From Octopus vulgaris (lineage: Eukaryota): a stretch of 64,000 nucleotides of DNA. The notes under the pieces were generated by a model, which saw nothing but the letters and a program-made list of their open reading frames with translations, did no database searches and was not told where the DNA came from. Location: positions 101,556,001 through 101,620,000 of the forward strand of contig OX597818.1 of NCBI GenBank assembly GCA_951406725.2, given 5' to 3'. The position numbers were made by a program, and so were the translations under genes. Below, piece by piece: positions 1 to 64,000 of the stretch; position 1 is the first letter of the stretch, and every line of letters begins with the position of its first letter.

Positions 1-954
1 TATGAACAATGAATAATTTGCCAAACCAAAACGAGACATACTCAGGGCTATCCGAAACAAGCCTAAAAAACCGCGGTGACACTCGGGCAAGTGTCCTTAC
101 TTCATACTTATGTTACAATCCTCGTAACAGGCCCAAACCTTCGGACTATATTTTCAACATAAACACACGTTTCAACAAATTTGTAGATGTCACCTCTTAA
201 TGTTCCATGCTCAATTTTCCATTTGAAATGGTAATTTGATACAATCATGAGATCTTGCCAAAATCTGTCCCTCGTCAGGAGTATTAATTTGGTACATTAG
301 ACCCCGTTTTCGCCATTATACCGATAATCAAATCCTGTCTTTTCGAGCCAAAGGAAGGCTGCTAAACAATCTTGCCGAAGGACGCAGCCGATAACCGGAT
401 CCGTTCTACACGGGACAGGTGTTCGACATAAATCTATAAGGCATCACGAGTACAAAACAAATTCGTCTTTCTGCTTAAATATCTGGCAAATCCGTTTGAC
501 GGTCGGTACGTCTACCAGGACATTGATTTCTGGAAATTATACATCGACGTTAACCTGAAATTCCACCAGAAGGGACCAGCTAGCTAATTCTCGTCGGCGC
601 CCGGGGTCTCCTCCACAACATTGTCGTTCTTGCCCGCCACTAAACATCTATAAAACACCAAAATGGAACTTATAATGTCCGTATTGCCCGACTGTTAGAC
701 GACTGTATGCATTTAGTAACGGGCCTCAAACAGCAGTCTAAACTTGATCCAAAACTGCAAATAAAGAGGAAAAGCTAGGGAAAAGTGAGTGTAACAAATA
801 GCGAAGGCATACCCGGTCTTCTATTTAGCGTATGTTGATAATAAATATAGATTCTGAGAAGTGAAAGGTGATATTTCCACAGAATTAAGAGAAATAGGCA
901 CTTCAACTCGTTCAAAATTAGCCAAAGGGGACTATCGAGATCAACAAAACAGAT

Positions 955-1590
955 TGCAATTTGTGCTATGTGTAGAAGGTGACGGTAAAAGTGGAAGAAT
1001 CTACCTATGATATCCTTATCTACTTGTCTGCCAATTATTTTATCTTCAAACTACTTAGGTAGCCCGATCAAGTTGTCACCATCGACGTCGGGGCATTCAA
1101 GAAATCAAGTCGGTACTTGTCAGAGACCTGAGGAGGTTGACTGAACCTATGCTGTTTTTGCAATTCCTTCATTATCAGCTATCTATACCCAAACGTACCT
1201 AAGAGATGGCATCGTCCCAGGGTATTTTCAGATGTCTGAAGAAAGTCGGCTGCCCCACTCACGTCAAAGCATAAACAGGTACTAGATTGCTGGAACCCTC
1301 TCCGTTACTGCTCAAATCCAGAAATACCAGCCTACCTCTTGTTGGCAAGAAATTGATCTGTTCCATGAGATCTATACTTTCCAACATTCAGCGCCTCTTC
1401 TCAATCCCTGCAGACATGATGATATGGAGATCTTGCATCTGCTGCATACTGGCAGGAGGGCTTGTAAGTGCAATCAGATAGCTCTCTGGTAGCCATCATA
1501 TATATAGGTAGAGATTTGGGGTATTGAGCTTCCAAATCGACCTCGGGCCACGGGTACTGACAAAGATTAATAACAAAATGGACATGCATA
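955..1590 (-). mobile_element. Degenerate Tx1/L1-like LINE, apurinic-endonuclease (APE) domain remnant
   Basis: Manual minus-strand translation gives ...TRGRLVFLDLSSNGEGSSNLVPVYALT*VGQPTFFRHLK (~1230-1345) and ...VTFYT*HKL (~958-985). These resemble the GRxxxLD, VYAP and (S/T)DH motifs of L1/Tx1 APE domains. Multiple stops and frameshifts; the element may extend further toward position 1. Confidence 0.55.
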
Positions 1591-3204
1591 TTAAGAGAGG
1601 AGGAGACAAGAAAAATGTTATTACCGTCTTCGGAGGAGCAGGTGTTTCCTCTCTTTGGCTATATGTGTATCTCTCCTTTAGAACTTAGTTATATATTTTG
1701 TTTTTGCTCTCATGGGACTCTTTCAATTCCCAGGGATATTCTATTTGCAGTTTGTTGCGCGTTACATTCTTAGTTAATATAATCTATATATGTTTACGGG
1801 TGTTAAGTGTAGGTCGGATTTGGTTCATTTAGATCATTTTGCTTATTATTTGCCATCCCTCATTAAGTCTCTGTTTATTGCTATTATTATATCTTCGGTT
1901 TCATCTTTGCATGATCATGAGCGCAACACTACTTAATCTCCTCCAATTGTTATACTGTTCAAGTATGAAGCTTGAAATGGGTCACATATAATGGCTGACG
2001 TTGTAGGTAAATGCATGTCTTCGGAGATTCTAGCAAGTTCCGCATTTGTCTCGGCTTTATTGTGAGTAAAAACATTAATTCAGTGCGGCTCTTCTAAAAT
2101 TTATCAAGGTTACGAAATGTACAATTATAGCGAAAAGTACGATTATATACAAATCATTTTGAAATCTACAAAAGGTATCAGCAAATTGTTGAATCATATA
2201 CTACAATATTTGATTTTCTTGTGGCGGACGTTCCTAGGCGAGAAGTGGGATGGTCCACTTCTACTAACTAGTGGACTTACACAGTCAGTAGGGAAGTCGG
2301 TCTATCTATTCGACATGTTAATGTTCCTTCTTCGTTATTTAATCCCTGTAATCAATGTATTTTTTCAAATATATAGGAAAATGTATTGAAATATCTAACC
2401 TGATTCGAATTGTCTTCTGCGTGTCAAAAGGATCACTAAAGACTTCGTGAAAACATTTGAACGTTTTCCCAATTGTAACTTGTTCTGAGTATTTGAAGTC
2501 GTAAATCGGAAAAAATAGTAGAATCTTCATATACCTGTAGAAACATTATGGAAATTAATATTAATCCTCTTATACAACATTCCTTTTGCAATTCCCCCCT
2601 CCCTATCGACTAATAAATACTATTGAATAGGCAAAAAGTCAGTTTAATCCGATGGCCGAAGCTAAAAATTCCCTCGAGGAGCTACATGAAATATATGCTA
2701 GAGAAAACGTGAGACTTTATACGATTAACGTTGACTATGAATTGTTTTTGAGAGCGGAAACACAATATAATATGAACGTGAAAATTTTGGTTAAAAAACC
2801 GGCAATAATACTCTGTATAACAAGGCTATATCAAGAATTGAATTAGATCCGCTATAAATATTTAAAACATATGCGAAATGTGTTCCACATCGCCCAAATT
2901 GAACTGAATATGTCGACATAGAGCAGATACGTTTCATTTTACATTTATTCTTACGCCATACTTGTTACCAAATAAAACGTCGGAAAAATTAAAACAAATA
3001 TATATGAAATATGTATGACTTAGTCCAACCGGTCCTAATGATCTCGAATTCAAACATTGAGAAGCAATACAAAATGTTGTTTATAGTTTAGGATGCCTGG
3101 ATACTACATATATTTAAAGAAAAAGACTAAGTGAAGATTGACCAACATGGACTAGCCATTTTATGTTTGATCAGAGAATTAATATTAGTGGAGTAGTTTG
3201 GATT

Positions 3205-3360
3205 TTGTAGCATCTCGTCCACCTTTACGCTCTGACTTGAAATTCTGTCGACATTGAATACGCCTTTCATACTTGCCGGTTGCCAGTAAAACACTGGGGT
3301 CGATGTAATCGGATTACCTCCTCTCACACACATTGACAGCCACGAAATTTCAAATGAATA
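3205..3360 (+). mobile_element. SINE-like repeat fragment (family B), diverged
   Basis: Shares ctgacttgaaattc...gcctttcat...ccagt...ggtcgatgtaatcg with the copies at 29640-29825 and 63860-63990. Confidence 0.45.
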
Positions 3361-5859
3361 CATAGATTAATTAATTCATTCATTCCAAAGACAGACATTT
3401 ACATTTTTGTTAGAAACCTGCTCCTTCCTCAAAGGCAGTGTTTAAGAAGCGACAAAAAGAACAGAACATATATACAAGCATTGGATATAAGAAAAAAAAA
3501 TGTGTGTGTGTTTGTGTGTGTGAGTGTGTGTGTGTATGTTTGTGTATGTATGCATATATTCCTATATAGATTAGAATAAATACTGCTGACACACACACAT
3601 GCATACATAAACTCACATGCAGTCAGATAGTGATGTCATAAACACTCATCATGTAAATATAAAATAAAATTAAAACTCCACCTACGGTTCGTCCCAAAAC
3701 TTGTCCATGGATTGAATCATTATCGAACGAGTATATAGCAATTTCGCCTTGAAGAGCTTATTGCCGGAACATGTACTCAAACTTAAAAAGTAAAAAAAGA
3801 TAATGTAATGAATATCTTGGAATAATATTTTGTATGAAAGATATAAATTCATACAAATTTTAATGTTCATTTTCTATCCTAATCTGCGTGATATTCAGCA
3901 TACAACAGTGCGAAAATGCCTTAAATATATTTTGACAATACAAATGTCACGACGTAAAAACAAATAGAGTGGTAACAATCTCTCGTCAGGCAAGTACTTC
4001 AGGCCTTTACGTCTTCCAAACTAGTGGGGAAGATCTGCAACTAAATCATGATTCCTGAGTGCGCTACTACTGATATACTCCATTTTGAAATCGGAGATTC
4101 GTTCATCCCCTGTGCAGTATTTTTCATTCCGTCTGGCCTGGCAAATTGAGCAATCATGGTTCCCACTTTGCCAAAATAGACAGATATAGGAACCTGCTCT
4201 TTACAAGTAAACCTTAGCTAGGACAACACACATACATGCATACAAATATAATAGCTACAAGTGTTAAATATAACTGATCCTCATCTAAAAGACAACGCAC
4301 TTTTATGCGCTTAGGAAAATTACAACCGTATTCTTAATATTGTATGGTTTCCACTAGTATTCCTTTCAATGTAAAAATAAGTGAATATTATTTCTTGAAC
4401 TTTGTTAATGTATAGCCTACATGTAATTAAACACAACGCACCCTGCCATCTTCAATAATTATACTGCTTCTTTATAAAAAGGAACCGTTAACTTTAAAAC
4501 TCGCGTCACTAACGTATATCTATAATATCGCTTAAATTTTTTAGCCTAGCATTTATGTGCAGTAAGCATGTTGATTCTTACTTTAATATAACTTCGACTG
4601 AGAAATTACAAATTTTTTCTGAGAATAAGTAATCTGTGAAATTTAACATTTACAAACCTATTAAAATTAAACGATGATATGTTCAAGCATATCTACATAA
4701 TCTACATATGTCCAACAAATACCTTTGTGTTTTAAAGAGAGAGAGAGATGGCAGAACAAATATGATGTGACTCTAATCTAGGTGTTTGCATGTATGTATA
4801 TAAAACGAAAATGCAACCTACCTCATGAAGAAAACTTCCCAAGCGTGTTCCCTGCTCTTAAAGTTTACGAAAGGAAGGTTTACACCCGGAAGCCTGTGAG
4901 ATAATTAGTATGAGTAGAAATTACGTTAGCTTCGTAGAATTATTAGATATTGTATATATTACCAATTTGATGTCAAGAAAAATAAAATAAAAATAAATTT
5001 TAGAGCGAGTTATAAACAGTAGCTACAACACATCGTAACGTACATTTGCCATTTAAATATAGCTAACACCTAAGGGTGGATGCTACTGTAGTTTGTAGCC
5101 CCAGGAGGACACCTCCTCCAGCTGGCCATAGACTCAATTTCTGTGCCTTATCAGTGTTTGCAAAGGGAAGCCATCCTTCCCGTCTTAAACTTATGATACA
5201 CACGGACTCAATGTTCTGGTTATTGATCAGTCATCGGCGTGTGACAATCATAGTTGTCGATGAGAAACAGGTTCCCTTCACAAACACTTATACTTTTTCC
5301 AGTATCGATAGACACTGATATTGAAGAAAAGGAAAAACAAATTATGTTTAAAGGAACGAAATACATTACATGAAAATGATTGACCGGAGACGTTATAGCA
5401 CGTAAAAAAATATCGTGTGGATTTTGTAACCGATAATCCAATTTCCGACATTTTAGGAGTAATCATGTTCAATATATCTATACAACTATCAATATTAAAT
5501 GTTCAACTTCATATTCAGAGTTATTTTACTTTATCTACGCTTGTGAATATTTAAAATTTTTAAAAATCACAAATATCTTCCCGCATATTGATATTTTGAA
5601 GTTATTTCGTTACCATGGTTTTTCGCCAAAACACGCAGACCGTATTTTAAATGGTTTGAAAATGATGCAAAATATAGAAAAAAGAATAGGAATAGTGCAT
5701 ATAAGCTACATTAACAGGTAATTTTGATGGAAGGATAAACTCTGTAGCACTTTCAAAATGGAGTGGGTATCATAAAACTAAAAAGGTTATATGGAGGCTT
5801 TTTATCAAAAAAGGCATTTCAAATGAAAGAGCTCGGAAAAAATCCATATTGTTTTTATA

Positions 5860-5910
5860 TACTTTTAATGGTTTCGGCAATAGGGCTGAGGCCATGCTGG
5901 AGCACCACAC
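5860..5910 (-). mobile_element. 3' tail fragment of SINE family A
   Basis: gtttcggcaatagggctgaggccatgctggagcacc matches tttcagtcatttgactgcggccatgctggagcacc at 35661-35696. Confidence 0.45.
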
Positions 5911-6473
5911 TAATTTTCTATCAGTATTTGACGCCTTATGCTTGGAGGTTATGATTGAGTTGAACTTTTCTCGGTGTATCCATGGACGATGGGCTGCTCC
6001 GGTAATGTCGTTAGGCCTTTATTCAATACGTGCTTTTTATTTTAAGAATTCCATTAGGGATTCGTTCTATATTTACATTTCTGATTTGTAGGTTTTGCCT
6101 ACTTTGAAAACTCGAGGAAGGTATAAATGCTAACATTGAAAACGATTTATTCAAATTACAGAAATAGTTTGAGACAACTGAAAAAAGTCTATTTCGCACC
6201 GAATTATTTCTTCAGATTTCATTTTTTTAAATATATCGGATTTCTATGACTCCGCAAACCATTGTACGCAAATATTATTTTTTTTCTGTTCCCCAAATTT
6301 TATTTAACGATTATTATAACAATGACCTGTAGAACTCATTCTACGTGTTTACAGCAAAATCTTGCCCTATATCCTATATGTGAGGTAAGGCCTTATCTGA
6401 AGACTGTAAGCTTTGATATATATATTTGTATATATATATATATATTTGTATATATATATTGATATATATTTGT

Positions 6474-6523
<50 letters not shown>

Positions 6524-6871
6524 GTAAATTAAAAAAAATCTTTAAATAAAGAAACTGTTTTCATTTGAAAAATACACAACACGTCATAATATGCACATAT
6601 AACTAACTGTTATTTTTTTGCATATTTCAATTTACGATTACATCACTGTACATAAATCCCCTCACTAAACAAGGTTTTCGAAACTTCTCTTTGTCTGTAC
6701 ACAAATATACTCTCCCCATTACCGAAAGCTGAACAGTTATCACACTTACCAACAAAACTCACAATAATAGCGACAACCAATTACCTCCATGTATTCATCT
6801 ACTTGTGAAGACCTTCACTCGGAATTTCACCACACACAACATGAACAAAATTTCTTCTTAAGAAAAAATAC

Positions 6872-6929
6872 ATATTCAGAAAAGTAAAAGTTATTATCAT
6901 GAATAACAATAGCGAAACCGGTTGATATA
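6872..6929 (+). ncRNA. Highly degenerate type I hammerhead-like motif at a probable PLE 3' end
   Basis: atatt-CAGAAAA-[...gttatt atcatg aataac...gc]-GAAAC-CG-GTT-gatat. Stem I is atatt/gatat and stem III is the palindrome AACCGGTT. The core has 2 changes from CUGAAGA and the triplet is GUU. Followed by (TA)n. Confidence 0.3.
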
Positions 6930-6980
6930 TTAAAAATTATATTAAAACTATGTAATTGTGCGTATTTTCCTTTTTAATTT

Positions 6981-7036
<56 letters not shown>

Positions 7037-7037
7037 A

Positions 7038-7069
<32 letters not shown>

Positions 7070-7232
7070 CATATATGTATATGTATATCTATATATATAC
7101 ATATATATACATACATACGTACATATATATGTATATATATATATATATATCTAATTATGCATATATATATACACACAAACACACACACACATGTATATAT
7201 ATATATATATATGTATGTATGTGTGTGTGTGT

Positions 7233-7510
7233 ACGAGGGCTGATTATTAAGTATCTGGAATGTTGCCATGGCAACAAACTGAAACGGGAAAAGTGAAGTC
7301 ACTTGGCCAAACTCTACTCTGCCTGCGCATAAAATTTCAATATTCTAGCCATTTCCGCGTTCTGCAGCAGTGCTCCGATGGCAGATGTGTATCTTGCGAT
7401 CATCGCTTTGCTAATGACAGAGTATATGCATCATATTTAGGCAAAAGCTTGTCGATATGTGCAAAACGTTTTCATAGTTATCGATAGATTTAAGCAGATA
7501 ACGTGATGAT
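7233..7510 (+). mobile_element. Mariner-like transposon 5' end remnant
   Basis: Begins TACGAGGG..., a typical mariner TIR start after TA. Followed by a decayed N-terminal-like coding stretch (...QKLVDMC...). Confidence 0.45.
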
Positions 7511-7529
7511 AATGAACAGAAACTCAACC

Positions 7530-7700
7530 GTATATAACGTGCATAACTCGCGTATTGTAATTTTGTGATTTCTCCTCAAAGCTGTACGAATGGCTGCGAT
7601 ATTTTGTCAGTACTGTTGGTTGTGGTCCTTCGTAAACGTTTAACAATATCGACATTTTTCGGCCATCTTTGAAACAATCACACATTATATCGATTCGACT
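7530..7700 (-). mobile_element. Mariner transposase N-terminal (HTH/linker) fragment
   Basis: Minus strand with frameshift reads CFKDGRKNVD... then IAAIRTALRRNHKITIREL, resembling mariner FKxGRxxVxDDxRSGRP...xTIREL. Confidence 0.6.
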
Positions 7701-8106
7701 ATCAAACGCCACACAACATACATCGAAGTAGTGCAGTAAACAGCGGATGTTAGCTAGAACGTATACCTTAGTGCGCATGCACAGCAGTATTCAGGGACGA
7801 TATGTTCCTATCGGCTTTATTCTACGTTCTTTTGCTTCATTACATTTGCAACTTTCCGTATACGAATTCATCACCCATCATATATATGCCGTCGAATGGA
7901 GAGAACTTGAAATACTCAGAATAGAAAACATGAATGAATTCTGTAATCATTTCGAATTTAACTTAATGGAGGTCTAAACTTAAAGGAACGAGAGCAGCTA
8001 TAAGAGAAATCCAGATGAGCTTATACGGAGAAGGTGACGCGGATAAGCATGCCTAGTCTTTATATAAATACATACAGCAACACACATACACAAACACGCA
8101 CTCATA

Positions 8107-8157
<51 letters not shown>

Positions 8158-8864
8158 TTGTGAGTGTGTGTATGTGTGCGTGCGTGCGTGTGTCTTCGTA
8201 TTAGTGTGTGTTCATGCTTGTGTATATATATCGAGAGGATCTCCTAATTTTTAGAAGGGATCGAGACCTGAATATACGTCGTATAACACTATGGAAATTA
8301 ATTTCTTTTTCATTAGAAACAAATGGGTGATGTGTTGCATCCTCCAGTATTTGGAATTGCAAATACTGTATATATTAAAAACAAAATAATACCCAATGTT
8401 TTGCTAAACAAATTTGAAACGTGGAAACAACGATTCACTCGTACCTAGATGTTTCAAATGGAATATGACAATATACATTGTAAATTAGGCGTACATACCG
8501 AAGCTTAGGAGTTATCCGTATTGTACTTGTTACCTCATCTTGTAGAGTTGTTTTCATGTCATTTTGAATCTCCTCCGCTGTAGTTGAATTCAGTGCATTA
8601 CTGGCATTAAGAAAAAAAGGTCATACATTTTATCCATCATTGCTACAGACACCAGCAGCATAATTAAACAATAATTGCTTTAAACAAAGTATACATGGTA
8701 GATTGTAATTAGCATTGACAATGATTAGTCACGTACAAATTATAAAACTTAAGTATTTAGAGTAGCAGATATCAAAACCCCACTTTACAATATTCGTTTA
8801 ATTTCTATGGATAACGTACAAATTCATACATATGTACCTAGGTTATGTACCTAAGTTTTAACAT

Positions 8865-9661
8865 CATATACTTCTAGTCACCTTGCGCAGAATATACACT
8901 GGTCCCAGCGTCCCTGCTACTTTCGGAATTCGGCCTGGAATTCGTCGTCCGTACGTGTGTCGAGAGGACCTTCTGCTATTAACTGTGAATCTTGACAACG
9001 GCTTTGAAACGGTGACCTTTGTTCTACATTTGATAGAAGTGAAGAGATGGAAGCCCGAAGGAGATAAATCTTGCAAATAGGACTGGTGAAAAAACGACAA
9101 CATTTTGGTTTTCGTAAGAAACTCACAGGTCAGATGTGGTGAAGAATACAATACTTTGCACTCCAAAAACACGGTCGATTTCGTCGAATGTCCTCCCTTC
9201 AAAATATTGCAATTGAACCCTCGATTAACAGTTTGGATGAAGGTAGGCTGGATCAAATCTCAATGCACAGTACCACATTTCCAGCTGTGATACTTGCGGT
9301 AGGTTTTTTAGAAGGTTAATTGTCTTCCAGGGATGTTTCCCCGCTTTTGTACTGCACGTGAGATTTGAATTATTGCGTAAAACCCATTGCCTGGTGGCTG
9401 TAAGCTTGCCGAAGTATTTCCAATTTCTCTGAAGCAAAATTGTCAAGTTTAATACGAAATTTCACATTGGCTCTTCGTTCCGTATTCCTTCTCATGGCAG
9501 AATCGCAGACTACTGCATATACGGGACCACATAAGAACAAAGTTCAGAAGTCGGGAAGTAAACACAGTGATGTTATACACAGTGATGTTGGTTCATGATG
9601 GTCACTTCACCCTGATGGCGCCTAGTCAGCTACTCCGTGAATATTTTCATACAATCTCGTA
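8865..9661 (-). mobile_element. Internally deleted mariner (DD34D) transposon
   Basis: 5' TIR-like tacgagattgtatgaaaatattcacgga (9661 downward). N-terminus MRRNTERRANVKFRIKL...LEILRQAYSHQAMGFTQ*FKSHVQYKSGETSLEDN (9496-9270). C-terminus HQSYLQDLSPSGFHLF (HPPYSPDLAPSDFHLF motif) and EFRKWQERWDQCI (8870-9130). Most of the catalytic region is missing. Confidence 0.8.
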
Positions 9662-10670
9662 CAACAGTTAAATTAGAAGTGGAATACATACATTCTGGGG
9701 ATTGATATGAAGGGTATGAGTCTGCGCTGATGGATAAATGTCAGTTCATTACAACTGTTTCTTACACACTTTTTATAGAATAATTAGAATATGTAAATTC
9801 AAAACAACGTAATAGTCGGATGAAACATAATTCCAAGTGATAGGATATCCCAAGAACACAGTGGAAACATGCCTGAGGTCAGCCGAAGGTGACCGTGAAA
9901 TAGGAGCAAGAAGGAAAAAAAAGGCTGTTACGGTCATTAGGAGGTGGAGTGAGAATGTTTAATATGACATTTATGGTCCGTGAGCCCGTGTAGAAGAAGT
10001 AAATTGGAATTAGCTAAGCTGGTTTATTTCAGATACGGGAGAAGACGTGTAGACAATTATAGTGTAATTTATTATACTAGACTAACAAAAGCGTATATTA
10101 GGGAATGAACTGAAGAAGGGAAAGATGAATGAAAACAAAAAATATCCATAATAAAAACCAATTGAGTGCAGGACGAGAGAGCATCAAGCCCTTGATAAAG
10201 ATTCAAGTTTGAAGATAAGAGGAAAAATTTACAATGGGAAGTGTTTCACCGTGGTGGATTGTAGTAGGTAACTCAAATGTCTAGTTCTAGCAATTGTGGA
10301 ATGGTAGTGTTTTATGCGATTATTTTATTTGGTAGAGCAAAATGGGGGTAGGATGTTGATATAGAGACAAATATGATATTTGGTATAGTGAAATCCAGTT
10401 GTAATAAATGGACGAAATTGCCTGGGAAAGGAATTACTACATCTACAAATGGTGTGCCGGGAAATATCGGGTAGTAGTAATATTGTACTAGCCATAAGTT
10501 CAATTAAGGAGTTCGAGGAATAAAAGGGTTATCTAATATATAATATAATAACTAATAACGGGAGTATACCAGAAGGGTATATATCGAAGTAATCCAGTAG
10601 GTAGCAGTTTATTTATTAACTGTTTAGGGTGTTATAGGAGGCGCTAATCCCATTTGATAACACAGTATAA

Positions 10671-10760
10671 ATTGACAAGTAATATTCGTAGCAACTTTAA
10701 CATGGCTTTCCGTTCGAGCGGAAAGCTATGTTAAAGTGGCTACGAATGTTACTTTTCAAT
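10671..10760. repeat. 90-bp hairpin (42-bp arms, 6-nt loop)
   Basis: attgacaagtaatattcgtagcaactttaacatggctttccg-ttcgag-cggaaagctatgttaaagtggctacgaatgttacttttcaat: 38 Watson-Crick pairs, 2 G-U pairs and 2 mismatches on the + strand. Confidence 0.9.
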
Positions 10761-11924
10761 GCATCTTCTATTTATAAGACTTTTGATAGATCTTATAAAT
10801 ATTATAAATTGCTATTGTATAAATCAGGTAGGCTAACTTAAACCGATAGTCGTGGATAAGATGATTTTATATATACCTTCATTATCGTGTGCAGCGCAAA
10901 TAACCAGCTTGGTGTGAGAACTATTTTCTTAGCGGAATAGACATGAAACTCGATAGTGTGAGTAGGTTGCTATTTCGTGGACTAGATACAATTCAATCGC
11001 GAATGCGTAATACTAGGTCAAATATAATAGTAGAATATCTACATGAAAGTCGCATACCATTCAAAATTACAAACTATTCAAATAATGTTAAAATAGTTTA
11101 TAAATGATAAGAGATAGGATGTATAGGAAAAGGAAAATTAAACGACAACAAAGTCGATTAAGTAGATTAATTGACTAAGCGTTTACGTAAAAGCAGTGGT
11201 GTCGCTGGAGCTGGTTCGCCGCAGGCCCAGACCTTGAATATTGGTTATGTAATGTTCTTAAAATATTTTATATTATGGCTTACTTTGTGGATACATTAAA
11301 GACGAAAATCTTTATTATTAATTAGATTTTGCAGCATAGTCTGCACCGGTATCTGCTGCTGCAGTACGTTTTTGTGACCCTAATTACCCCTAATTTCAAA
11401 TCGAATCGAACGTTGTCATCCTTAAGTCTCCGAATCTTCGTGGCTACATAGGTCCTGTCTGCACTATGAAGTAATTCGAAGAATGATAGTTGGTTACAGA
11501 GAATGATTTTCTAGTAAAATGACATCATCAAAATTTCCATGTCTTTATCATTGTTCGACTTAATTCACCTTCACCTCTTTTTTGTGTATGTATATAGATA
11601 TGAATATATGTGAATGAATACATACACATGTGTGTGTGTGTGTTTGTGTTTCTGTGCGTTTATGTATGAGTAAAATCCAGTGCTTTTGTGTGTGCGATTG
11701 TGTATGCGTGTATATCTTTAGGTGTGTACTTCTCTCTGTTTAATTTTTCTTTCTCTATATGTTGTGTGCGTGTGGGTCAGGTTTCGTTTCTTAGTTTTTA
11801 TGTGGGCATGGTCGTAATTAAACACTCCATATTTAAACAATGAATAACAAACTCTAAAATATCAATTTGAAAAGAGGTTTGAAGCGCGAAACTATAAGAG
11901 TCACCTTTTATAAACTTATAAACA

Positions 11925-12432
11925 TCATGGGATCACAAAGGTGTTATATATTTTGGGCTGCTTCAGACGAACCTAACGGTCAATTCAGATGTTTGCTCAC
12001 ACCAACCAATGAAAATGGTGGAAGCAATCAAAGAGAAACGGCCAGAATTGGCAAAGGATAAAGGAATTGCGTTCCACCATGGAAACGCTAGACCACACAC
12101 ATATTTGTTAACTCATAAAAAATAATTGGAGCATAGTTGGAAAATGATGTCACATCCACCATCAGCTAACCATTTATTTCGAACTTTGCAAAATTCTTTG
12201 AATGGCAAATCTTTCAAAATTGATGATGACCTGATATCGCACTTGCTTCAGATTTTGACTGAAAAGGACCAGAAATTCTGTGAGCATGGTATCATGAAGA
12301 GCTCAGAAATATGGCAAAAGTTTATGGAACATAATGGAAAGGAAATAATTGATTAATATTCATTCTTTGTATTAAAAAATGACTTTTATTTTACATTAAA
12401 AATGACGAAATTACTTTCTTGCCAGCGCAATA
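11925..12432 (+). mobile_element. Mariner transposase 3' half plus right TIR
   Basis: WDHKGVIYFGLLQTNLTVNSDV...IKEKRPELAKDKGIAFHHGNARPHT...MSHPPSANHLFRTLQNSLNGKSF, i.e. the HDNARPH motif with YSPDLAP deleted. Ends gacgaaattactttcttgccagcgcaata, a mariner-type TIR followed by TA. Confidence 0.85.
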
Positions 12433-12840
12433 CATATATATATATAAAACGCTTGCAATGCATCCTGGCCTTGCCCAGTTGTTATGACCTACAGGAACAT
12501 TGTTTATTTGCTCCTTTCTTATGGGCAGAATCGGTACCATTGATATAAAATATAATGGCATAATGGAACTTACTCTTTCTTTAAATGTGAAAGGGTAGGG
12601 CATGATTTTCTTGGGTTTGCATGAAATTGCTTTGTGTTCTTATGAAGTATCACAAACTATGTATTGTTTCATCATATAAAATGGGATTAATACGATTTTG
12701 TCCAGATACGACATTTTCAAAATTTTAATTATTCCCCCATTCTCACTGCATTTTCTTAATTTCCCAATTTTTCGATTTTTTTTAGTTATCTACGTACAAA
12801 AATACAGAGATTATAAATGTAGGAAATACATATATATTGG

Positions 12841-12896
<56 letters not shown>

Positions 12897-14434
12897 TGGA
12901 GAGGGAGATAATTAAGTTATTGAGAAATGTTTTGTGGGTGAAATCCTGATGCCCTGTATCGCAAACATAGCAGTCAGAAGAGATTTAGCACGGAAATAAG
13001 GTGAGGGAGTGGAAATGTCACATGAGACAAGCAAGAAAGAAAAGTTAAAGGACAGGATATCTGTGAAAAACTTCCTTTTAAATTTATATCAAAGATCAGG
13101 ATTTTAAATATGCTCATCAAAAACACAAATAGCACAATAGAAAAAAAATCAATTCAGTTGGATTTCAGCTTTAAATTTGGTCGTGCACACTGCAAAAACT
13201 AACGTAATTCGCACAGAAGTTTTATCTAGAGTGTGTGTATGTATGTGTGTGTGTCTAAAAGGAAGTATTTTTTATGGCATTCTTTCGTTTGAAGACGCAA
13301 AGTTGTCAACTCGACATATATGGAATCATATGATTGATCGTTTGTTTCCATAAAAATTCTTTTAATTCTTTATGCTTTGGAGAGAGTAGAAATTGAAAGA
13401 GAGGATAAAGTAAAAAAGCGACATTTGCTTTGAAATGAGAGGAGAAAGTAAAGCATGTACTGCATATGAAATGAACGTGTGTCAGTGCGAGAAAGAGAGA
13501 GGGAGTGTGTGTGTTTGTGAGAGTGAGTGAGTGAGTGAGTGAGAAGGAAGGAGCGTGCTGTGATGTATTAAGTTTTTTGTATGTATTTGTAAGTGTCTCT
13601 CTCTTCCTCTTTTTTTCACACATGCACATGCACACACACATTATCTTTCATATATATTTACATACATAAGTGGAGGTAAAGAATACGCATACCACCCATT
13701 TTTGGCATAAACCTAAATGTAATCACCGGGTGTGCATAATGTTTACTTTCGTCTATAAATGCATATGTATACATCTGTTTTTGTACTTGAGGGAGATCGG
13801 GAAACCGAATGTATTTCCCCATAACATATACAGAAATGGATATATTTTAATGCAATTTTGGGTGTTGTGGCTTATTTTAATACAGTATTTATGTGTACAT
13901 TTTCATAAATGTTTGTTCGAGTAGAAGTCTAATCATGCGTGAAACATCGGACGACAATGAAACTTTAGAAAGAAATTTAAATGTTGTCACAAAATTACCT
14001 CAAAATTGTGCGACCCGCGTAGTTGCCGAGGTTTTGTTAGTTGCAAAAGTGAGTTGTTGAGTGAAAGACATAGTTTATTTAGTAGACAGTTAATAAGCAG
14101 TGGCTGTTTCGCATTGGCTATGATTCGTTAAGACTTTCAAAGTTGTCAACGAACTGTCATCCAGATCAGATGTTTTGTTCGCTAATTTCTGTATCTATTT
14201 ATTTACCTTTGTATGAAAGTGAAAGAGAGAAAGGGAAAATATGTCTGAACGTGTATATGAAATGGATGTGTGTGTGTGTTTGTGTGTGTAAAAGAGAGAG
14301 AGAGAGAGAGAGGGAGAGAACCATCTTCAAATACATGAGAACACACATCTTCACTCACTCAGGCACTATCTATCTATCTATCTATTTATCTATCTATCAA
14401 TCTACCTATATATATATATATATTTTTATATAGG

Positions 14435-14485
14435 AGCTTCTACAGGACTAGAACTGTTTCATTCAAATGAAATCATCAGGAAGCT
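14435..14485 (-). ncRNA. Type I hammerhead ribozyme motif (left IR copy)
   Basis: Reverse complement is identical to 16601-16651. Confidence 0.65.
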
Positions 14486-14619
14486 TGGCGTCAAGAATAG
14501 TTTTGGCATTTATACATTTAGGCAGATTTGATGGGGTGGTGGTGGGGGACCCCACCCACAAAAACCCCACCCACCCCCACCTTTCCTTCAGCACCCCCAA
14601 TTACCTTCTCTCCTACGAC

Positions 14620-15524
14620 TATTCACATATATATGGATGTTTGCATATGTGTGTGTGTGCGTACATATATGTATACGAGTGCATATACGTATTTGTATGT
14701 GAGCGCATGTGCAACAGTGTATGTACATGTGTATGTGAAGGCGTGTATACGTGTGTATGTGTATATGTGTACATGGCTTTATATATGTATATATATATAT
14801 ATATGTATACATGTATATGTAAGTATGTGTGTATATATGTGTTTGTATGTATATCTGTGTATGTGTATGTGAATGTATATGTACATGTATGCATATATAT
14901 GTATATATGTATTTATAGATATATGTGTGTGTGTGTATGTATATGTACTAGTGTATGCGTGTGTGTGTGTGTACACGGATATATATTCATGTGTAGGTAT
15001 ATGCATGTGTATATGTTAATGGGTGTGTATATGTACACATGTATATATGTGTGTATACATGTAGATATGAGTGTACGTATGTGGATACGAATACACGTAT
15101 GTATATGTGTATGTGTATTTACATATGTATGGGTATATACATATATATATAGATGTAAATTCGGATATGAATATGAATATGAATTTTGATATGGATATAT
15201 ATATGTATGTGCTTATGTGCGGGGATCTATGTGTTTTTATGTATGTATGTATACGTATATGGGTGTATATATATATACGCTTGTATGATTTGTGTATGTG
15301 TATATGTATGTATGCTTGTATGTATTTACGTATATATAGGTGCGCATGTGTGTGTGTATATGTATGCATGTGTATATACATATGTATATATTTATGTATG
15401 TATAAGTGTGCATATGCCTGTATACATGTGGGAGGGTGTATGTATGTATTTGTGTGTGTATGTATGTGTGTATATATATATGTATGTGTATGTATGTATA
15501 TATATATATGTATATATATATATG

Positions 15525-15556
<32 letters not shown>

Positions 15557-15822
15557 TATGTATATGTGTGTGTATGCGTATATATATGTATAGGTGTGTG
15601 TAGGTATGTATGTGTATGTGTATATGTATGAGTGTATATGTATGGACTTGTAGGTTTCTTTATATATGTAGATGCATATGTGTGCGTGTAGGTGCGTAGA
15701 TATGCGTATGTGTATGTGTTTATATATATGTATGTATATGCATGGATACATATAGATGCATGTGTATGTATATGTAGGTATATACGTATGTGTATGCGTG
15801 TATGTGTGTATGTATGTATATG

Positions 15823-15873
<51 letters not shown>

Positions 15874-16410
15874 ATATATATGTGTATATAGAAGGACTTG
15901 TAGATCTCTGTATGTGTATATATGTATGTATGTGTATGTGTGTAGATATGTATTTGTATGTACGTGAACGCATGTGTATGTACGTGCATGTATGTGGATA
16001 TATGTATGTGTGTAGGTATGTATTTGTAGGTATGCTTTTATGTACACGTGTATGCGCGCATGTGTGCATATATGTATTTATAAGCATATGCGTGTACATA
16101 TGAGGGCAGATGCTCATGTGTGTTTGTATATATGTGCATGTATGCGTGTGTGTGTGTGTGTATGTGTGTATATATGCATGTGTATATGTATATGTATATG
16201 TATGTGTGTGTGTGTGTGTATGGGTGTGTATATTCCTTTTTTATATATATATGTGTAGATATATATATATATGTGCGTATGTATATAAATGTGTGTGTAT
16301 GAGTATGTGTATGTGTATGTGTGTGTATGTGTATACGTATGTATATGTGTATACATATGTGTATGTATATGTATACATATGTATATAAATATATGTATAT
16401 ATATATAAGC
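14620..16410. repeat. ~1.8-kb compound degenerate (TA/TG/TATG) microsatellite
   Basis: Alternating purine-pyrimidine low-complexity tract; the source of many spurious ORFs. Confidence 0.95.
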
Positions 16411-16600
16411 AATAGTCTTCCTATTTACCTAAAACTCTCTTCTATTATTCTATTTATTCATTTATCTACTTTATCACTGATTCTTTTGACCACTACCCTA
16501 AGAAAGACAGTTTGTGCCCTGCCTACCCCAAAAAAGTCCCCCACCACCACCCCATCAAATCTGCCTAAATGTATAAATGCCAAAACTATTCTTGACGCCA

Positions 16601-16651
16601 AGCTTCCTGATGATTTCATTTGAATGAAACAGTTCTAGTCCTGTAGAAGCT
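16601..16651 (+). ncRNA. Type I hammerhead ribozyme motif (right IR copy)
   Basis: AGCTTC-CTGATGA-tTTCatttGAAt-GAAA-CAG-ttctagtc-CTG-TA-GAAGCT. Stem I is 6 bp, the CUGAUGA/GAAA core is intact, stem III is ACAG/CUGU and the triplet is GUA (predicted cut after 16645). Stem II is weak, with U-U at its base. Confidence 0.65.
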
Positions 16652-16743
16652 CCTTCTATAAAATAAATTAATTTACTCTGCATGTATTGAGTGGTTAACC
16701 CCGACTCAACCCGGGTCCTACATATATATATATATATATATAC

Positions 16744-16802
<59 letters not shown>

Positions 16803-16917
16803 TAGAAGGTTTGGAGATGATGTACATGTATGTACATATTTGATGTATAAAAACATGTAATATACAAATAAATATCTGTGAATATAAAACCATCCGAATT
16901 TCTGAATTCCTCATTTC

Positions 16918-16957
<40 letters not shown>

Positions 16958-17850
16958 CAGAAAGAATATATAACCATTTTACCGCTGATTACGAAAGGTA
17001 AGTAATGTAGCTACTTCGTGTAAAAGATCCTTTTGAATTATCTTATCCATGCAGGCAAGAAGACCAAAAAGCTGATAGATACTCAGAATATATATTTAAG
17101 AAGACCCTACTTTGTGTTATAATGTATATCCGACAGTGAGCCTTCCAGCTAATTACACAATATACATATTAATACAAAAGACAAGTTTGATGTTTGATTA
17201 AATGTACATAAAAATTAGATCAATTTTGATTTTATTTTCCAAAATTATTCATGTTGTACAAATATTAACGTTCGTTCATGCAAAACTGGAATGACACAGA
17301 ATATGTGCCTTGACTAAACAATTGTAAAGGAATGTACATTTTTATTAGGACCTTGAAGTTCAAAATCATAAAAAAAATTTTTTAACGATTAGCATTTCCT
17401 CCACTTTTTTTCTTATCTTTTCTATCCTAATTCCCCAAATTGATGCCTATAATAGTTTCTTTGTGACAAAATGTTTATTAGCTAATATGTTGATAGATAT
17501 ACAATAAAAAGGAAAAAGAAAAAAGAAAATAAAAATCATTTGTAATGAAATTTCCAAGGATTGTTAACATCAAATTAAAAAGAAACTTCTCTTTTTCTCG
17601 CTCTCTCTCTCTCTCTCTTTCTTTCTCTATTTATATATCCTTTCTCCATCCTTTATTATTTCTTTCCTCTTTGATGATTGTCATGAGGCCCCTCTCTCTG
17701 TCTATTCCCCACTCTGCCTATTTCCGCTCTCTTCCTCTCCTTTTCTCCAAAAAGAGAAAAATATTTTACTCCACTTTTAAACAAAGTCAAAAAGCATCCG
17801 ACTCATATAAATGCACAACGACACTTTCTGGTTTTAACGTTTTTATTTTG

Positions 17851-17895
17851 ATTTTGTCGTGACGAGTTCGGTAAACGAACGAAAGTCCTAATAAT
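17851..17895 (+). ncRNA. Degenerate hammerhead-like motif
   Basis: gTGACGA-GTTCG gtaaa CGAAC-GAAA-GTC: perfect 5-bp stem II with a G-C base. The first core C is changed, C15.2 is absent and stem I is poor. Confidence 0.35.
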
Positions 17896-18044
17896 ATTCC
17901 GACTGCTTCCAATTTCTCAACATTCTGTATCTCAACGCACACACACACACACAGACAGATACACACACACAAACTCACACACAAACACAGGTACACGCTC
18001 AAACACACGCACATACACACATACATACTTATATATAAATATTG

Positions 18045-18228
18045 TGGCTCTGTGTTAGTGCTTATATGCCCACCACCGCTTGATAACTGGTGTTATTGTG
18101 TTTACGTTCACGTAACCTAGCGTTTCGCTATAAGAGGCCAAGAAAGAAATTGGTATCGATCAGTTTGATAAAAATTATTCAAGCCTGTGTCCAGCGTTGT
18201 TGCAGTCTGATGACTGAAAATGTTAAAA
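18045..18228 (+). mobile_element. SINE family A, 3' part, diverged
   Basis: caccaccgcttgataactggtgttattgtgtttacgttcacgtaacctagcgtttcg...tccagcgttgttgcagtctgatgactgaaa parallels 50690-50855. Confidence 0.6.
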
Positions 18229-18274
18229 TAACCACTAAAATATGGGAGTGCCAGAGGAACAGACAGAATTTTGC

Positions 18275-18294
18275 TTGTATATGTGTTTGTTTAC

Positions 18295-18344
<50 letters not shown>

Positions 18345-18364
18345 GTAAACAAACACATATACAA
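18275..18364. repeat. Perfect 90-bp palindrome centred on (AT)19
   Basis: ttgtatatgtgtttgtttacgtgtgc-(AT)19-gcacacgtaaacaaacacatatacaa; the 26-bp flanks are exact reverse complements. Confidence 0.95.
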
Positions 18365-18435
18365 ATTTGTGATATGAGTATGTGTATGCACGTAAGTGTA
18401 TATATTTGTGTGTGTATATATATATATATATATAC

Positions 18436-18526
<91 letters not shown>

Positions 18527-19298
18527 AATGTAAAAAAATACAAGCTGGGACAAGAACGCAAAACATTTAGAAGACGATACGAAAAACACGGACGGGACTT
18601 TCAATCTTCAGTCAAGAACCGGATCATCTTCGCATAAATACAAGTTAATATTTACTCGACATGTTTAGATATATAAAACAATAATTTCCGTAAGCATGTT
18701 TCAAAACTATATATGTAGATCGAATGCATTAAAACAATAAGGAAAATTATATATTAAATATAAAATGAAAATCATAGTTTACGTACATATGAGAAACGGA
18801 GAGAATGAGCAGGAAAAGTATATTTCGCATAGTAATTTTTACTTCTCGTTTTTCTGTTATTCAAATTTTAAATATCAAATTTTTCAAATCACATTTCTTC
18901 ATGAAATTACAATCCGTGTCAATGTGGAACAGAAAGACATATGGGTATTTATTAATAGGAAACAGCTCAAATATAATTCATGTGATATACATAAAATGAC
19001 TAATAGTCGTTCTGCTTGACCTGAATGATATTGCACTTACACACACAAACGCACACATACATCCGTGTGCACAGAGAAAAAACATGTACAAGTGACTAGA
19101 GGAAAGTAGGAGTACATAGCTACTTGCAATGTATATCTGGTGTCTATTTCATCGACAGCCAGTTAGAGGAGTTTTCCTCTTTGGGCTAAATAGGCTGAAG
19201 GTAATTCGTACGGAACAGCGAAGGTGAAGTGGTGACAAGCATTACTTCGGTATACACACACACACAGGTACACACACACACACATACACACACACACA

Positions 19299-19353
<55 letters not shown>

Positions 19354-19482
19354 TTTTTTTTTTTTATATATTTATACATAATGAGGATGAGAAATTGTAT
19401 ATTAATTTAATTAACATCAATTTAAAACCAGTGGCCTACATATAGAAAAATCTGAAAACTCAGAAAAATTTTATTACATGCG

Positions 19483-19666
19483 TATAAGAAGGGATGGCCA
19501 CTAAGTGGACATCTAATATGCTAGTAATAGTTCACCTACGATCTGACCAGAAAGAAAAGAGAAAGTTCTCTAGAAAAATTCAGCAAATAGCAGGTAAGAC
19601 AAATGAAAATATACAAAATAAAGAATTCATCGTAGAAGGGTTTCGTCCACTTAGTGGTCACCCCTT

Positions 19667-19672
<6 letters not shown>
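19483..19672. repeat. 28-bp inverted repeat with 134-bp spacer
   Basis: tataagaagggatggccactaagtggac (19483-19510) versus gtccacttagtggtcaccccttcttata (19645-19672), 26/28 match. Confidence 0.85.
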
Positions 19673-19710
<38 letters not shown>

Positions 19711-19713
<3 letters not shown>

Positions 19714-19870
19714 TGTGAAATATTCACGGATCCCTTTAATTTATATGAATATAAGTGTAAAACCATATATCAATATTAACATATATATAACAGTATCAAT
19801 ATTAATATTTATATATGGTTTCAAACTTATATTGTAATACGCTAGCAGGACCCGTGAATATTTCACAGTA
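19711..19870. repeat. 23-bp inverted repeat with 114-bp spacer (MITE-like)
   Basis: tgctgtgaaatattcacggatcc (19711-19733) versus ggacccgtgaatatttcacagta (19848-19870), 21/23 match. Confidence 0.75.
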
Positions 19871-20814
19871 TGAACCGATTGTGTTGTCCCTAAAAGCCTG
19901 AAATGTAGTCTGTGTTGTGTCTGTATCAAAGATCTGATATTCATTGAAAACTGAAGTAATTTGGAATACAAGGCTATGGGTCAGAGTCAATAGGCAATTC
20001 TATTTGCCATATACCTTTCAATCTAATACTTCTTTGGAGAGTATGCACTTCGTGTAAGTTCTCCCTTTTCTTTTCCCACGATTATCACTGATCAGATAAT
20101 TTACGAATCTGTCGCTGACTAGATAATTTACGAATCTTTCAGAGTACAACATATAGCTAACTATGGTCAAATAGAGTTTCAGGCAAATGTTTTCTCTACT
20201 GTTTATTAGTAGTCATTGTATATGACAGGCGAACCGGAAAATTGTTTCTTTTTGAAGTTAATGTCAAGTATGGGATGCGCATGCGTTAAGTGATATGAAA
20301 ATAAAACTTTAAGTTAAAGTAAAAATTTCTTTTCATTATGCACTCACTGTCGCCGCCTGCACCACCACCACCACCATCCCACCACCACCATCAACATATC
20401 CCTCACACTCTTTCTGCCATTCTTCCTTCTTTCTTTCTCTGTCTCTCCTCTCTCTGTCTCTCTTTTTCTCTGTCTCTCTCCCCACACTTTCTGCCTTTCT
20501 TTAATCCCAACATTATAACATCACCCCATAGTTAAAGTATATTTTTAACACTCCTCCTCTAGCTTCAACTAACATTTTTTTAATCACGTAATACACATTA
20601 CATTCCTCCTAAAATATGTCATGGACGCTTCTTCCTCCGTCTTTTTTCTCTCTCTCTCTTTTCCTTTCTCTCTCTTTCTGCCTCACTCTTCGCATTCGTC
20701 TCTTTTTCTCTTTCCCTCTTTTCTTTCTGGCACTTTTTCTCTTATCACGTTAAATCGTAAACAACGGGTAAGAAACGTCGCGAAAAGAAATATAGAAATA
20801 TTTGTCTTTATATA

Positions 20815-21135
20815 TATCAGGTCCTTCCATAAGTTCTGTCCGATTATAGCTTCTTTTTTTTTTAAATTGAATGAAATTTAGCAGTATATTAGAATGTCGA
20901 ATGCAATTAAAATGTACTTTTATGGATTTGTGTACATTTCAAGTAATTAAATAATATTTTACAGAATAATAGAATTAAGATATCTTTCATTAAAACCCTT
21001 TCTAACATGGCAGAATCCAAAGAGCATTTAAGGCACATAACGCTTTATGAGTACAAACATGGAAACTCTGCATCCGAGGCAACACGAAACATACACTCAG
21101 TTTAAGGGAACTAATGCTTGAATAAAAGAACAATG
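20815..21135 (+). mobile_element. Mariner 5' end with TIR and start of transposase
   Basis: TIR-like TATCAGGTCCTTCCATAAGTTCTGTCCG. ATG at 21007 reads MAESKEHLRHITLYEYKHGNSASEATRNIHSV*G, a mariner N-terminal HTH; truncated after that. Confidence 0.8.
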
Positions 21136-21197
21136 TGTGCTTTTGTATATGTATATGTATATATATATATATACTTAGATTGATAGATAAATTTAAA

Positions 21198-21315
21198 GCA
21201 CACAAACATACGCACATATATACATACATGCATATGTATACTTACCAATTGAAAAATGTTCAAGCTAGCCTAATTTTTTTACACGTATAACATATACAAA
21301 TACATGGATAGATAC

Positions 21316-21402
<87 letters not shown>

Positions 21403-21614
21403 TTCATATATTTACATATGGATGTTTTATATCCAGTCGAAATATGCATATGCTCACACGCACAAATGCAAATGTGAATGAAGAGCTAATAATCAGGTCA
21501 GCGTTACTAAATAATTCTATATTTCAGCGTCAAGATATATTTAGGTCGGGTAATTCTAACTAATAATTGAAAAGATAGTAACATTATACTCATGCACAGG
21601 TATATCCGGGTATA
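21198..21614 (+). repeat. Direct repeat copy 1 (second copy at 24021-24370)
   Basis: Shared blocks include ccagtcgaaatatgcatatg, cacgcacaaatgcaaat, taataatcaggtcag, atttcagcgt, gatatatttagg.cgggtaatt and caggtatatccgggtata. Copy 1 has an expanded (GATA)n at ~21317-21400. Confidence 0.85.
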
Positions 21615-22118
21615 CCACCTGTGTCCTAGCGTGTAGAAAAATTAGTCAATAGACGATATATTATTCATATAAATACAGTGTACATTTAAGCATATAAGAG
21701 GTATCCGTCATAGGATTCCTTTCACGCTAGAAGGAACAGGTAAAGTTCAAACCACAATTATGGATGAAAACTCGAAGGGATTGAAAAATGAAAACACTTC
21801 AAAAAATTTTATTTTATTTGCTAAAAAAGTCAGAAACGTGATCGTGAGTGAACGTGTATATGTGTATGTGTATCTGTGTGTCTGTGTAAGCGGGTATATG
21901 TGTGTGTGTACATGTCTATTGGTACGTATGTGTGTGTATTTGTGTGTGAGAGCATCATAGCATTTTAGCATCATAATTTTGAAATATCTATAAAGCCATC
22001 AAACGCTTATTTTTATTTTCTATGTTTATTAGTTATTAGTGTTTCTTAATGTGTTTTGCTAAAATAGCTGTTTCGTTTCAGATATCATCAAAGAAAAAGG
22101 TAATTAAAATTCATTAAA

Positions 22119-22975
22119 ATGACAGATCTATCGGACTTTCAAATACGTCAAACTGCCGGTGCTTGTGTGGCAGGCGCTAGCGTTACGAAAACAGCCGAAA
22201 TATTTGGTGCATCAAGGAGTACTGTCTCGAAAGTAATGTCACTCTTTGAGAGAGAGGGTAAAACTCCTCGTCGAAGCAGAACTGCGGAAGAAAACCGAAA
22301 CTTTCAGAAAGGGACTATTAGATTCTTACGCGAATTGTTAGAAAGGATAACAAAACTACAGCTCCCAAAATTACTGCAGAGATTAAAGACCATCTCGAGA
22401 ACCCAGATTACACAAAGACCGTCCACCGGGAGATGCACAAAGCCAGATTTCGCAGGAGTGTTGCAATCAGAAACTAATACTTTTAAATACAAACGTTGCA
22501 AAGCGTTTAGACGGGATTGAAAACCTACAGAATTGGTCCGTAGAGCAGTGGAAGAATGTTATTTTCTCGGACGAGGCAGTCTTCGCCTTGTTTCCGACCA
22601 CCTGGAGATTGTCAAAAGAAGAATTTGATCCAGACTGCCTTCTTACAACTATTAAACATACAGGAGAATCTATGATGATCTGGGGGGGGCTATATCTTGG
22701 AAATCCGCCGGCCCAATGGTTTCTCTTCATGGCAGAATTAATAGTCAATATTATTTAAGCATGCTATTTGATCAAATTTACCCTATGTTTGCGGAACTGT
22801 TTCCGGAAGGAAACGTAACGTTTCAGGATGATAATGCACCACCTCACACAGCTATAGTTGTTACTGAATGGCACCAGGAACATTCTGGTGAAGTTGAACA
22901 TCTTCTCTGTCCACCACAGTCCCCAAATCTCAATATTATTAAACTCCTCTGGTAAATTTTAGAAAAACAAGCTTG
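22119..22975 (+). mobile_element. Tc1-like transposase pseudogene (DD34E type)
   Basis: MTDLSDFQIRQTAGACVAGASVTKTAEIFGASRSTVSKVM (HTH); WKNVIFSDEA; FQDDNAPPHTA; CPPQSPNLNIIKLLW. Frameshifted and truncated at a microsatellite. Confidence 0.9.
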
Positions 22976-23038
22976 TCTGGATTCACTATATACATATATA
23001 TATATACATACACACACACGCACACACACACACACACT

Positions 23039-24370
<1,332 letters not shown>

Positions 24371-24508
24371 TTAAAGGAGAGAGAGAGAGAGAGGCGAATG
24401 TAGGTTGGAGCGATTGTAGGTGCGTTGTGCAGCGAGGCGTGTATTACTTTTTGTGTGCTCGTAGGTGCATATATGTGTGGCGTTCGTGCTTTGTGTACCT
24501 AAGTAGGG

Positions 24509-24562
<54 letters not shown>

Positions 24563-24563
24563 C

Positions 24564-24811
24564 GTATAGGAAAGAATGGAGCTGAACGAAGATTTAACAA
24601 AATTCCTGTATTTTATTTTCGACATATGTTTCGAAGTCTGCAAATCCTAATTCCGAATGAATAAGGAGTCCATTATGCAGCTGAAGAGAAAGATGCATAA
24701 TGGACTCCTTATTCATTCGGAATTGGGGACTTTGCAGACTTCGAAACATATGTCGAAAATAAAATAAAGGAATTTTGTTAAATCTTCGTTCAGCTCCATT
24801 CTTTCCTATAC
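24564..24811. repeat. Near-perfect fold-back (arms 24564-24679 and 24694-24811, 14-nt loop)
   Basis: gtataggaaagaatggagctgaacgaagatttaacaaaattcc...cattatgca / tgcataatg...ggaattttgttaaatcttcgttcagctccattctttcctatac. Only a few mismatches or indels; the loop is gctgaagagaaaga. Confidence 0.95.
24681..24760 (+). ncRNA. Hammerhead core with palindromic minimal stem III; stem I 5' strand lost
   Basis: CTGAAGA-GAAagaTGCA...TGCAgacTTC-GAAAC-ATAT-GTC-gaaaat. Core intact, G-C at the base of stem II, GUC triplet, ACATATGT palindrome as in minimal PLE hammerheads. Confidence 0.6.
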
Positions 24812-24960
24812 TTAATATATCAAACTTCAAATTTCCGCACTAAGGCACGGATTTTATGCCCTTTGGTCGTAACTTCAACCGTGCTTTTTCTGTTGTGAGT
24901 TTGCTACCCAGATATCGGTTATCTTTCGAATTATCCGTAATAAGATAATTCATTTGTCTA

Positions 24961-25005
<45 letters not shown>

Positions 25006-25010
25006 CACAC

Positions 25011-25070
25011 ACAGAACCTGGAGCCTTGTGGATGGGAAGCCAGCTTCTTACCACACAGTCAATGCTGCAC
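25011..25070 (-). mobile_element. SINE family A head fragment
   Basis: Reverse complement tgactgtgtggtaagaagctggcttcccatccacaaggctccaggttc parallels 50420-50467. Confidence 0.55.
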
Positions 25071-25849
25071 GTACCGCAGTTACATGCGTCTGTTTAATAT
25101 GTATGGGTTGGGCTCATGCTCTGTGTATTGTGTGCGTGCGATGGAGAGAAACCGAAGAATAAAACATGCAAATAGAACTAAAAATGAAAAATGCATTTAA
25201 AACAAATACAAAAAACTTAACCGTGAATATATAAAACAAACATTGAAACGATAAATTATTAGTTGGAAAATGAATAAAACAAAACAATATAATAAATAAT
25301 ATAAAGAAATAAATGAAACAAATGAAAAATATATATAGAAATAATACAATAAAATAAAATATTTTTATATGGTGTATGAAGGATGACACTGGAAGGAGGC
25401 GTTTGAGTCCGAAAGGTGTTTAAGTTCGTAGGGCAACAATGTAGCGATGTGCTATGCCAAGTCGGGTGTTGGTGTATATCATGTGTTACAATTTCACTTA
25501 CTTTGGAATTACCATACTGACAACCTGTAATTATATCTCTATACAGCTATATTTTAACGTAGCACGTCAGAAGATTCCTCGGAGTGATATCGGTTAGTGA
25601 GTGACAAGAACATGGTTAAGTAATTTTCTTCAATATTGATTTCATATTTTGGCACAAGACAAGTAATTTTGGCGAATTCATATTTTATGTTATATAACAG
25701 GTTACCTCTGCACAGCTGTGCAGAAAGTATTTCTGACTAATTATTTGTAAAATATATGTTACGTGCTGAAATAATTTCGTTTTGAAATTTTTGAAAACGT
25801 TTCTTACTAACTTATAGATAAGAGAAAACGATATTTCGTTCCACGACTG

Positions 25850-26740
25850 CTAGAAACAATTAACGTACTTGACCCTGATAGAAAGGATCACAAAAGTACA
25901 GCTCCCAAAATTACTGCACAGCTTAAAGACGACCTCCAGGAACCAGTTTCCGCAGAAACTATTTGCCAGGAGCTGGACTAAGCCAGGTTTAACCTGAAGT
26001 CTGCTATTAACATCTACTTTCAAATACAAACGTTGCAAAGCGTTTAGAGTGGATGGAAAACCTACAGAATTGGTCTGTAGAGCAGAGGAAGAATGCTATA
26101 TTCTTGGACGAGTCATCCTGTACTTTATTTCCAACCACCGACCGAGTATACGTTTGGAGGCATCCAAAAGAAGCATTTGAACCAGACTGCCTTCTATCTA
26201 CTGTTAAACCTAGAGAAGATTCTGTAATGATCTGGGGGCGGGTGCTATATCTTGGGAATCCGCCGGCTCAATGCTTTCCCTTCATGGCAAAATTAATAGT
26301 CCAGCCTACTTAAGCATGATATTTGAGCAAATTCATCCTATGATTTCGGAACTGTTACCGGAGTGAAGCGCAATCTTTCAGGATGATAATGCACCAATTC
26401 ACTACAATTGCTACTGAATGGCACAAGGAACATTCTAGTCAAGTTGAAAATCTTATCTGGCCACCTCAGTCCACTGATCTCAATATTATTGAACATTTAT
26501 GGTACATTTCAGAAAAATAAGTAAAGATTCGATATCCTCCACCACCATCACTGCAAGAACTGGAGACTGTTTTTGCTGAAGAATGGATGAAAATTTCTTT
26601 GAAAACAATTCAATCTTTGAATGAGTCCCTACCTCGTAGAATTCAAGCTATAATTATTGCCAAAGACAGTCCTATCCCATATTAAAATAAAATGTGCTTG
26701 AAATTTTAAGATGTTTCCATTGTTTTATCCAACACCTGTA
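25850..26740 (+). mobile_element. Tc1-like transposon 3' two-thirds with right TIR (same family as 22119-22975)
   Basis: NWSVEQRKNAIFLDESS...VWRHPKEAFEPDCLLSTVK, FQDDNAPIH, WPPQSTDLNIIEHLW. Ends gtttccattgttttatccaacacctgta (CAGGTGTTGG-type TIR plus TA). The DNA is homologous to 22330-22970. Confidence 0.9.
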
Positions 26741-28433
26741 CATATAGCAGGTGTTTCCTTTCCTTAAATTTGTTTAAGTGTCGATGTTGCTTGCATCTTT
26801 CTTTTCTTAATACATTTGCTTATATAGTTTTGACTCATAATAAAGTATAAAGTACTACACCAAATAATTCATTATACCTTTCTTTATTATTTTCACATGG
26901 AATCAACGCTCGGACAATGAGCTATCACGAAATACGTTGACACGTGATCGTTCTGTAATATTCGATGCGCTTTGGAATGAAGAGTAGGTATATTTTATCT
27001 AATTTCATATTCATTGGCAACACGTCTACGGTGTTGAGTTAAATTTTTGATAACAAACACTTAAACACATGAACAATCAATGTTAATATTCACATAGACT
27101 GCATACTTTACGGAAATTAATAAAATAATTAATAAAATAATTTTAAATTCATACCAACTTCGGATTCCACGACTGTACGAGAAGTAATATTGTGTAGCAA
27201 ACCACAAATTATAACTTTTTCTCAGCCAAGAAACAGAAAAGTTACTAGAATTTTAAGTTTAATTATCATCACCCGTTCTACATACTGCATTGTTAAGCGA
27301 TTATGTACGTGTGTCCCAAAATACATTATTAGCAAATATTTTTCTTTCAAGTTTTTTTTTTAGCTTTATCTCTGATATGAGGTGCGTGCGCATATCGGTC
27401 TCGAAGGAAATCAAGTTTTTATGTCTCGTACGAAGTGTACAGAAAATGTTTCAATTTTCTACCATACTGAACAATATGCCACTATTTCTTGTAATGAAAT
27501 ACAAATTGACATAGATTCTACAACAGTAAAGTCGCTGCTTGCTAAAGAAAGAGCAGCTAATTTGAGAACCACAAGATGAATGTAGGAACTTAGTCAAGCC
27601 TAGTGACAATAAATTAGGAAACGAAATATTTTCTCATTGTACTCCATAGGAACTGAACTCTGAGATTTACCATTCATGTAATGGTAGGTTACATGTTCTA
27701 TACAAGTACACTACCAGCGGACTGTCATCGATAGTCACACGATCATGAATATATGTTCAAATTAAATGTATGATTTTCACGATTCAGTTGAAGTTGTTGG
27801 AAAGAATATCATGCGCATCAGCTTTACTTGCATGAATACTTAAGAGCTTCAATACGAGTATTAACCAGAAATAGGGCACACATAGTATAAAGCACATGGT
27901 TACAGAATCTTCCTATTCGGTGCTCAAGATTGAACAAAGCATTTGTACATGAAAGCGTTCTATTTCTTGGATGTTGCAACGATATGAAGTCTCCGTTTCG
28001 CAGCCATAATTTTCATTTTTATATTAAGTGCAATCATCAGAGTAGGATAATTAGCAATTTGCTAAGAAATCGGGAAATAATTATAAAAAATATGACGTAA
28101 TTTCTTCCTTTATTAATATTCTTAAATATTGGAAGAATTAGAGCTGTGAGTACCTAGATATCTGTAGAGCATGTCAAAATCATATTACTGAATAACTCAA
28201 ATGTATCTCAATAGTGATTGGTCGCTAATTGCCGTTTGTTTCTCTAAATTAGAAGACGCTTCAATTGATATATTTATATAGAAAACTGTGAAACCATGGC
28301 TGCGAAATTGCACTTTTATATACTGCCGACAAGAAGCTGCACCTGCGCGGTAAATTTGGAAAAATTAGAATGTATAAGCTCGGGGCATATACTGGATTGC
28401 CTCATGCCAAAATGTTTAATCTAATTTATTGTA

Positions 28434-28493
28434 CCTGCTGAAGAAGACGTCGCCTAGCAAATTATTTTATGAAGTATGAAACCATGTTCCAGG
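28434..28493 (+). ncRNA. Degenerate type I hammerhead motif
   Basis: CCTG-CTGAAGA-[agacgtcg...tgaagtat]-GAAAC-CATG-TTC-CAGG. Stem I is CCTG/CAGG with a palindromic CATG loop. A single change (TTC for GTC) breaks stem III and stem II is decayed. The element runs on to (TA)n at 28627. Confidence 0.5.
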
Positions 28494-28621
28494 ATTTAGA
28501 TGGTAAATGTTTTATTTTCATTCCGTTCGACGTTTTATCCCTAATAGTGGTTTGGAATTCAACTGTTATGTCTTACGTGTAAGGAGTCCTATGATGGATA
28601 TTTCTTATGTGTTTAAATGTA

Positions 28622-28663
<42 letters not shown>

Positions 28664-29390
28664 CAGAAATGTTTTGTTTATAGTAATTAAATATATGTCC
28701 TTTACATTTGCCCACTCCGTCTCTGAAACGACATTGAATGGATGGGTGCACGAGTGTACAATGCATAAAACATTGAAATGTTAGGAGAGCCAAGTGGAAT
28801 CATGTCTTTTACTGAAGGACATAATACGCTTCCGAGAGTGGGAATGGTCGATTGTCTCCAATACATGACTGGCACATTTTTGATACTCCCTAATCTGTTC
28901 AAAAGCACAATAGAACTCAGCGGAATTTCATTTTGGAGAAAGACAAGATACTGCCAGCTAGTCACTTTGTTTGTTTTTGTAATATAGGTTATGGTTACTT
29001 AGAATTATGAAAATTATTATTAGTGGCAGCATCAATATTAACTTCAGCAGCTGAAGTAATAGTAGTAGTTTTAGTAGTATCTCAACTTTAAGAAATGAGC
29101 CCAACGTTTTGAAGATTTTTTATATGCAGTGTTTAAGTTCCCTATTAATTTTCATTTAAGCTCCTTGCACCACGTAGCACGATATATATTTAAACGAATA
29201 AACATTTCAAAATCACTTTCGAATATTTCGGCAATATATTCATTTTTTCGCATTTTCATCCCACTTATATATATGTAATATAATTTCTTCTGAAACTTCA
29301 AATTTTTTCAGTATGCTACACTGGATTTAAATTGATATTAATCAAATTAGTATTCAATTTTCACCCTTATTATTATAAATTTAGATTTAG

Positions 29391-29433
<43 letters not shown>

Positions 29434-29503
29434 TTAGGGAATAAATCCAAACTTACAGGGAATTGATTTGTCTAATAGTGGTTTTATCTCTAATTTAATA
29501 TAA

Positions 29504-29562
<59 letters not shown>

Positions 29563-29639
29563 ACATATAAGCTTAGGTTAAAAGTAGAAAGGAGAAAAAT
29601 ATAGAGGCATATTATCTTACGCTAAGGTGGACTATTGGA

Positions 29640-29825
29640 AGGATTGTTAGCAGGCCGGCTAAAATGCTTACCGGTATTTCCCCCGACCTTATGTTCAATT
29701 TCCGCCGAAGTTAATTACTCTTTTCATCATTTTGGAGTCAATTAAATAATTAACAGTTGAACCCTGTTGTTCATGTAATAGTCACAATCCATTTCCCTAA
29801 CATGCGAACCTGAAGCCGATATTAA
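29640..29825 (+). mobile_element. SINE-like repeat family B, diverged
   Basis: gttcaatttccgccgaagttaattactcttttcatcattttggagtcaattaaataattaacagt parallels 63890-63955. Confidence 0.5.
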
Positions 29826-30360
29826 CTTAGTCTATCTTAGCTTTCCTTAGTAGTTCATCTAAAATTTGCGCATGTCATAATGCCCTTTCTGAAGTTGTTG
29901 CTAATGGGTTACATTGAGTGACTGCAATAATTCAGCCGCACGATAATTCTATGATTTCCTGCTGTTCACGTAGCATTATTTCGATGTAGATATTGGAATA
30001 TCCTTGTTGGAAGAAATATTTCGTATATAGATATGATTCAGGATTTACAAACTTGACTGTGTAAATTTTAAACGTGACATGATGTTTTAAAGGTGACAAA
30101 ATGTTAGCGTTGAAATTTGGTGTGTATATGTGTGATTTTGTGTGTGAAGGCTTGTCGGTACATATATCCTTCTGCATTATATATATTGTTTCTGTGTGTG
30201 AGTGTTTGTATGTCTGTGTGTTGGTGTGTGGGGTGTGCGTGCTTGTCTGTGTGTGTATACACACACAAACCGAAATAAAAAAATACATGCGTGTGCAAAT
30301 ATATATGCGTATATATATATATATATTTACGTGCATAGTACTTAAATCTCTCTCTCTCTC

Positions 30361-30397
<37 letters not shown>

Positions 30398-30468
30398 TTG
30401 TATATGTATATACGCATTTATTATACATAATTTATAAGAATACATGCGCACATACATAAACGTGAAAG

Positions 30469-30537
<69 letters not shown>

Positions 30538-30885
30538 GTGTATCAGTATAAATACATGCAAATACATCACCCACACACACACACACACACACACATGCAC
30601 GCACACATATACACTAACACACGCATATCAGTCATTTCTTAATGCAGAAGAACGATATGCTATTTACATTTACCTATCCTTGAAAACAATACGAAAGACA
30701 TATATCGTAGAAAATAAAAATTTATCTCTTATTCCTACCTGAATGTAACGCGTGACTTTGAGTAGATTCTCAGCAACGGCAATATAATCCGTGCAACAAT
30801 AAATCATAAATATATGAAGTATACATACGCAAAATTGAAACCCTGTGCATTATAAATCAAGACGAATTCCTCTGAAAATAATATA

Positions 30886-30945
<60 letters not shown>

Positions 30946-30962
30946 AATACACACACACACAC

Positions 30963-31026
<64 letters not shown>

Positions 31027-32099
31027 TATATATATACGCATACACGTAATTAAATTAAAATCAATTTAAACTACTATCAATACAAAAAGAAGTATTTTCG
31101 GAACACATTGAAATTTACGCTCACTGAAAATAATTTGGGAAATCATTGATCAGAAACAATAATAATAATAAATTAATACAAGGAAATACGTCATACGTGG
31201 TTTTAAAATATACTGCTATATCCAAAATACACTTGAGGGAATATATTGACACTATCTATTGAAAACAACCCAAATATTCCATGGGAAAAGAGACATATGT
31301 AACTCGTTTATATATAACAACAGTTAATTTCGTTGAAGAGGAGAGAATATGAAAGAAGTAGATGGGATAAGGAATGCTGGACATGGACTAAAGTTATTAA
31401 AATATTTATAGAATCGAAGGAAAGTGAATTCAATTTCTAAAATTTATATCGAGATAAGCGTTAATAAAATATATTGATTATATGAGGTAAACGAAGGAGA
31501 TACATCAAAAATAACAAGAATGCCCAATTTGCACTCCATAGCAATATAAGTGATGGTTGAATACGAAGGGCAATATATTATACAGCAAAATCAACAATGT
31601 ATTATATTCATTACAAAATATTGTTATACATACTCAAACCCACAAACACTTCCACACAGACACACACACGCACACACTTCGGAATCACAGCACATAAATA
31701 CACTGCAACACAATTTCTTTTTGGTCCTGCCCTATTTAACTTTCTTCTGAAAAATCATCAAAGAGGAAAATAAACCCATCAGCTTTAAACGGATTTGGGA
31801 AACATTCCTCCAAGGAATACCAGATAAGCCACAAATACCTGGATACAAATCACTCAACAAGAACTCCCTAGTCGAATAGATCATGATACCACAAAACTTG
31901 ATTTTAAAAGGATTTAGCAAATCCTTTCAGGTAGTGATATTAAGTTAGACATGGCATGGACAAATCTTTGGTCGACACATATCTAATTACTTAGGTAACT
32001 TAGATACATTACGACCAAATATAGTGAATTAAACTTTTAAATAATACATATATGTATATATTATCATTATTATTATTATTATTATTTTTTTCCTTTTAT

Positions 32100-32345
32100 T
32101 TCAGGTGTTGTTGGAGAACCTCGAGTCTTGCATGCATTGCGGGCTTCCTACATGCTGGCCGTTCTTTCCAGCTGTTTAATACTTTCCTGATTACTCTGGC
32201 CATGCCAAGGAGAACAATTTTTTCTCACAGTTCTTCTGGGTACCCTATTCCAATTTCCTTTATGTTCCCTTGGTGTCTTCTGATATTGTTCCAAAGGGCA
32301 CCACCATAATTGGCACTTCAGTTTCTTCGTTTTCCTAGCTGGGCT
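32100..32345 (-). mobile_element. 3' end of an RLE-type (R4/Dong-like) LINE, decayed
   Basis: Minus strand reads ...EVPIMVVPFGTIS... and ...LLGMARVIRKVLNS, paralleling IPIIVGALG...LLGTAHILRRTLS at 53161-53381. Abuts a (TTA)n tract. Confidence 0.55.
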
Positions 32346-32346
32346 G

Positions 32347-32665
<319 letters not shown>

Positions 32666-33039
32666 TTAGTTCATAAATTCATAAATTGTATATTTATGCG
32701 TCTAGTAGTTTACCGGTAAAGGACGTTCATTTTTTCAGCTTTCTTTGATGGAAGCTACGAGAATCTGTATTTGTCTCTACAATTGTTTGGACCCAACTAA
32801 CATCGATCCCTCACGAGTGGCTTACTCAAGGTCTTATTTAAGTGTATCCGTCGGTGGAGTGCTGTCGGTGTAGGTGATTATATATAAGATGTATATCGTC
32901 AAATAACGTTTATTCCGCAAGATTTCTCCTCGGTATGTGTATACAAACCGGAAAATTAGAGGTCACAGCACTAAGAAATATCAGAGGCGAACATAAATAA
33001 ATACATTATACAGGGAAAAGAGTATCCAACAATAGCAAC

Positions 33040-33393
33040 ATTTTGGAATATCTCTTTATGGCCGCGTTCTAGCCCAGATCTAAACGCTCTGGATTATGCT
33101 ATTTGGGGCGTTTTAGAATATGCTACCAATAGAACATCACACAGCAATGTCGACTATCTTAAAGATACTATTAAAGAAGAATGGGAGAAGTTGTCTCCCG
33201 AATATTTAAGGAACACATGTGCAAGTTTCAGGAAGCGTGTGAAGGCAGTTATTGGGAAAGGAGGACACATGGAATAATAACATTTTCTCTTATGTAAATT
33301 TTCTTGTGGCAAATAAATTCTCATGACATTCAATAAACTAATTGGTCCTACACAGACTTTCAATTCCTGCCTCAAAATATTCCCCACCCTGTA
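33040..33393 (+). mobile_element. maT/DD37D-like transposon 3' end with TIR
   Basis: FWNISLWPRSSPDLNALDYAIWGVLE...LKDTIKEEWEKLSPEYLRNTCASFRKRVKAVIGKGGHME* (SPDLNPLDY motif). Ends aaaatattccccaccctgta. Confidence 0.8.
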
Positions 33394-33452
33394 TATATGT
33401 ATGTATGCACATAATGCCTGGATGTCATGTGTGTGTATATATATATATATAT

Positions 33453-33497
<45 letters not shown>

Positions 33498-33802
33498 AAA
33501 GAGTGTGCTTATTAAAGGAGATATTCAAAAGTGAACTGCATTCATGCCCTAATCTCCGACTTATTCCATCATCGATGTATTGTTTCTTTTCGTATGATGT
33601 TAACTTTTTTACCACTTCCTTACATCCAACGTAATTTACGAATATCTATTCTTTGAAAGTCGTTTTTATGGATCTTCCGTCGTTTTCCGACCTGTTTAGG
33701 AATCCATATTATAACAATAGCATTTTAGGCCACTTGCTGTTCTGGAACATGTATATATACACACACAGAATTGTATATGTACATACATATATATATATAT
33801 AT

Positions 33803-33855
<53 letters not shown>

Positions 33856-33878
33856 GTATGTGTGTGTGTATATGTATT

Positions 33879-33922
<44 letters not shown>

Positions 33923-35636
33923 AGTGTGTGTACAGAAAGAGGGACATATACTGTGCATTCTTAGAACTTTGTTTATCTGTATAAGCGTATATATGTGGGT
34001 GAGCAGATTCGCACCTGTTGAGTGACATAAAACCGCCTAGAGAGATTTATTAAATAATTCGTTAACAATTGTTAATGGCGCATACGGTAATGTTATGGGA
34101 ATGTCATCAATTGATAATTAATTCGAATCATTCTAAATCAAAAGCTACTCTCTGTATTTATTTACAGTTGAAATATTCTGAATGCATTCATGTCAGTTTG
34201 AGGTTATATGCACCTGGTATTTAATGAGCCATAAATCGTAACTCTCAATAAATTCATTGCGCATTTATTGCACACGTATTTGTTTCAACCAATGCACATT
34301 TTCACAGGACAGTGTTTGTAATATCAGGGAATACAACGCATGGTATTATAGAACATCTATCTAAATGTATCATACTGCCTCTAAATGCTACACTCGATAT
34401 AACGTGGATCTAGCAATAAACACGTAATAAGAAGATAACATCTGATATAATGGACTCGTTATAATTTACAATGCACAAAGCTTTAGAATAAGTTTTAACA
34501 GCAGCTGGAATCATTACATTAAATGTTAAATATGATTATATATATTTTCCTTAATCTACAGAGTCTGATATATTCACACATATATGGGGAAGTTATCTTC
34601 TTAAACGTAATATAACAACTAAATATCAAGTCAACTGCCATGTCACAATGTTCAAGTATCAATTATTTCCTTTGCAAATGCTTGTGTAAGGTATTCAAAT
34701 GCTCAATAAAATATAAATTAACACTTGCAGCCAAGGGGATTTATATGTGTTGGCATTAAATCAGCAGATAGAATATCAAAGCTACTTTTACGATTGTGAG
34801 GGATGTTGCTATATGGCACAAAAAGGAAATTACCTGCAACATTGCTAAAAACCGACGACGTCGAGAATGTTCAAGCTTATAACTGATCGTCCATTTTATT
34901 TGCTCTTTCCACTCTTTAGAGATAGAAAATTAAAATTTTCTCTAACTATAGCCTCGCATTTGAGTATATGATCAGCGAATATTTCCTCGAAAATCTTCGT
35001 TCAATATCTTTAATGTTATTTTCGATAAATCCATGCACCGAAGATGAAGAATAGTTTGTCCTACTGAGAGGACGTGCATAGTTTTTTAAACTCATATATC
35101 GTAGGCTTTCATTCTGTTTCAGATTACAACATGAGTATCGATGTTTGTGTCTACAAGACTTCCACCTATAATTAGGCTCATTTAAACGCTTGATGTATTT
35201 GCAATTTCTGGTTTTGAGATGAATATTTTGGGATAAAATTACCCTGGCTAAACGTATACACTCTGCTAAACGAATGACTGCAAAAATTTAGTTTTCTCTT
35301 AATAAATATATGTCATTGTGAAAGAAGGAAGAACAATACTGGCTTCTGACCATCGTCATAACATTACGTTAGCAACTCGTACAGCTCTCATGAAGTTTCA
35401 CCTGTAAGAATTGAGATGGAGGCGTCTACAATTAACGTGATTGCATATTTTTATTTCCTCGTCAGCACTCCAATGAGAGAAATATATCGGAATGAAGAGT
35501 AAACTAATGATCGAAAATTGATTGTGTTTGGACTGGCGTTTGTGTGTGTTTGTAGAGAAAAGATGTTTAGTTTTACGCAATAAGAATGCTTCTTCATTTT
35601 TCTTTTGAGTATTGCAGTGGGATTTTACAGATAGAT

Positions 35637-35897
35637 TACTCTTTTACACTCTTTTACTTGTTTCAGTCATTTGACTGCGGCCATGCTGGAGCACCGCCTT
35701 TAATCAAGCAACTCGACCACGGGACTTATTCTTTGTAAGCCCAGTACTTATTCTATCGGTCTCTTTTTGCCGAACCGCTAAGTGACGGGGACATAAACAC
35801 GCTAGCATCGGTTGTAAAGCTATGCTAGGGGGACAAACACAGACACACACACACATATATATATATACATATATACGACAGGCTTCTTTCAGTTTCC
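35637..35897 (-). mobile_element. SINE family A, 3' two-thirds
   Basis: Reverse complement matches the body and tail of 50540-50877, with an internal microsatellite and an A-rich repeated tail. Confidence 0.85.
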
Positions 35898-38854
35898 TTT
35901 ATGTTCCCTTGTAGTATAAACAACCGTATATGTGATATCAGATGCGTTAATATTATTGCAAAAATCTACTATAGATGACGATGGATTGCATTCGATAGTG
36001 GCGTATCATCCCACAATGCAAACGAATGTTAAATTAATCCCATTATGACGAAACCTAACAATCATCTTCGTCAATACGATGAAGTGATCCGTTACCAAAA
36101 CTGTAAGATGGAATTCAATAATCGATTGAACAGAATTGTTGTTGCTCTGAATATTTTCTTTATCGTTTACGGAGTTATATCAAAACGTGAGAATGTAGCC
36201 TGTTTATAGTAAGATAGAGGCAGTAGACAACGAGTGTGAGTGATCTGTTGAGTTACGTGTATAATCTGCTGAATATTATGACAACATAATTGCGAGATAT
36301 CACCCGACACTTCACGGTTACTACGTTATAAAAATACAACTAACGGTAACTTATAAACTCATATAAGTCTAAGGATATTGACTAAATTCACACACACACA
36401 CACACATGTACATATAGACATACACCACACTACACTTCCACACACCAACACTCGTGGGAAGATATCAAGATGGAGGAATAGATTAAGTAATGTGAGTGAG
36501 ATAGAGAAAGAAGCACAAAAGCTGTAATCTTTTTTTTTCATATGATACAGAACCAGGATATAATTTCTTTCTGGCAGATAATGCATTACTCAAAAATTCA
36601 TGAATATAAATATGGAAACAGAAGTTGCATTTCTACAGACTACGTTTATACTTACATTTGTGTTATGTGGACTGTCGCATTTACACGAAGCACACGCTAA
36701 AACACGCACATGTACGTTTATGCTTCATTATGCATACGGATACTTGTGCACACACACACGCGCACATATGCACGCGCGCACACACAGATATTCATAATGT
36801 TATTAATGGAGTCAAAAAAGCGTATAATCACCCATTCTCTCTCCTCTACAATTTGTATGTATTAAACAAGACGTCCATTCGCTGGAAGCACGAAATACTT
36901 ATGTGTCGTTTACACGTATATTCATTCAATCGATTTGTGTTAGCCAAGTAGAGTTATTGCCGAAGGCTATTACCAGCTCTTAGTGTAGTAGATAATTTCC
37001 ACGACTAAGTAAGTACTAGATATTGCCAGGCAAAATCCGTGTCATTACAACCAATTTCAACCATAAGATTGTTCGACAGACAAGAACCTAATTAAACTAT
37101 TATTCGAGAATATGGCCACTTAAATTGCAACTTAGTGCTAAGTATGTATACATAATGTACCATGGCTAAATGCCATCAGCAATATCTGTGAAAAAAGGGA
37201 AAAAAATGTTCCATTGCACAGTTATTCAGAATTTCCTCTTCGGCTACTAGATGAAAATTGTGCAAAACACTTTAATTATTTTCATAGTAAATCTTAACAT
37301 TTTTATTGAAAATATATACACCATTAAATGGGAACAATTAATTATAGGATAAAGAAAAAATTACCGAAATTCAAACAATAGGAATCGGTTTTGTGACACT
37401 AAGCTAGAAAATATCTAATGCACTGGTTACAGTTTCCTCGAAGTTATAACATATATTTTACAGTCTTTCAATTCTATATGTCTATGAGACACTCTCTTAG
37501 ATTTTCTTAGCATCTTCATTACACTCTTTTCATTCTATGTATGTATATATATATATATTTATCTTTATCTAGCTATACATACACACACACACACAATGGT
37601 ATATATGCATGTTTATCTAAATATAAGTATATATATATATATATATATAAATATAATATATGTATGTGTGTGTGTGTGTAAGTATATATATATACTCGTA
37701 TGTACACACAGACATACACACATACATGCATACATACAAACATATGTACATACATACATGCATACATACATACATACATACATACATACATACATACATA
37801 CATACATACATAAATACATACATACATACATACATATGTAAATACATATGATGCATGTTTTGACACTTGAGTACATTATGCATTTAGATATGGTAACTTT
37901 GTGGAGAGAAAAGTCGAGAAGCGTCGCAGTAATTTCAGCAATATGTTGAGATCTTTTGCTGACCACCTATAGCATTTTCCCATCCATTTGTACATTACTG
38001 TTAATCCAGTTTTGCCTTAAGAAACTCAATTAGCCCGATCTTTACGTATCTCCCGCATTTGTGCGAGATATTATGATTAATTTATTGCGGTGTGAGTTGA
38101 TGGCGATGAGTCAAATGGAAGTGTGACCATGACTGTGTTAAATGAAGAAATTTCTGTTCGTCATACTGTTTATTAGATTATAGAGATATTTAGCTAAAAA
38201 AAAAACATGGTATATACACAAAACGATATGCATAATTTATTTAACCGTCTTCAATAACGAATTCGTAATTTGTGTTTGTATGGAATACAAACCACCTGTC
38301 GCTGATTACAGTTAAATTTGAAAATAGGATTGAAGCTAATCCGGTTGATATTGTTTTAGTTTCCAACAAGATATTTCATATAGTGATCGTAATTACACCA
38401 TTTCTATCCAGGGAGAAATAACTTATTACGTCGAAATATATACGACTAAAAGCAAACGATATTGAAGTGTCAGTGTTTTATATGCGAAAGATTCATATGT
38501 AAACATATGTTATTTACTATGAGGCTAGACTAGTAATTATGTTTCTTTATTCGAGAGCAGTTGAATCGACAAATATTCACTGATGCATCAAGCTTTGTCA
38601 GTGATATAACATGTGCTAAATAGTTAATATTATCTTTGTGTAGTATATTTGAGGTCAATTTTTCCACTTTGTTTGAGTCGAATACACATGAAAGCAAACC
38701 AGCGTCCGGCATATATGTCAATGTGACCTGTAAGTGCTTATATACGTCGCGTAGATGAACATAAATTGAACTACCGAGATTCAACGTATAACTACCTATT
38801 TTATACCTCATTAAATATACTATATATATAGTATGTTATATATACTATTTATTC

Positions 38855-39151
38855 GCCCTTTTCTAGGATAGCCAGGCTCATGGGCCCTGTTTCCCTTTTT
38901 CTATAGCGTATGCGTTCCCCCTGGCTTGTAGAGACGCCAGTTCATCGCAGTGTTACTCAAGAAACAGGAAGAAAGACTGAGAGAAAGTTGGGGCGAAACA
39001 GCACAACAGGAGTCGCCACCACTCCTGCGGGAGCCTCGTGGAACTTTTAGGTGTTTTAGCTCAATAAACACACGCAACACCCGGTCTAGGAATCGAAACT
39101 GTGATCCTCCGACCGCGATTTCGCTGCCCTAACCACTGGGCCATTGCGCCT

Positions 39152-39153
<2 letters not shown>
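38855..39153 (-). mobile_element. tRNA-derived SINE family C (tail type 1)
   Basis: Head ggaggcgcaaTGGCCCAGTGGttagggcagc...GTTTCGATTCCtagaccggg has Pol III A/B boxes. Body shared with the copies at 57125 and 59804. Confidence 0.85.
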
Positions 39154-39201
<48 letters not shown>

Positions 39202-39204
39202 GGA

Positions 39205-40080
39205 TTTGAAGATGCTGTCTGGTCCTTTTTGTGACGTGTCCTGTCCATTATACCCTACAGGCGTTTTATAGTATTCATATCTGGTGACTGACTTGGTCAT
39301 GGAAGCATTTTAATGCAATACTCATGCAACAAATCTTAAGTCATTTTAGCCGTGTAACAAGCAGTCCCTTCGTCTATAAATAAACAGTCTTCTTTAATCT
39401 TTACATCATTGGAGAAGATTGGAAGAAACCCTTACTGCAATATATACACATATCTATTTTAGTTCATGTTTCCCTCACACTCCACAAACTCTGATCAACC
39501 ATTGCTCCAAATTTCTCCCCAGACCATTACAGAAGTGCTACCGTGATTCATTGCTGGCTGCAATTTTTTAACATTAAAAACTTGATCACAGATTCCCCAG
39601 ACCTACACTCAACAACAGTCAGTAAATGCAGCAAATCTGGACACATCAGAGAATAATACAGCGCCCGAAATTGCTAGTGGCTTCTCCACCAACTCACTAG
39701 CCCAATATTGTCTCCGCTTGATGCTAGTTTGTCGAAGATGTGGCTTACTTGTTGCTGCTCTGCCATAGTAACCAAGCTTGTGGAGATATCTGGCAGCTGT
39801 TCTGGGACTGAAATCAACTTGTTCTGTTTTGTCAGGGGCTTGCAGCGCGGGTTATCCTCCGTACTTCTCTTCTCAAAGAAAAGGGTCCTGTCATAATTGA
39901 TCTGGGCAATGTGGTATGGACACCTTTCTCTTCCTGGTGAATTGCATAATCACTGTATTAACTATAGAAAGATGGATCCCAAGACTTTCTGAAATTTTAC
40001 TTTTACTATGTCCACCTTCAGAGTGGCCCACAATACGACCTCTTTGAAATTCAAACAATACCAATGCTTCTTTTATTCAT
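39205..40080 (-). mobile_element. Tc1-like transposase pseudogene (second family; not visible in the ORF track)
   Basis: Manual translation gives EFQRGRIVGHSEGGHSKSKISESLGIHLSIVNTV (HTH); HKLGYYGRAATSKPHL; VLFSDVSRF; MNHGSTSVMVWG; LP*PSQSPDMNTIKRL*. Confidence 0.85.
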
Positions 40081-43000
40081 TACATGATTAAACAGTCTCA
40101 GATAAGAGAAAAAGTATAAACACTTACAAATTAGAATATACATAAGACGATGTTTCATGGGATGTCTATTTACTTCAGTCATGTTCGTGTATAAACTGTG
40201 TTACTGATTCTTCAACTTGTTATCTATTCCAGGAGAATGTTTTATTCTAAATAAGTGTGGTATATATTGCATACCAGTTTGTTTCATCTACATATATACA
40301 TATGGTAAGGAAGTCATACATAATGTTTCTTAATATGCAATATGAGCTTCTAAGTAGAGGTCTAAAAATACCGACTTAGAGAAAGATAGGATTACAATGA
40401 TCTCAGGGTCTTAATGACAAACGTAGATATGAGATAAATCCTAAATGTATCAAGTATATGGCAATCACAGCCGTTAGGTATAACTAGTCACGGTATAGAT
40501 AAGTGCTAAGGGATGAATGTAGAATTTAAGTATATGTAAAATTCTAAAGCCGACAGTGTCAAAACTGTGACTCAATAGGTTTTATATTATTGCAGCTATC
40601 AAACATATATATTAATCGATCGATCAAACATTTCATCTGTTTCCGATTCTTTTACTATTACTGATCTTTTATTAATGAGGTCGGATTTCCGCATATGAGT
40701 GATAAAATCAAGAGCAGACTGCTCAATATCAATAAGGGCTTTTACGAAGAAACTGGCGAAAGCTACCCGAGACACTGCTAAAGTATTTTCCTAAATTAGA
40801 CAGCAAAATAACGTGTAATATGCTTAATTCGTTTTCAGAGCAGAACATAAACTATCACAAATCACTTTGCTTTCTGTGATGATAAATATATCATCAATAA
40901 ATATTTTAATATATTTTTAATATATTTTAATATAATTTCTACAAGAAGCACAAGGCCTTTGAGCTAGATTAATATACGTTTCCTTACTTTTTGCATGAGG
41001 ATATGAAGTACATGTTATTCTGTAATTATACAAATACTACAAAATGGGGACATTTCGGTTTCATTATATTGTTCTTGGTTATAACTTTAGTATGTGGTTA
41101 ATTTTCTCATCTCCCATATTTTCTTGCTAGATTCTTCATTTTCTTCTGAATTGCTCATTCGTTCACCTTGCTATTATGTTATGTTCATAACTTGGTACCA
41201 TTTTATTTTTCTCGTGCGGTCCCGCGTAAATCTATAGACATGTGTCACAACAGAAGACGTCTATGTTACTTGTTGCCTTTTATATGAATTCTCCTCTTGA
41301 CATCGAAAGTGCAATTTTTATTTAAAGGGCAACAATATTAGTTTAAGACTATATAGCTAGTTGTATATAGTTTCCATTGTGTCTACGTTTGCATAAGTGT
41401 GGTATCGGCTTTCTACATATAAATGGCAGAAAATAAATAGAAGAGACTACCTACTTCGTTAGTATCTACAGATATCTATTGAGTTTCAAGTGAAGAAGAT
41501 ATCGGATACAGATGAAGTGAGTGTTACTTTCCTAAGGGCATATAATTTTTATGAAAGTTGTGTGAGATAGTAATTGGCGACAAGACAGTATTATAGCTTG
41601 TAAACATTGTCTGGCACAGGCTGGTCTTATTTAATATTCCAATGTGGTAATACTGACTATATCATTTCCCAGCCATGAGAATTTAAAGAAATTGCAGTGG
41701 AGTTTTGACGAAAATCGAATGTCGGTGACTCAGTTTCCATCCCTTCAGTTTTAGATCCCCGTTGTTTAATTACGCCATATCATTCACTATCGATTTTCAA
41801 CATAGTTGTCGTAAACAAATATTTAAAACTGTAATTACATATGTCAACACCGATACGAGGTGTCAGTTATAGAGCTAATTTAATAGATTCTATTGTTTGT
41901 GTGCGTGTAGTTTAAACACTTCTAAATGTTGCGTGTCGGGCAATAAATACTTCAATAAATTTCTTTACACACACGTGAGCTTTTCGGCATACGGTGTAAA
42001 TACGCACAAATGCACATAGACGAAACGAACACACTTGCAATTATTATAAATTTCCACTCATAAAACCCTACCAGTTGAAGTAGGTTCGCATTAAATGTAT
42101 ACTTTATTATGTATATCTCGCTTCTTGGTGTAAAAATTTACACGAGCCTGCAGTTATACATAGTGTTTGGACGATAAATTCTTTCGAAATCAAGGCCATA
42201 AAAGTGCAATGATTACAGTGTAATATATGTAAATGTTTACAGTCGTTGATGCCGTTTGCATTCTGGCCATTCTGTTGCACGTTCATTATTACTTTAAAAG
42301 GAGTGGTTTATATTTCTAAACTCATCGTTCCATTCTATTTCAGTATAAATATCTCAGCTGATCGACACATAAAAATCAATCAACAGTTTAAGCTAATCCT
42401 TTTGTAAATGTATATAGTATATGAAGATCAGAAATACCTTTACTAATGCTAGATAATTATTTCATGCTTACTATACATTTAAATAAATGTTTATGCTGCC
42501 CACCGAGAAGTAATATCGTGATAAGATTTCAGGTGCAATAGATATTTTTGTAACTAGCAAATTGTCTGATGGAGGCCGTCGTTTCTCCATTCATATTAGA
42601 TGTCGGCTTCCATAACAATATTTATACCATTTGCGTATTTTATTCGCAGAATTTCTAACTCTCCAGATGAAAACAGCAATCACTAAAATTAAGAATAGTC
42701 ACAGATAAATTGAATACGATTGATGTAATACTGTCATACATGGCACCAATTCCGTGTAGTTCACGACTTTTATAATTATGCAGATATAGTGTTTTTATGT
42801 CCATAGTTACCAAATTGGAAATATAATTACAATAAAAACAATATAATGAAGAAAAAAACAATATTCACAAAATATAGTAGAAAGAATAAAAGCAACTAAA
42901 TATCGACAGCTGTATAATGGAATAAATGAAACTCATTAATATGCCATATTATCATAGTTTGTTTATTAATTACAATCATGCTGAACGCAAAATTAATAAG

Positions 43001-43328
43001 ACCGTCTCTTTGTTGCCAAGAACTACTCATATCCGTCTACATTTATTTATACGTATGCATGTGTGTGTGTGTGAGAGGGAGAGGGAGAAAGTATGTGATC
43101 TAACCTACACAGACACACACAAAAGAGACATACACTCGAAGGTAGATATTTATAGAGATGATTATGTAAAGAAGCCTTTAAAAAGGTAATGGAACCCCAT
43201 TTCAAATCTAAATTTTCAACAAAATTTCCTCATGTATAAAGATCCACTATTGTAAAATACTTCGCTATATCTGCACAGTTTCATCACGATTATAGGATAA
43301 TACGTATAGAGAAATACGTACACACACA

Positions 43329-43370
<42 letters not shown>

Positions 43371-44036
43371 ACACACACACACACACAAACACACTCACAC
43401 TGACTCTCTCTTCCAGACACATATACATACCCAAGCAAATATGTATATAGTAATAGGTACGATACATGAAATGAGGAATTAAAACCTAAAATTTCGAGTG
43501 TTTCTCAAATAGTTGAGAGATATATACATGCGGGGTCACAGACACGGTAGGGCCTGGATGCTACTAATGACACTCAAAGTAGTATCATTAATACCAGTAA
43601 CTACTGCGAAGCAGCAGTATTCATGTGTGCGGGACAAAATATATGTATAAACGTATGTATGCATGTAAGTAAGTATATATTTGTGTGTATATGTTTTTTT
43701 CGGGAAGTCAGAGGGTAAGAAAGTATAACTTTCCTTGCAAAAGTTCAAAATCCTTGTTGCCAAAGACGCAAATATGCATATGTAAACCCAGAGAAAGAGG
43801 AAGAGAACAATGACTACTCCTTTAGATGTTAAAAATAGATGTTGAGATAAACATCCCTTATTTGCCTTGATACGAAATAGCTGTAGAAGGCGGGCGAAAT
43901 AACAGAAGACCTAGGGTTATAAATAGAGAACGAATTTAGAGTGGACTGTAGGTATTTGATATCTACTTTTAGTGTATAGGCACTCAAATTCCAGGGCACC
44001 TAATGATAATAATGTTCTAATTATATACTTAAAAAT

Positions 44037-44077
<41 letters not shown>

Positions 44078-44318
44078 CACACATACCTACATATATATAC
44101 ATACATACACACACATATATATATATATATACACACATACCTACATATATATACATACATACACACACTCACACATATATATACATATATAACTACATAT
44201 ATATATGTATATATATACATACATACACACACACACACATATGTATACATATATAACTACATACATATATGTATATATGTATATATACATATATATAGGT
44301 CTGTGTGTGTGTATGTTG

Positions 44319-44617
44319 TATAAAAGATTGTGGGTAATGCCAAAACAACGCGAAGTAAATGCAAGGTAAATCACAAGGAAACAAATATGTGAATTAAGGT
44401 CGACTTAACTGTGTATCCAATATTTCGGGAGTTATTACCTCATTTTCAAGAAATTGACGAACATTCACATCGGCAACATTCTTCAAATTCTTGAAAAGGG
44501 GGTCATAACCCGAAATACTAAATATAGTTCAGTCTACATAAATTCACATACCTGTTTTCTTGTGATTTACCTTGCATTTACTTCAAATTTTTTGGGCCTT
44601 ACCCATGATCTTTTATA
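44319..44617. repeat. Diverged fold-back (~138-bp arms, ~25-bp spacer)
   Basis: tataaaagattgtgggtaa...gaagtaaatgcaaggtaaatcacaag...tatttcggg...ttttcaagaa versus ttcttgaaaa...cccgaaata...cttgtgatttaccttgcatttacttc...ttacccatgatcttttata. Confidence 0.9.
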
Positions 44618-45415
44618 AAATATACTCTACACAATGCTTCGCAGTAATTATTCCATTATATATATATATATATATATATATACATACGTCTTTTCAGATA
44701 AGAACATGTATACTTGTTAATATACAATATCACAATTCATTTTTCACTTTTAACTTTGAATGATGAAAAGGTGTTTCTTCAACTGCTGTCTTAGCTGCAT
44801 TGCACTGTGGTTTTGTCTAGAGTTCCTCAGACAGAATTCTCGCAGCTCCTGATGCAGTCTGTGATATTTTGGGACAAGATCATCGATGGAGAGACTAGCT
44901 GGGTATACGAGGAGACCGTTTTGGTCATTCTAATTTCTGCAAGACGTGTGAACAATGTCATATTTATTGTCGTCATCAGGCGCAGAAGTACTTCAGTAAC
45001 AGTATTGGGGGAAATGGTATAAATACATAGACATAAATCTATACATACATGCATACATATACGCATGTATGTATAGATAGATGTATAGAGAGAGAGAGAG
45101 AGAGGAAGTGAGAGACACACTGACACACAGAGATACACACACGCATGAAATAAACCATACATACATAAGTGTGTCAATGCATGTGCTAAAGAAAGCGAAA
45201 GGGAAAAGAAATATAGCAACGCTATTACATATAAATCTCTATGATATGCACAGTAGATACCTTTATAAATGTAAAACTCTAATCCTTATTATATAATTAG
45301 TGGAAAGATTTGTACTAAAATGCCCATATTTCGCCTGCATATTAGTCTTCTTATTGTATGTTAATTCATTGATTTCTCAGCGCCAAATATATTTCTGATG
45401 TCTCTCCGTTTCTTC

Positions 45416-45574
<159 letters not shown>

Positions 45575-46348
45575 CACATAAGTTATCCAGAAAAAATATG
45601 TCATTGAAGCATTTCAATTATCGGATGGAATGCAGTTTTTCGTTTTAAGTTATAAAATTATATCCTATATAGATATATGTCAGCTAAATGAATACAGGAA
45701 TTTAATATTTCAGATCATATGTCGTGATCTGAACCGACGTACTTCAGTTCTATTCTGGGCTGATAGGCGTTATATTTCAGTTGTATTTGACTGAAATTCA
45801 CACATGATACGGCGTAGAACAAATGGCAGTTATTAAATTGAAAAAGAGAATCTAATGGAATATTAGAAACGACAATGCTTAAACGATTTGAAATTCTTGT
45901 TAAAATTAATTATGTAGAATTCTAAAAAATGCATATGGGGCATTATTTTGGCAAGTGTGTACTATATTGCATTCGATAAATAGTTACGTCGAACTAAACA
46001 CACACACACAGACAGACAGACACACACACATATATATTTACTTATATACGTGCCACCATGTCAGCAGCTTAAAGGCTGATGCGTTTAAATGAATAGAAGA
46101 TATATATGTGCGTGTGTGGGTGTGTTTGTGTGTGCACCATGTTGGGCTAAAGTGCATCTGGGTTCACTATGAAAGAATGATACTAGAGCTGGGATTTCTT
46201 GAATGCGTTACTTTCATCACTTCATATTACTGTACAGATATCTGACTGTTCAAAGAAAGCCAAGAGCGTTACTGCCTCATAGAAAGTGAAGGTCCCAGAT
46301 TTTGGGGAAGGCATAACAGGTATTCCCAGTATCATATATTCGCGAATA

Positions 46349-46402
<54 letters not shown>

Positions 46403-46490
46403 ATGTGTACTTCGTAAACACCAGTCGTTTTTTTCTCCATCTCTTGTTGCCCACTTTGGGATCTTTCTTTCCTCTCTCTTCCTTCTTTAT

Positions 46491-46525
46491 GTTTCCGACG
46501 AAGAGCTCCGCTCGAAACGTCATAC
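46491..46525 (+). ncRNA. Minimal type I hammerhead-like motif in a short (TA)n-flanked element (~46401-46622)
   Basis: gttt-CCGACGA-aGAGCtccGCTC-GAAAC-GTC-atac. Stem II is GAGC/GCTC and stem III is a loop-less ACGT palindrome; one core change (CCG for CUG). Confidence 0.5.
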
Positions 46526-46619
46526 CTTCCTGCTTCCATATTTCCTGAGCGCCTATTAATAATAATACTGTAATTGTTCCACTGTTGTTGTTTTTTTGTT
46601 TTCCCGTTTGGATTAAAAT

Positions 46620-46666
<47 letters not shown>

Positions 46667-46909
46667 TATCAGAGTAAGAAACAATTTTGAAATTTTTCTA
46701 GCGAGTAGAAAAATTAATCAATAGGCTATATATTATTCATATAAATACAGAAATTTATCCCTAATATTGGTTTGTATTTCGGCTATTCCTTCTAGCGTGA
46801 CAGGTATAATATTATCGATACCTCGTGTGTTTAAATGCACACTGTATATAAATATATATATATATATATATATACATACATATATGTGCATATACATATA
46901 TGTATGAAG

Positions 46910-47090
46910 TCACATAGCTCAGTGGTTGGCTCACAATCACGAGATAGTGTGTTGTGTGCTTGAGCAAGACACTTTATTTCACGTTTCTCCAGAAATGATT
47001 TGCGACATCACTGTTGCCAAGCTACGTCATATTTTCCTTTCCCTTGGTGTAGAGAGTGGAGGCTTCTACGCATAAGCAACTGGTTGTCAC
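46910..47090 (+). mobile_element. SINE family D, diverged and deleted
   Basis: tagctcagtggtt...tgtgttgtgtgcttgagcaagacactttatttcacg...tgcgacatcactgttgccaagct parallels 55590-55760. Confidence 0.65.
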
Positions 47091-47149
47091 TAACACGCAA
47101 TGAGAAAAAAGTCCCCTGAAACAATCAAATCCCCTACTACACTAGCCTC

Positions 47150-48250
47150 CACATTTCTATTAAATGCAAAAGGTTTTGGCCCTTCTATCAATGCTAAAAA
47201 ATGGAAGGGTCCAATACATTACGGATTGGGTTGTTAACCATCCACACCACATCCGTTTCTTCATACTTACCGAAATCCACCTAGACTACTTGGTGTTCGA
47301 AATGAAAGTAAGGAATTTCAAAACCATCCACGCGGATCCAGTCGACAGAAGGAAGGGCGGAACTGCTATTTTCCTCCATGTTACCTTTTCGGCATATGAC
47401 CTGATAGCGGGTTGGCTTTATAGGCCACCTGAAACACTCATACTACGCTTTAAACAGTGCCCCAGCAGTGCTTTTTTCAACAGTGCCATTCTAATAGCAT
47501 AATTATGATGGGAGATTTTAATGTACCATGTGTTGATTGGTCTAGAAACAGTTCAAAATCATGTGCTCCTACCTCAACTGCTAACAAAGAAGCAGTAGAG
47601 TCACTTCTCGACTGTATAAATAAGTTTTTCTTGTTCCAACTTATCCTTGCGCCAACGATATATCAGAACCTTTTAAACCTTTTTTAGTTGCCAAACTAAC
47701 ACTTCTATCAGATCATGACATGGTTCTCTGTAACCTTACATGGTTCTCTGCAACCTGAGATTCACCAGCCGAAAGCTAACCCTAGTGACATCTCTCCAGC
47801 CACCCGTTTCATTCCATAGATCCCTATGATGCTGATTGGGACGCAATCATAAACGAGCTATCACATGCTGGCTTCTCTTTCACATTCACATCCCTCCTCC
47901 AACATCAAAATATCTTGGCAGGTCTTTATACATACTGTCACAAATATATGTGCCATAACACATCCCGCCTTCAACTGTGAAGAAAACAAGTGCAGAATTC
48001 ACAAAACAGAAAACCTACTATTAGAAAAATAAAAAGAACAATCAAAAAAATTAACAAAATATAATACTGCCAACAGCCAGAGAGAAATTCGATGGGTATC
48101 ACCCTGCCCGAATCAAAAAATAACCCCCAACAAGATACAAAGACCATTAACAATAGCCAAAGAAGAGCTGAGAGGAAATAGGCCATATAGAATATGAAAC
48201 TAAACTCCAAATTGTTCTCTTTTGCAAAAAAACACAAGGTGTGTGACTCC
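47150..48250 (+). mobile_element. CR1/Jockey-group LINE ORF2 5' remnant (APE domain)
   Basis: FFILTEIHL; DRRKGGTAIFL; LYRPPE; IIMMGDFNVPCVDW; QLILAPTIYQNLLNL; later NMKLNSKLFSFAKK. Multiple frameshifts. Confidence 0.8.
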
Positions 48251-48380
48251 AGTATAGAACCTCTAACACTGGCAGAAACTTATCAAAGCATATATATGAA
48301 TATATATGTATGTACGTATGTATGTATGTATGTATGTATGTATGTATGTATGTATGTATGTATGTATGTATGTATGTATG

Positions 48381-48458
<78 letters not shown>

Positions 48459-48548
48459 TGTGTGTGTGTGGTGTCTATATATATATATATATATGTAGGA
48501 GGCATGTATATTTATATGTATATATGTATATATGTGCGTGTATATATG

Positions 48549-48589
<41 letters not shown>

Positions 48590-49360
48590 CGCGAGAACGG
48601 ATTACATACATTTTTGTACACCTTTTAAGAATATACGTAAATTCTGTACATCTTTAGTCCTTCTTTTTGTCTCCCTCATACTTTCTTCTTCCTTTCCTCT
48701 GTTCTTTTTCTCTCTACCCATCTCTCATATTTGTTGGCATTTTCATTCTTCAAGCTATCCACTTTCCTACGTTATCTCCCTTGCAACTTCCCCTTCATCT
48801 CTTCTCTTTCGTTTTACTCTCTCTATCTCTCTCTCTCTCTCTCTCTGTCTAGTTCCTTCCCTAATTCTTCGATCTCTCCCCCACTTCCACTCTCTTTTCC
48901 ATCCAAGTGACCTGTGTTCGGTGAAGCATGACATTTCTTTCTTGACAGACTGCCGCCCGTAAAGCGCCTCTTATTTTCCTGTCTCCTAACTTTCATGTGT
49001 GTTTGTGCCTCAAGGCTTTTACCCCACACGCCAGCTCAACTTGATTCGTCGTTATTAGTCGAAAGACACCTGTTCTTATAGTCTTGTTTCTATATATTAA
49101 TCATGTAACATTTTCTCCGTTTTCTCGTTCTTTTGTCCGTGTTGTCGTACACATTCGCTTGGTTTCCCCTAAAAATTTAATGACCAGCCAATTCTGAACA
49201 GTCTGAAATGTAATAGGACGAAAGTGTAATGATAATTTGGAAATTTGATTTATGAATAGAAGGTCATGAATGATCCTTTCTTGCATTTTCCTGTCATTCA
49301 TTGTATCGTCTATCTGTCTGTATGTCTTATTGTCATCTCTTACGTTCTTATTCCATTTAT

Positions 49361-49421
<61 letters not shown>

Positions 49422-49659
49422 TATTAAAAGGAATTACAACTCCGCCTGTTTTTTATGTTTTACTCATATTCTTTTTAATATTAATGTAAGAATATATAAT
49501 ATATAATATAAATAGTATATATACTGTAAAATGAAATGAAGTATTGATTGTCTTATTGAATATATGAAATATTGAATATCAAACATTAAAAGACTAGTAT
49601 ACTTTCTTGCATTGAGGCAGTCTTCAAGATTCCAGGTTGTGACAGGAGTGTTTCAACTG

Positions 49660-49708
<49 letters not shown>

Positions 49709-50234
49709 GTGTGTGTGTATGTATGCTTGTATATATGTGTGTATGTATGTATGTATGTATTTATGTATCTATGTATCTATGTATGTACTAGACTGAAACA
49801 AACTCGCAAACATATTACTCATATGCTTTATACTACAAATGATATATTTCTAATCTAAGAAATGTTGCTGCATCTATGTATGCAAATTAATACAGAAATA
49901 ATCTAAAACAGGCAATTAATATGCTGGAAACTGATTTCCTATAAAAAAGACTTCCATTTCAATTTATATGCTTTTTAATAATATACAACATCTAAAATTT
50001 GTGGAACATTTTAATCTGGTAAACACGTTTTTTTTTTGGTTATTTTTTCTTAATTTTGAAAAAATAATTTTAAAACTGTTCTGCATTTAATGTAAGATTC
50101 TATGGTAACGATTATAATATCGACGATTATTGAATGCATTACATGTAATATATGATACTTGAAGAAATATACGCTTATTGAAATATCCACGGTAAGCGTG
50201 TGCTTACGAATGTGTGTGTGCAAGTGCGTATGCA

Positions 50235-50277
<43 letters not shown>

Positions 50278-50278
50278 T

Positions 50279-50314
<36 letters not shown>

Positions 50315-50407
50315 TGTGTGTGTATGCACACGTATGTGTATATATATAAGCATAAACACAAGTACATATATACTTATATATAGTCAAATACATATATGCC
50401 TAAACTA

Positions 50408-50573
50408 GAGGCGCAAGTTTGGCTGTGTGGTAAGTAGCTTGCTTATCAACTACATTGTTCCTGGTTCAGTCCCACTGCGTGTCACCTTATTCAAGTGTCT
50501 TCTACTATACCGTCGGGAGGATCAAAGCCTTTTGAGTGGATTTGGTAGAAGGAAACTGAATGAATCCCGTCGC

Positions 50574-50615
<42 letters not shown>

Positions 50616-50877
50616 TTGTGTGTGTTTGTGAGTGTGTGTGTGCTTGTGTGTGTGTGTGTGTGTATTTATGTTTCTGTGTTTTCCCCTCACATCGCTTGAC
50701 AACTGATGCTGGCGTGTTTATGTCCCCGTCAATTAGCGGTTCTGCAAGAGAGATAGATAAAATAAGTACTTCGCTTACAAAGAATAAGTCCTGTTGTCGA
50801 TTTGCCCAACTAAAGGCGGTGCTTCAGCATGGCCAGAGTCAAATGACTGAAACAAATAAAAGAATAAAGGAATAAAA
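50408..50877 (+). mobile_element. Full-length tRNA-derived SINE family A with internal microsatellite
   Basis: A box TGGCTGTGTGG (50420), B box GGTTCAGTCCC (50463), internal (TA)n(TG)n, tail ...gcttcagcatggccagagtcaaatgactgaaacaaataaaagaataaagg. Confidence 0.85.
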
Positions 50878-50917
50878 CCTAATTTTGCAGATTGACATGT
50901 GTATATACGATCATATT

Positions 50918-50976
<59 letters not shown>

Positions 50977-52720
50977 CCTGTGTGTGTGTCTGTAAGTATA
51001 CATATATATGTATACGTATATATATATATATATACAACATACCAAGTTTTAGAGTAATACATATCTTGATACGCTTATCGATGAGACGACAAAATCGACG
51101 AGGGAGATGTGAAATACGAAATATTTAAAAAGAAAAACCGAAATTTTATGTTCCATACACAATGGAAACCTTGCTGACACGAATGTCGTTTCCTCTAAAA
51201 AAAACACCGCATTTTACTTTCGATGAATAATATATGCATTTATGGAAATTCTTAACATTTTAACAAGAGAAGAAATCATAATTTATGTGTAATATGAAAC
51301 ACCAAAGACAGATTTTGTTTACGGTATAGAGATAATAAAATCTATTGAACATATAACCTTCATTGATTGTAAGCAAAACGTGTCACAGATTAAGCTCTAT
51401 TATTAATTCAAAATTTACTCTGAAGATATGAAAAGGAAATGGAAATACTTCTAAGAATATATTCCCATAAAATACGAATTAATTACGTCAAATTATATGA
51501 TAAAACTCTAAATTGTGTAAGACTTTTAGAATTAAGAAAGGTAACAGAGGCAGTATACATAACAATTTACTGGCTATACCATAAACATTGTCTCGACTCT
51601 CACATGAATATGAACTCTGGTGTAGATTTGCATGACGTTATTTCCTTCTTCAGGTTTTCTAGCACATACTTCGCATTATTTTCTTTGCTTGCTTGTAAAG
51701 AACAATCTTCTCGAGGCCATTATTGTCGGATACTTTCGTAAAAATATATTTGTTTTATACATTTTGAAGAGTAAAGTCATCACTCACAGTTATACATACA
51801 CATCTTTAAGGGCAGAGATATATTTATCATGCATGGCTAACCGAGTACCAGATGCTCCTTAATTATTCAAAAGAACGTCATTAATATACGTAAGTTCCTC
51901 AAGCAAGATGTGTTTATATCTATTTAAGTAAATTAACTTCTTAAAAATATATGTAATATATGCGATTATAAAAATATGTTCTTAACTGCATTGCAGTTAA
52001 TTCTCTTCTAAGGTTATGGAATCTAAAACATCACAACCTTACCTTTTCGCATACGTAAAGGAAATTTTTTGAAATGACATCCTTGCTATGAGTGAGGCTA
52101 ATATCCAGCACTATATTTGAGATGTTCTTCTCCCCTATAACGGAAACTTGAAAGGAATGACGTGTTTCTTTGACAAACATTATTACATCATTCCATTTAC
52201 ATAAACGGTTTCATTTATATCATTGGTCATGTTGAGATGTTTCATCCGGGTACATATGTTTAAAGGTATCAAAAAAAAAAAAGAAAAACGTAGAAATAAA
52301 ACTGTTATACCTTTACGCTATCAGCATTGTAGTTCGGTTGATATTGCCGACAATAGATAAAGAATACACTACAAAAGTGTTATAAAAATACAAAATAAAA
52401 CAGCGTCAGTAACAAATACGTAACTCACAAACGATCTTTTACGAACCAAATATCAATATTTCCCCCACACTAATTCGAACTGTAAACTATGACTGGGCTT
52501 CGAAGGCCAACCTGCAAACTGACGACTACATCACTGCTACTAGTTATATGCAATGTTCACATCCATTGTCTTCAAAGAGTATCGTACTCTCACTACGATA
52601 AAACCTACATATTTTCAATACACAAATACATAAGCATACCTTCTGATCAGGTAAGTATGCATTGCTACAATTTTAAAAGAGTGAAACATCAATATAAATA
52701 TATAAGTACACACACACACA

Positions 52721-52775
<55 letters not shown>

Positions 52776-53004
52776 GGACATACGTCCGTTCCCCCCGTCT
52801 CGAACATCTTCCCTAACAACACATTCCCGTCATTTGGCTCGCCTGTAACTGTTCCTCGGAATCCTTCCCTGTAAAATAACATATGTGTGTGTGTGTGTGT
52901 GTGTGTGTGTATGCATATAAACCCACGGTCATATGGCGTAGGAGTCAAGTGTGTGGACTACTAGTGCCACAATTCCGTGTTTGATTCCGGGCATTGACCT
53001 AAAT

Positions 53005-53006
<2 letters not shown>

Positions 53007-53084
<78 letters not shown>

Positions 53085-53160
53085 TAATAATAATAATAAT
53101 AATAACGATAATAATAATTATAATGATAATAATCATAATAATAATAGTAATAATAATAAT
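53007..53160. repeat. (AAT)n tract
   Basis: Direct reading; further (AAT)n tracts at 53479-53591 and 54764-54926. Confidence 0.95.
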
Positions 53161-54315
<1,155 letters not shown>

Positions 54316-54329
54316 TAATAATAATATCA

Positions 54330-54763
54330 ATACCACAGATTTGCTTGTCAGTTGTTTGATCATAACCATTTGAGCATGTCCCTTAGTGGCTGACGATATG
54401 TGCATCTCTGATCACGAGCAGAAGTAGTCGGGGAGCATCATAGCCATGTGTTGAGAGGGATTCTTTGGGGTTTGAATAATTCACCTCTGGATACATGGGT
54501 GGTTCTTTCAACATCCTTAAACAACCCTTATTCAGGGACCTTTTGAGCGGGATGGGCTACTCAACTTGAAGAAAATTGTAACTGGGCCCCACCTGCAAGG
54601 TCATGTGCTGTTTATCTTGATATGAGATCACCATGTCGCGCACATATGGTTGTGATGCATGTGCCTGGTGTACCCTTATCAGACGGGTAGTCATGATGGG
54701 TATATTGGGCTTCGTATATTTTAGCCCAGTGTCATTTTGATGGCATGCACTGCTCTCTCACTC
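54330..54763 (+). mobile_element. Non-coding retroposon-like insert ending in (AAT)n
   Basis: GC-richer ~430-bp block between (AAT) repeats, ending ...tgctctctcactc(aat)n, with no ORF. Family unassigned. Confidence 0.5.
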
Positions 54764-54800
54764 AATAATAATAATAATAACAATTATAATAATTATAATG

Positions 54801-54930
<130 letters not shown>

Positions 54931-55006
54931 CAACAACAATAGCAACAACAACAACAACATCGAAAAGTACCTTAGGAATGAGAACCTAGATTTGAAATTT
55001 TCCCAA

Positions 55007-55050
55007 GACAGCTGAGGAAGTCTGGAGGCTATATTAGTCGAGACGTGTTA
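55007..55050 (+). ncRNA. Degenerate hammerhead-like motif in a short element (~54958-55138)
   Basis: acag-CTGAGGA-agtctgg...tagtc-GAGAC-GT-gtta: CUGANGA intact, GAAA changed to GAGA, ACGT palindrome present. Confidence 0.35.
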
Positions 55051-55169
55051 ACAACAAACAAGATGAGGAGAAATAACCGTCAATTGTTAATAAGGTAATT
55101 AATGTGCATCCCTCCTCATCTATTAAATATAGAACTGTATATATATATTCATATGCTTATCTTATATGC

Positions 55170-55445
55170 GCGTGGCTTTATGCTTTCGGTTGTGGATCGA
55201 AGAGTTGCAAGTTCGATTCTCGGTGGTGCGTTGTGTCATTGAAAAAAAAAGCCCCACTTTATTTCAGGTTACTCCAGTCTGCTCAGCTGGAAGAAATGAA
55301 CGGTGCCACTGTTTCAAGGGCCAGCCTTGTGACACTCTGTGTCACGCTGAATCTGCCAGCAAAGTATTTGAAGGGGAACTCGTGTTTAGGGAGTGCTCAG
55401 CCACTAGCATGTTAATCGCACTACAATATGTTCGGTTGACAGTAT
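55170..55445 (+). mobile_element. tRNA-type SINE sharing its 3' part with 59804-60180
   Basis: GTTCGATTC B box; tttcaagggccagccttgtgacactctgtgtcacgctgaatc matches 60006-60048. Confidence 0.7.
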
Positions 55446-55475
55446 TTTCTCTCCCGCTCTCCCCCCTCTCTCCCC

Positions 55476-55518
<43 letters not shown>

Positions 55519-55587
55519 AATGTGTGTGTGTGTGTGTGTGCGTTAGTGCGTGCGTGTGTATATACTATATATATATATACGGGTAAA

Positions 55588-55920
55588 GGCGCAGGGCTCA
55601 GTGGTTAGACCGTCGAGCTTATCATCGTGAAGTTGTGAGTTCAATTCCCGGACCGAACCGCGTGTTGTGTTCTTGAGTAAGACATTTCACTTCTCATTGC
55701 TCCAGTTAACTCAGCTGTAGAAATGAGTTGCGACGTCACTTGTGCCAAGCTGTATCGGCCATTGCCTTTCCCTTCTATAACATCAGTTGTGTGGAGAAGG
55801 GGGCTCGTATGCATGGGCGACTATTGGTCTTCCTCAAACAAATTTGCTCGTACTTGTGCTACGGAGGATAACTTTCTCGGGGCAATTCCATGGTCATTCA
55901 TGACCGAAGGGGGTCTCCTT
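55588..55920 (+). mobile_element. tRNA-derived SINE family D
   Basis: ggcgcaGGGCTCAGTGGttaga...gtgAGTTCAATTCCcgg A/B boxes; body homologous to 46910-47090. Confidence 0.8.
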
Positions 55921-55921
55921 G

Positions 55922-55996
<75 letters not shown>

Positions 55997-56068
55997 GTAA
56001 GTAAATTGTAACTATATATTAGATCGCGCTAGCTACACCTTTTTCTCTCCTTGTTTCTTTCTGTGTTC

Positions 56069-56104
56069 CTTTCTGTCGAAGGGCGTAGGCTCGAAACGTT
56101 AAAT
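56069..56104 (+). ncRNA. Minimal hammerhead-like variant in a short (TA)n-flanked element (~55996-56200)
   Basis: ttt-CTGTCGA-aGGGCgtagGCTC-GAAAC-GTT-aaa. Same architecture as 46491-46525, with a non-canonical CUGUCGA core and GUU triplet. Confidence 0.4.
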
Positions 56105-56199
56105 ACTTTTTTCATTTCTCCAGCGTTATATTAATACATCTGTTTGTCGTATACACCACCTGTCTTCCTCTTTGTTTTTGTAAGGCATTCTCCACCCCC

Positions 56200-56235
<36 letters not shown>

Positions 56236-57124
56236 TCACACACATACATATACACACACGCAATTTTATCAAATTATAAAGTTTATGCTTTCTTTTACAT
56301 TCATATATTCATTTCTTTTATATTTTCTTATGCTTGGCTATTCGTTGTTAATTAGAGAAATATGTATATGATTTGTTGTTTTTTTCTCTCCGACATATCA
56401 CTGACAATATAAGATTTCAAAAGCAATAACATTCCTGACAGCTTTCAAAAACGCAACAACAATGGAACTATTACTAATGAACACACGGTCACTTCGAGAA
56501 GGTCAGTACTAAAGCGAACTTAATAAACAAAGTAACATATACGAAATGAACACAAACATCCCTATTAATATATAATTATACAAACAAACCAAGATGTTGC
56601 TGATATTGGTAGCATCATTAGCAGAAACAAAACTGTTGTTGAAAAGATTAACCGACGCTGTAATGAATGTATAGAAAAACGCCTTGTTGAAGATATCGAT
56701 GAATAAACTAGTGGCAGCAATTTGACGTTTAGAGTTTCATATAATCATAATATATATTTAATTGTATGTATTTCTTCACCATCTTGTAAGTATGTTAGCT
56801 TTGTTAGAGTAATTGAAAGGAGATTTATTGGCCTAGCCTCATAAATAAATGCTGGCGGAATTATTACATGTCTACTCAGCAATAGGACATTCGATGTAAG
56901 GAGGCATGAGGAAAAGAACACTCGTTTACACACAGACATGCACACACGCACACACATAAGCACACACACAAACACGGACAACCGATAACAAATATCGTTT
57001 AATAGAATAAATGCGCTTACTTACATAATATAACATATACATGTATATAAATATAAATATATGTATGTATGTATATATATATATATGTGTGAGTGTGTGT
57101 GAGGGTGTGTGTGTGTGTGTGTGT

Positions 57125-57423
57125 AGGTGCAATGGCCGAGTGGTTAGGGCAGAGAACTCGCGGGTTCGATTCCCAGACCGGGCGTTGTGAGTGTTTATTG
57201 AACGAAAGCACCCCAAAAGTTCCACGAGGCTCCGGCAGGGGGCGGTGGCGATACGTGCTGTACTCTTTCGCCACAACTTTCTCTCACTCTTTCTTCTGTT
57301 GGCCTGTTCGCTTAGCCAGCGGGGTGGCGTCATTTGAAGGCTAAAACAATGCGAAGCGCATTGTAACCAGCGATCCAGCGATGTGTAGCGACATCTGATA
57401 GCCTGTTCGAACTCGGTGATCAA

Positions 57424-57425
<2 letters not shown>
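57125..57425 (+). mobile_element. tRNA-derived SINE family C (tail type 2)
   Basis: TGGCCGAGTGGttagg...GGTTCGATTCCcagaccgggcgttgtgagtgtttattg; body shared with the copies at 38855 and 59804. Confidence 0.85.
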
Positions 57426-57489
<64 letters not shown>

Positions 57490-57631
57490 ACATATACATC
57501 TATGCACACACGTACCTGTATTCAGAGGTGCTTATTGACAAAATATATGTGCACATAGAGATATATGTTTATGTGTATGTTTCGACACATATACCTTGAT
57601 CAGTAATGTAAATATTGTTTCATTTATATTG

Positions 57632-57666
<35 letters not shown>

Positions 57667-58276
57667 ATATATATATATATATATATACACAGTAAATGTG
57701 TGTGTGCTCATGTATTCATTGTTTAAAAAACTTGTCTTACGCTTTCGTGAACGCGATATCTGGCATTTGTTCCATTTGTTTCACACACATATTTGTAGCC
57801 TAATTTATATATTCCCATTTCGTATTGAAAACACAGTTTGAATTTCAATTGTTTCTTCCTGATTCTTGTAAAATATTTTGTGATTCTTCTAGAAACTTTC
57901 TTCGCGATTATTGTAAAATTTACTGACTAAAAATATCACTGACTGTTTTGTTCTTAACTCTGAAGTGCATTTGTTATGCGTTGTATGTTATATCTATGTA
58001 TTCAAACATACGAGCTACCGGAGATGCTGATATAGTATGTATCAAATGCTTTTAGTTATTTTATTATTTATTTTTCGTCTGAATTTTTACAGAGCATTTG
58101 GTGCATTAAAGTATAGTGGTGATGAATTTGTTTATATTCTCTGGTTGTTTTTATTTATCAAGCACCCATTGTGCAGATGAAGTGCTGTGTAGTGTTGTCT
58201 GGGATACTATATTACTAAACGCATACTCGTTATGTAGTAGCTTCGGTTTTTTGGGACCGAGTTTGTTGTTCTGCCA

Positions 58277-58323
<47 letters not shown>

Positions 58324-59128
58324 AATTCAAATTGTTCGAAACTACTCATCTGAAAATGAGGACAATTCGTAACTTGCACTTCATTTATAAACACTTCCAC
58401 GAACGCTAACATTATATACACATCATGTATATCTTAGATCCTTTTTGAGATTGTCTAGTGTAGCATATAGCCGATGGTTCAGCAGTTAACATTGTCATTC
58501 ACATCAAGCATATGATATCTTGCATAGTATAGTGAATATACTTTCATTTTACCTTGTATTGAAATTATCATTGTTGCTACTTTTCCTTAAACAGTCTACA
58601 TCCAGTTCATTTCAGTTTTGATATCTTTCTATAATATGGGTCTTTTCAAGGAAGTGAGGTGTATATCAAGTATATATATTTTCATTTTACTACTTCATTT
58701 TTATTGCAGCACAGTTACCTTTGAGCTTTTTGTGGGGAATATATATATATATATATACAGAGCGAGAGGGAGAGAGGGGTAGAAAAGTAACACACGATTT
58801 GATATGTATAAAGAAAATATGACAAGGTAGAACAGAGCAAAATAATTTTAGCAGAAAATACATTTTAGTACCGGTTTCTGACATTTTAGACATTTTCATC
58901 TAAGGAAACAAATATTAAATTGGAGATAAAAAGGAAGTGAAATGTTCTGTAGATATTTTCATAGTCTTTGAATAATTAAATATTTCCATAGTGTTCAGGC
59001 AGTCTGTCTCTCTCACTATTATTTGCGAATGCCTGGTAGGTACATACGCAGTTAGTAGTAAATTTGAAGGAATTTTTGGGGTACAAACAATTGATGGTCT
59101 ACGCAGGAGCAGCCGAGAGAGAAGTGGG

Positions 59129-59280
59129 AGAAGAAGAAGAGGAAGAAGAAGAAGAGGAAGAAGAAGAAGAGGAAGAAGAAGAGAAAGAAGAAGACGTAGA
59201 AGAAGAAGAAGAAGAAGAAGAAGAAGAAGAGAGAAGAAGAAGAAGAAGAAGAAGAAGAAGAAGAAGAAGAAGAAGAAGAG
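59129..59280. repeat. (GAA)n-rich polypurine tract
   Basis: Direct reading; purine-rich sequence continues to ~59405. Confidence 0.95.
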
Positions 59281-59803
59281 GACGAGGAAAGAGAAGCAAA
59301 ATAATAAGAAGAAGGGGGATGAGTTGAAGGACGAGATGAAGAGGGAATAGAAGTAGGAGTAGGGAAAGAAGAGAAAGAGAGAAATAGAAAGAAAAGAAAG
59401 GAAAAATACAGTTCATTGGCGTAATTCTCTAGCCAGAATTTGAATGCCACTTTTTATAGCCTGTGAGGAATATTAAAATAAAAGTTGACTACATCGAAGG
59501 ATACTAGTAGAGTGCTTCTATTTATTTCTTCAGGAAGGTGATTGAGCATATCTAGGTCGTCCCATTTGTTATGCTTGAGAAATGGCTTTAAGAGGGTGTC
59601 TAAAATGTTACTGAGGCGGTGAATTTCGCATACGGGTCCTACTCTTATGAGGTTTATTTTGAGGTCATTAGGGGTAACTTGATTGATATGCCTGAGGCTC
59701 TTCTGAAAGCGTTATTTATTTTTTTCGCTTTTGTGTATCTTAGGAATACCGTACCATTCACTGGATTTTCTATTGAATTTAGTCATATAGTTGTATCGTT
59801 TGT

Positions 59804-60180
59804 GGAGGCTCAATGGCCCTGTGGTTACGGCAGCGGACCCGCGGTCGTAGGATCCCAGTTTCGATTCCTAGACTGGGCGTTATGAGTGTTTATTGAACGA
59901 AAACACCTACATCTCCAAGGGGCTCTGGCAGGGGATGGGAGTAAACCCTTCTGCGTTCTTTCACAACAACTTTCTCTCTTTATTCCTGTTGCTGTTGTAC
60001 CTGTATTTCAAAGAGCCAGCCTTGTCACACTCTGTGACACGCTGAATCTCCTCGAGAACTACGTTAAGGGTACACGTGTTTGTGGCGTGCTCAACCACTT
60101 GTACGTGAATTTCCCTTGCAAGCTGTTCCGTTGATCGGATCAACTGGAACCCACGTCGTTGTAACTGACGGAGTGCCAGA
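59804..60180 (+). mobile_element. tRNA-derived SINE family C (tail type 3)
   Basis: ggaggctcaaTGGCCCTGTGGttacggcagcgg...GTTTCGATTCCtagactgggcg; body shared with the other family C copies. Confidence 0.85.
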
Positions 60181-61339
60181 AGATAATCGTATTATTTGAT
60201 GAATTGTTCACAATCGGTTTTCAGGTTTCTTGTATTATCTTGTAGATTTGGCGTCCAAATAATCCATCACAGTGAACGTAACTGGATTTGGAATCGACTT
60301 AGCCACTGAGATTAAAGTGTTCAATCGTCTTATCTAAATGTTTATGTGTTTTTCATTAACTGTGAAGAAATTTGCGATCATATAATGGAACTTTTGCAGC
60401 TTGAATCGGATTTTAATTTTGCATTTTCAGTGAAACATTTTGCACTCTCACTGGTTTCCAATTTCCCTTGTTACTTTTTGATGTGTTTCGTGACATATTG
60501 GCCTTCAGGTGATTAAGTCTGTTTTAGAATTATTTTAATGTTGCTTGTCAGTGCAGTTTTTTTCTATTTTCTTTATGTAAGTCTTTATATTTAGTGTAAT
60601 TATATTCTAGTTAATTTATCGTCTCATTCTAAGTAGTGAGATGATTATTTTTGTCTCCTTCTTACACTAATCAGATTCCATGTGATTGCTTTACAGTATT
60701 TTTCTAATCTTACATTTGTAATTATGTATTATATTCTACTTGTAGCAAGCACCGTCATTGTTATGAGATGTCGGTAAATTTTATTCACACTAGGTACAGG
60801 CCATTGGTTTTGGGGCCTTTATAGTTGCTTCCTTACTTTTCCGTATAAGCTTTGTAATCTACATTAATTCCAGGCCCCACCATTTCTAAAGCTATACTTT
60901 GCTATGGGGATGACATATTTACGACCAGGGCTTGTATATTTGTATTTTCTCTCATACTCTTTACATATCCTCTTTCATATTTTCATATTGTATTTACTTT
61001 ATTCATTGACAAAACTTTTCCTTTTATTATAGTAACAGGAAAAGTTTCGAATATTCCTCATTGGCTTCTTTCATGTACTCCATATAGGTTTTGGTAAGAT
61101 TTCCTGGTGTAGCAATAATGTTTGGAGTAAATTAAGTGACATATCTCTTCTGTAGTAATTGAGTCGTGGATTATACCATGAGTATCAATAATTTGACTTC
61201 CACAATATAAACATAGGTGTCGGTTTGCTACTTTTTTCTAGAATTTTTACTTTCTCATTTCAAAAGCACAAACGCCAGTTTGCAGGTCATAATTTTGTGG
61301 TAAGATACATTCCATCTGTGTTCAGTCCTGCATACGGTT

Positions 61340-62140
61340 TGACGATTTGGCACTAATGTGACCTGTGTCTGAACATGTCAAAGTGCTGTCATCTGCCTGT
61401 TGGCTCTTCTCCTGCAACTCAACTTGATTTCAGCCGGGTCGTCTGCTGCTGGAGAGGACCGGCCAGGTAAAGGACCTGGGTTTCTTGGTGGATTCTTTCT
61501 TTTCGCCTGCGTTCATGCTGCCAACAAAGCACGCGGAGTTCTGTTTTTGATTCGACGATCATTCGGAATGCTCACAGCAGCCATATTCCTACCGCTCTAT
61601 GTCACGCTGGTGAGACCCATATTGGATTACGGGATTCAAGCCTCTTCTCCTTATCTCCTCAAAGACATACATCATCTCGAAAGAGTCCAGAAGCTGGCAA
61701 CCCGCATGGTTCTTGGTCTCAAGCATTTGTCTTATGAAGACAGGCTGAAGACGTTCGACCTTTATTCTCTAGAATAACGACGACGCCGTGGTGATCTCAT
61801 TCTTGCTCACAACATTATAAGCGGAAAGTGTAACCTCTCGAAAGAGCTGTTCTTCACTCCTATTCTAGAACGTCGGCTGCGGGGTCACTCCGAAAAGCTC
61901 TATCTGCGACGATTTCATCTCAATCGAAGGAGGGGTTTTCTCCATCCGGGTTGCAGATCCGTGGAATAGGCTGCCGGACGAGATAGTGAAGATGCCGACG
62001 ACCGCTCGGTTCAAAGTCTCTCTTGACCAGAAATGGATTGAACTCATTGCATGAACACCCTCCCTGTACATAACTCCATGTTCCCCTACATGGCCTTCCT
62101 TTTTGGTTTTTGAGCCAAAAAATTAACTTAACTTAACTAA
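61340..62140 (+). mobile_element. CR1-like LINE 3' end
   Basis: LNMSKC...VKDLG...ANKARGVLFLIRRSF...LYVTLVRPILDYG...LERVQKLATRMV.GLKHLSYEDRLK..LYSLE*RRRRGDLI...LRGHSEKL...WNRLP; tail (TTAAC)n at 62122-62140. Confidence 0.92.
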
Positions 62141-63589
62141 TGTGGATTATAACAGTCTTCATCAATACTAATATGGGCAGGTTTTCTATGGACTATTCAT
62201 ATTTTTAGTGTCATGCCTGTTAGCGTATAGAGTCAAAAGATATTCAACATGATAAATGATAAATAAATTAATTTCTCTTGGTTGCCATCTCCTGTGTAAT
62301 CTATATTACCGTCTATGTTAAGTCTTCCTGACTGCTAAAACTATACTTTATATACAGAGGATACGTGCTTTGTTGTCGTTATCATTTTAACATACGACAA
62401 TTTATATAATTAAGATAATTTACTTTAAAAGCACTAATTTACTTTAAATTTCAGTTTACATCATAGTGCTATTTGCTATAAAATATATGTAGGTGCTCAC
62501 AATTCTTCTCCCAAAAACATTACTTTTGTTTGATTTTTACGTAAACGTAAGCGCTTCTATAACATACTAGCCAATATAAATTGGTTATTATTATACATTG
62601 CGAGGATATGTATAGCATTATATAACATCATAGAATAAGACTCTGTGACAATACCAATACGAATATCAAAACGGTTTTTATCAGTTAAAGATTAACGGTC
62701 TCCAAACATTTCAACACAAACCGCACAACAGAATCTATATTCAATATATATATATTCTATAAACCTTACACTTTTATTCCCAAACATACTTGGATGAATC
62801 CGAATAGTAATATCAGCATTTATCACTGATTTTATACACTAAACGCAAACAACGTAAAAAGGAGTTACTTCCCTGGATAAAGTGTAGAGAATGCAACTTG
62901 TCCAAGCATAGTAATATCCTATGGATTACTGCATCATTTCACAACATTCGCTATAAACGCTCAACAACATTTTTTGGTTCCTTTCTTCCAGGCTTCTTCC
63001 TTTTTTTATTCTTCCTATACGAATAATTCACCACACTCTTCTCCTTTCATCTCATGCTATTTCGATATTTCAACATCAATTTCAGATCCTCTTTGCCCCA
63101 CAGAAGAGATAGACAAACGATAAATTTAAAGCTTAGGAAACTACTGTTACAAATGATAGTACAACAAAAATTGCGGGAATCTAAATTTTCCCAATTCATA
63201 TAAATAAACTATGTCAACCACACCAAGATTCCGTGTTGTCAAGGTGTGGAGATACTCAGTAGTATCAACAACCATCCAGTATCGTCAAAGATCGACTGTT
63301 CTCAGCAACCGTAATAAAAAACATTCCATCTACCGAATGGAGGTTTACAAAAAAGCGTTCTAATATTGATTCCTCATACTTTGTTGGAAGTTTACAGGCG
63401 TAAATTTGCGAAGATATGAAAGTAGTACTTGTACAAAATGTATGATGAATTTATGGAAACTATCCTCTACAAGAATTAAACTTCTTAAAAAATTGAACAG
63501 CTTGTTTCCTGCATTCTTAAGAAATTTGATGAGAATTTTGGAACTTCATTGCATAAATTCCTCTTGCATTATATACATTTATATTTATC

Positions 63590-63790
63590 TGTGTGTTCCG
63601 TTCTTTCTGTGTTTGTTCCCCGACATTGTTTGACAACCGATGATGATGTATTTACGTCACTATAACTTAGCGGTGGAGTAATACATTCCGATAGAATGAA
63701 TTCTAGGCTTACGAAGAATAAGTCCTAGAGTCGATTTCTTCGACTAACACCCTTGAAGGCAGTGCTCCAGCAATTAAATCAATAAAATGA
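63590..63790 (+). mobile_element. SINE family A, 3' part
   Basis: tgacaaccgatg...taacttagcgg...ggcttacgaagaataagtcct...gaaggcagtgctccagca parallels 50697-50830. Confidence 0.75.
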
Positions 63791-63859
63791 TTAAAAAAAA
63801 ACAACTGTTAATAAAGAAAATATACATAAATTGGTGAGGAGGTCTAATATCAGTTCCTA

Positions 63860-63990
63860 TTAATGTATTTCATCTGCCGCTAAGGTCTGAGTTAAAATTC
63901 CACTGAGGCCGACATTGCATTTCTTCCTTTCGAGGTCGACAAATTAAATACCAGTGGAATACTGATTTCGATGTAATCGACTATTTCAAA
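63860..63990 (+). mobile_element. SINE-like repeat family B
   Basis: tctgagttaaaattccactgaggccgacattgcatttcttcctttcgaggtcgacaaattaaataccagt...cgatgtaatcgact; homologous to the copies at 3205 and 29640. Confidence 0.6.
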
Positions 63991-64000
63991 CCCTTTTGCC

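What the first reader, a model, noticed from the sequence alone, without database searches (positions are those of the whole stretch)
14432..16722. Perfect 119-bp inverted repeat with a complete hammerhead ribozyme in each arm, enclosing 1.8 kb of microsatellite
Seen: 14432-14550 and 16536-16654 are exact reverse complements (119/119), although nearly everything else in the window is decayed. Each arm holds AGCTTC-CTGATGA-(stem II)-GAAACAG-loop-CTGTA-GAAGCT, a type I hammerhead fold with a 6-bp stem I and a GUA triplet. The two motifs point outward. The interior is non-coding compound microsatellite, and the unit is flanked by (TA)n. Established: Penelope-like elements carry type I hammerheads in their pseudo-LTRs and often have an inverted partial pLTR; retrozymes are non-autonomous hammerhead-bearing retroelements. 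Inference: this is a young or gene-converted non-autonomous PLE/retrozyme-like element whose cargo is simple repeat, possibly a vehicle that spreads microsatellite DNA. A transcript of either strand could self-cleave near its 3' end and form a long dsRNA stem. Caveat: stem II is weak (U-U base), and TTTCAT/ATGAAA could sequester the GAAA.
Basis: partly seen in the sequence, partly recalled or inferred. Interest (0 to 1): 0.85.

Follow-up and report, generated by a model that had tools for sequence, protein, structure and literature searches.

The report
Penelope copies stop at hammerhead start
The mirror-image repeats are the tail end of a Penelope-like jumping gene, present twice around the element's own microsatellite-filled untranslated region, and most sister copies in the genome are tiny back-to-back pairs that reach no further than the first base of the hammerhead motif, which likely marks where the element's RNA begins and would explain how such head-to-head copies are made.

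Summary
The 119/119 inverted repeat and both hammerhead motifs are real. The unit is not a retrozyme with captured cargo. It is a 5'-truncated copy of an autonomous Penelope-like element with Hydra-clade motifs (713-aa ORF, ~5.2-kb unit). The forward arm starts 4 nt after the ORF stop, the microsatellite is the element's own 3' UTR, and the left arm is a tail-less inverted 3' end: known PLE architecture.

The genome-wide pattern is the interesting part. Of 60 tailed ends, 19 begin exactly at the first base of hammerhead stem I, 22 inside the ribozyme and 4 in the 60 bases upstream. TATAAA sits at -29, extra G is in excess at -1, and 364 loci are perfect twin-hammerhead palindromes. The two arms of an insertion are both short or both long (36/18/2 mixed). 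A sister family shows the same wall.

Best reading: the RNA likely starts at the ribozyme's first base, and two internal primings on one sense RNA run off the cap and join. RNA ends and cleavage are untested.

The parts
14403..14431 (.). (TA)n target tract, left; its last bases resemble a degenerate continuation of the arm end
14432..14550 (-). Inverted, tail-less copy of the element's 3' end (positions -65 to +54 relative to the first base of stem I)
   Evidence: same form in 53 of 56 outward pairs
14435..14485 (-). Type I hammerhead motif, left arm
14509..14514 (-). TATAAA at -29 from stem I, left arm (putative outward promoter)
   Evidence: spacing
14549..14550 (.). 2-nt microhomology (AC) at the head-to-head joint; the forward arm starts 4 nt after the ORF stop codon of natural copies
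   Evidence: L108
14549..14625 (+). Unique start of the element's 3' UTR
   Evidence: follows the ORF end in L034, L081, L108 and others
14626..16407 (+). Compound (TA/TG) microsatellite, part of the element's 3' UTR
   Evidence: up to 261 of 1,201 distinctive 18-mers shared with other copies' UTRs in the same orientation, 0-1 with 7 control stretches
16408..16600 (+). Unique pLTR body upstream of the hammerhead
16572..16577 (+). TATAAA at -29 from stem I, right arm (putative promoter)
   Evidence: -29 in 128 of 133 arms; 2,621 exact genome hits at this spacing
16601..16651 (+). Type I hammerhead motif; 16601 is the family's 5' wall and likely transcription start; predicted cut after 16645
16652..16722 (+). 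End region: internal end site near +68 and the ~70-nt one-sided tail ending at +137 in sister copies (15-nt deletion here)
16722..16799 (.). (TA)n target tract, right

Best explanation
The unit is a 5'-truncated copy of a Penelope-like retrotransposon with Hydra-clade motifs, whose interior is its own microsatellite 3' UTR and whose two arms are its 3' end, likely made by two reverse-transcription events primed from both sides of one cut in a (TA)n tract on the same sense RNA and joined by a 2-base microhomology. Shown: the parent ORF, the UTR origin of the microsatellite, the one-sided ~70-nt tail, two fixed outer end sites (+68 and +137), the joint. Inferred, step by step: (1) the pLTR carries a TATA promoter and transcription likely starts at the first base of hammerhead stem I; (2) a full transcript therefore holds the two priming sites twice, once near its capped 5' end and once near its 3' end; (3) the protein, probably as a dimer, nicks (TA)n and primes at +68 from one target end and at +137 from the other, the second enzyme displacing the first cDNA; (4) at the 5' copy both cDNAs run off the cap after ~70 and ~137 nt and anneal, often by their self-complementary AGCT ends, giving ~200-bp twin-hammerhead insertions; (5) at the 3' copy they run into the UTR or ORF and give long insertions like this one. 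The ribozyme is mostly uncut in the templates; its conservation suggests it still cleaves at some stage, which would remove the cap and the first 45 nt.
For: Parent element: ORF of 713 aa in L081, preceded by a pLTR and followed by UTR and pLTR. Motifs RWR, DKT, YRDD, CxCx5C, YIG, CxxC..E and CxH; 1,117 homologs at E<=1e-20; tandem period 5,193 bp. One tail per pair: 53 of 56 outward pairs; 24 of 25 palindromes by script, the 25th by eye. 5' wall: of 60 tail-anchored arms, 19 start at +1, 22 at +2..+60, 4 at -1..-60 and 15 beyond -150 (two mis-assigned rows corrected by eye). By-eye counts of listings: 81 of 100 and 49 of 100 start at or inside the ribozyme. 364 perfect palindromes occur in several loop variants, always matched between arms, with private changes shared by both arms in L048 and L148. 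Same class in both arms: 36 short/short, 18 long/long, 2 mixed, where about 25 mixed would be expected from independent templates. TATAAA at -29 in 128 of 133 arms while 12 of 23 spacer columns vary. G at -1: 344 hits against 73 for C; after removing native and partner-explained rows by eye, 26 of 100 listed (about 89) against 14 of 73. An extra G from cap copying is reported for full-length L1 insertions (PMC11702581, passage). Sister family B has the same architecture, end sites +89 and +159, and all 11 short insertions start at -3 or further in. Published support: two internal start sites, both target strands extended, predicted dimer, uncut RNA as substrate (PMC11167929, parts 1-2 read); a TSS in the pLTR of two other PLEs (PMC8557442, passage).
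Against: No RNA 5' end was seen: the runs offered are contigs only. The wall coincides with the 5' edge of stem I in both families, so a structural cause is not excluded. Family B has an initiator-like CCATTCT but no TATA at -29. The G excess is counted by eye, and many fillers are short templated pieces that end in G; both patterns also drop rows by their first letter. The short fraction is 81% in older and 49% in the youngest subfamily, which also fits later loss or collapse of long copies. 19 of the 74 loci had no partner within the fetched stretch (15 long, 4 short) and were left out of the pair count. TATA spacing was measured on arms picked by nearby sequence within a young family. No tree with published Hydra sequences was built, and Pfam finds no RT or GIY-YIG in the L034 fragment.
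Confidence: 0.8

Rival explanations
1. Same element and twin priming, but the 5' wall is not a transcription start: the RNA is trimmed by a 5'-3' exonuclease to the base of stem I, or the reverse transcriptase stops there at a protein- or structure-defined template boundary.
For: The wall coincides with the outer edge of stem I in both families. Family B lacks a TATA at -29. No RNA data.
Against: TATAAA at exactly -29 in family A; excess G at -1. A polymerase meets a helix at its 3' side, not after it has unwound it (established knowledge). The small upstream hairpin exists only in one subfamily while the wall is in all. Long copies pass +1 freely.
Confidence: 0.25
2. Short twins arise after insertion, by microhomology deletion of the centre of long inverted repeats.
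For: AGCT and GAAGCT are direct repeats across the two arms; the short fraction is higher in older subfamilies (81 vs 49 of 100).
Against: Deletion would not stop at one base: 19 arms at +1 against 4 in the 60 bases upstream. Many +1 starts have fillers or join (TA)n directly, without the palindrome. Half of the youngest subfamily is already short.
Confidence: 0.07
3. Inverted structures come from self-priming on an antisense transcript (proposed in PMC3846280).
For: Palindromes at the joint are common, as that paper notes for rotifer elements (passage).
Against: Many joints are not palindromic but 0-4-nt overlaps or fillers. Both arms end on (TA)n at two fixed sense-strand sites, and both share one 5' limit downstream of a sense TATA box.
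Confidence: 0.05
4. One reading: a non-autonomous retrozyme-like unit that moves as such, with microsatellite cargo.
For: Non-coding, hammerhead in each arm, young.
Against: No second copy with the same joint among 40 matches to the joint region; arm lengths differ at every locus; the interior is the 3' UTR of ORF-bearing copies; no tandem monomers.
Confidence: 0.04
5. Assembly artefact or terminal inverted repeats of a DNA transposon.
For: Perfect identity of the arms; long reads were not checked.
Against: Dozens of examined loci show the same asymmetric build with different, non-mirrored flanks; the parent ORF is an RT-endonuclease type protein.
Confidence: 0.02

Closest known systems
Hydra-clade Penelope-like elements (Craig et al. 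2021, PMC8557442; section 11, passages and supplementary file parts read)
   Same: Single ORF with C-terminal endonuclease, DKT, CxCx5C linker, CxxC and CxH, (TA)n targets, type I hammerhead. Its U-U stem II closure and ACAG/CUGU-A stem III match several entries of File S2.
   Different: Unit ~5.2 kb with a 2.2-3-kb microsatellite UTR (described Hydra are generally under 3 kb); RWR for RWK; tail ~70 nt instead of 30-40; hammerhead differs from Hydra-1_oBim, so another family; thousands of copies.
Inverted pLTR plus one-sided tail of EN+ PLE insertions (PMC8557442 Fig. 2 legend; PMC3846280 passages)
   Same: Head-to-head inverted 3' ends, one with a tail; palindromes at joints; TATA and initiator motifs noted in pLTRs.
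   Different: Here either arm may be the longer, most insertions are ~130-210-bp twins bounded by one base, and the two arms co-vary in class. PMC3846280 explains the palindromes by antisense self-priming.
Poseidon element of Anolis in vitro (Frangieh et al. 2024, PMC11167929; parts 1-2 of 4 read)
   Same: Two internal RT start sites that define the tail; both target strands cut and extended; uncut RNA as template; ribozyme weak on its own.
   Different: In the parts read, how the two cDNAs join and where the RNA starts relative to the ribozyme are not shown; there the ribozyme overlaps the ORF start, here it lies 183 nt upstream.
Dual minimal hammerheads on opposite strands in Schistosoma (Cervera and De la Pena 2014, PMC4209133; parts 1-2 of 4 read)
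   Same: Pairs 100-700 bp apart on opposite strands, ascribed to truncated PLEs.
   Different: No boundary or mechanism given; those motifs keep G10.1-C11.1 and lack a stable stem III.
Animal non-LTR retrozymes (bioRxiv 10.64898/2026.07.22.740005, parts 1-2 of 5 read; PMC7229834, search listing only)
   Same: Non-coding, type I hammerhead, PLE-derived.
   Different: Retrozymes are head-to-tail tandem monomers; these are head-to-head dead-end products of an autonomous element.
L1 twin priming (PMC11702581, passages)
   Same: Two primings from the two target ends on one RNA, microhomology joint, cap-derived G.
   Different: L1 gives an inversion without duplicating the 3' end; here the second site is only ~70 nt inside, so the same sequence is copied twice.

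Membership tests
EN+ Penelope-like element | Single ORF with RT and C-terminal GIY-YIG-type endonuclease | tested here: met
   713-aa ORF with YRDD and YIG; some homologs carry PF00078 or PF01541; Pfam itself did not hit the L034 fragment
EN+ Penelope-like element | Partial tandems forming pLTRs | tested here: met
   L081, L090, L091, L100; period 5,193 bp
EN+ Penelope-like element | Inverted 5'-truncated copy and one-sided tail | tested here: met
   53 of 56 pairs; tail ~70 nt rather than 30-40
Hydra clade | CxCx5C linker | tested here: met
   residues 567-575
Hydra clade | DKT instead of DKG; no GxKF/Y | tested here: met
   DKT at 116; no GxKF/Y match
Hydra clade | RWK motif | tested here: inconclusive
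   RWR at 38-40; RWK in family B and most aligned homologs
Hydra clade | No CCHH motif; CxxC and CxH around the conserved E and N | tested here: met
   no cysteine pair inside the GIY-YIG core, unlike the Penelope-type ORF in L035; CxxC 667-670, CxH 695-697
Hydra clade | (TA)n targets and canonical hammerhead | tested here: met
Hydra clade | Generally under 3 kb (descriptive trait) | tested here: not met
   ~5.2 kb because of the microsatellite UTR; family B is 3.35-3.43 kb
Hydra clade | RT phylogeny within the clade | not tested
   no reference Hydra proteins were on hand as tool sequences
Type I hammerhead ribozyme | Core CUGANGA, GAAA, NUH with stems I and III | tested here: met
   among 125 arms the common variants fall on N7, loop II and loop III, with one stem I column just above 5% (arms were picked by parts of the stems)
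Type I hammerhead ribozyme | Stable stem II closed by G10.1-C11.1 | tested here: not met
   3 bp closed by U-U, predicted probability 0.01-0.02; the same closure is common in Hydra entries
Type I hammerhead ribozyme | Match to Rfam hammerhead models | tested here: not met
   no hit at E<=10 for this family or family B
Type I hammerhead ribozyme | Self-cleavage | not testable with these tools
   needs an in vitro assay or raw RNA reads
Non-LTR retrozyme | Head-to-tail tandem short monomers each with a hammerhead, no own ORF | tested here: not met
   head-to-head arms; parent is ORF-bearing
Non-LTR retrozyme | Circular RNA intermediate | not testable with these tools
   only contigs were offered
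DNA transposon / MITE | Fixed terminal inverted repeats and fixed element length | tested here: not met
   arm lengths and outer ends differ between the two sides and between loci

The most novel reading that the evidence does not exclude
In Hydra-clade Penelope elements the RNA starts on the first base of the hammerhead, and one sense RNA is copied twice, from two internal sites, by primers at both target ends; the thousands of ~200-bp twin-hammerhead scars are run-off products that record the transcription start at base resolution, answer the open sense-versus-antisense question for head-to-head PLE copies, and place the ribozyme where it would act as a self-decapping switch rather than as a 3'-end processor.
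Probability: 0.55. Interest if true: 0.78.

Novelty: new variant of a known kind. Interest (0 to 1): 0.6.

Why it matters
How Penelope-like elements make head-to-head copies with a one-sided tail, and what their hammerhead is for, are stated as open in PMC3846280 and PMC8557442. This genome supplies thousands of products with a base-exact boundary, in two families. That makes three sharp predictions testable with standard methods: a capped start at +1, a TATA-dependent promoter, and twin products from one sense RNA. It also describes a Hydra family whose 3' UTR is mostly compound microsatellite, so each long insertion plants a ready-made repeat tract and outward-facing promoters. The single locus by itself is ordinary PLE debris.

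Tried and rejected
Rfam scans found no hammerhead and only spurious microRNA hits on repeats. Sequencing runs: no RNA holder listed, contigs only; no reads were laid, so RNA ends and long-read support stay open. The promoter scan is for bacterial promoters and was uninformative. An ungapped walker for arm starts gave false stops at indels and was replaced by BLAST. In one search the partner columns are noisy (over-extension to -5 across palindromes, and (TA)n hits), so only tailed-arm starts were used; pair classes come. A foldback at the small hairpin upstream of stem I was rejected: no such spaced palindrome among the first 100 hits, and the hairpin is confined to one subfamily. A 3' splice site at the stem I edge (reported for D. 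virilis Penelope in PMC4209133) was rejected: arms keep the AG and show no common upstream exon. Hammerhead cleavage as the source of arm ends was rejected: 20 stem I joints and about 2 of 200 listed arms start at the cut. Target-site duplications cannot be read inside (TA)n. Literature: 9 searches ran; none returned a paper describing a 5' wall at stem I or cap run-off twins. One search had 0 papers with all five terms. Subscription papers (Arkhipova 2006, Schostak 2008), Repbase notes, supplementary figures and bioRxiv supplements were not seen and may bear on this. PMC13282606 (passages) gives Penelope counts for an octopus and does not contain the word hammerhead.
Full report
OBSERVATION. 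The two arms, 14432-14550 and 16536-16654, are exact reverse complements over 119 bases. Each holds a complete type I hammerhead motif pointing outward: stem I 6 bp, core CUGAUGA, a 3-bp stem II closed by U-U, GAAA, a 4-bp stem III and a GUA triplet. The interior is compound microsatellite and both flanks are (TA)n. Rfam does not recognise the motif. The genome (G000, 2.8 Gb, 227 contigs; my guess of a cephalopod rests on recall of size and repeat style and was not tested) has 2,213 exact matches to the core pattern and none to the reversed control.

WHAT THE UNIT IS. Copies with longer spacing between the outward motifs contain pieces of one ORF, and L081 and L082 hold it whole. The order is pLTR with hammerhead and tail, a 183-nt leader, a 713-aa ORF, a 2.2-3-kb UTR that is 68-74% tandem repeat, then hammerhead and tail again. 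Tandem copies repeat every 5,193 bp. The protein has RWR, DKT, YRDD, a CxCx5C linker, YIG, CxxC and CxH, and lacks the cysteine pair of canonical PLE endonucleases. That matches the Hydra clade as defined in PMC8557442 section 11. The U-U closure of stem II and the stem III sequence recur in that paper's Hydra hammerhead table. The window sequence from 14549 onward is what follows the stop codon in natural copies, starting 4 nt after it. The microsatellite shares up to 261 of 1,201 distinctive 18-mers with other copies' UTRs in the same orientation (2 to 261 over 9 UTRs) and 0-1 with 7 control stretches. The unit is therefore a forward arm (UTR, hammerhead, tail) and a tail-less inverted arm joined by a 2-base overlap. 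This build is described for PLEs (PMC8557442; PMC3846280).

THE FAMILY PATTERN. The outer ends are fixed: one arm ends near +68 and the other at +137, counting from the first base of stem I (window 16601). Of 56 outward pairs in 74 loci, 53 have exactly one tail; 19 loci had no partner in the fetched stretch. The inner ends are not random. Among 60 arms picked by their tail, 19 begin at +1, 22 between +2 and +60, 4 between -1 and -60, and 15 extend beyond -150. In the listings, 81 of 100 arms of the older subfamilies (1,464 hits) and 49 of 100 of the youngest (2,406 hits) begin at or inside the ribozyme. These are by-eye counts on the first places of the largest contigs and extrapolate to about 2,400 short insertions. 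364 loci are perfect palindromes in which both arms end at +1 and overlap by AGCT (one core variant only). Many other +1 starts have no palindrome but a 1-2-base overlap, a short filler or a direct join to (TA)n. The palindromes occur in several loop variants, always matched between the arms, and private changes are shared by both arms in L048 and L148. So they form anew at each insertion and are not one amplifying mini-element. Both arms of an insertion belong to the same class: 36 short/short, 18 long/long, 2 mixed, against about 25 mixed expected from independent templates.

WHY +1. TATAAA lies at -29 in 128 of 133 arms that keep the upstream sequence, and 2,621 genome hits have this spacing. 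The 23-base spacer varies at 12 columns without changing length. G at -1 is far commoner than C, 344 against 73. Most of both is explained by the partner arm or by native variants, and the remainder is 26 of 100 listed against 14 of 73, counted by eye. An extra G is the known trace of cap copying (PMC11702581). A second Hydra-like family in the same genome (4,124 hits) has an unrelated hammerhead sequence, end sites at +89 and +159, again 70 nt apart, and the same wall: all 11 short insertions among 30 loci start at -3 or further in, and the 12 long arms run through. Against the promoter reading: family B has an initiator-like CCATTCT but no TATA at -29, the wall also equals the outer edge of stem I in both families, and no RNA end was seen.

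MECHANISM. The model is set out step by step under Best explanation. In vitro work on another PLE shows two internal start sites that define the tail, cutting and extension of both target strands, a predicted dimer and uncut RNA as template (PMC11167929). Adding a start at +1 and one shared RNA accounts for the tail asymmetry, the wall, the AGCT palindromes, the class agreement and the near 1:1 split of short and long products in the youngest subfamily. The window's copy is a long product: one cDNA stopped at -65, the other 2.1 kb upstream. Templates cut by the ribozyme are rare: 20 joints start at the cut. Yet among 125 arms the common variants fall on N7 and loops II and III, sparing core and stems, which suggests selection for the fold. 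Sitting at the 5' end, cleavage would remove the cap, the first 45 nt and a short upstream ORF at +24; this role is speculation.

MICROSATELLITE SPREAD. It is real but small. With 2,621 upstream-extending arms (a lower bound) and at most ~2.3 kb of repeat each, the family accounts for roughly 6 Mb at most, about 0.2% of the genome, while tandem repeats cover 12% of this window. This is my estimate.

NOVELTY. The locus is a new family of a known clade with known architecture. The long microsatellite UTR, the 70-nt tail and the base-exact 5' wall were not found in the papers I could search (see Tried and rejected). Opposite-strand hammerhead pairs were noted without a mechanism (PMC4209133), and palindromic joints were ascribed to antisense self-priming (PMC3846280). 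Unchecked notes of this scan report a similar pile-up in other genomes; I treat them as leads, not support.

VERDICT. Observation confirmed, interpretation partly supported. New variant of a known kind; interest 0.6. Identity as a truncated twin-armed PLE copy is about 0.95 certain, the full mechanism 0.8 in outline, and the transcription-start reading about 0.65.

Noticed in passing
window 24555-24962: A second twin-arm mini-insertion of a third family between (TA)n tracts: 268-bp palindrome (92%), hammerhead-like core with a long stem II, ~140-nt tail on one side; the same twin form is in L161 and diverged copies are in L133 and L178.
   Followed up: partly
L086-L089, L247-L276: Sister Hydra-like family B: ORF ~710 aa, 43% identical, unit 3.35-3.43 kb, UTR only 6% tandem repeat, A-A closure of stem II, 4,124 hits, same twin products.
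   Followed up: yes
L035 4002-6656: A Penelope/Poseidon-type ORF in pieces (RVT_1 and GIY-YIG hits) lies between two arms of this family.
   Followed up: no
L081, L082, L277-L306: The youngest subfamily has A at core position 7, a four-T tail variant and many open ORFs of 500-720 aa; probably still or recently active.
   Followed up: partly
L101-L106, L207-L216: In joints through stem I the tailed arm is the short one in 14 of 16 examined loci.
   Followed up: partly
window 53590-54159: 3' end of a non-LTR element ORF (weak zf-RVT hit) next to a long (AAT)n tract; a similar end lies near 32150-32350 on the minus strand.
   Followed up: no
window 22104-22758, 26011-26313, 32975-33277: Decayed Tc1/mariner-like transposase fragments, named from recall of the motifs.
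   Followed up: no
window 18275-18364: A perfect 90-bp hairpin centred on (TA)n.
   Followed up: no
window 61373-61777: C-terminal fragment of a LINE-type reverse transcriptase, named from recall.
   Followed up: no

Follow-up and report, generated by a model that had tools for sequence, protein, structure and literature searches.

Insertions of Penelope-like elements (PLEs) follow a recognizable layout. According to the accessible part of PMC8557442, they typically carry an adjacent inverted, 5'-truncated copy and a tail of 30–40 bp at one end, and they are biased towards microsatellites. In Pen2a_Av there is a 15-bp overlap between the inverted and the direct pLTR, and palindromes at inverted PLE junctions were interpreted as self-priming as early as 2013 (PMC3846280, available sections). 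The hammerhead ribozymes of these elements have a palindromic helix III and a G10.1-C11.1 pair, and their motifs occur in pairs on opposite strands, 100–700 bp apart (PMC4209133, available sections). In one PLE, the protein both nicks and extends the two strands, RT initiates at two sites bounding the tail, and hammerhead mutants insert normally in vitro; cleavage is not required (PMC11167929, available sections). The formation of inverted pLTRs and the role of the hammerhead are both presented as open questions in the accessible parts of PMC8557442 and PMC11167929.

The locus that we describe here lies in a 64-kb stretch of Octopus vulgaris DNA (the window), which is AT-rich and laden with microsatellites. 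It consists of two shortened ends of a hammerhead-bearing repeat family, placed head to head inside (TA)n. Its parts, in order, are the following.

24513–24560, no strand: left (TA)n tract, likely the target site; no TSD can be distinguished, any such repeat being hidden in (TA)n
24564–24679, minus strand: inverted, 5'-truncated, tail-less element end, equal to 24694–24811
24680–24682, plus strand: head-to-head junction, a G that fits neither copy followed by a shared CT
24681–24687, plus strand: hammerhead core box CTGAAGA (C3-A9), start of the direct copy
24688–24742, plus strand: candidate for a long imperfect helix II, with a G10.1-C11.1 closing pair
24743–24754, plus strand: GAAA box, palindromic helix III (ACATATGT) and GTC triplet, with the predicted cut after 24754
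24755–24760, plus strand: 3' strand of stem I, GAAAAT, whose partner is absent here and present in sister copies
24761–24820, plus strand: 3' portion of the pLTR-like end, containing AATAAA motifs
24813–24820, plus strand: internal TA-rich motif that marks the tail-less 3' end
24821–24962, plus strand: one-sided tail of about 142–151 nt, family sequence with weak predicted structure
24963–25002, no strand: right (TA)n tract

The arms (116 nt on the left, 118 nt on the right) are identical in 114 of 118 aligned columns, and their limits move out to 24555 and 24820 once the AT-rich outer bases are counted. The near-perfect arms of about 116 bp and the (TA)n on either side, both reported in the first-pass annotation, are thus real. 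Folded as RNA, the hairpin is predicted to reach −196.2 kcal/mol (z −34.5), a value equalled by none of 200 shuffles; if transcribed, the locus would yield a dsRNA of more than 110 bp, the duplex put forward in the first-pass annotation as a candidate substrate of ADAR or Dicer. At one of the four differing columns, in the run at 24725–24726, the left arm has A like the family and the right arm has G. The inverted copy is devoid of CTGAAGA, retains GAAA, ACATATGT and GTC, and stops in the TA tract. Between the arms lies a 14-nt loop, 24680–24693 (GCTGAAGAGAAAGA), which had been described as exactly the catalytic box. That was too strong, as the loop is made up of a foreign G, the CTGAAGA box and the initial 6 nt of helix II, whereas the GAAA box and the cleavage triplet are inside the arms. 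The loop is simply the additional 5' part of the longer arm. By chance, 0.003 occurrences of CTGANGA would be expected in a 14-nt loop, an estimate made post hoc. The junction G at 24680 matches neither copy, sister copies having C directly before 24681, and the CT at 24681–24682 is common to both copies and constitutes a 2-nt microhomology. Self-comparison of the window revealed no second copy of the element end, and the list of open reading frames contained none of at least 90 aa overlapping 24586–24962.

Read on the plus strand, the core at 24681–24754 bears the signature of a type I hammerhead (CUGANGA, GAAA, NUH and G10.1-C11.1), the boxes being CTGAAGA at 24681–24687, GAAA at 24743–24746, the self-complementary ACATATGT at 24746–24753 and GTC at 24752–24754. 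In helix II, seven of the first ten positions pair in register and the C that is common in the family at 24738 would give an eighth, yet the region as a whole folds no better than expected (z −0.63; 41 of 200 shuffles fold equally well). Helix III is predicted to form a homodimer (−8.4 kcal/mol) and no monomer hairpin. Stem I is the part that has been lost: only two of the six bases upstream of the core can pair with GAAAAT, in contrast to six of six in sister copies, which bears out the earlier remark that the inverted copy displaced the 5' strand of this stem. Because stem I is lost and the remainder would be locked in the long duplex, the ribozyme of this locus is predicted to be dead. A search of Rfam gave no hammerhead model at the locus at E values up to 10, nor was one present among the 150 of 202 matches listed; matches to miRNA-type hairpins were obtained, under their gathering scores.

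Parts of 24681–24962 are contained in 20 of 24 listed public runs, which carry four organism labels and come from 11 studies, the best of them having a share of 0.48. We aligned contigs of four runs (X1, X3, X6 and X10) to 24640–24974 at 80% likeness and obtained 886, 749, 204 and 84 family contigs in the four (1923 in all), as befits a dispersed repeat family. None of the listed runs is on record as RNA, although X10 is perhaps one. The results given below derive from the 24 of 138 loose-end rows and the 32 of 1939 pieces that were listed, so that further junctions may exist among the others, and contig assemblies, which lose rare variants, are weak evidence on end pile-ups.

Upstream of the core, all three listed loose-end rows before 24681 (four contigs of X3, one of X6 and one of X10) end in GGATTTTC; among the rows listed for X1 there is none before 24681. 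Sister copies thus have ATTTTC directly before CTGAAGA, which makes a 6-bp stem I with GAAAAT at 24755–24760 (chance about 0.0009), just as the first-pass annotation had anticipated in proposing a TTTTC-like partner in non-inverted copies. Since the partner of stem I is present in the sister copies, the hammerhead reading appears sound for the repeat family, as far as its sequence can tell. As regards variation among family alleles, a sizeable share have A at the cleavage position 24754 (a GTA triplet), and 5-nt length variants are found at 24756–24760, adjoining stem I. In three runs the median length of the loose ends of sister contigs upstream of C3 is 13 nt, although one X3 consensus reaches at least 30 nt; this hints, weakly, at a boundary shared by the family some 13 nt before C3.

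Downstream, contigs with 14–15 letters differing from the window bridge the arm and the tail (24759–24930 in X3, 24789–24903 in X1), and the tail region therefore belongs to the element. The 150 bp that had been called unique is single in the window, but it is repeat-family sequence. Other loose ends, after 24820 (nine contigs of X1) and after 24805 (24 contigs of X3), enter TA-rich sequence; the family therefore has a tail-less end at the place where the left arm stops. Two minority alleles of the family, T24716 and A24738, are carried by both arms, and therefore the arms stem from one source lineage. As to structure, the predicted fold of the tail is modest (z −2.38), and when 20 single alleles listed for it, all unphased, were set against the predicted pairs, 4 kept, 10 broke and 6 missed them; a conserved tail fold is unsupported by the family alleles. 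The summed contig depth, which is not a copy number, drops steeply upstream of about 24748. We set aside the reading of this drop as truncation at the cut site, for variant subfamilies fail to align there.

Outside these runs, exact family patterns gave 0 matches in collections of genome contigs and viral contigs. The lone metagenome match turned out to be a chance 22-mer inside an ORF and no true family copy; the ORF reads like what we assume to be a prokaryotic tryptophanyl-tRNA synthetase. We found no description of the repeat family in the literature searched, in which few subscription journals were covered.

Taken together, the inverted truncated copy, the tail on one side only, the type I hammerhead with its palindromic helix III and the TA target make up the PLE layout, and the locus is thus very probably a PLE-type element end, in line with the initial proposal of a pLTR-type end that carries a hammerhead and an inverted arm. 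The structure and the self-priming mechanism alike are already published; it is the repeat family itself that is new, as a member of the PLE type. With EN+ PLEs, as far as the accessible parts of PMC8557442 and PMC3846280 describe them, it shares a 5'-truncated copy joined to a head-to-head inverted copy with a short junction offset, a tail confined to one end, a target that is AT-rich or a microsatellite, a hammerhead close to the 3' end and dispersed copies. It differs from them in its tail, about 142–151 nt versus the 30–40 reported, and in having no ORF at the locus. The combination of a TA target and a hammerhead suggests the Neptune clade.

The ribozyme itself agrees with metazoan PLE type I hammerheads (PMC4209133, available sections) in CUGANGA, GAAA, GUC and G10.1-C11.1, in the palindromic helix III with its predicted need for a dimer, and in the 6-bp helix I of sister copies. 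Two differences from that set are a helix II region of 55 nt, imperfect, instead of 6–8 bp, and no extra base between positions 9 and 10.1. The locus adds a PLE-type family end that is unusual in its 142–151 nt tail, its long helix II and its junction at C3.

Among individual systems, Poseidon of Anolis carolinensis (PAc) is similar in having two 3' ends that bound the tail, a target rich in AT and a hammerhead for which cutting is dispensable, but the PAc tail lies inside the start of an ORF, unlike the tail described here (PMC11167929, available sections). Naiad elements share the (TA)n target, inverted copies and a tail, and some have half cores 35–50 nt apart; in contrast to our family they are without a canonical hammerhead and possess an N-terminal EN ORF, for which there is no counterpart at the locus (PMC8557442, available sections). 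Three of four family motifs had no match in the accessible supplementary sequences of that paper, where line breaks could hide matches; the match to the fourth, only 9 nt long, is unrelated sequence. By eye, no likeness is apparent in the visible end of Naiad_Obim. Animal non-LTR retrozymes (PMC7229834; bioRxiv 10.64898/2026.07.22.740005; both in available sections) are likewise non-coding, PLE-related and equipped with a type I hammerhead, but they form head-to-tail tandems, whereas here there is one head-to-head pair; a retrozyme-style direct repeat of the unit does not occur in the window.

The window holds a second, older head-to-head fold-back (44304–44461 and 44479–44633, 127 of 159 columns matching, 17-nt spacer) among TA/CA repeats. 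Each of its arms begins 12 nt upstream of a core that resembles a hammerhead of the U3-A8 variant (TTGAAAA, a short helix II and GAAA), and on its right side about 25 extra nt precede (TA)n. There is no Rfam match at 44304–44633, which is likely to represent another PLE-type family. These two are the only hammerhead-like cores in the 64 kb, as compared with a mean of 0.28 and a maximum of 2 in 40 shuffles, by a core descriptor that was written after both loci had been seen. Stem I of at least 3 bp is absent at both. Two loci do not establish clustering; at most they hint at a preference of junctions for the motif's 5' edge. The clustering of inversion points at the ribozyme that had been put forward at the outset found no echo in the 1923 family contigs either: neither a strand-changing joint nor an end pile-up is among those listed, no joint listed for the four runs is of the kind that goes back, and no piece listed spans the fold-back junction.

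How might the locus have formed? The account that we place first, with moderate confidence that applies to the PLE identity and the route taken together, is a PLE-type insertion in which priming took place twice, on opposite strands of the target. An RT/GIY-YIG protein of a PLE, supplied in trans, would have nicked both strands of the TA tract. One cDNA would have been primed from the tail end (24962), and the other from the internal tail-less start (about 24811–24820). At the 5' edge of the hammerhead, probably close to where the copied RNA had its 5' end, the two cDNAs would have stopped no more than 13 nt apart, and they could then have been joined via the microhomology CT at 24681–24682. 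Several observations argue for this twin-priming route within a PLE: the stem I partner seen in sister copies of three of the four runs, the contigs that bridge arm and tail, the other copies that reach TA-rich sequence at 24805–24820, the place at which the left arm ends too, the sharing of minority alleles T24716 and A24738 between the arms, and the second fold-back with both arms starting 12 nt before its core. It also agrees with the published layout, two-strand nicking and palindromic helix III (PMC8557442, PMC11167929 and PMC4209133, available sections). On the other side, no RT/GIY-YIG ORF could be linked to the family and none is found at the locus, the tail is longer than reported (PMC8557442, available sections), the long helix II does no better than shuffles, Rfam shows no hammerhead, and no listed contig spans the junction or changes strand. 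Moreover, two cDNAs that end 13 nt apart require a common stop, whereas a fold-back yields a short loop by itself, and the tail-less copies may themselves be inverted arms, in which case they do not discriminate between the routes.

Second in rank, and a possible though clearly less probable route, comes the folding back of a single cDNA of the same element, the route of the first-pass annotation stripped of any part for cleavage. Here the cDNA would fold at C3 and self-prime its second strand, with resolution at the internal TA-rich motif. The final sequence would be the same as after twin priming, and the short loops (14 nt here and 17 nt in the second fold-back) are accounted for more simply. 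The CT/AG microhomology and the minority alleles shared by the arms fit as well, the alleles being compatible with twin priming and fold-back alike, and the published reading of junction palindromes, together with the 15-bp pLTR overlap, provides a precedent (PMC3846280, available sections). What speaks against such a fold-back is the primer, 2 bp beside a mismatch, at a cDNA 3' end that is predicted to be unpaired, as well as the left arm, which halts at the family-wide end instead of copying the tail. The self-priming considered by the first-pass annotation is possible, but there would be only the 2 bp of CT/AG to prime from, and no stable hairpin is predicted.

It is unlikely, although conceivable, that the position of the junction is a later product. 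Palindromes undergo centre deletion, and the arms could originally have begun about 12 nt upstream of the core, a deletion at the palindrome centre having subsequently shifted the junction to C3; the match between junction and catalytic box would then be incidental. The second fold-back, which retains 12 nt upstream on both arms, is in keeping with this, and so, as a weak hint, are the sister loose ends, whose median length upstream of C3 is 13 nt in three of the runs. Yet a longer allele of the locus was not seen, and the junction is spanned by no listed contig.

A more specific version of the twin-priming route, which we regard as rather improbable, gives the hammerhead the role of a clasp and not of a cutter. 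Two element RNAs might dimerise via the palindromic helix III, and a dimeric RT might use the two start sites to copy one RNA on each of the nicked strands of the target, with both cDNAs then terminating jointly at the ribozyme's 5' edge. If true, this would explain why head-to-head junctions lie at the core or just before it in both motifs of the window.

There is very little to recommend the idea that the locus is simply a TA-targeting MITE or fold-back DNA transposon. The long inverted arms, the TA flanks and the missing ORF would suit one, but the arms are not terminal, the tail outside them is family sequence, and sister copies run on non-inverted upstream of CTGAAGA, where they complete stem I. 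The symmetric arms by which the first-pass annotation would have recognized a MITE are therefore not what was found, given the tail beyond the arms and the non-inverted sister copies at 24681.

Hardly any weight can be given to the hammerhead having made, by self-cleavage, the RNA end at which the inversion took place. In its favour are the junction at C3 and the complete motif of sister copies. However, cleavage did not set the junction, because the cut site lies 74 nt downstream of it and is uncut in both arms, and the notion of a ribozyme-defined RNA end must be abandoned as far as cleavage is concerned. No end pile-up is listed at 24754/24755, contigs being weak for such a test, and hammerhead mutants show no change in insertion in vitro (PMC11167929, available sections). 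Equally implausible is an assembly artefact from a fold-back read. Among the contigs listed for the four runs none crosses the junction, which speaks in its favour, but 4 of the 118 columns differ between the arms, with the family A at 24725–24726 in the left arm and G in the right, and the best run has only 0.48 of the words, so none of the runs need carry a copy of the locus.

A single locus cannot settle the origin of inverted pLTRs, but this one does show that cleavage did not determine its junction. Should junctions prove to be concentrated genome-wide at the motif's 5' edge, the family would lend itself naturally, as a data set, to distinguishing fold-back from twin priming and to testing a role of the ribozyme other than cutting.

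The window contains several other repeats. At 19710–19871 an inverted repeat (each arm some 73 nt long, 75% identity overall) lies beside (TA)n and has no hammerhead-like core, and a perfect 90-nt palindrome (18275–18364) has a (TA)n tract at its centre. Two segments, 16536–16663 and 14424–14550, form an inverted duplicate of 128 nt with 98% identity, about 2 kb apart, and constitute a young repeat pair. The fold-back is flanked by decayed relics of a Tc1/mariner-like transposase, 22104–22971 and 25876–26521, which are 78% alike over 654 nt; the former gives Pfam matches to HTH_23/HTH_28 and a weak one to DDE_3. Between TA tracts there is also a segment of about 800 bp (23090–23890) that starts with ACTAG and has the look of a non-autonomous Helitron-like insertion. 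Finally, an open frame of 189 aa (53590–54159) follows (AAT)n; it has no Pfam match, its best PDB match is an R2 protein (E 0.1), and it reads like what we take to be a zinc knuckle and the restriction-like endonuclease end of an R4/Dong-type LINE.
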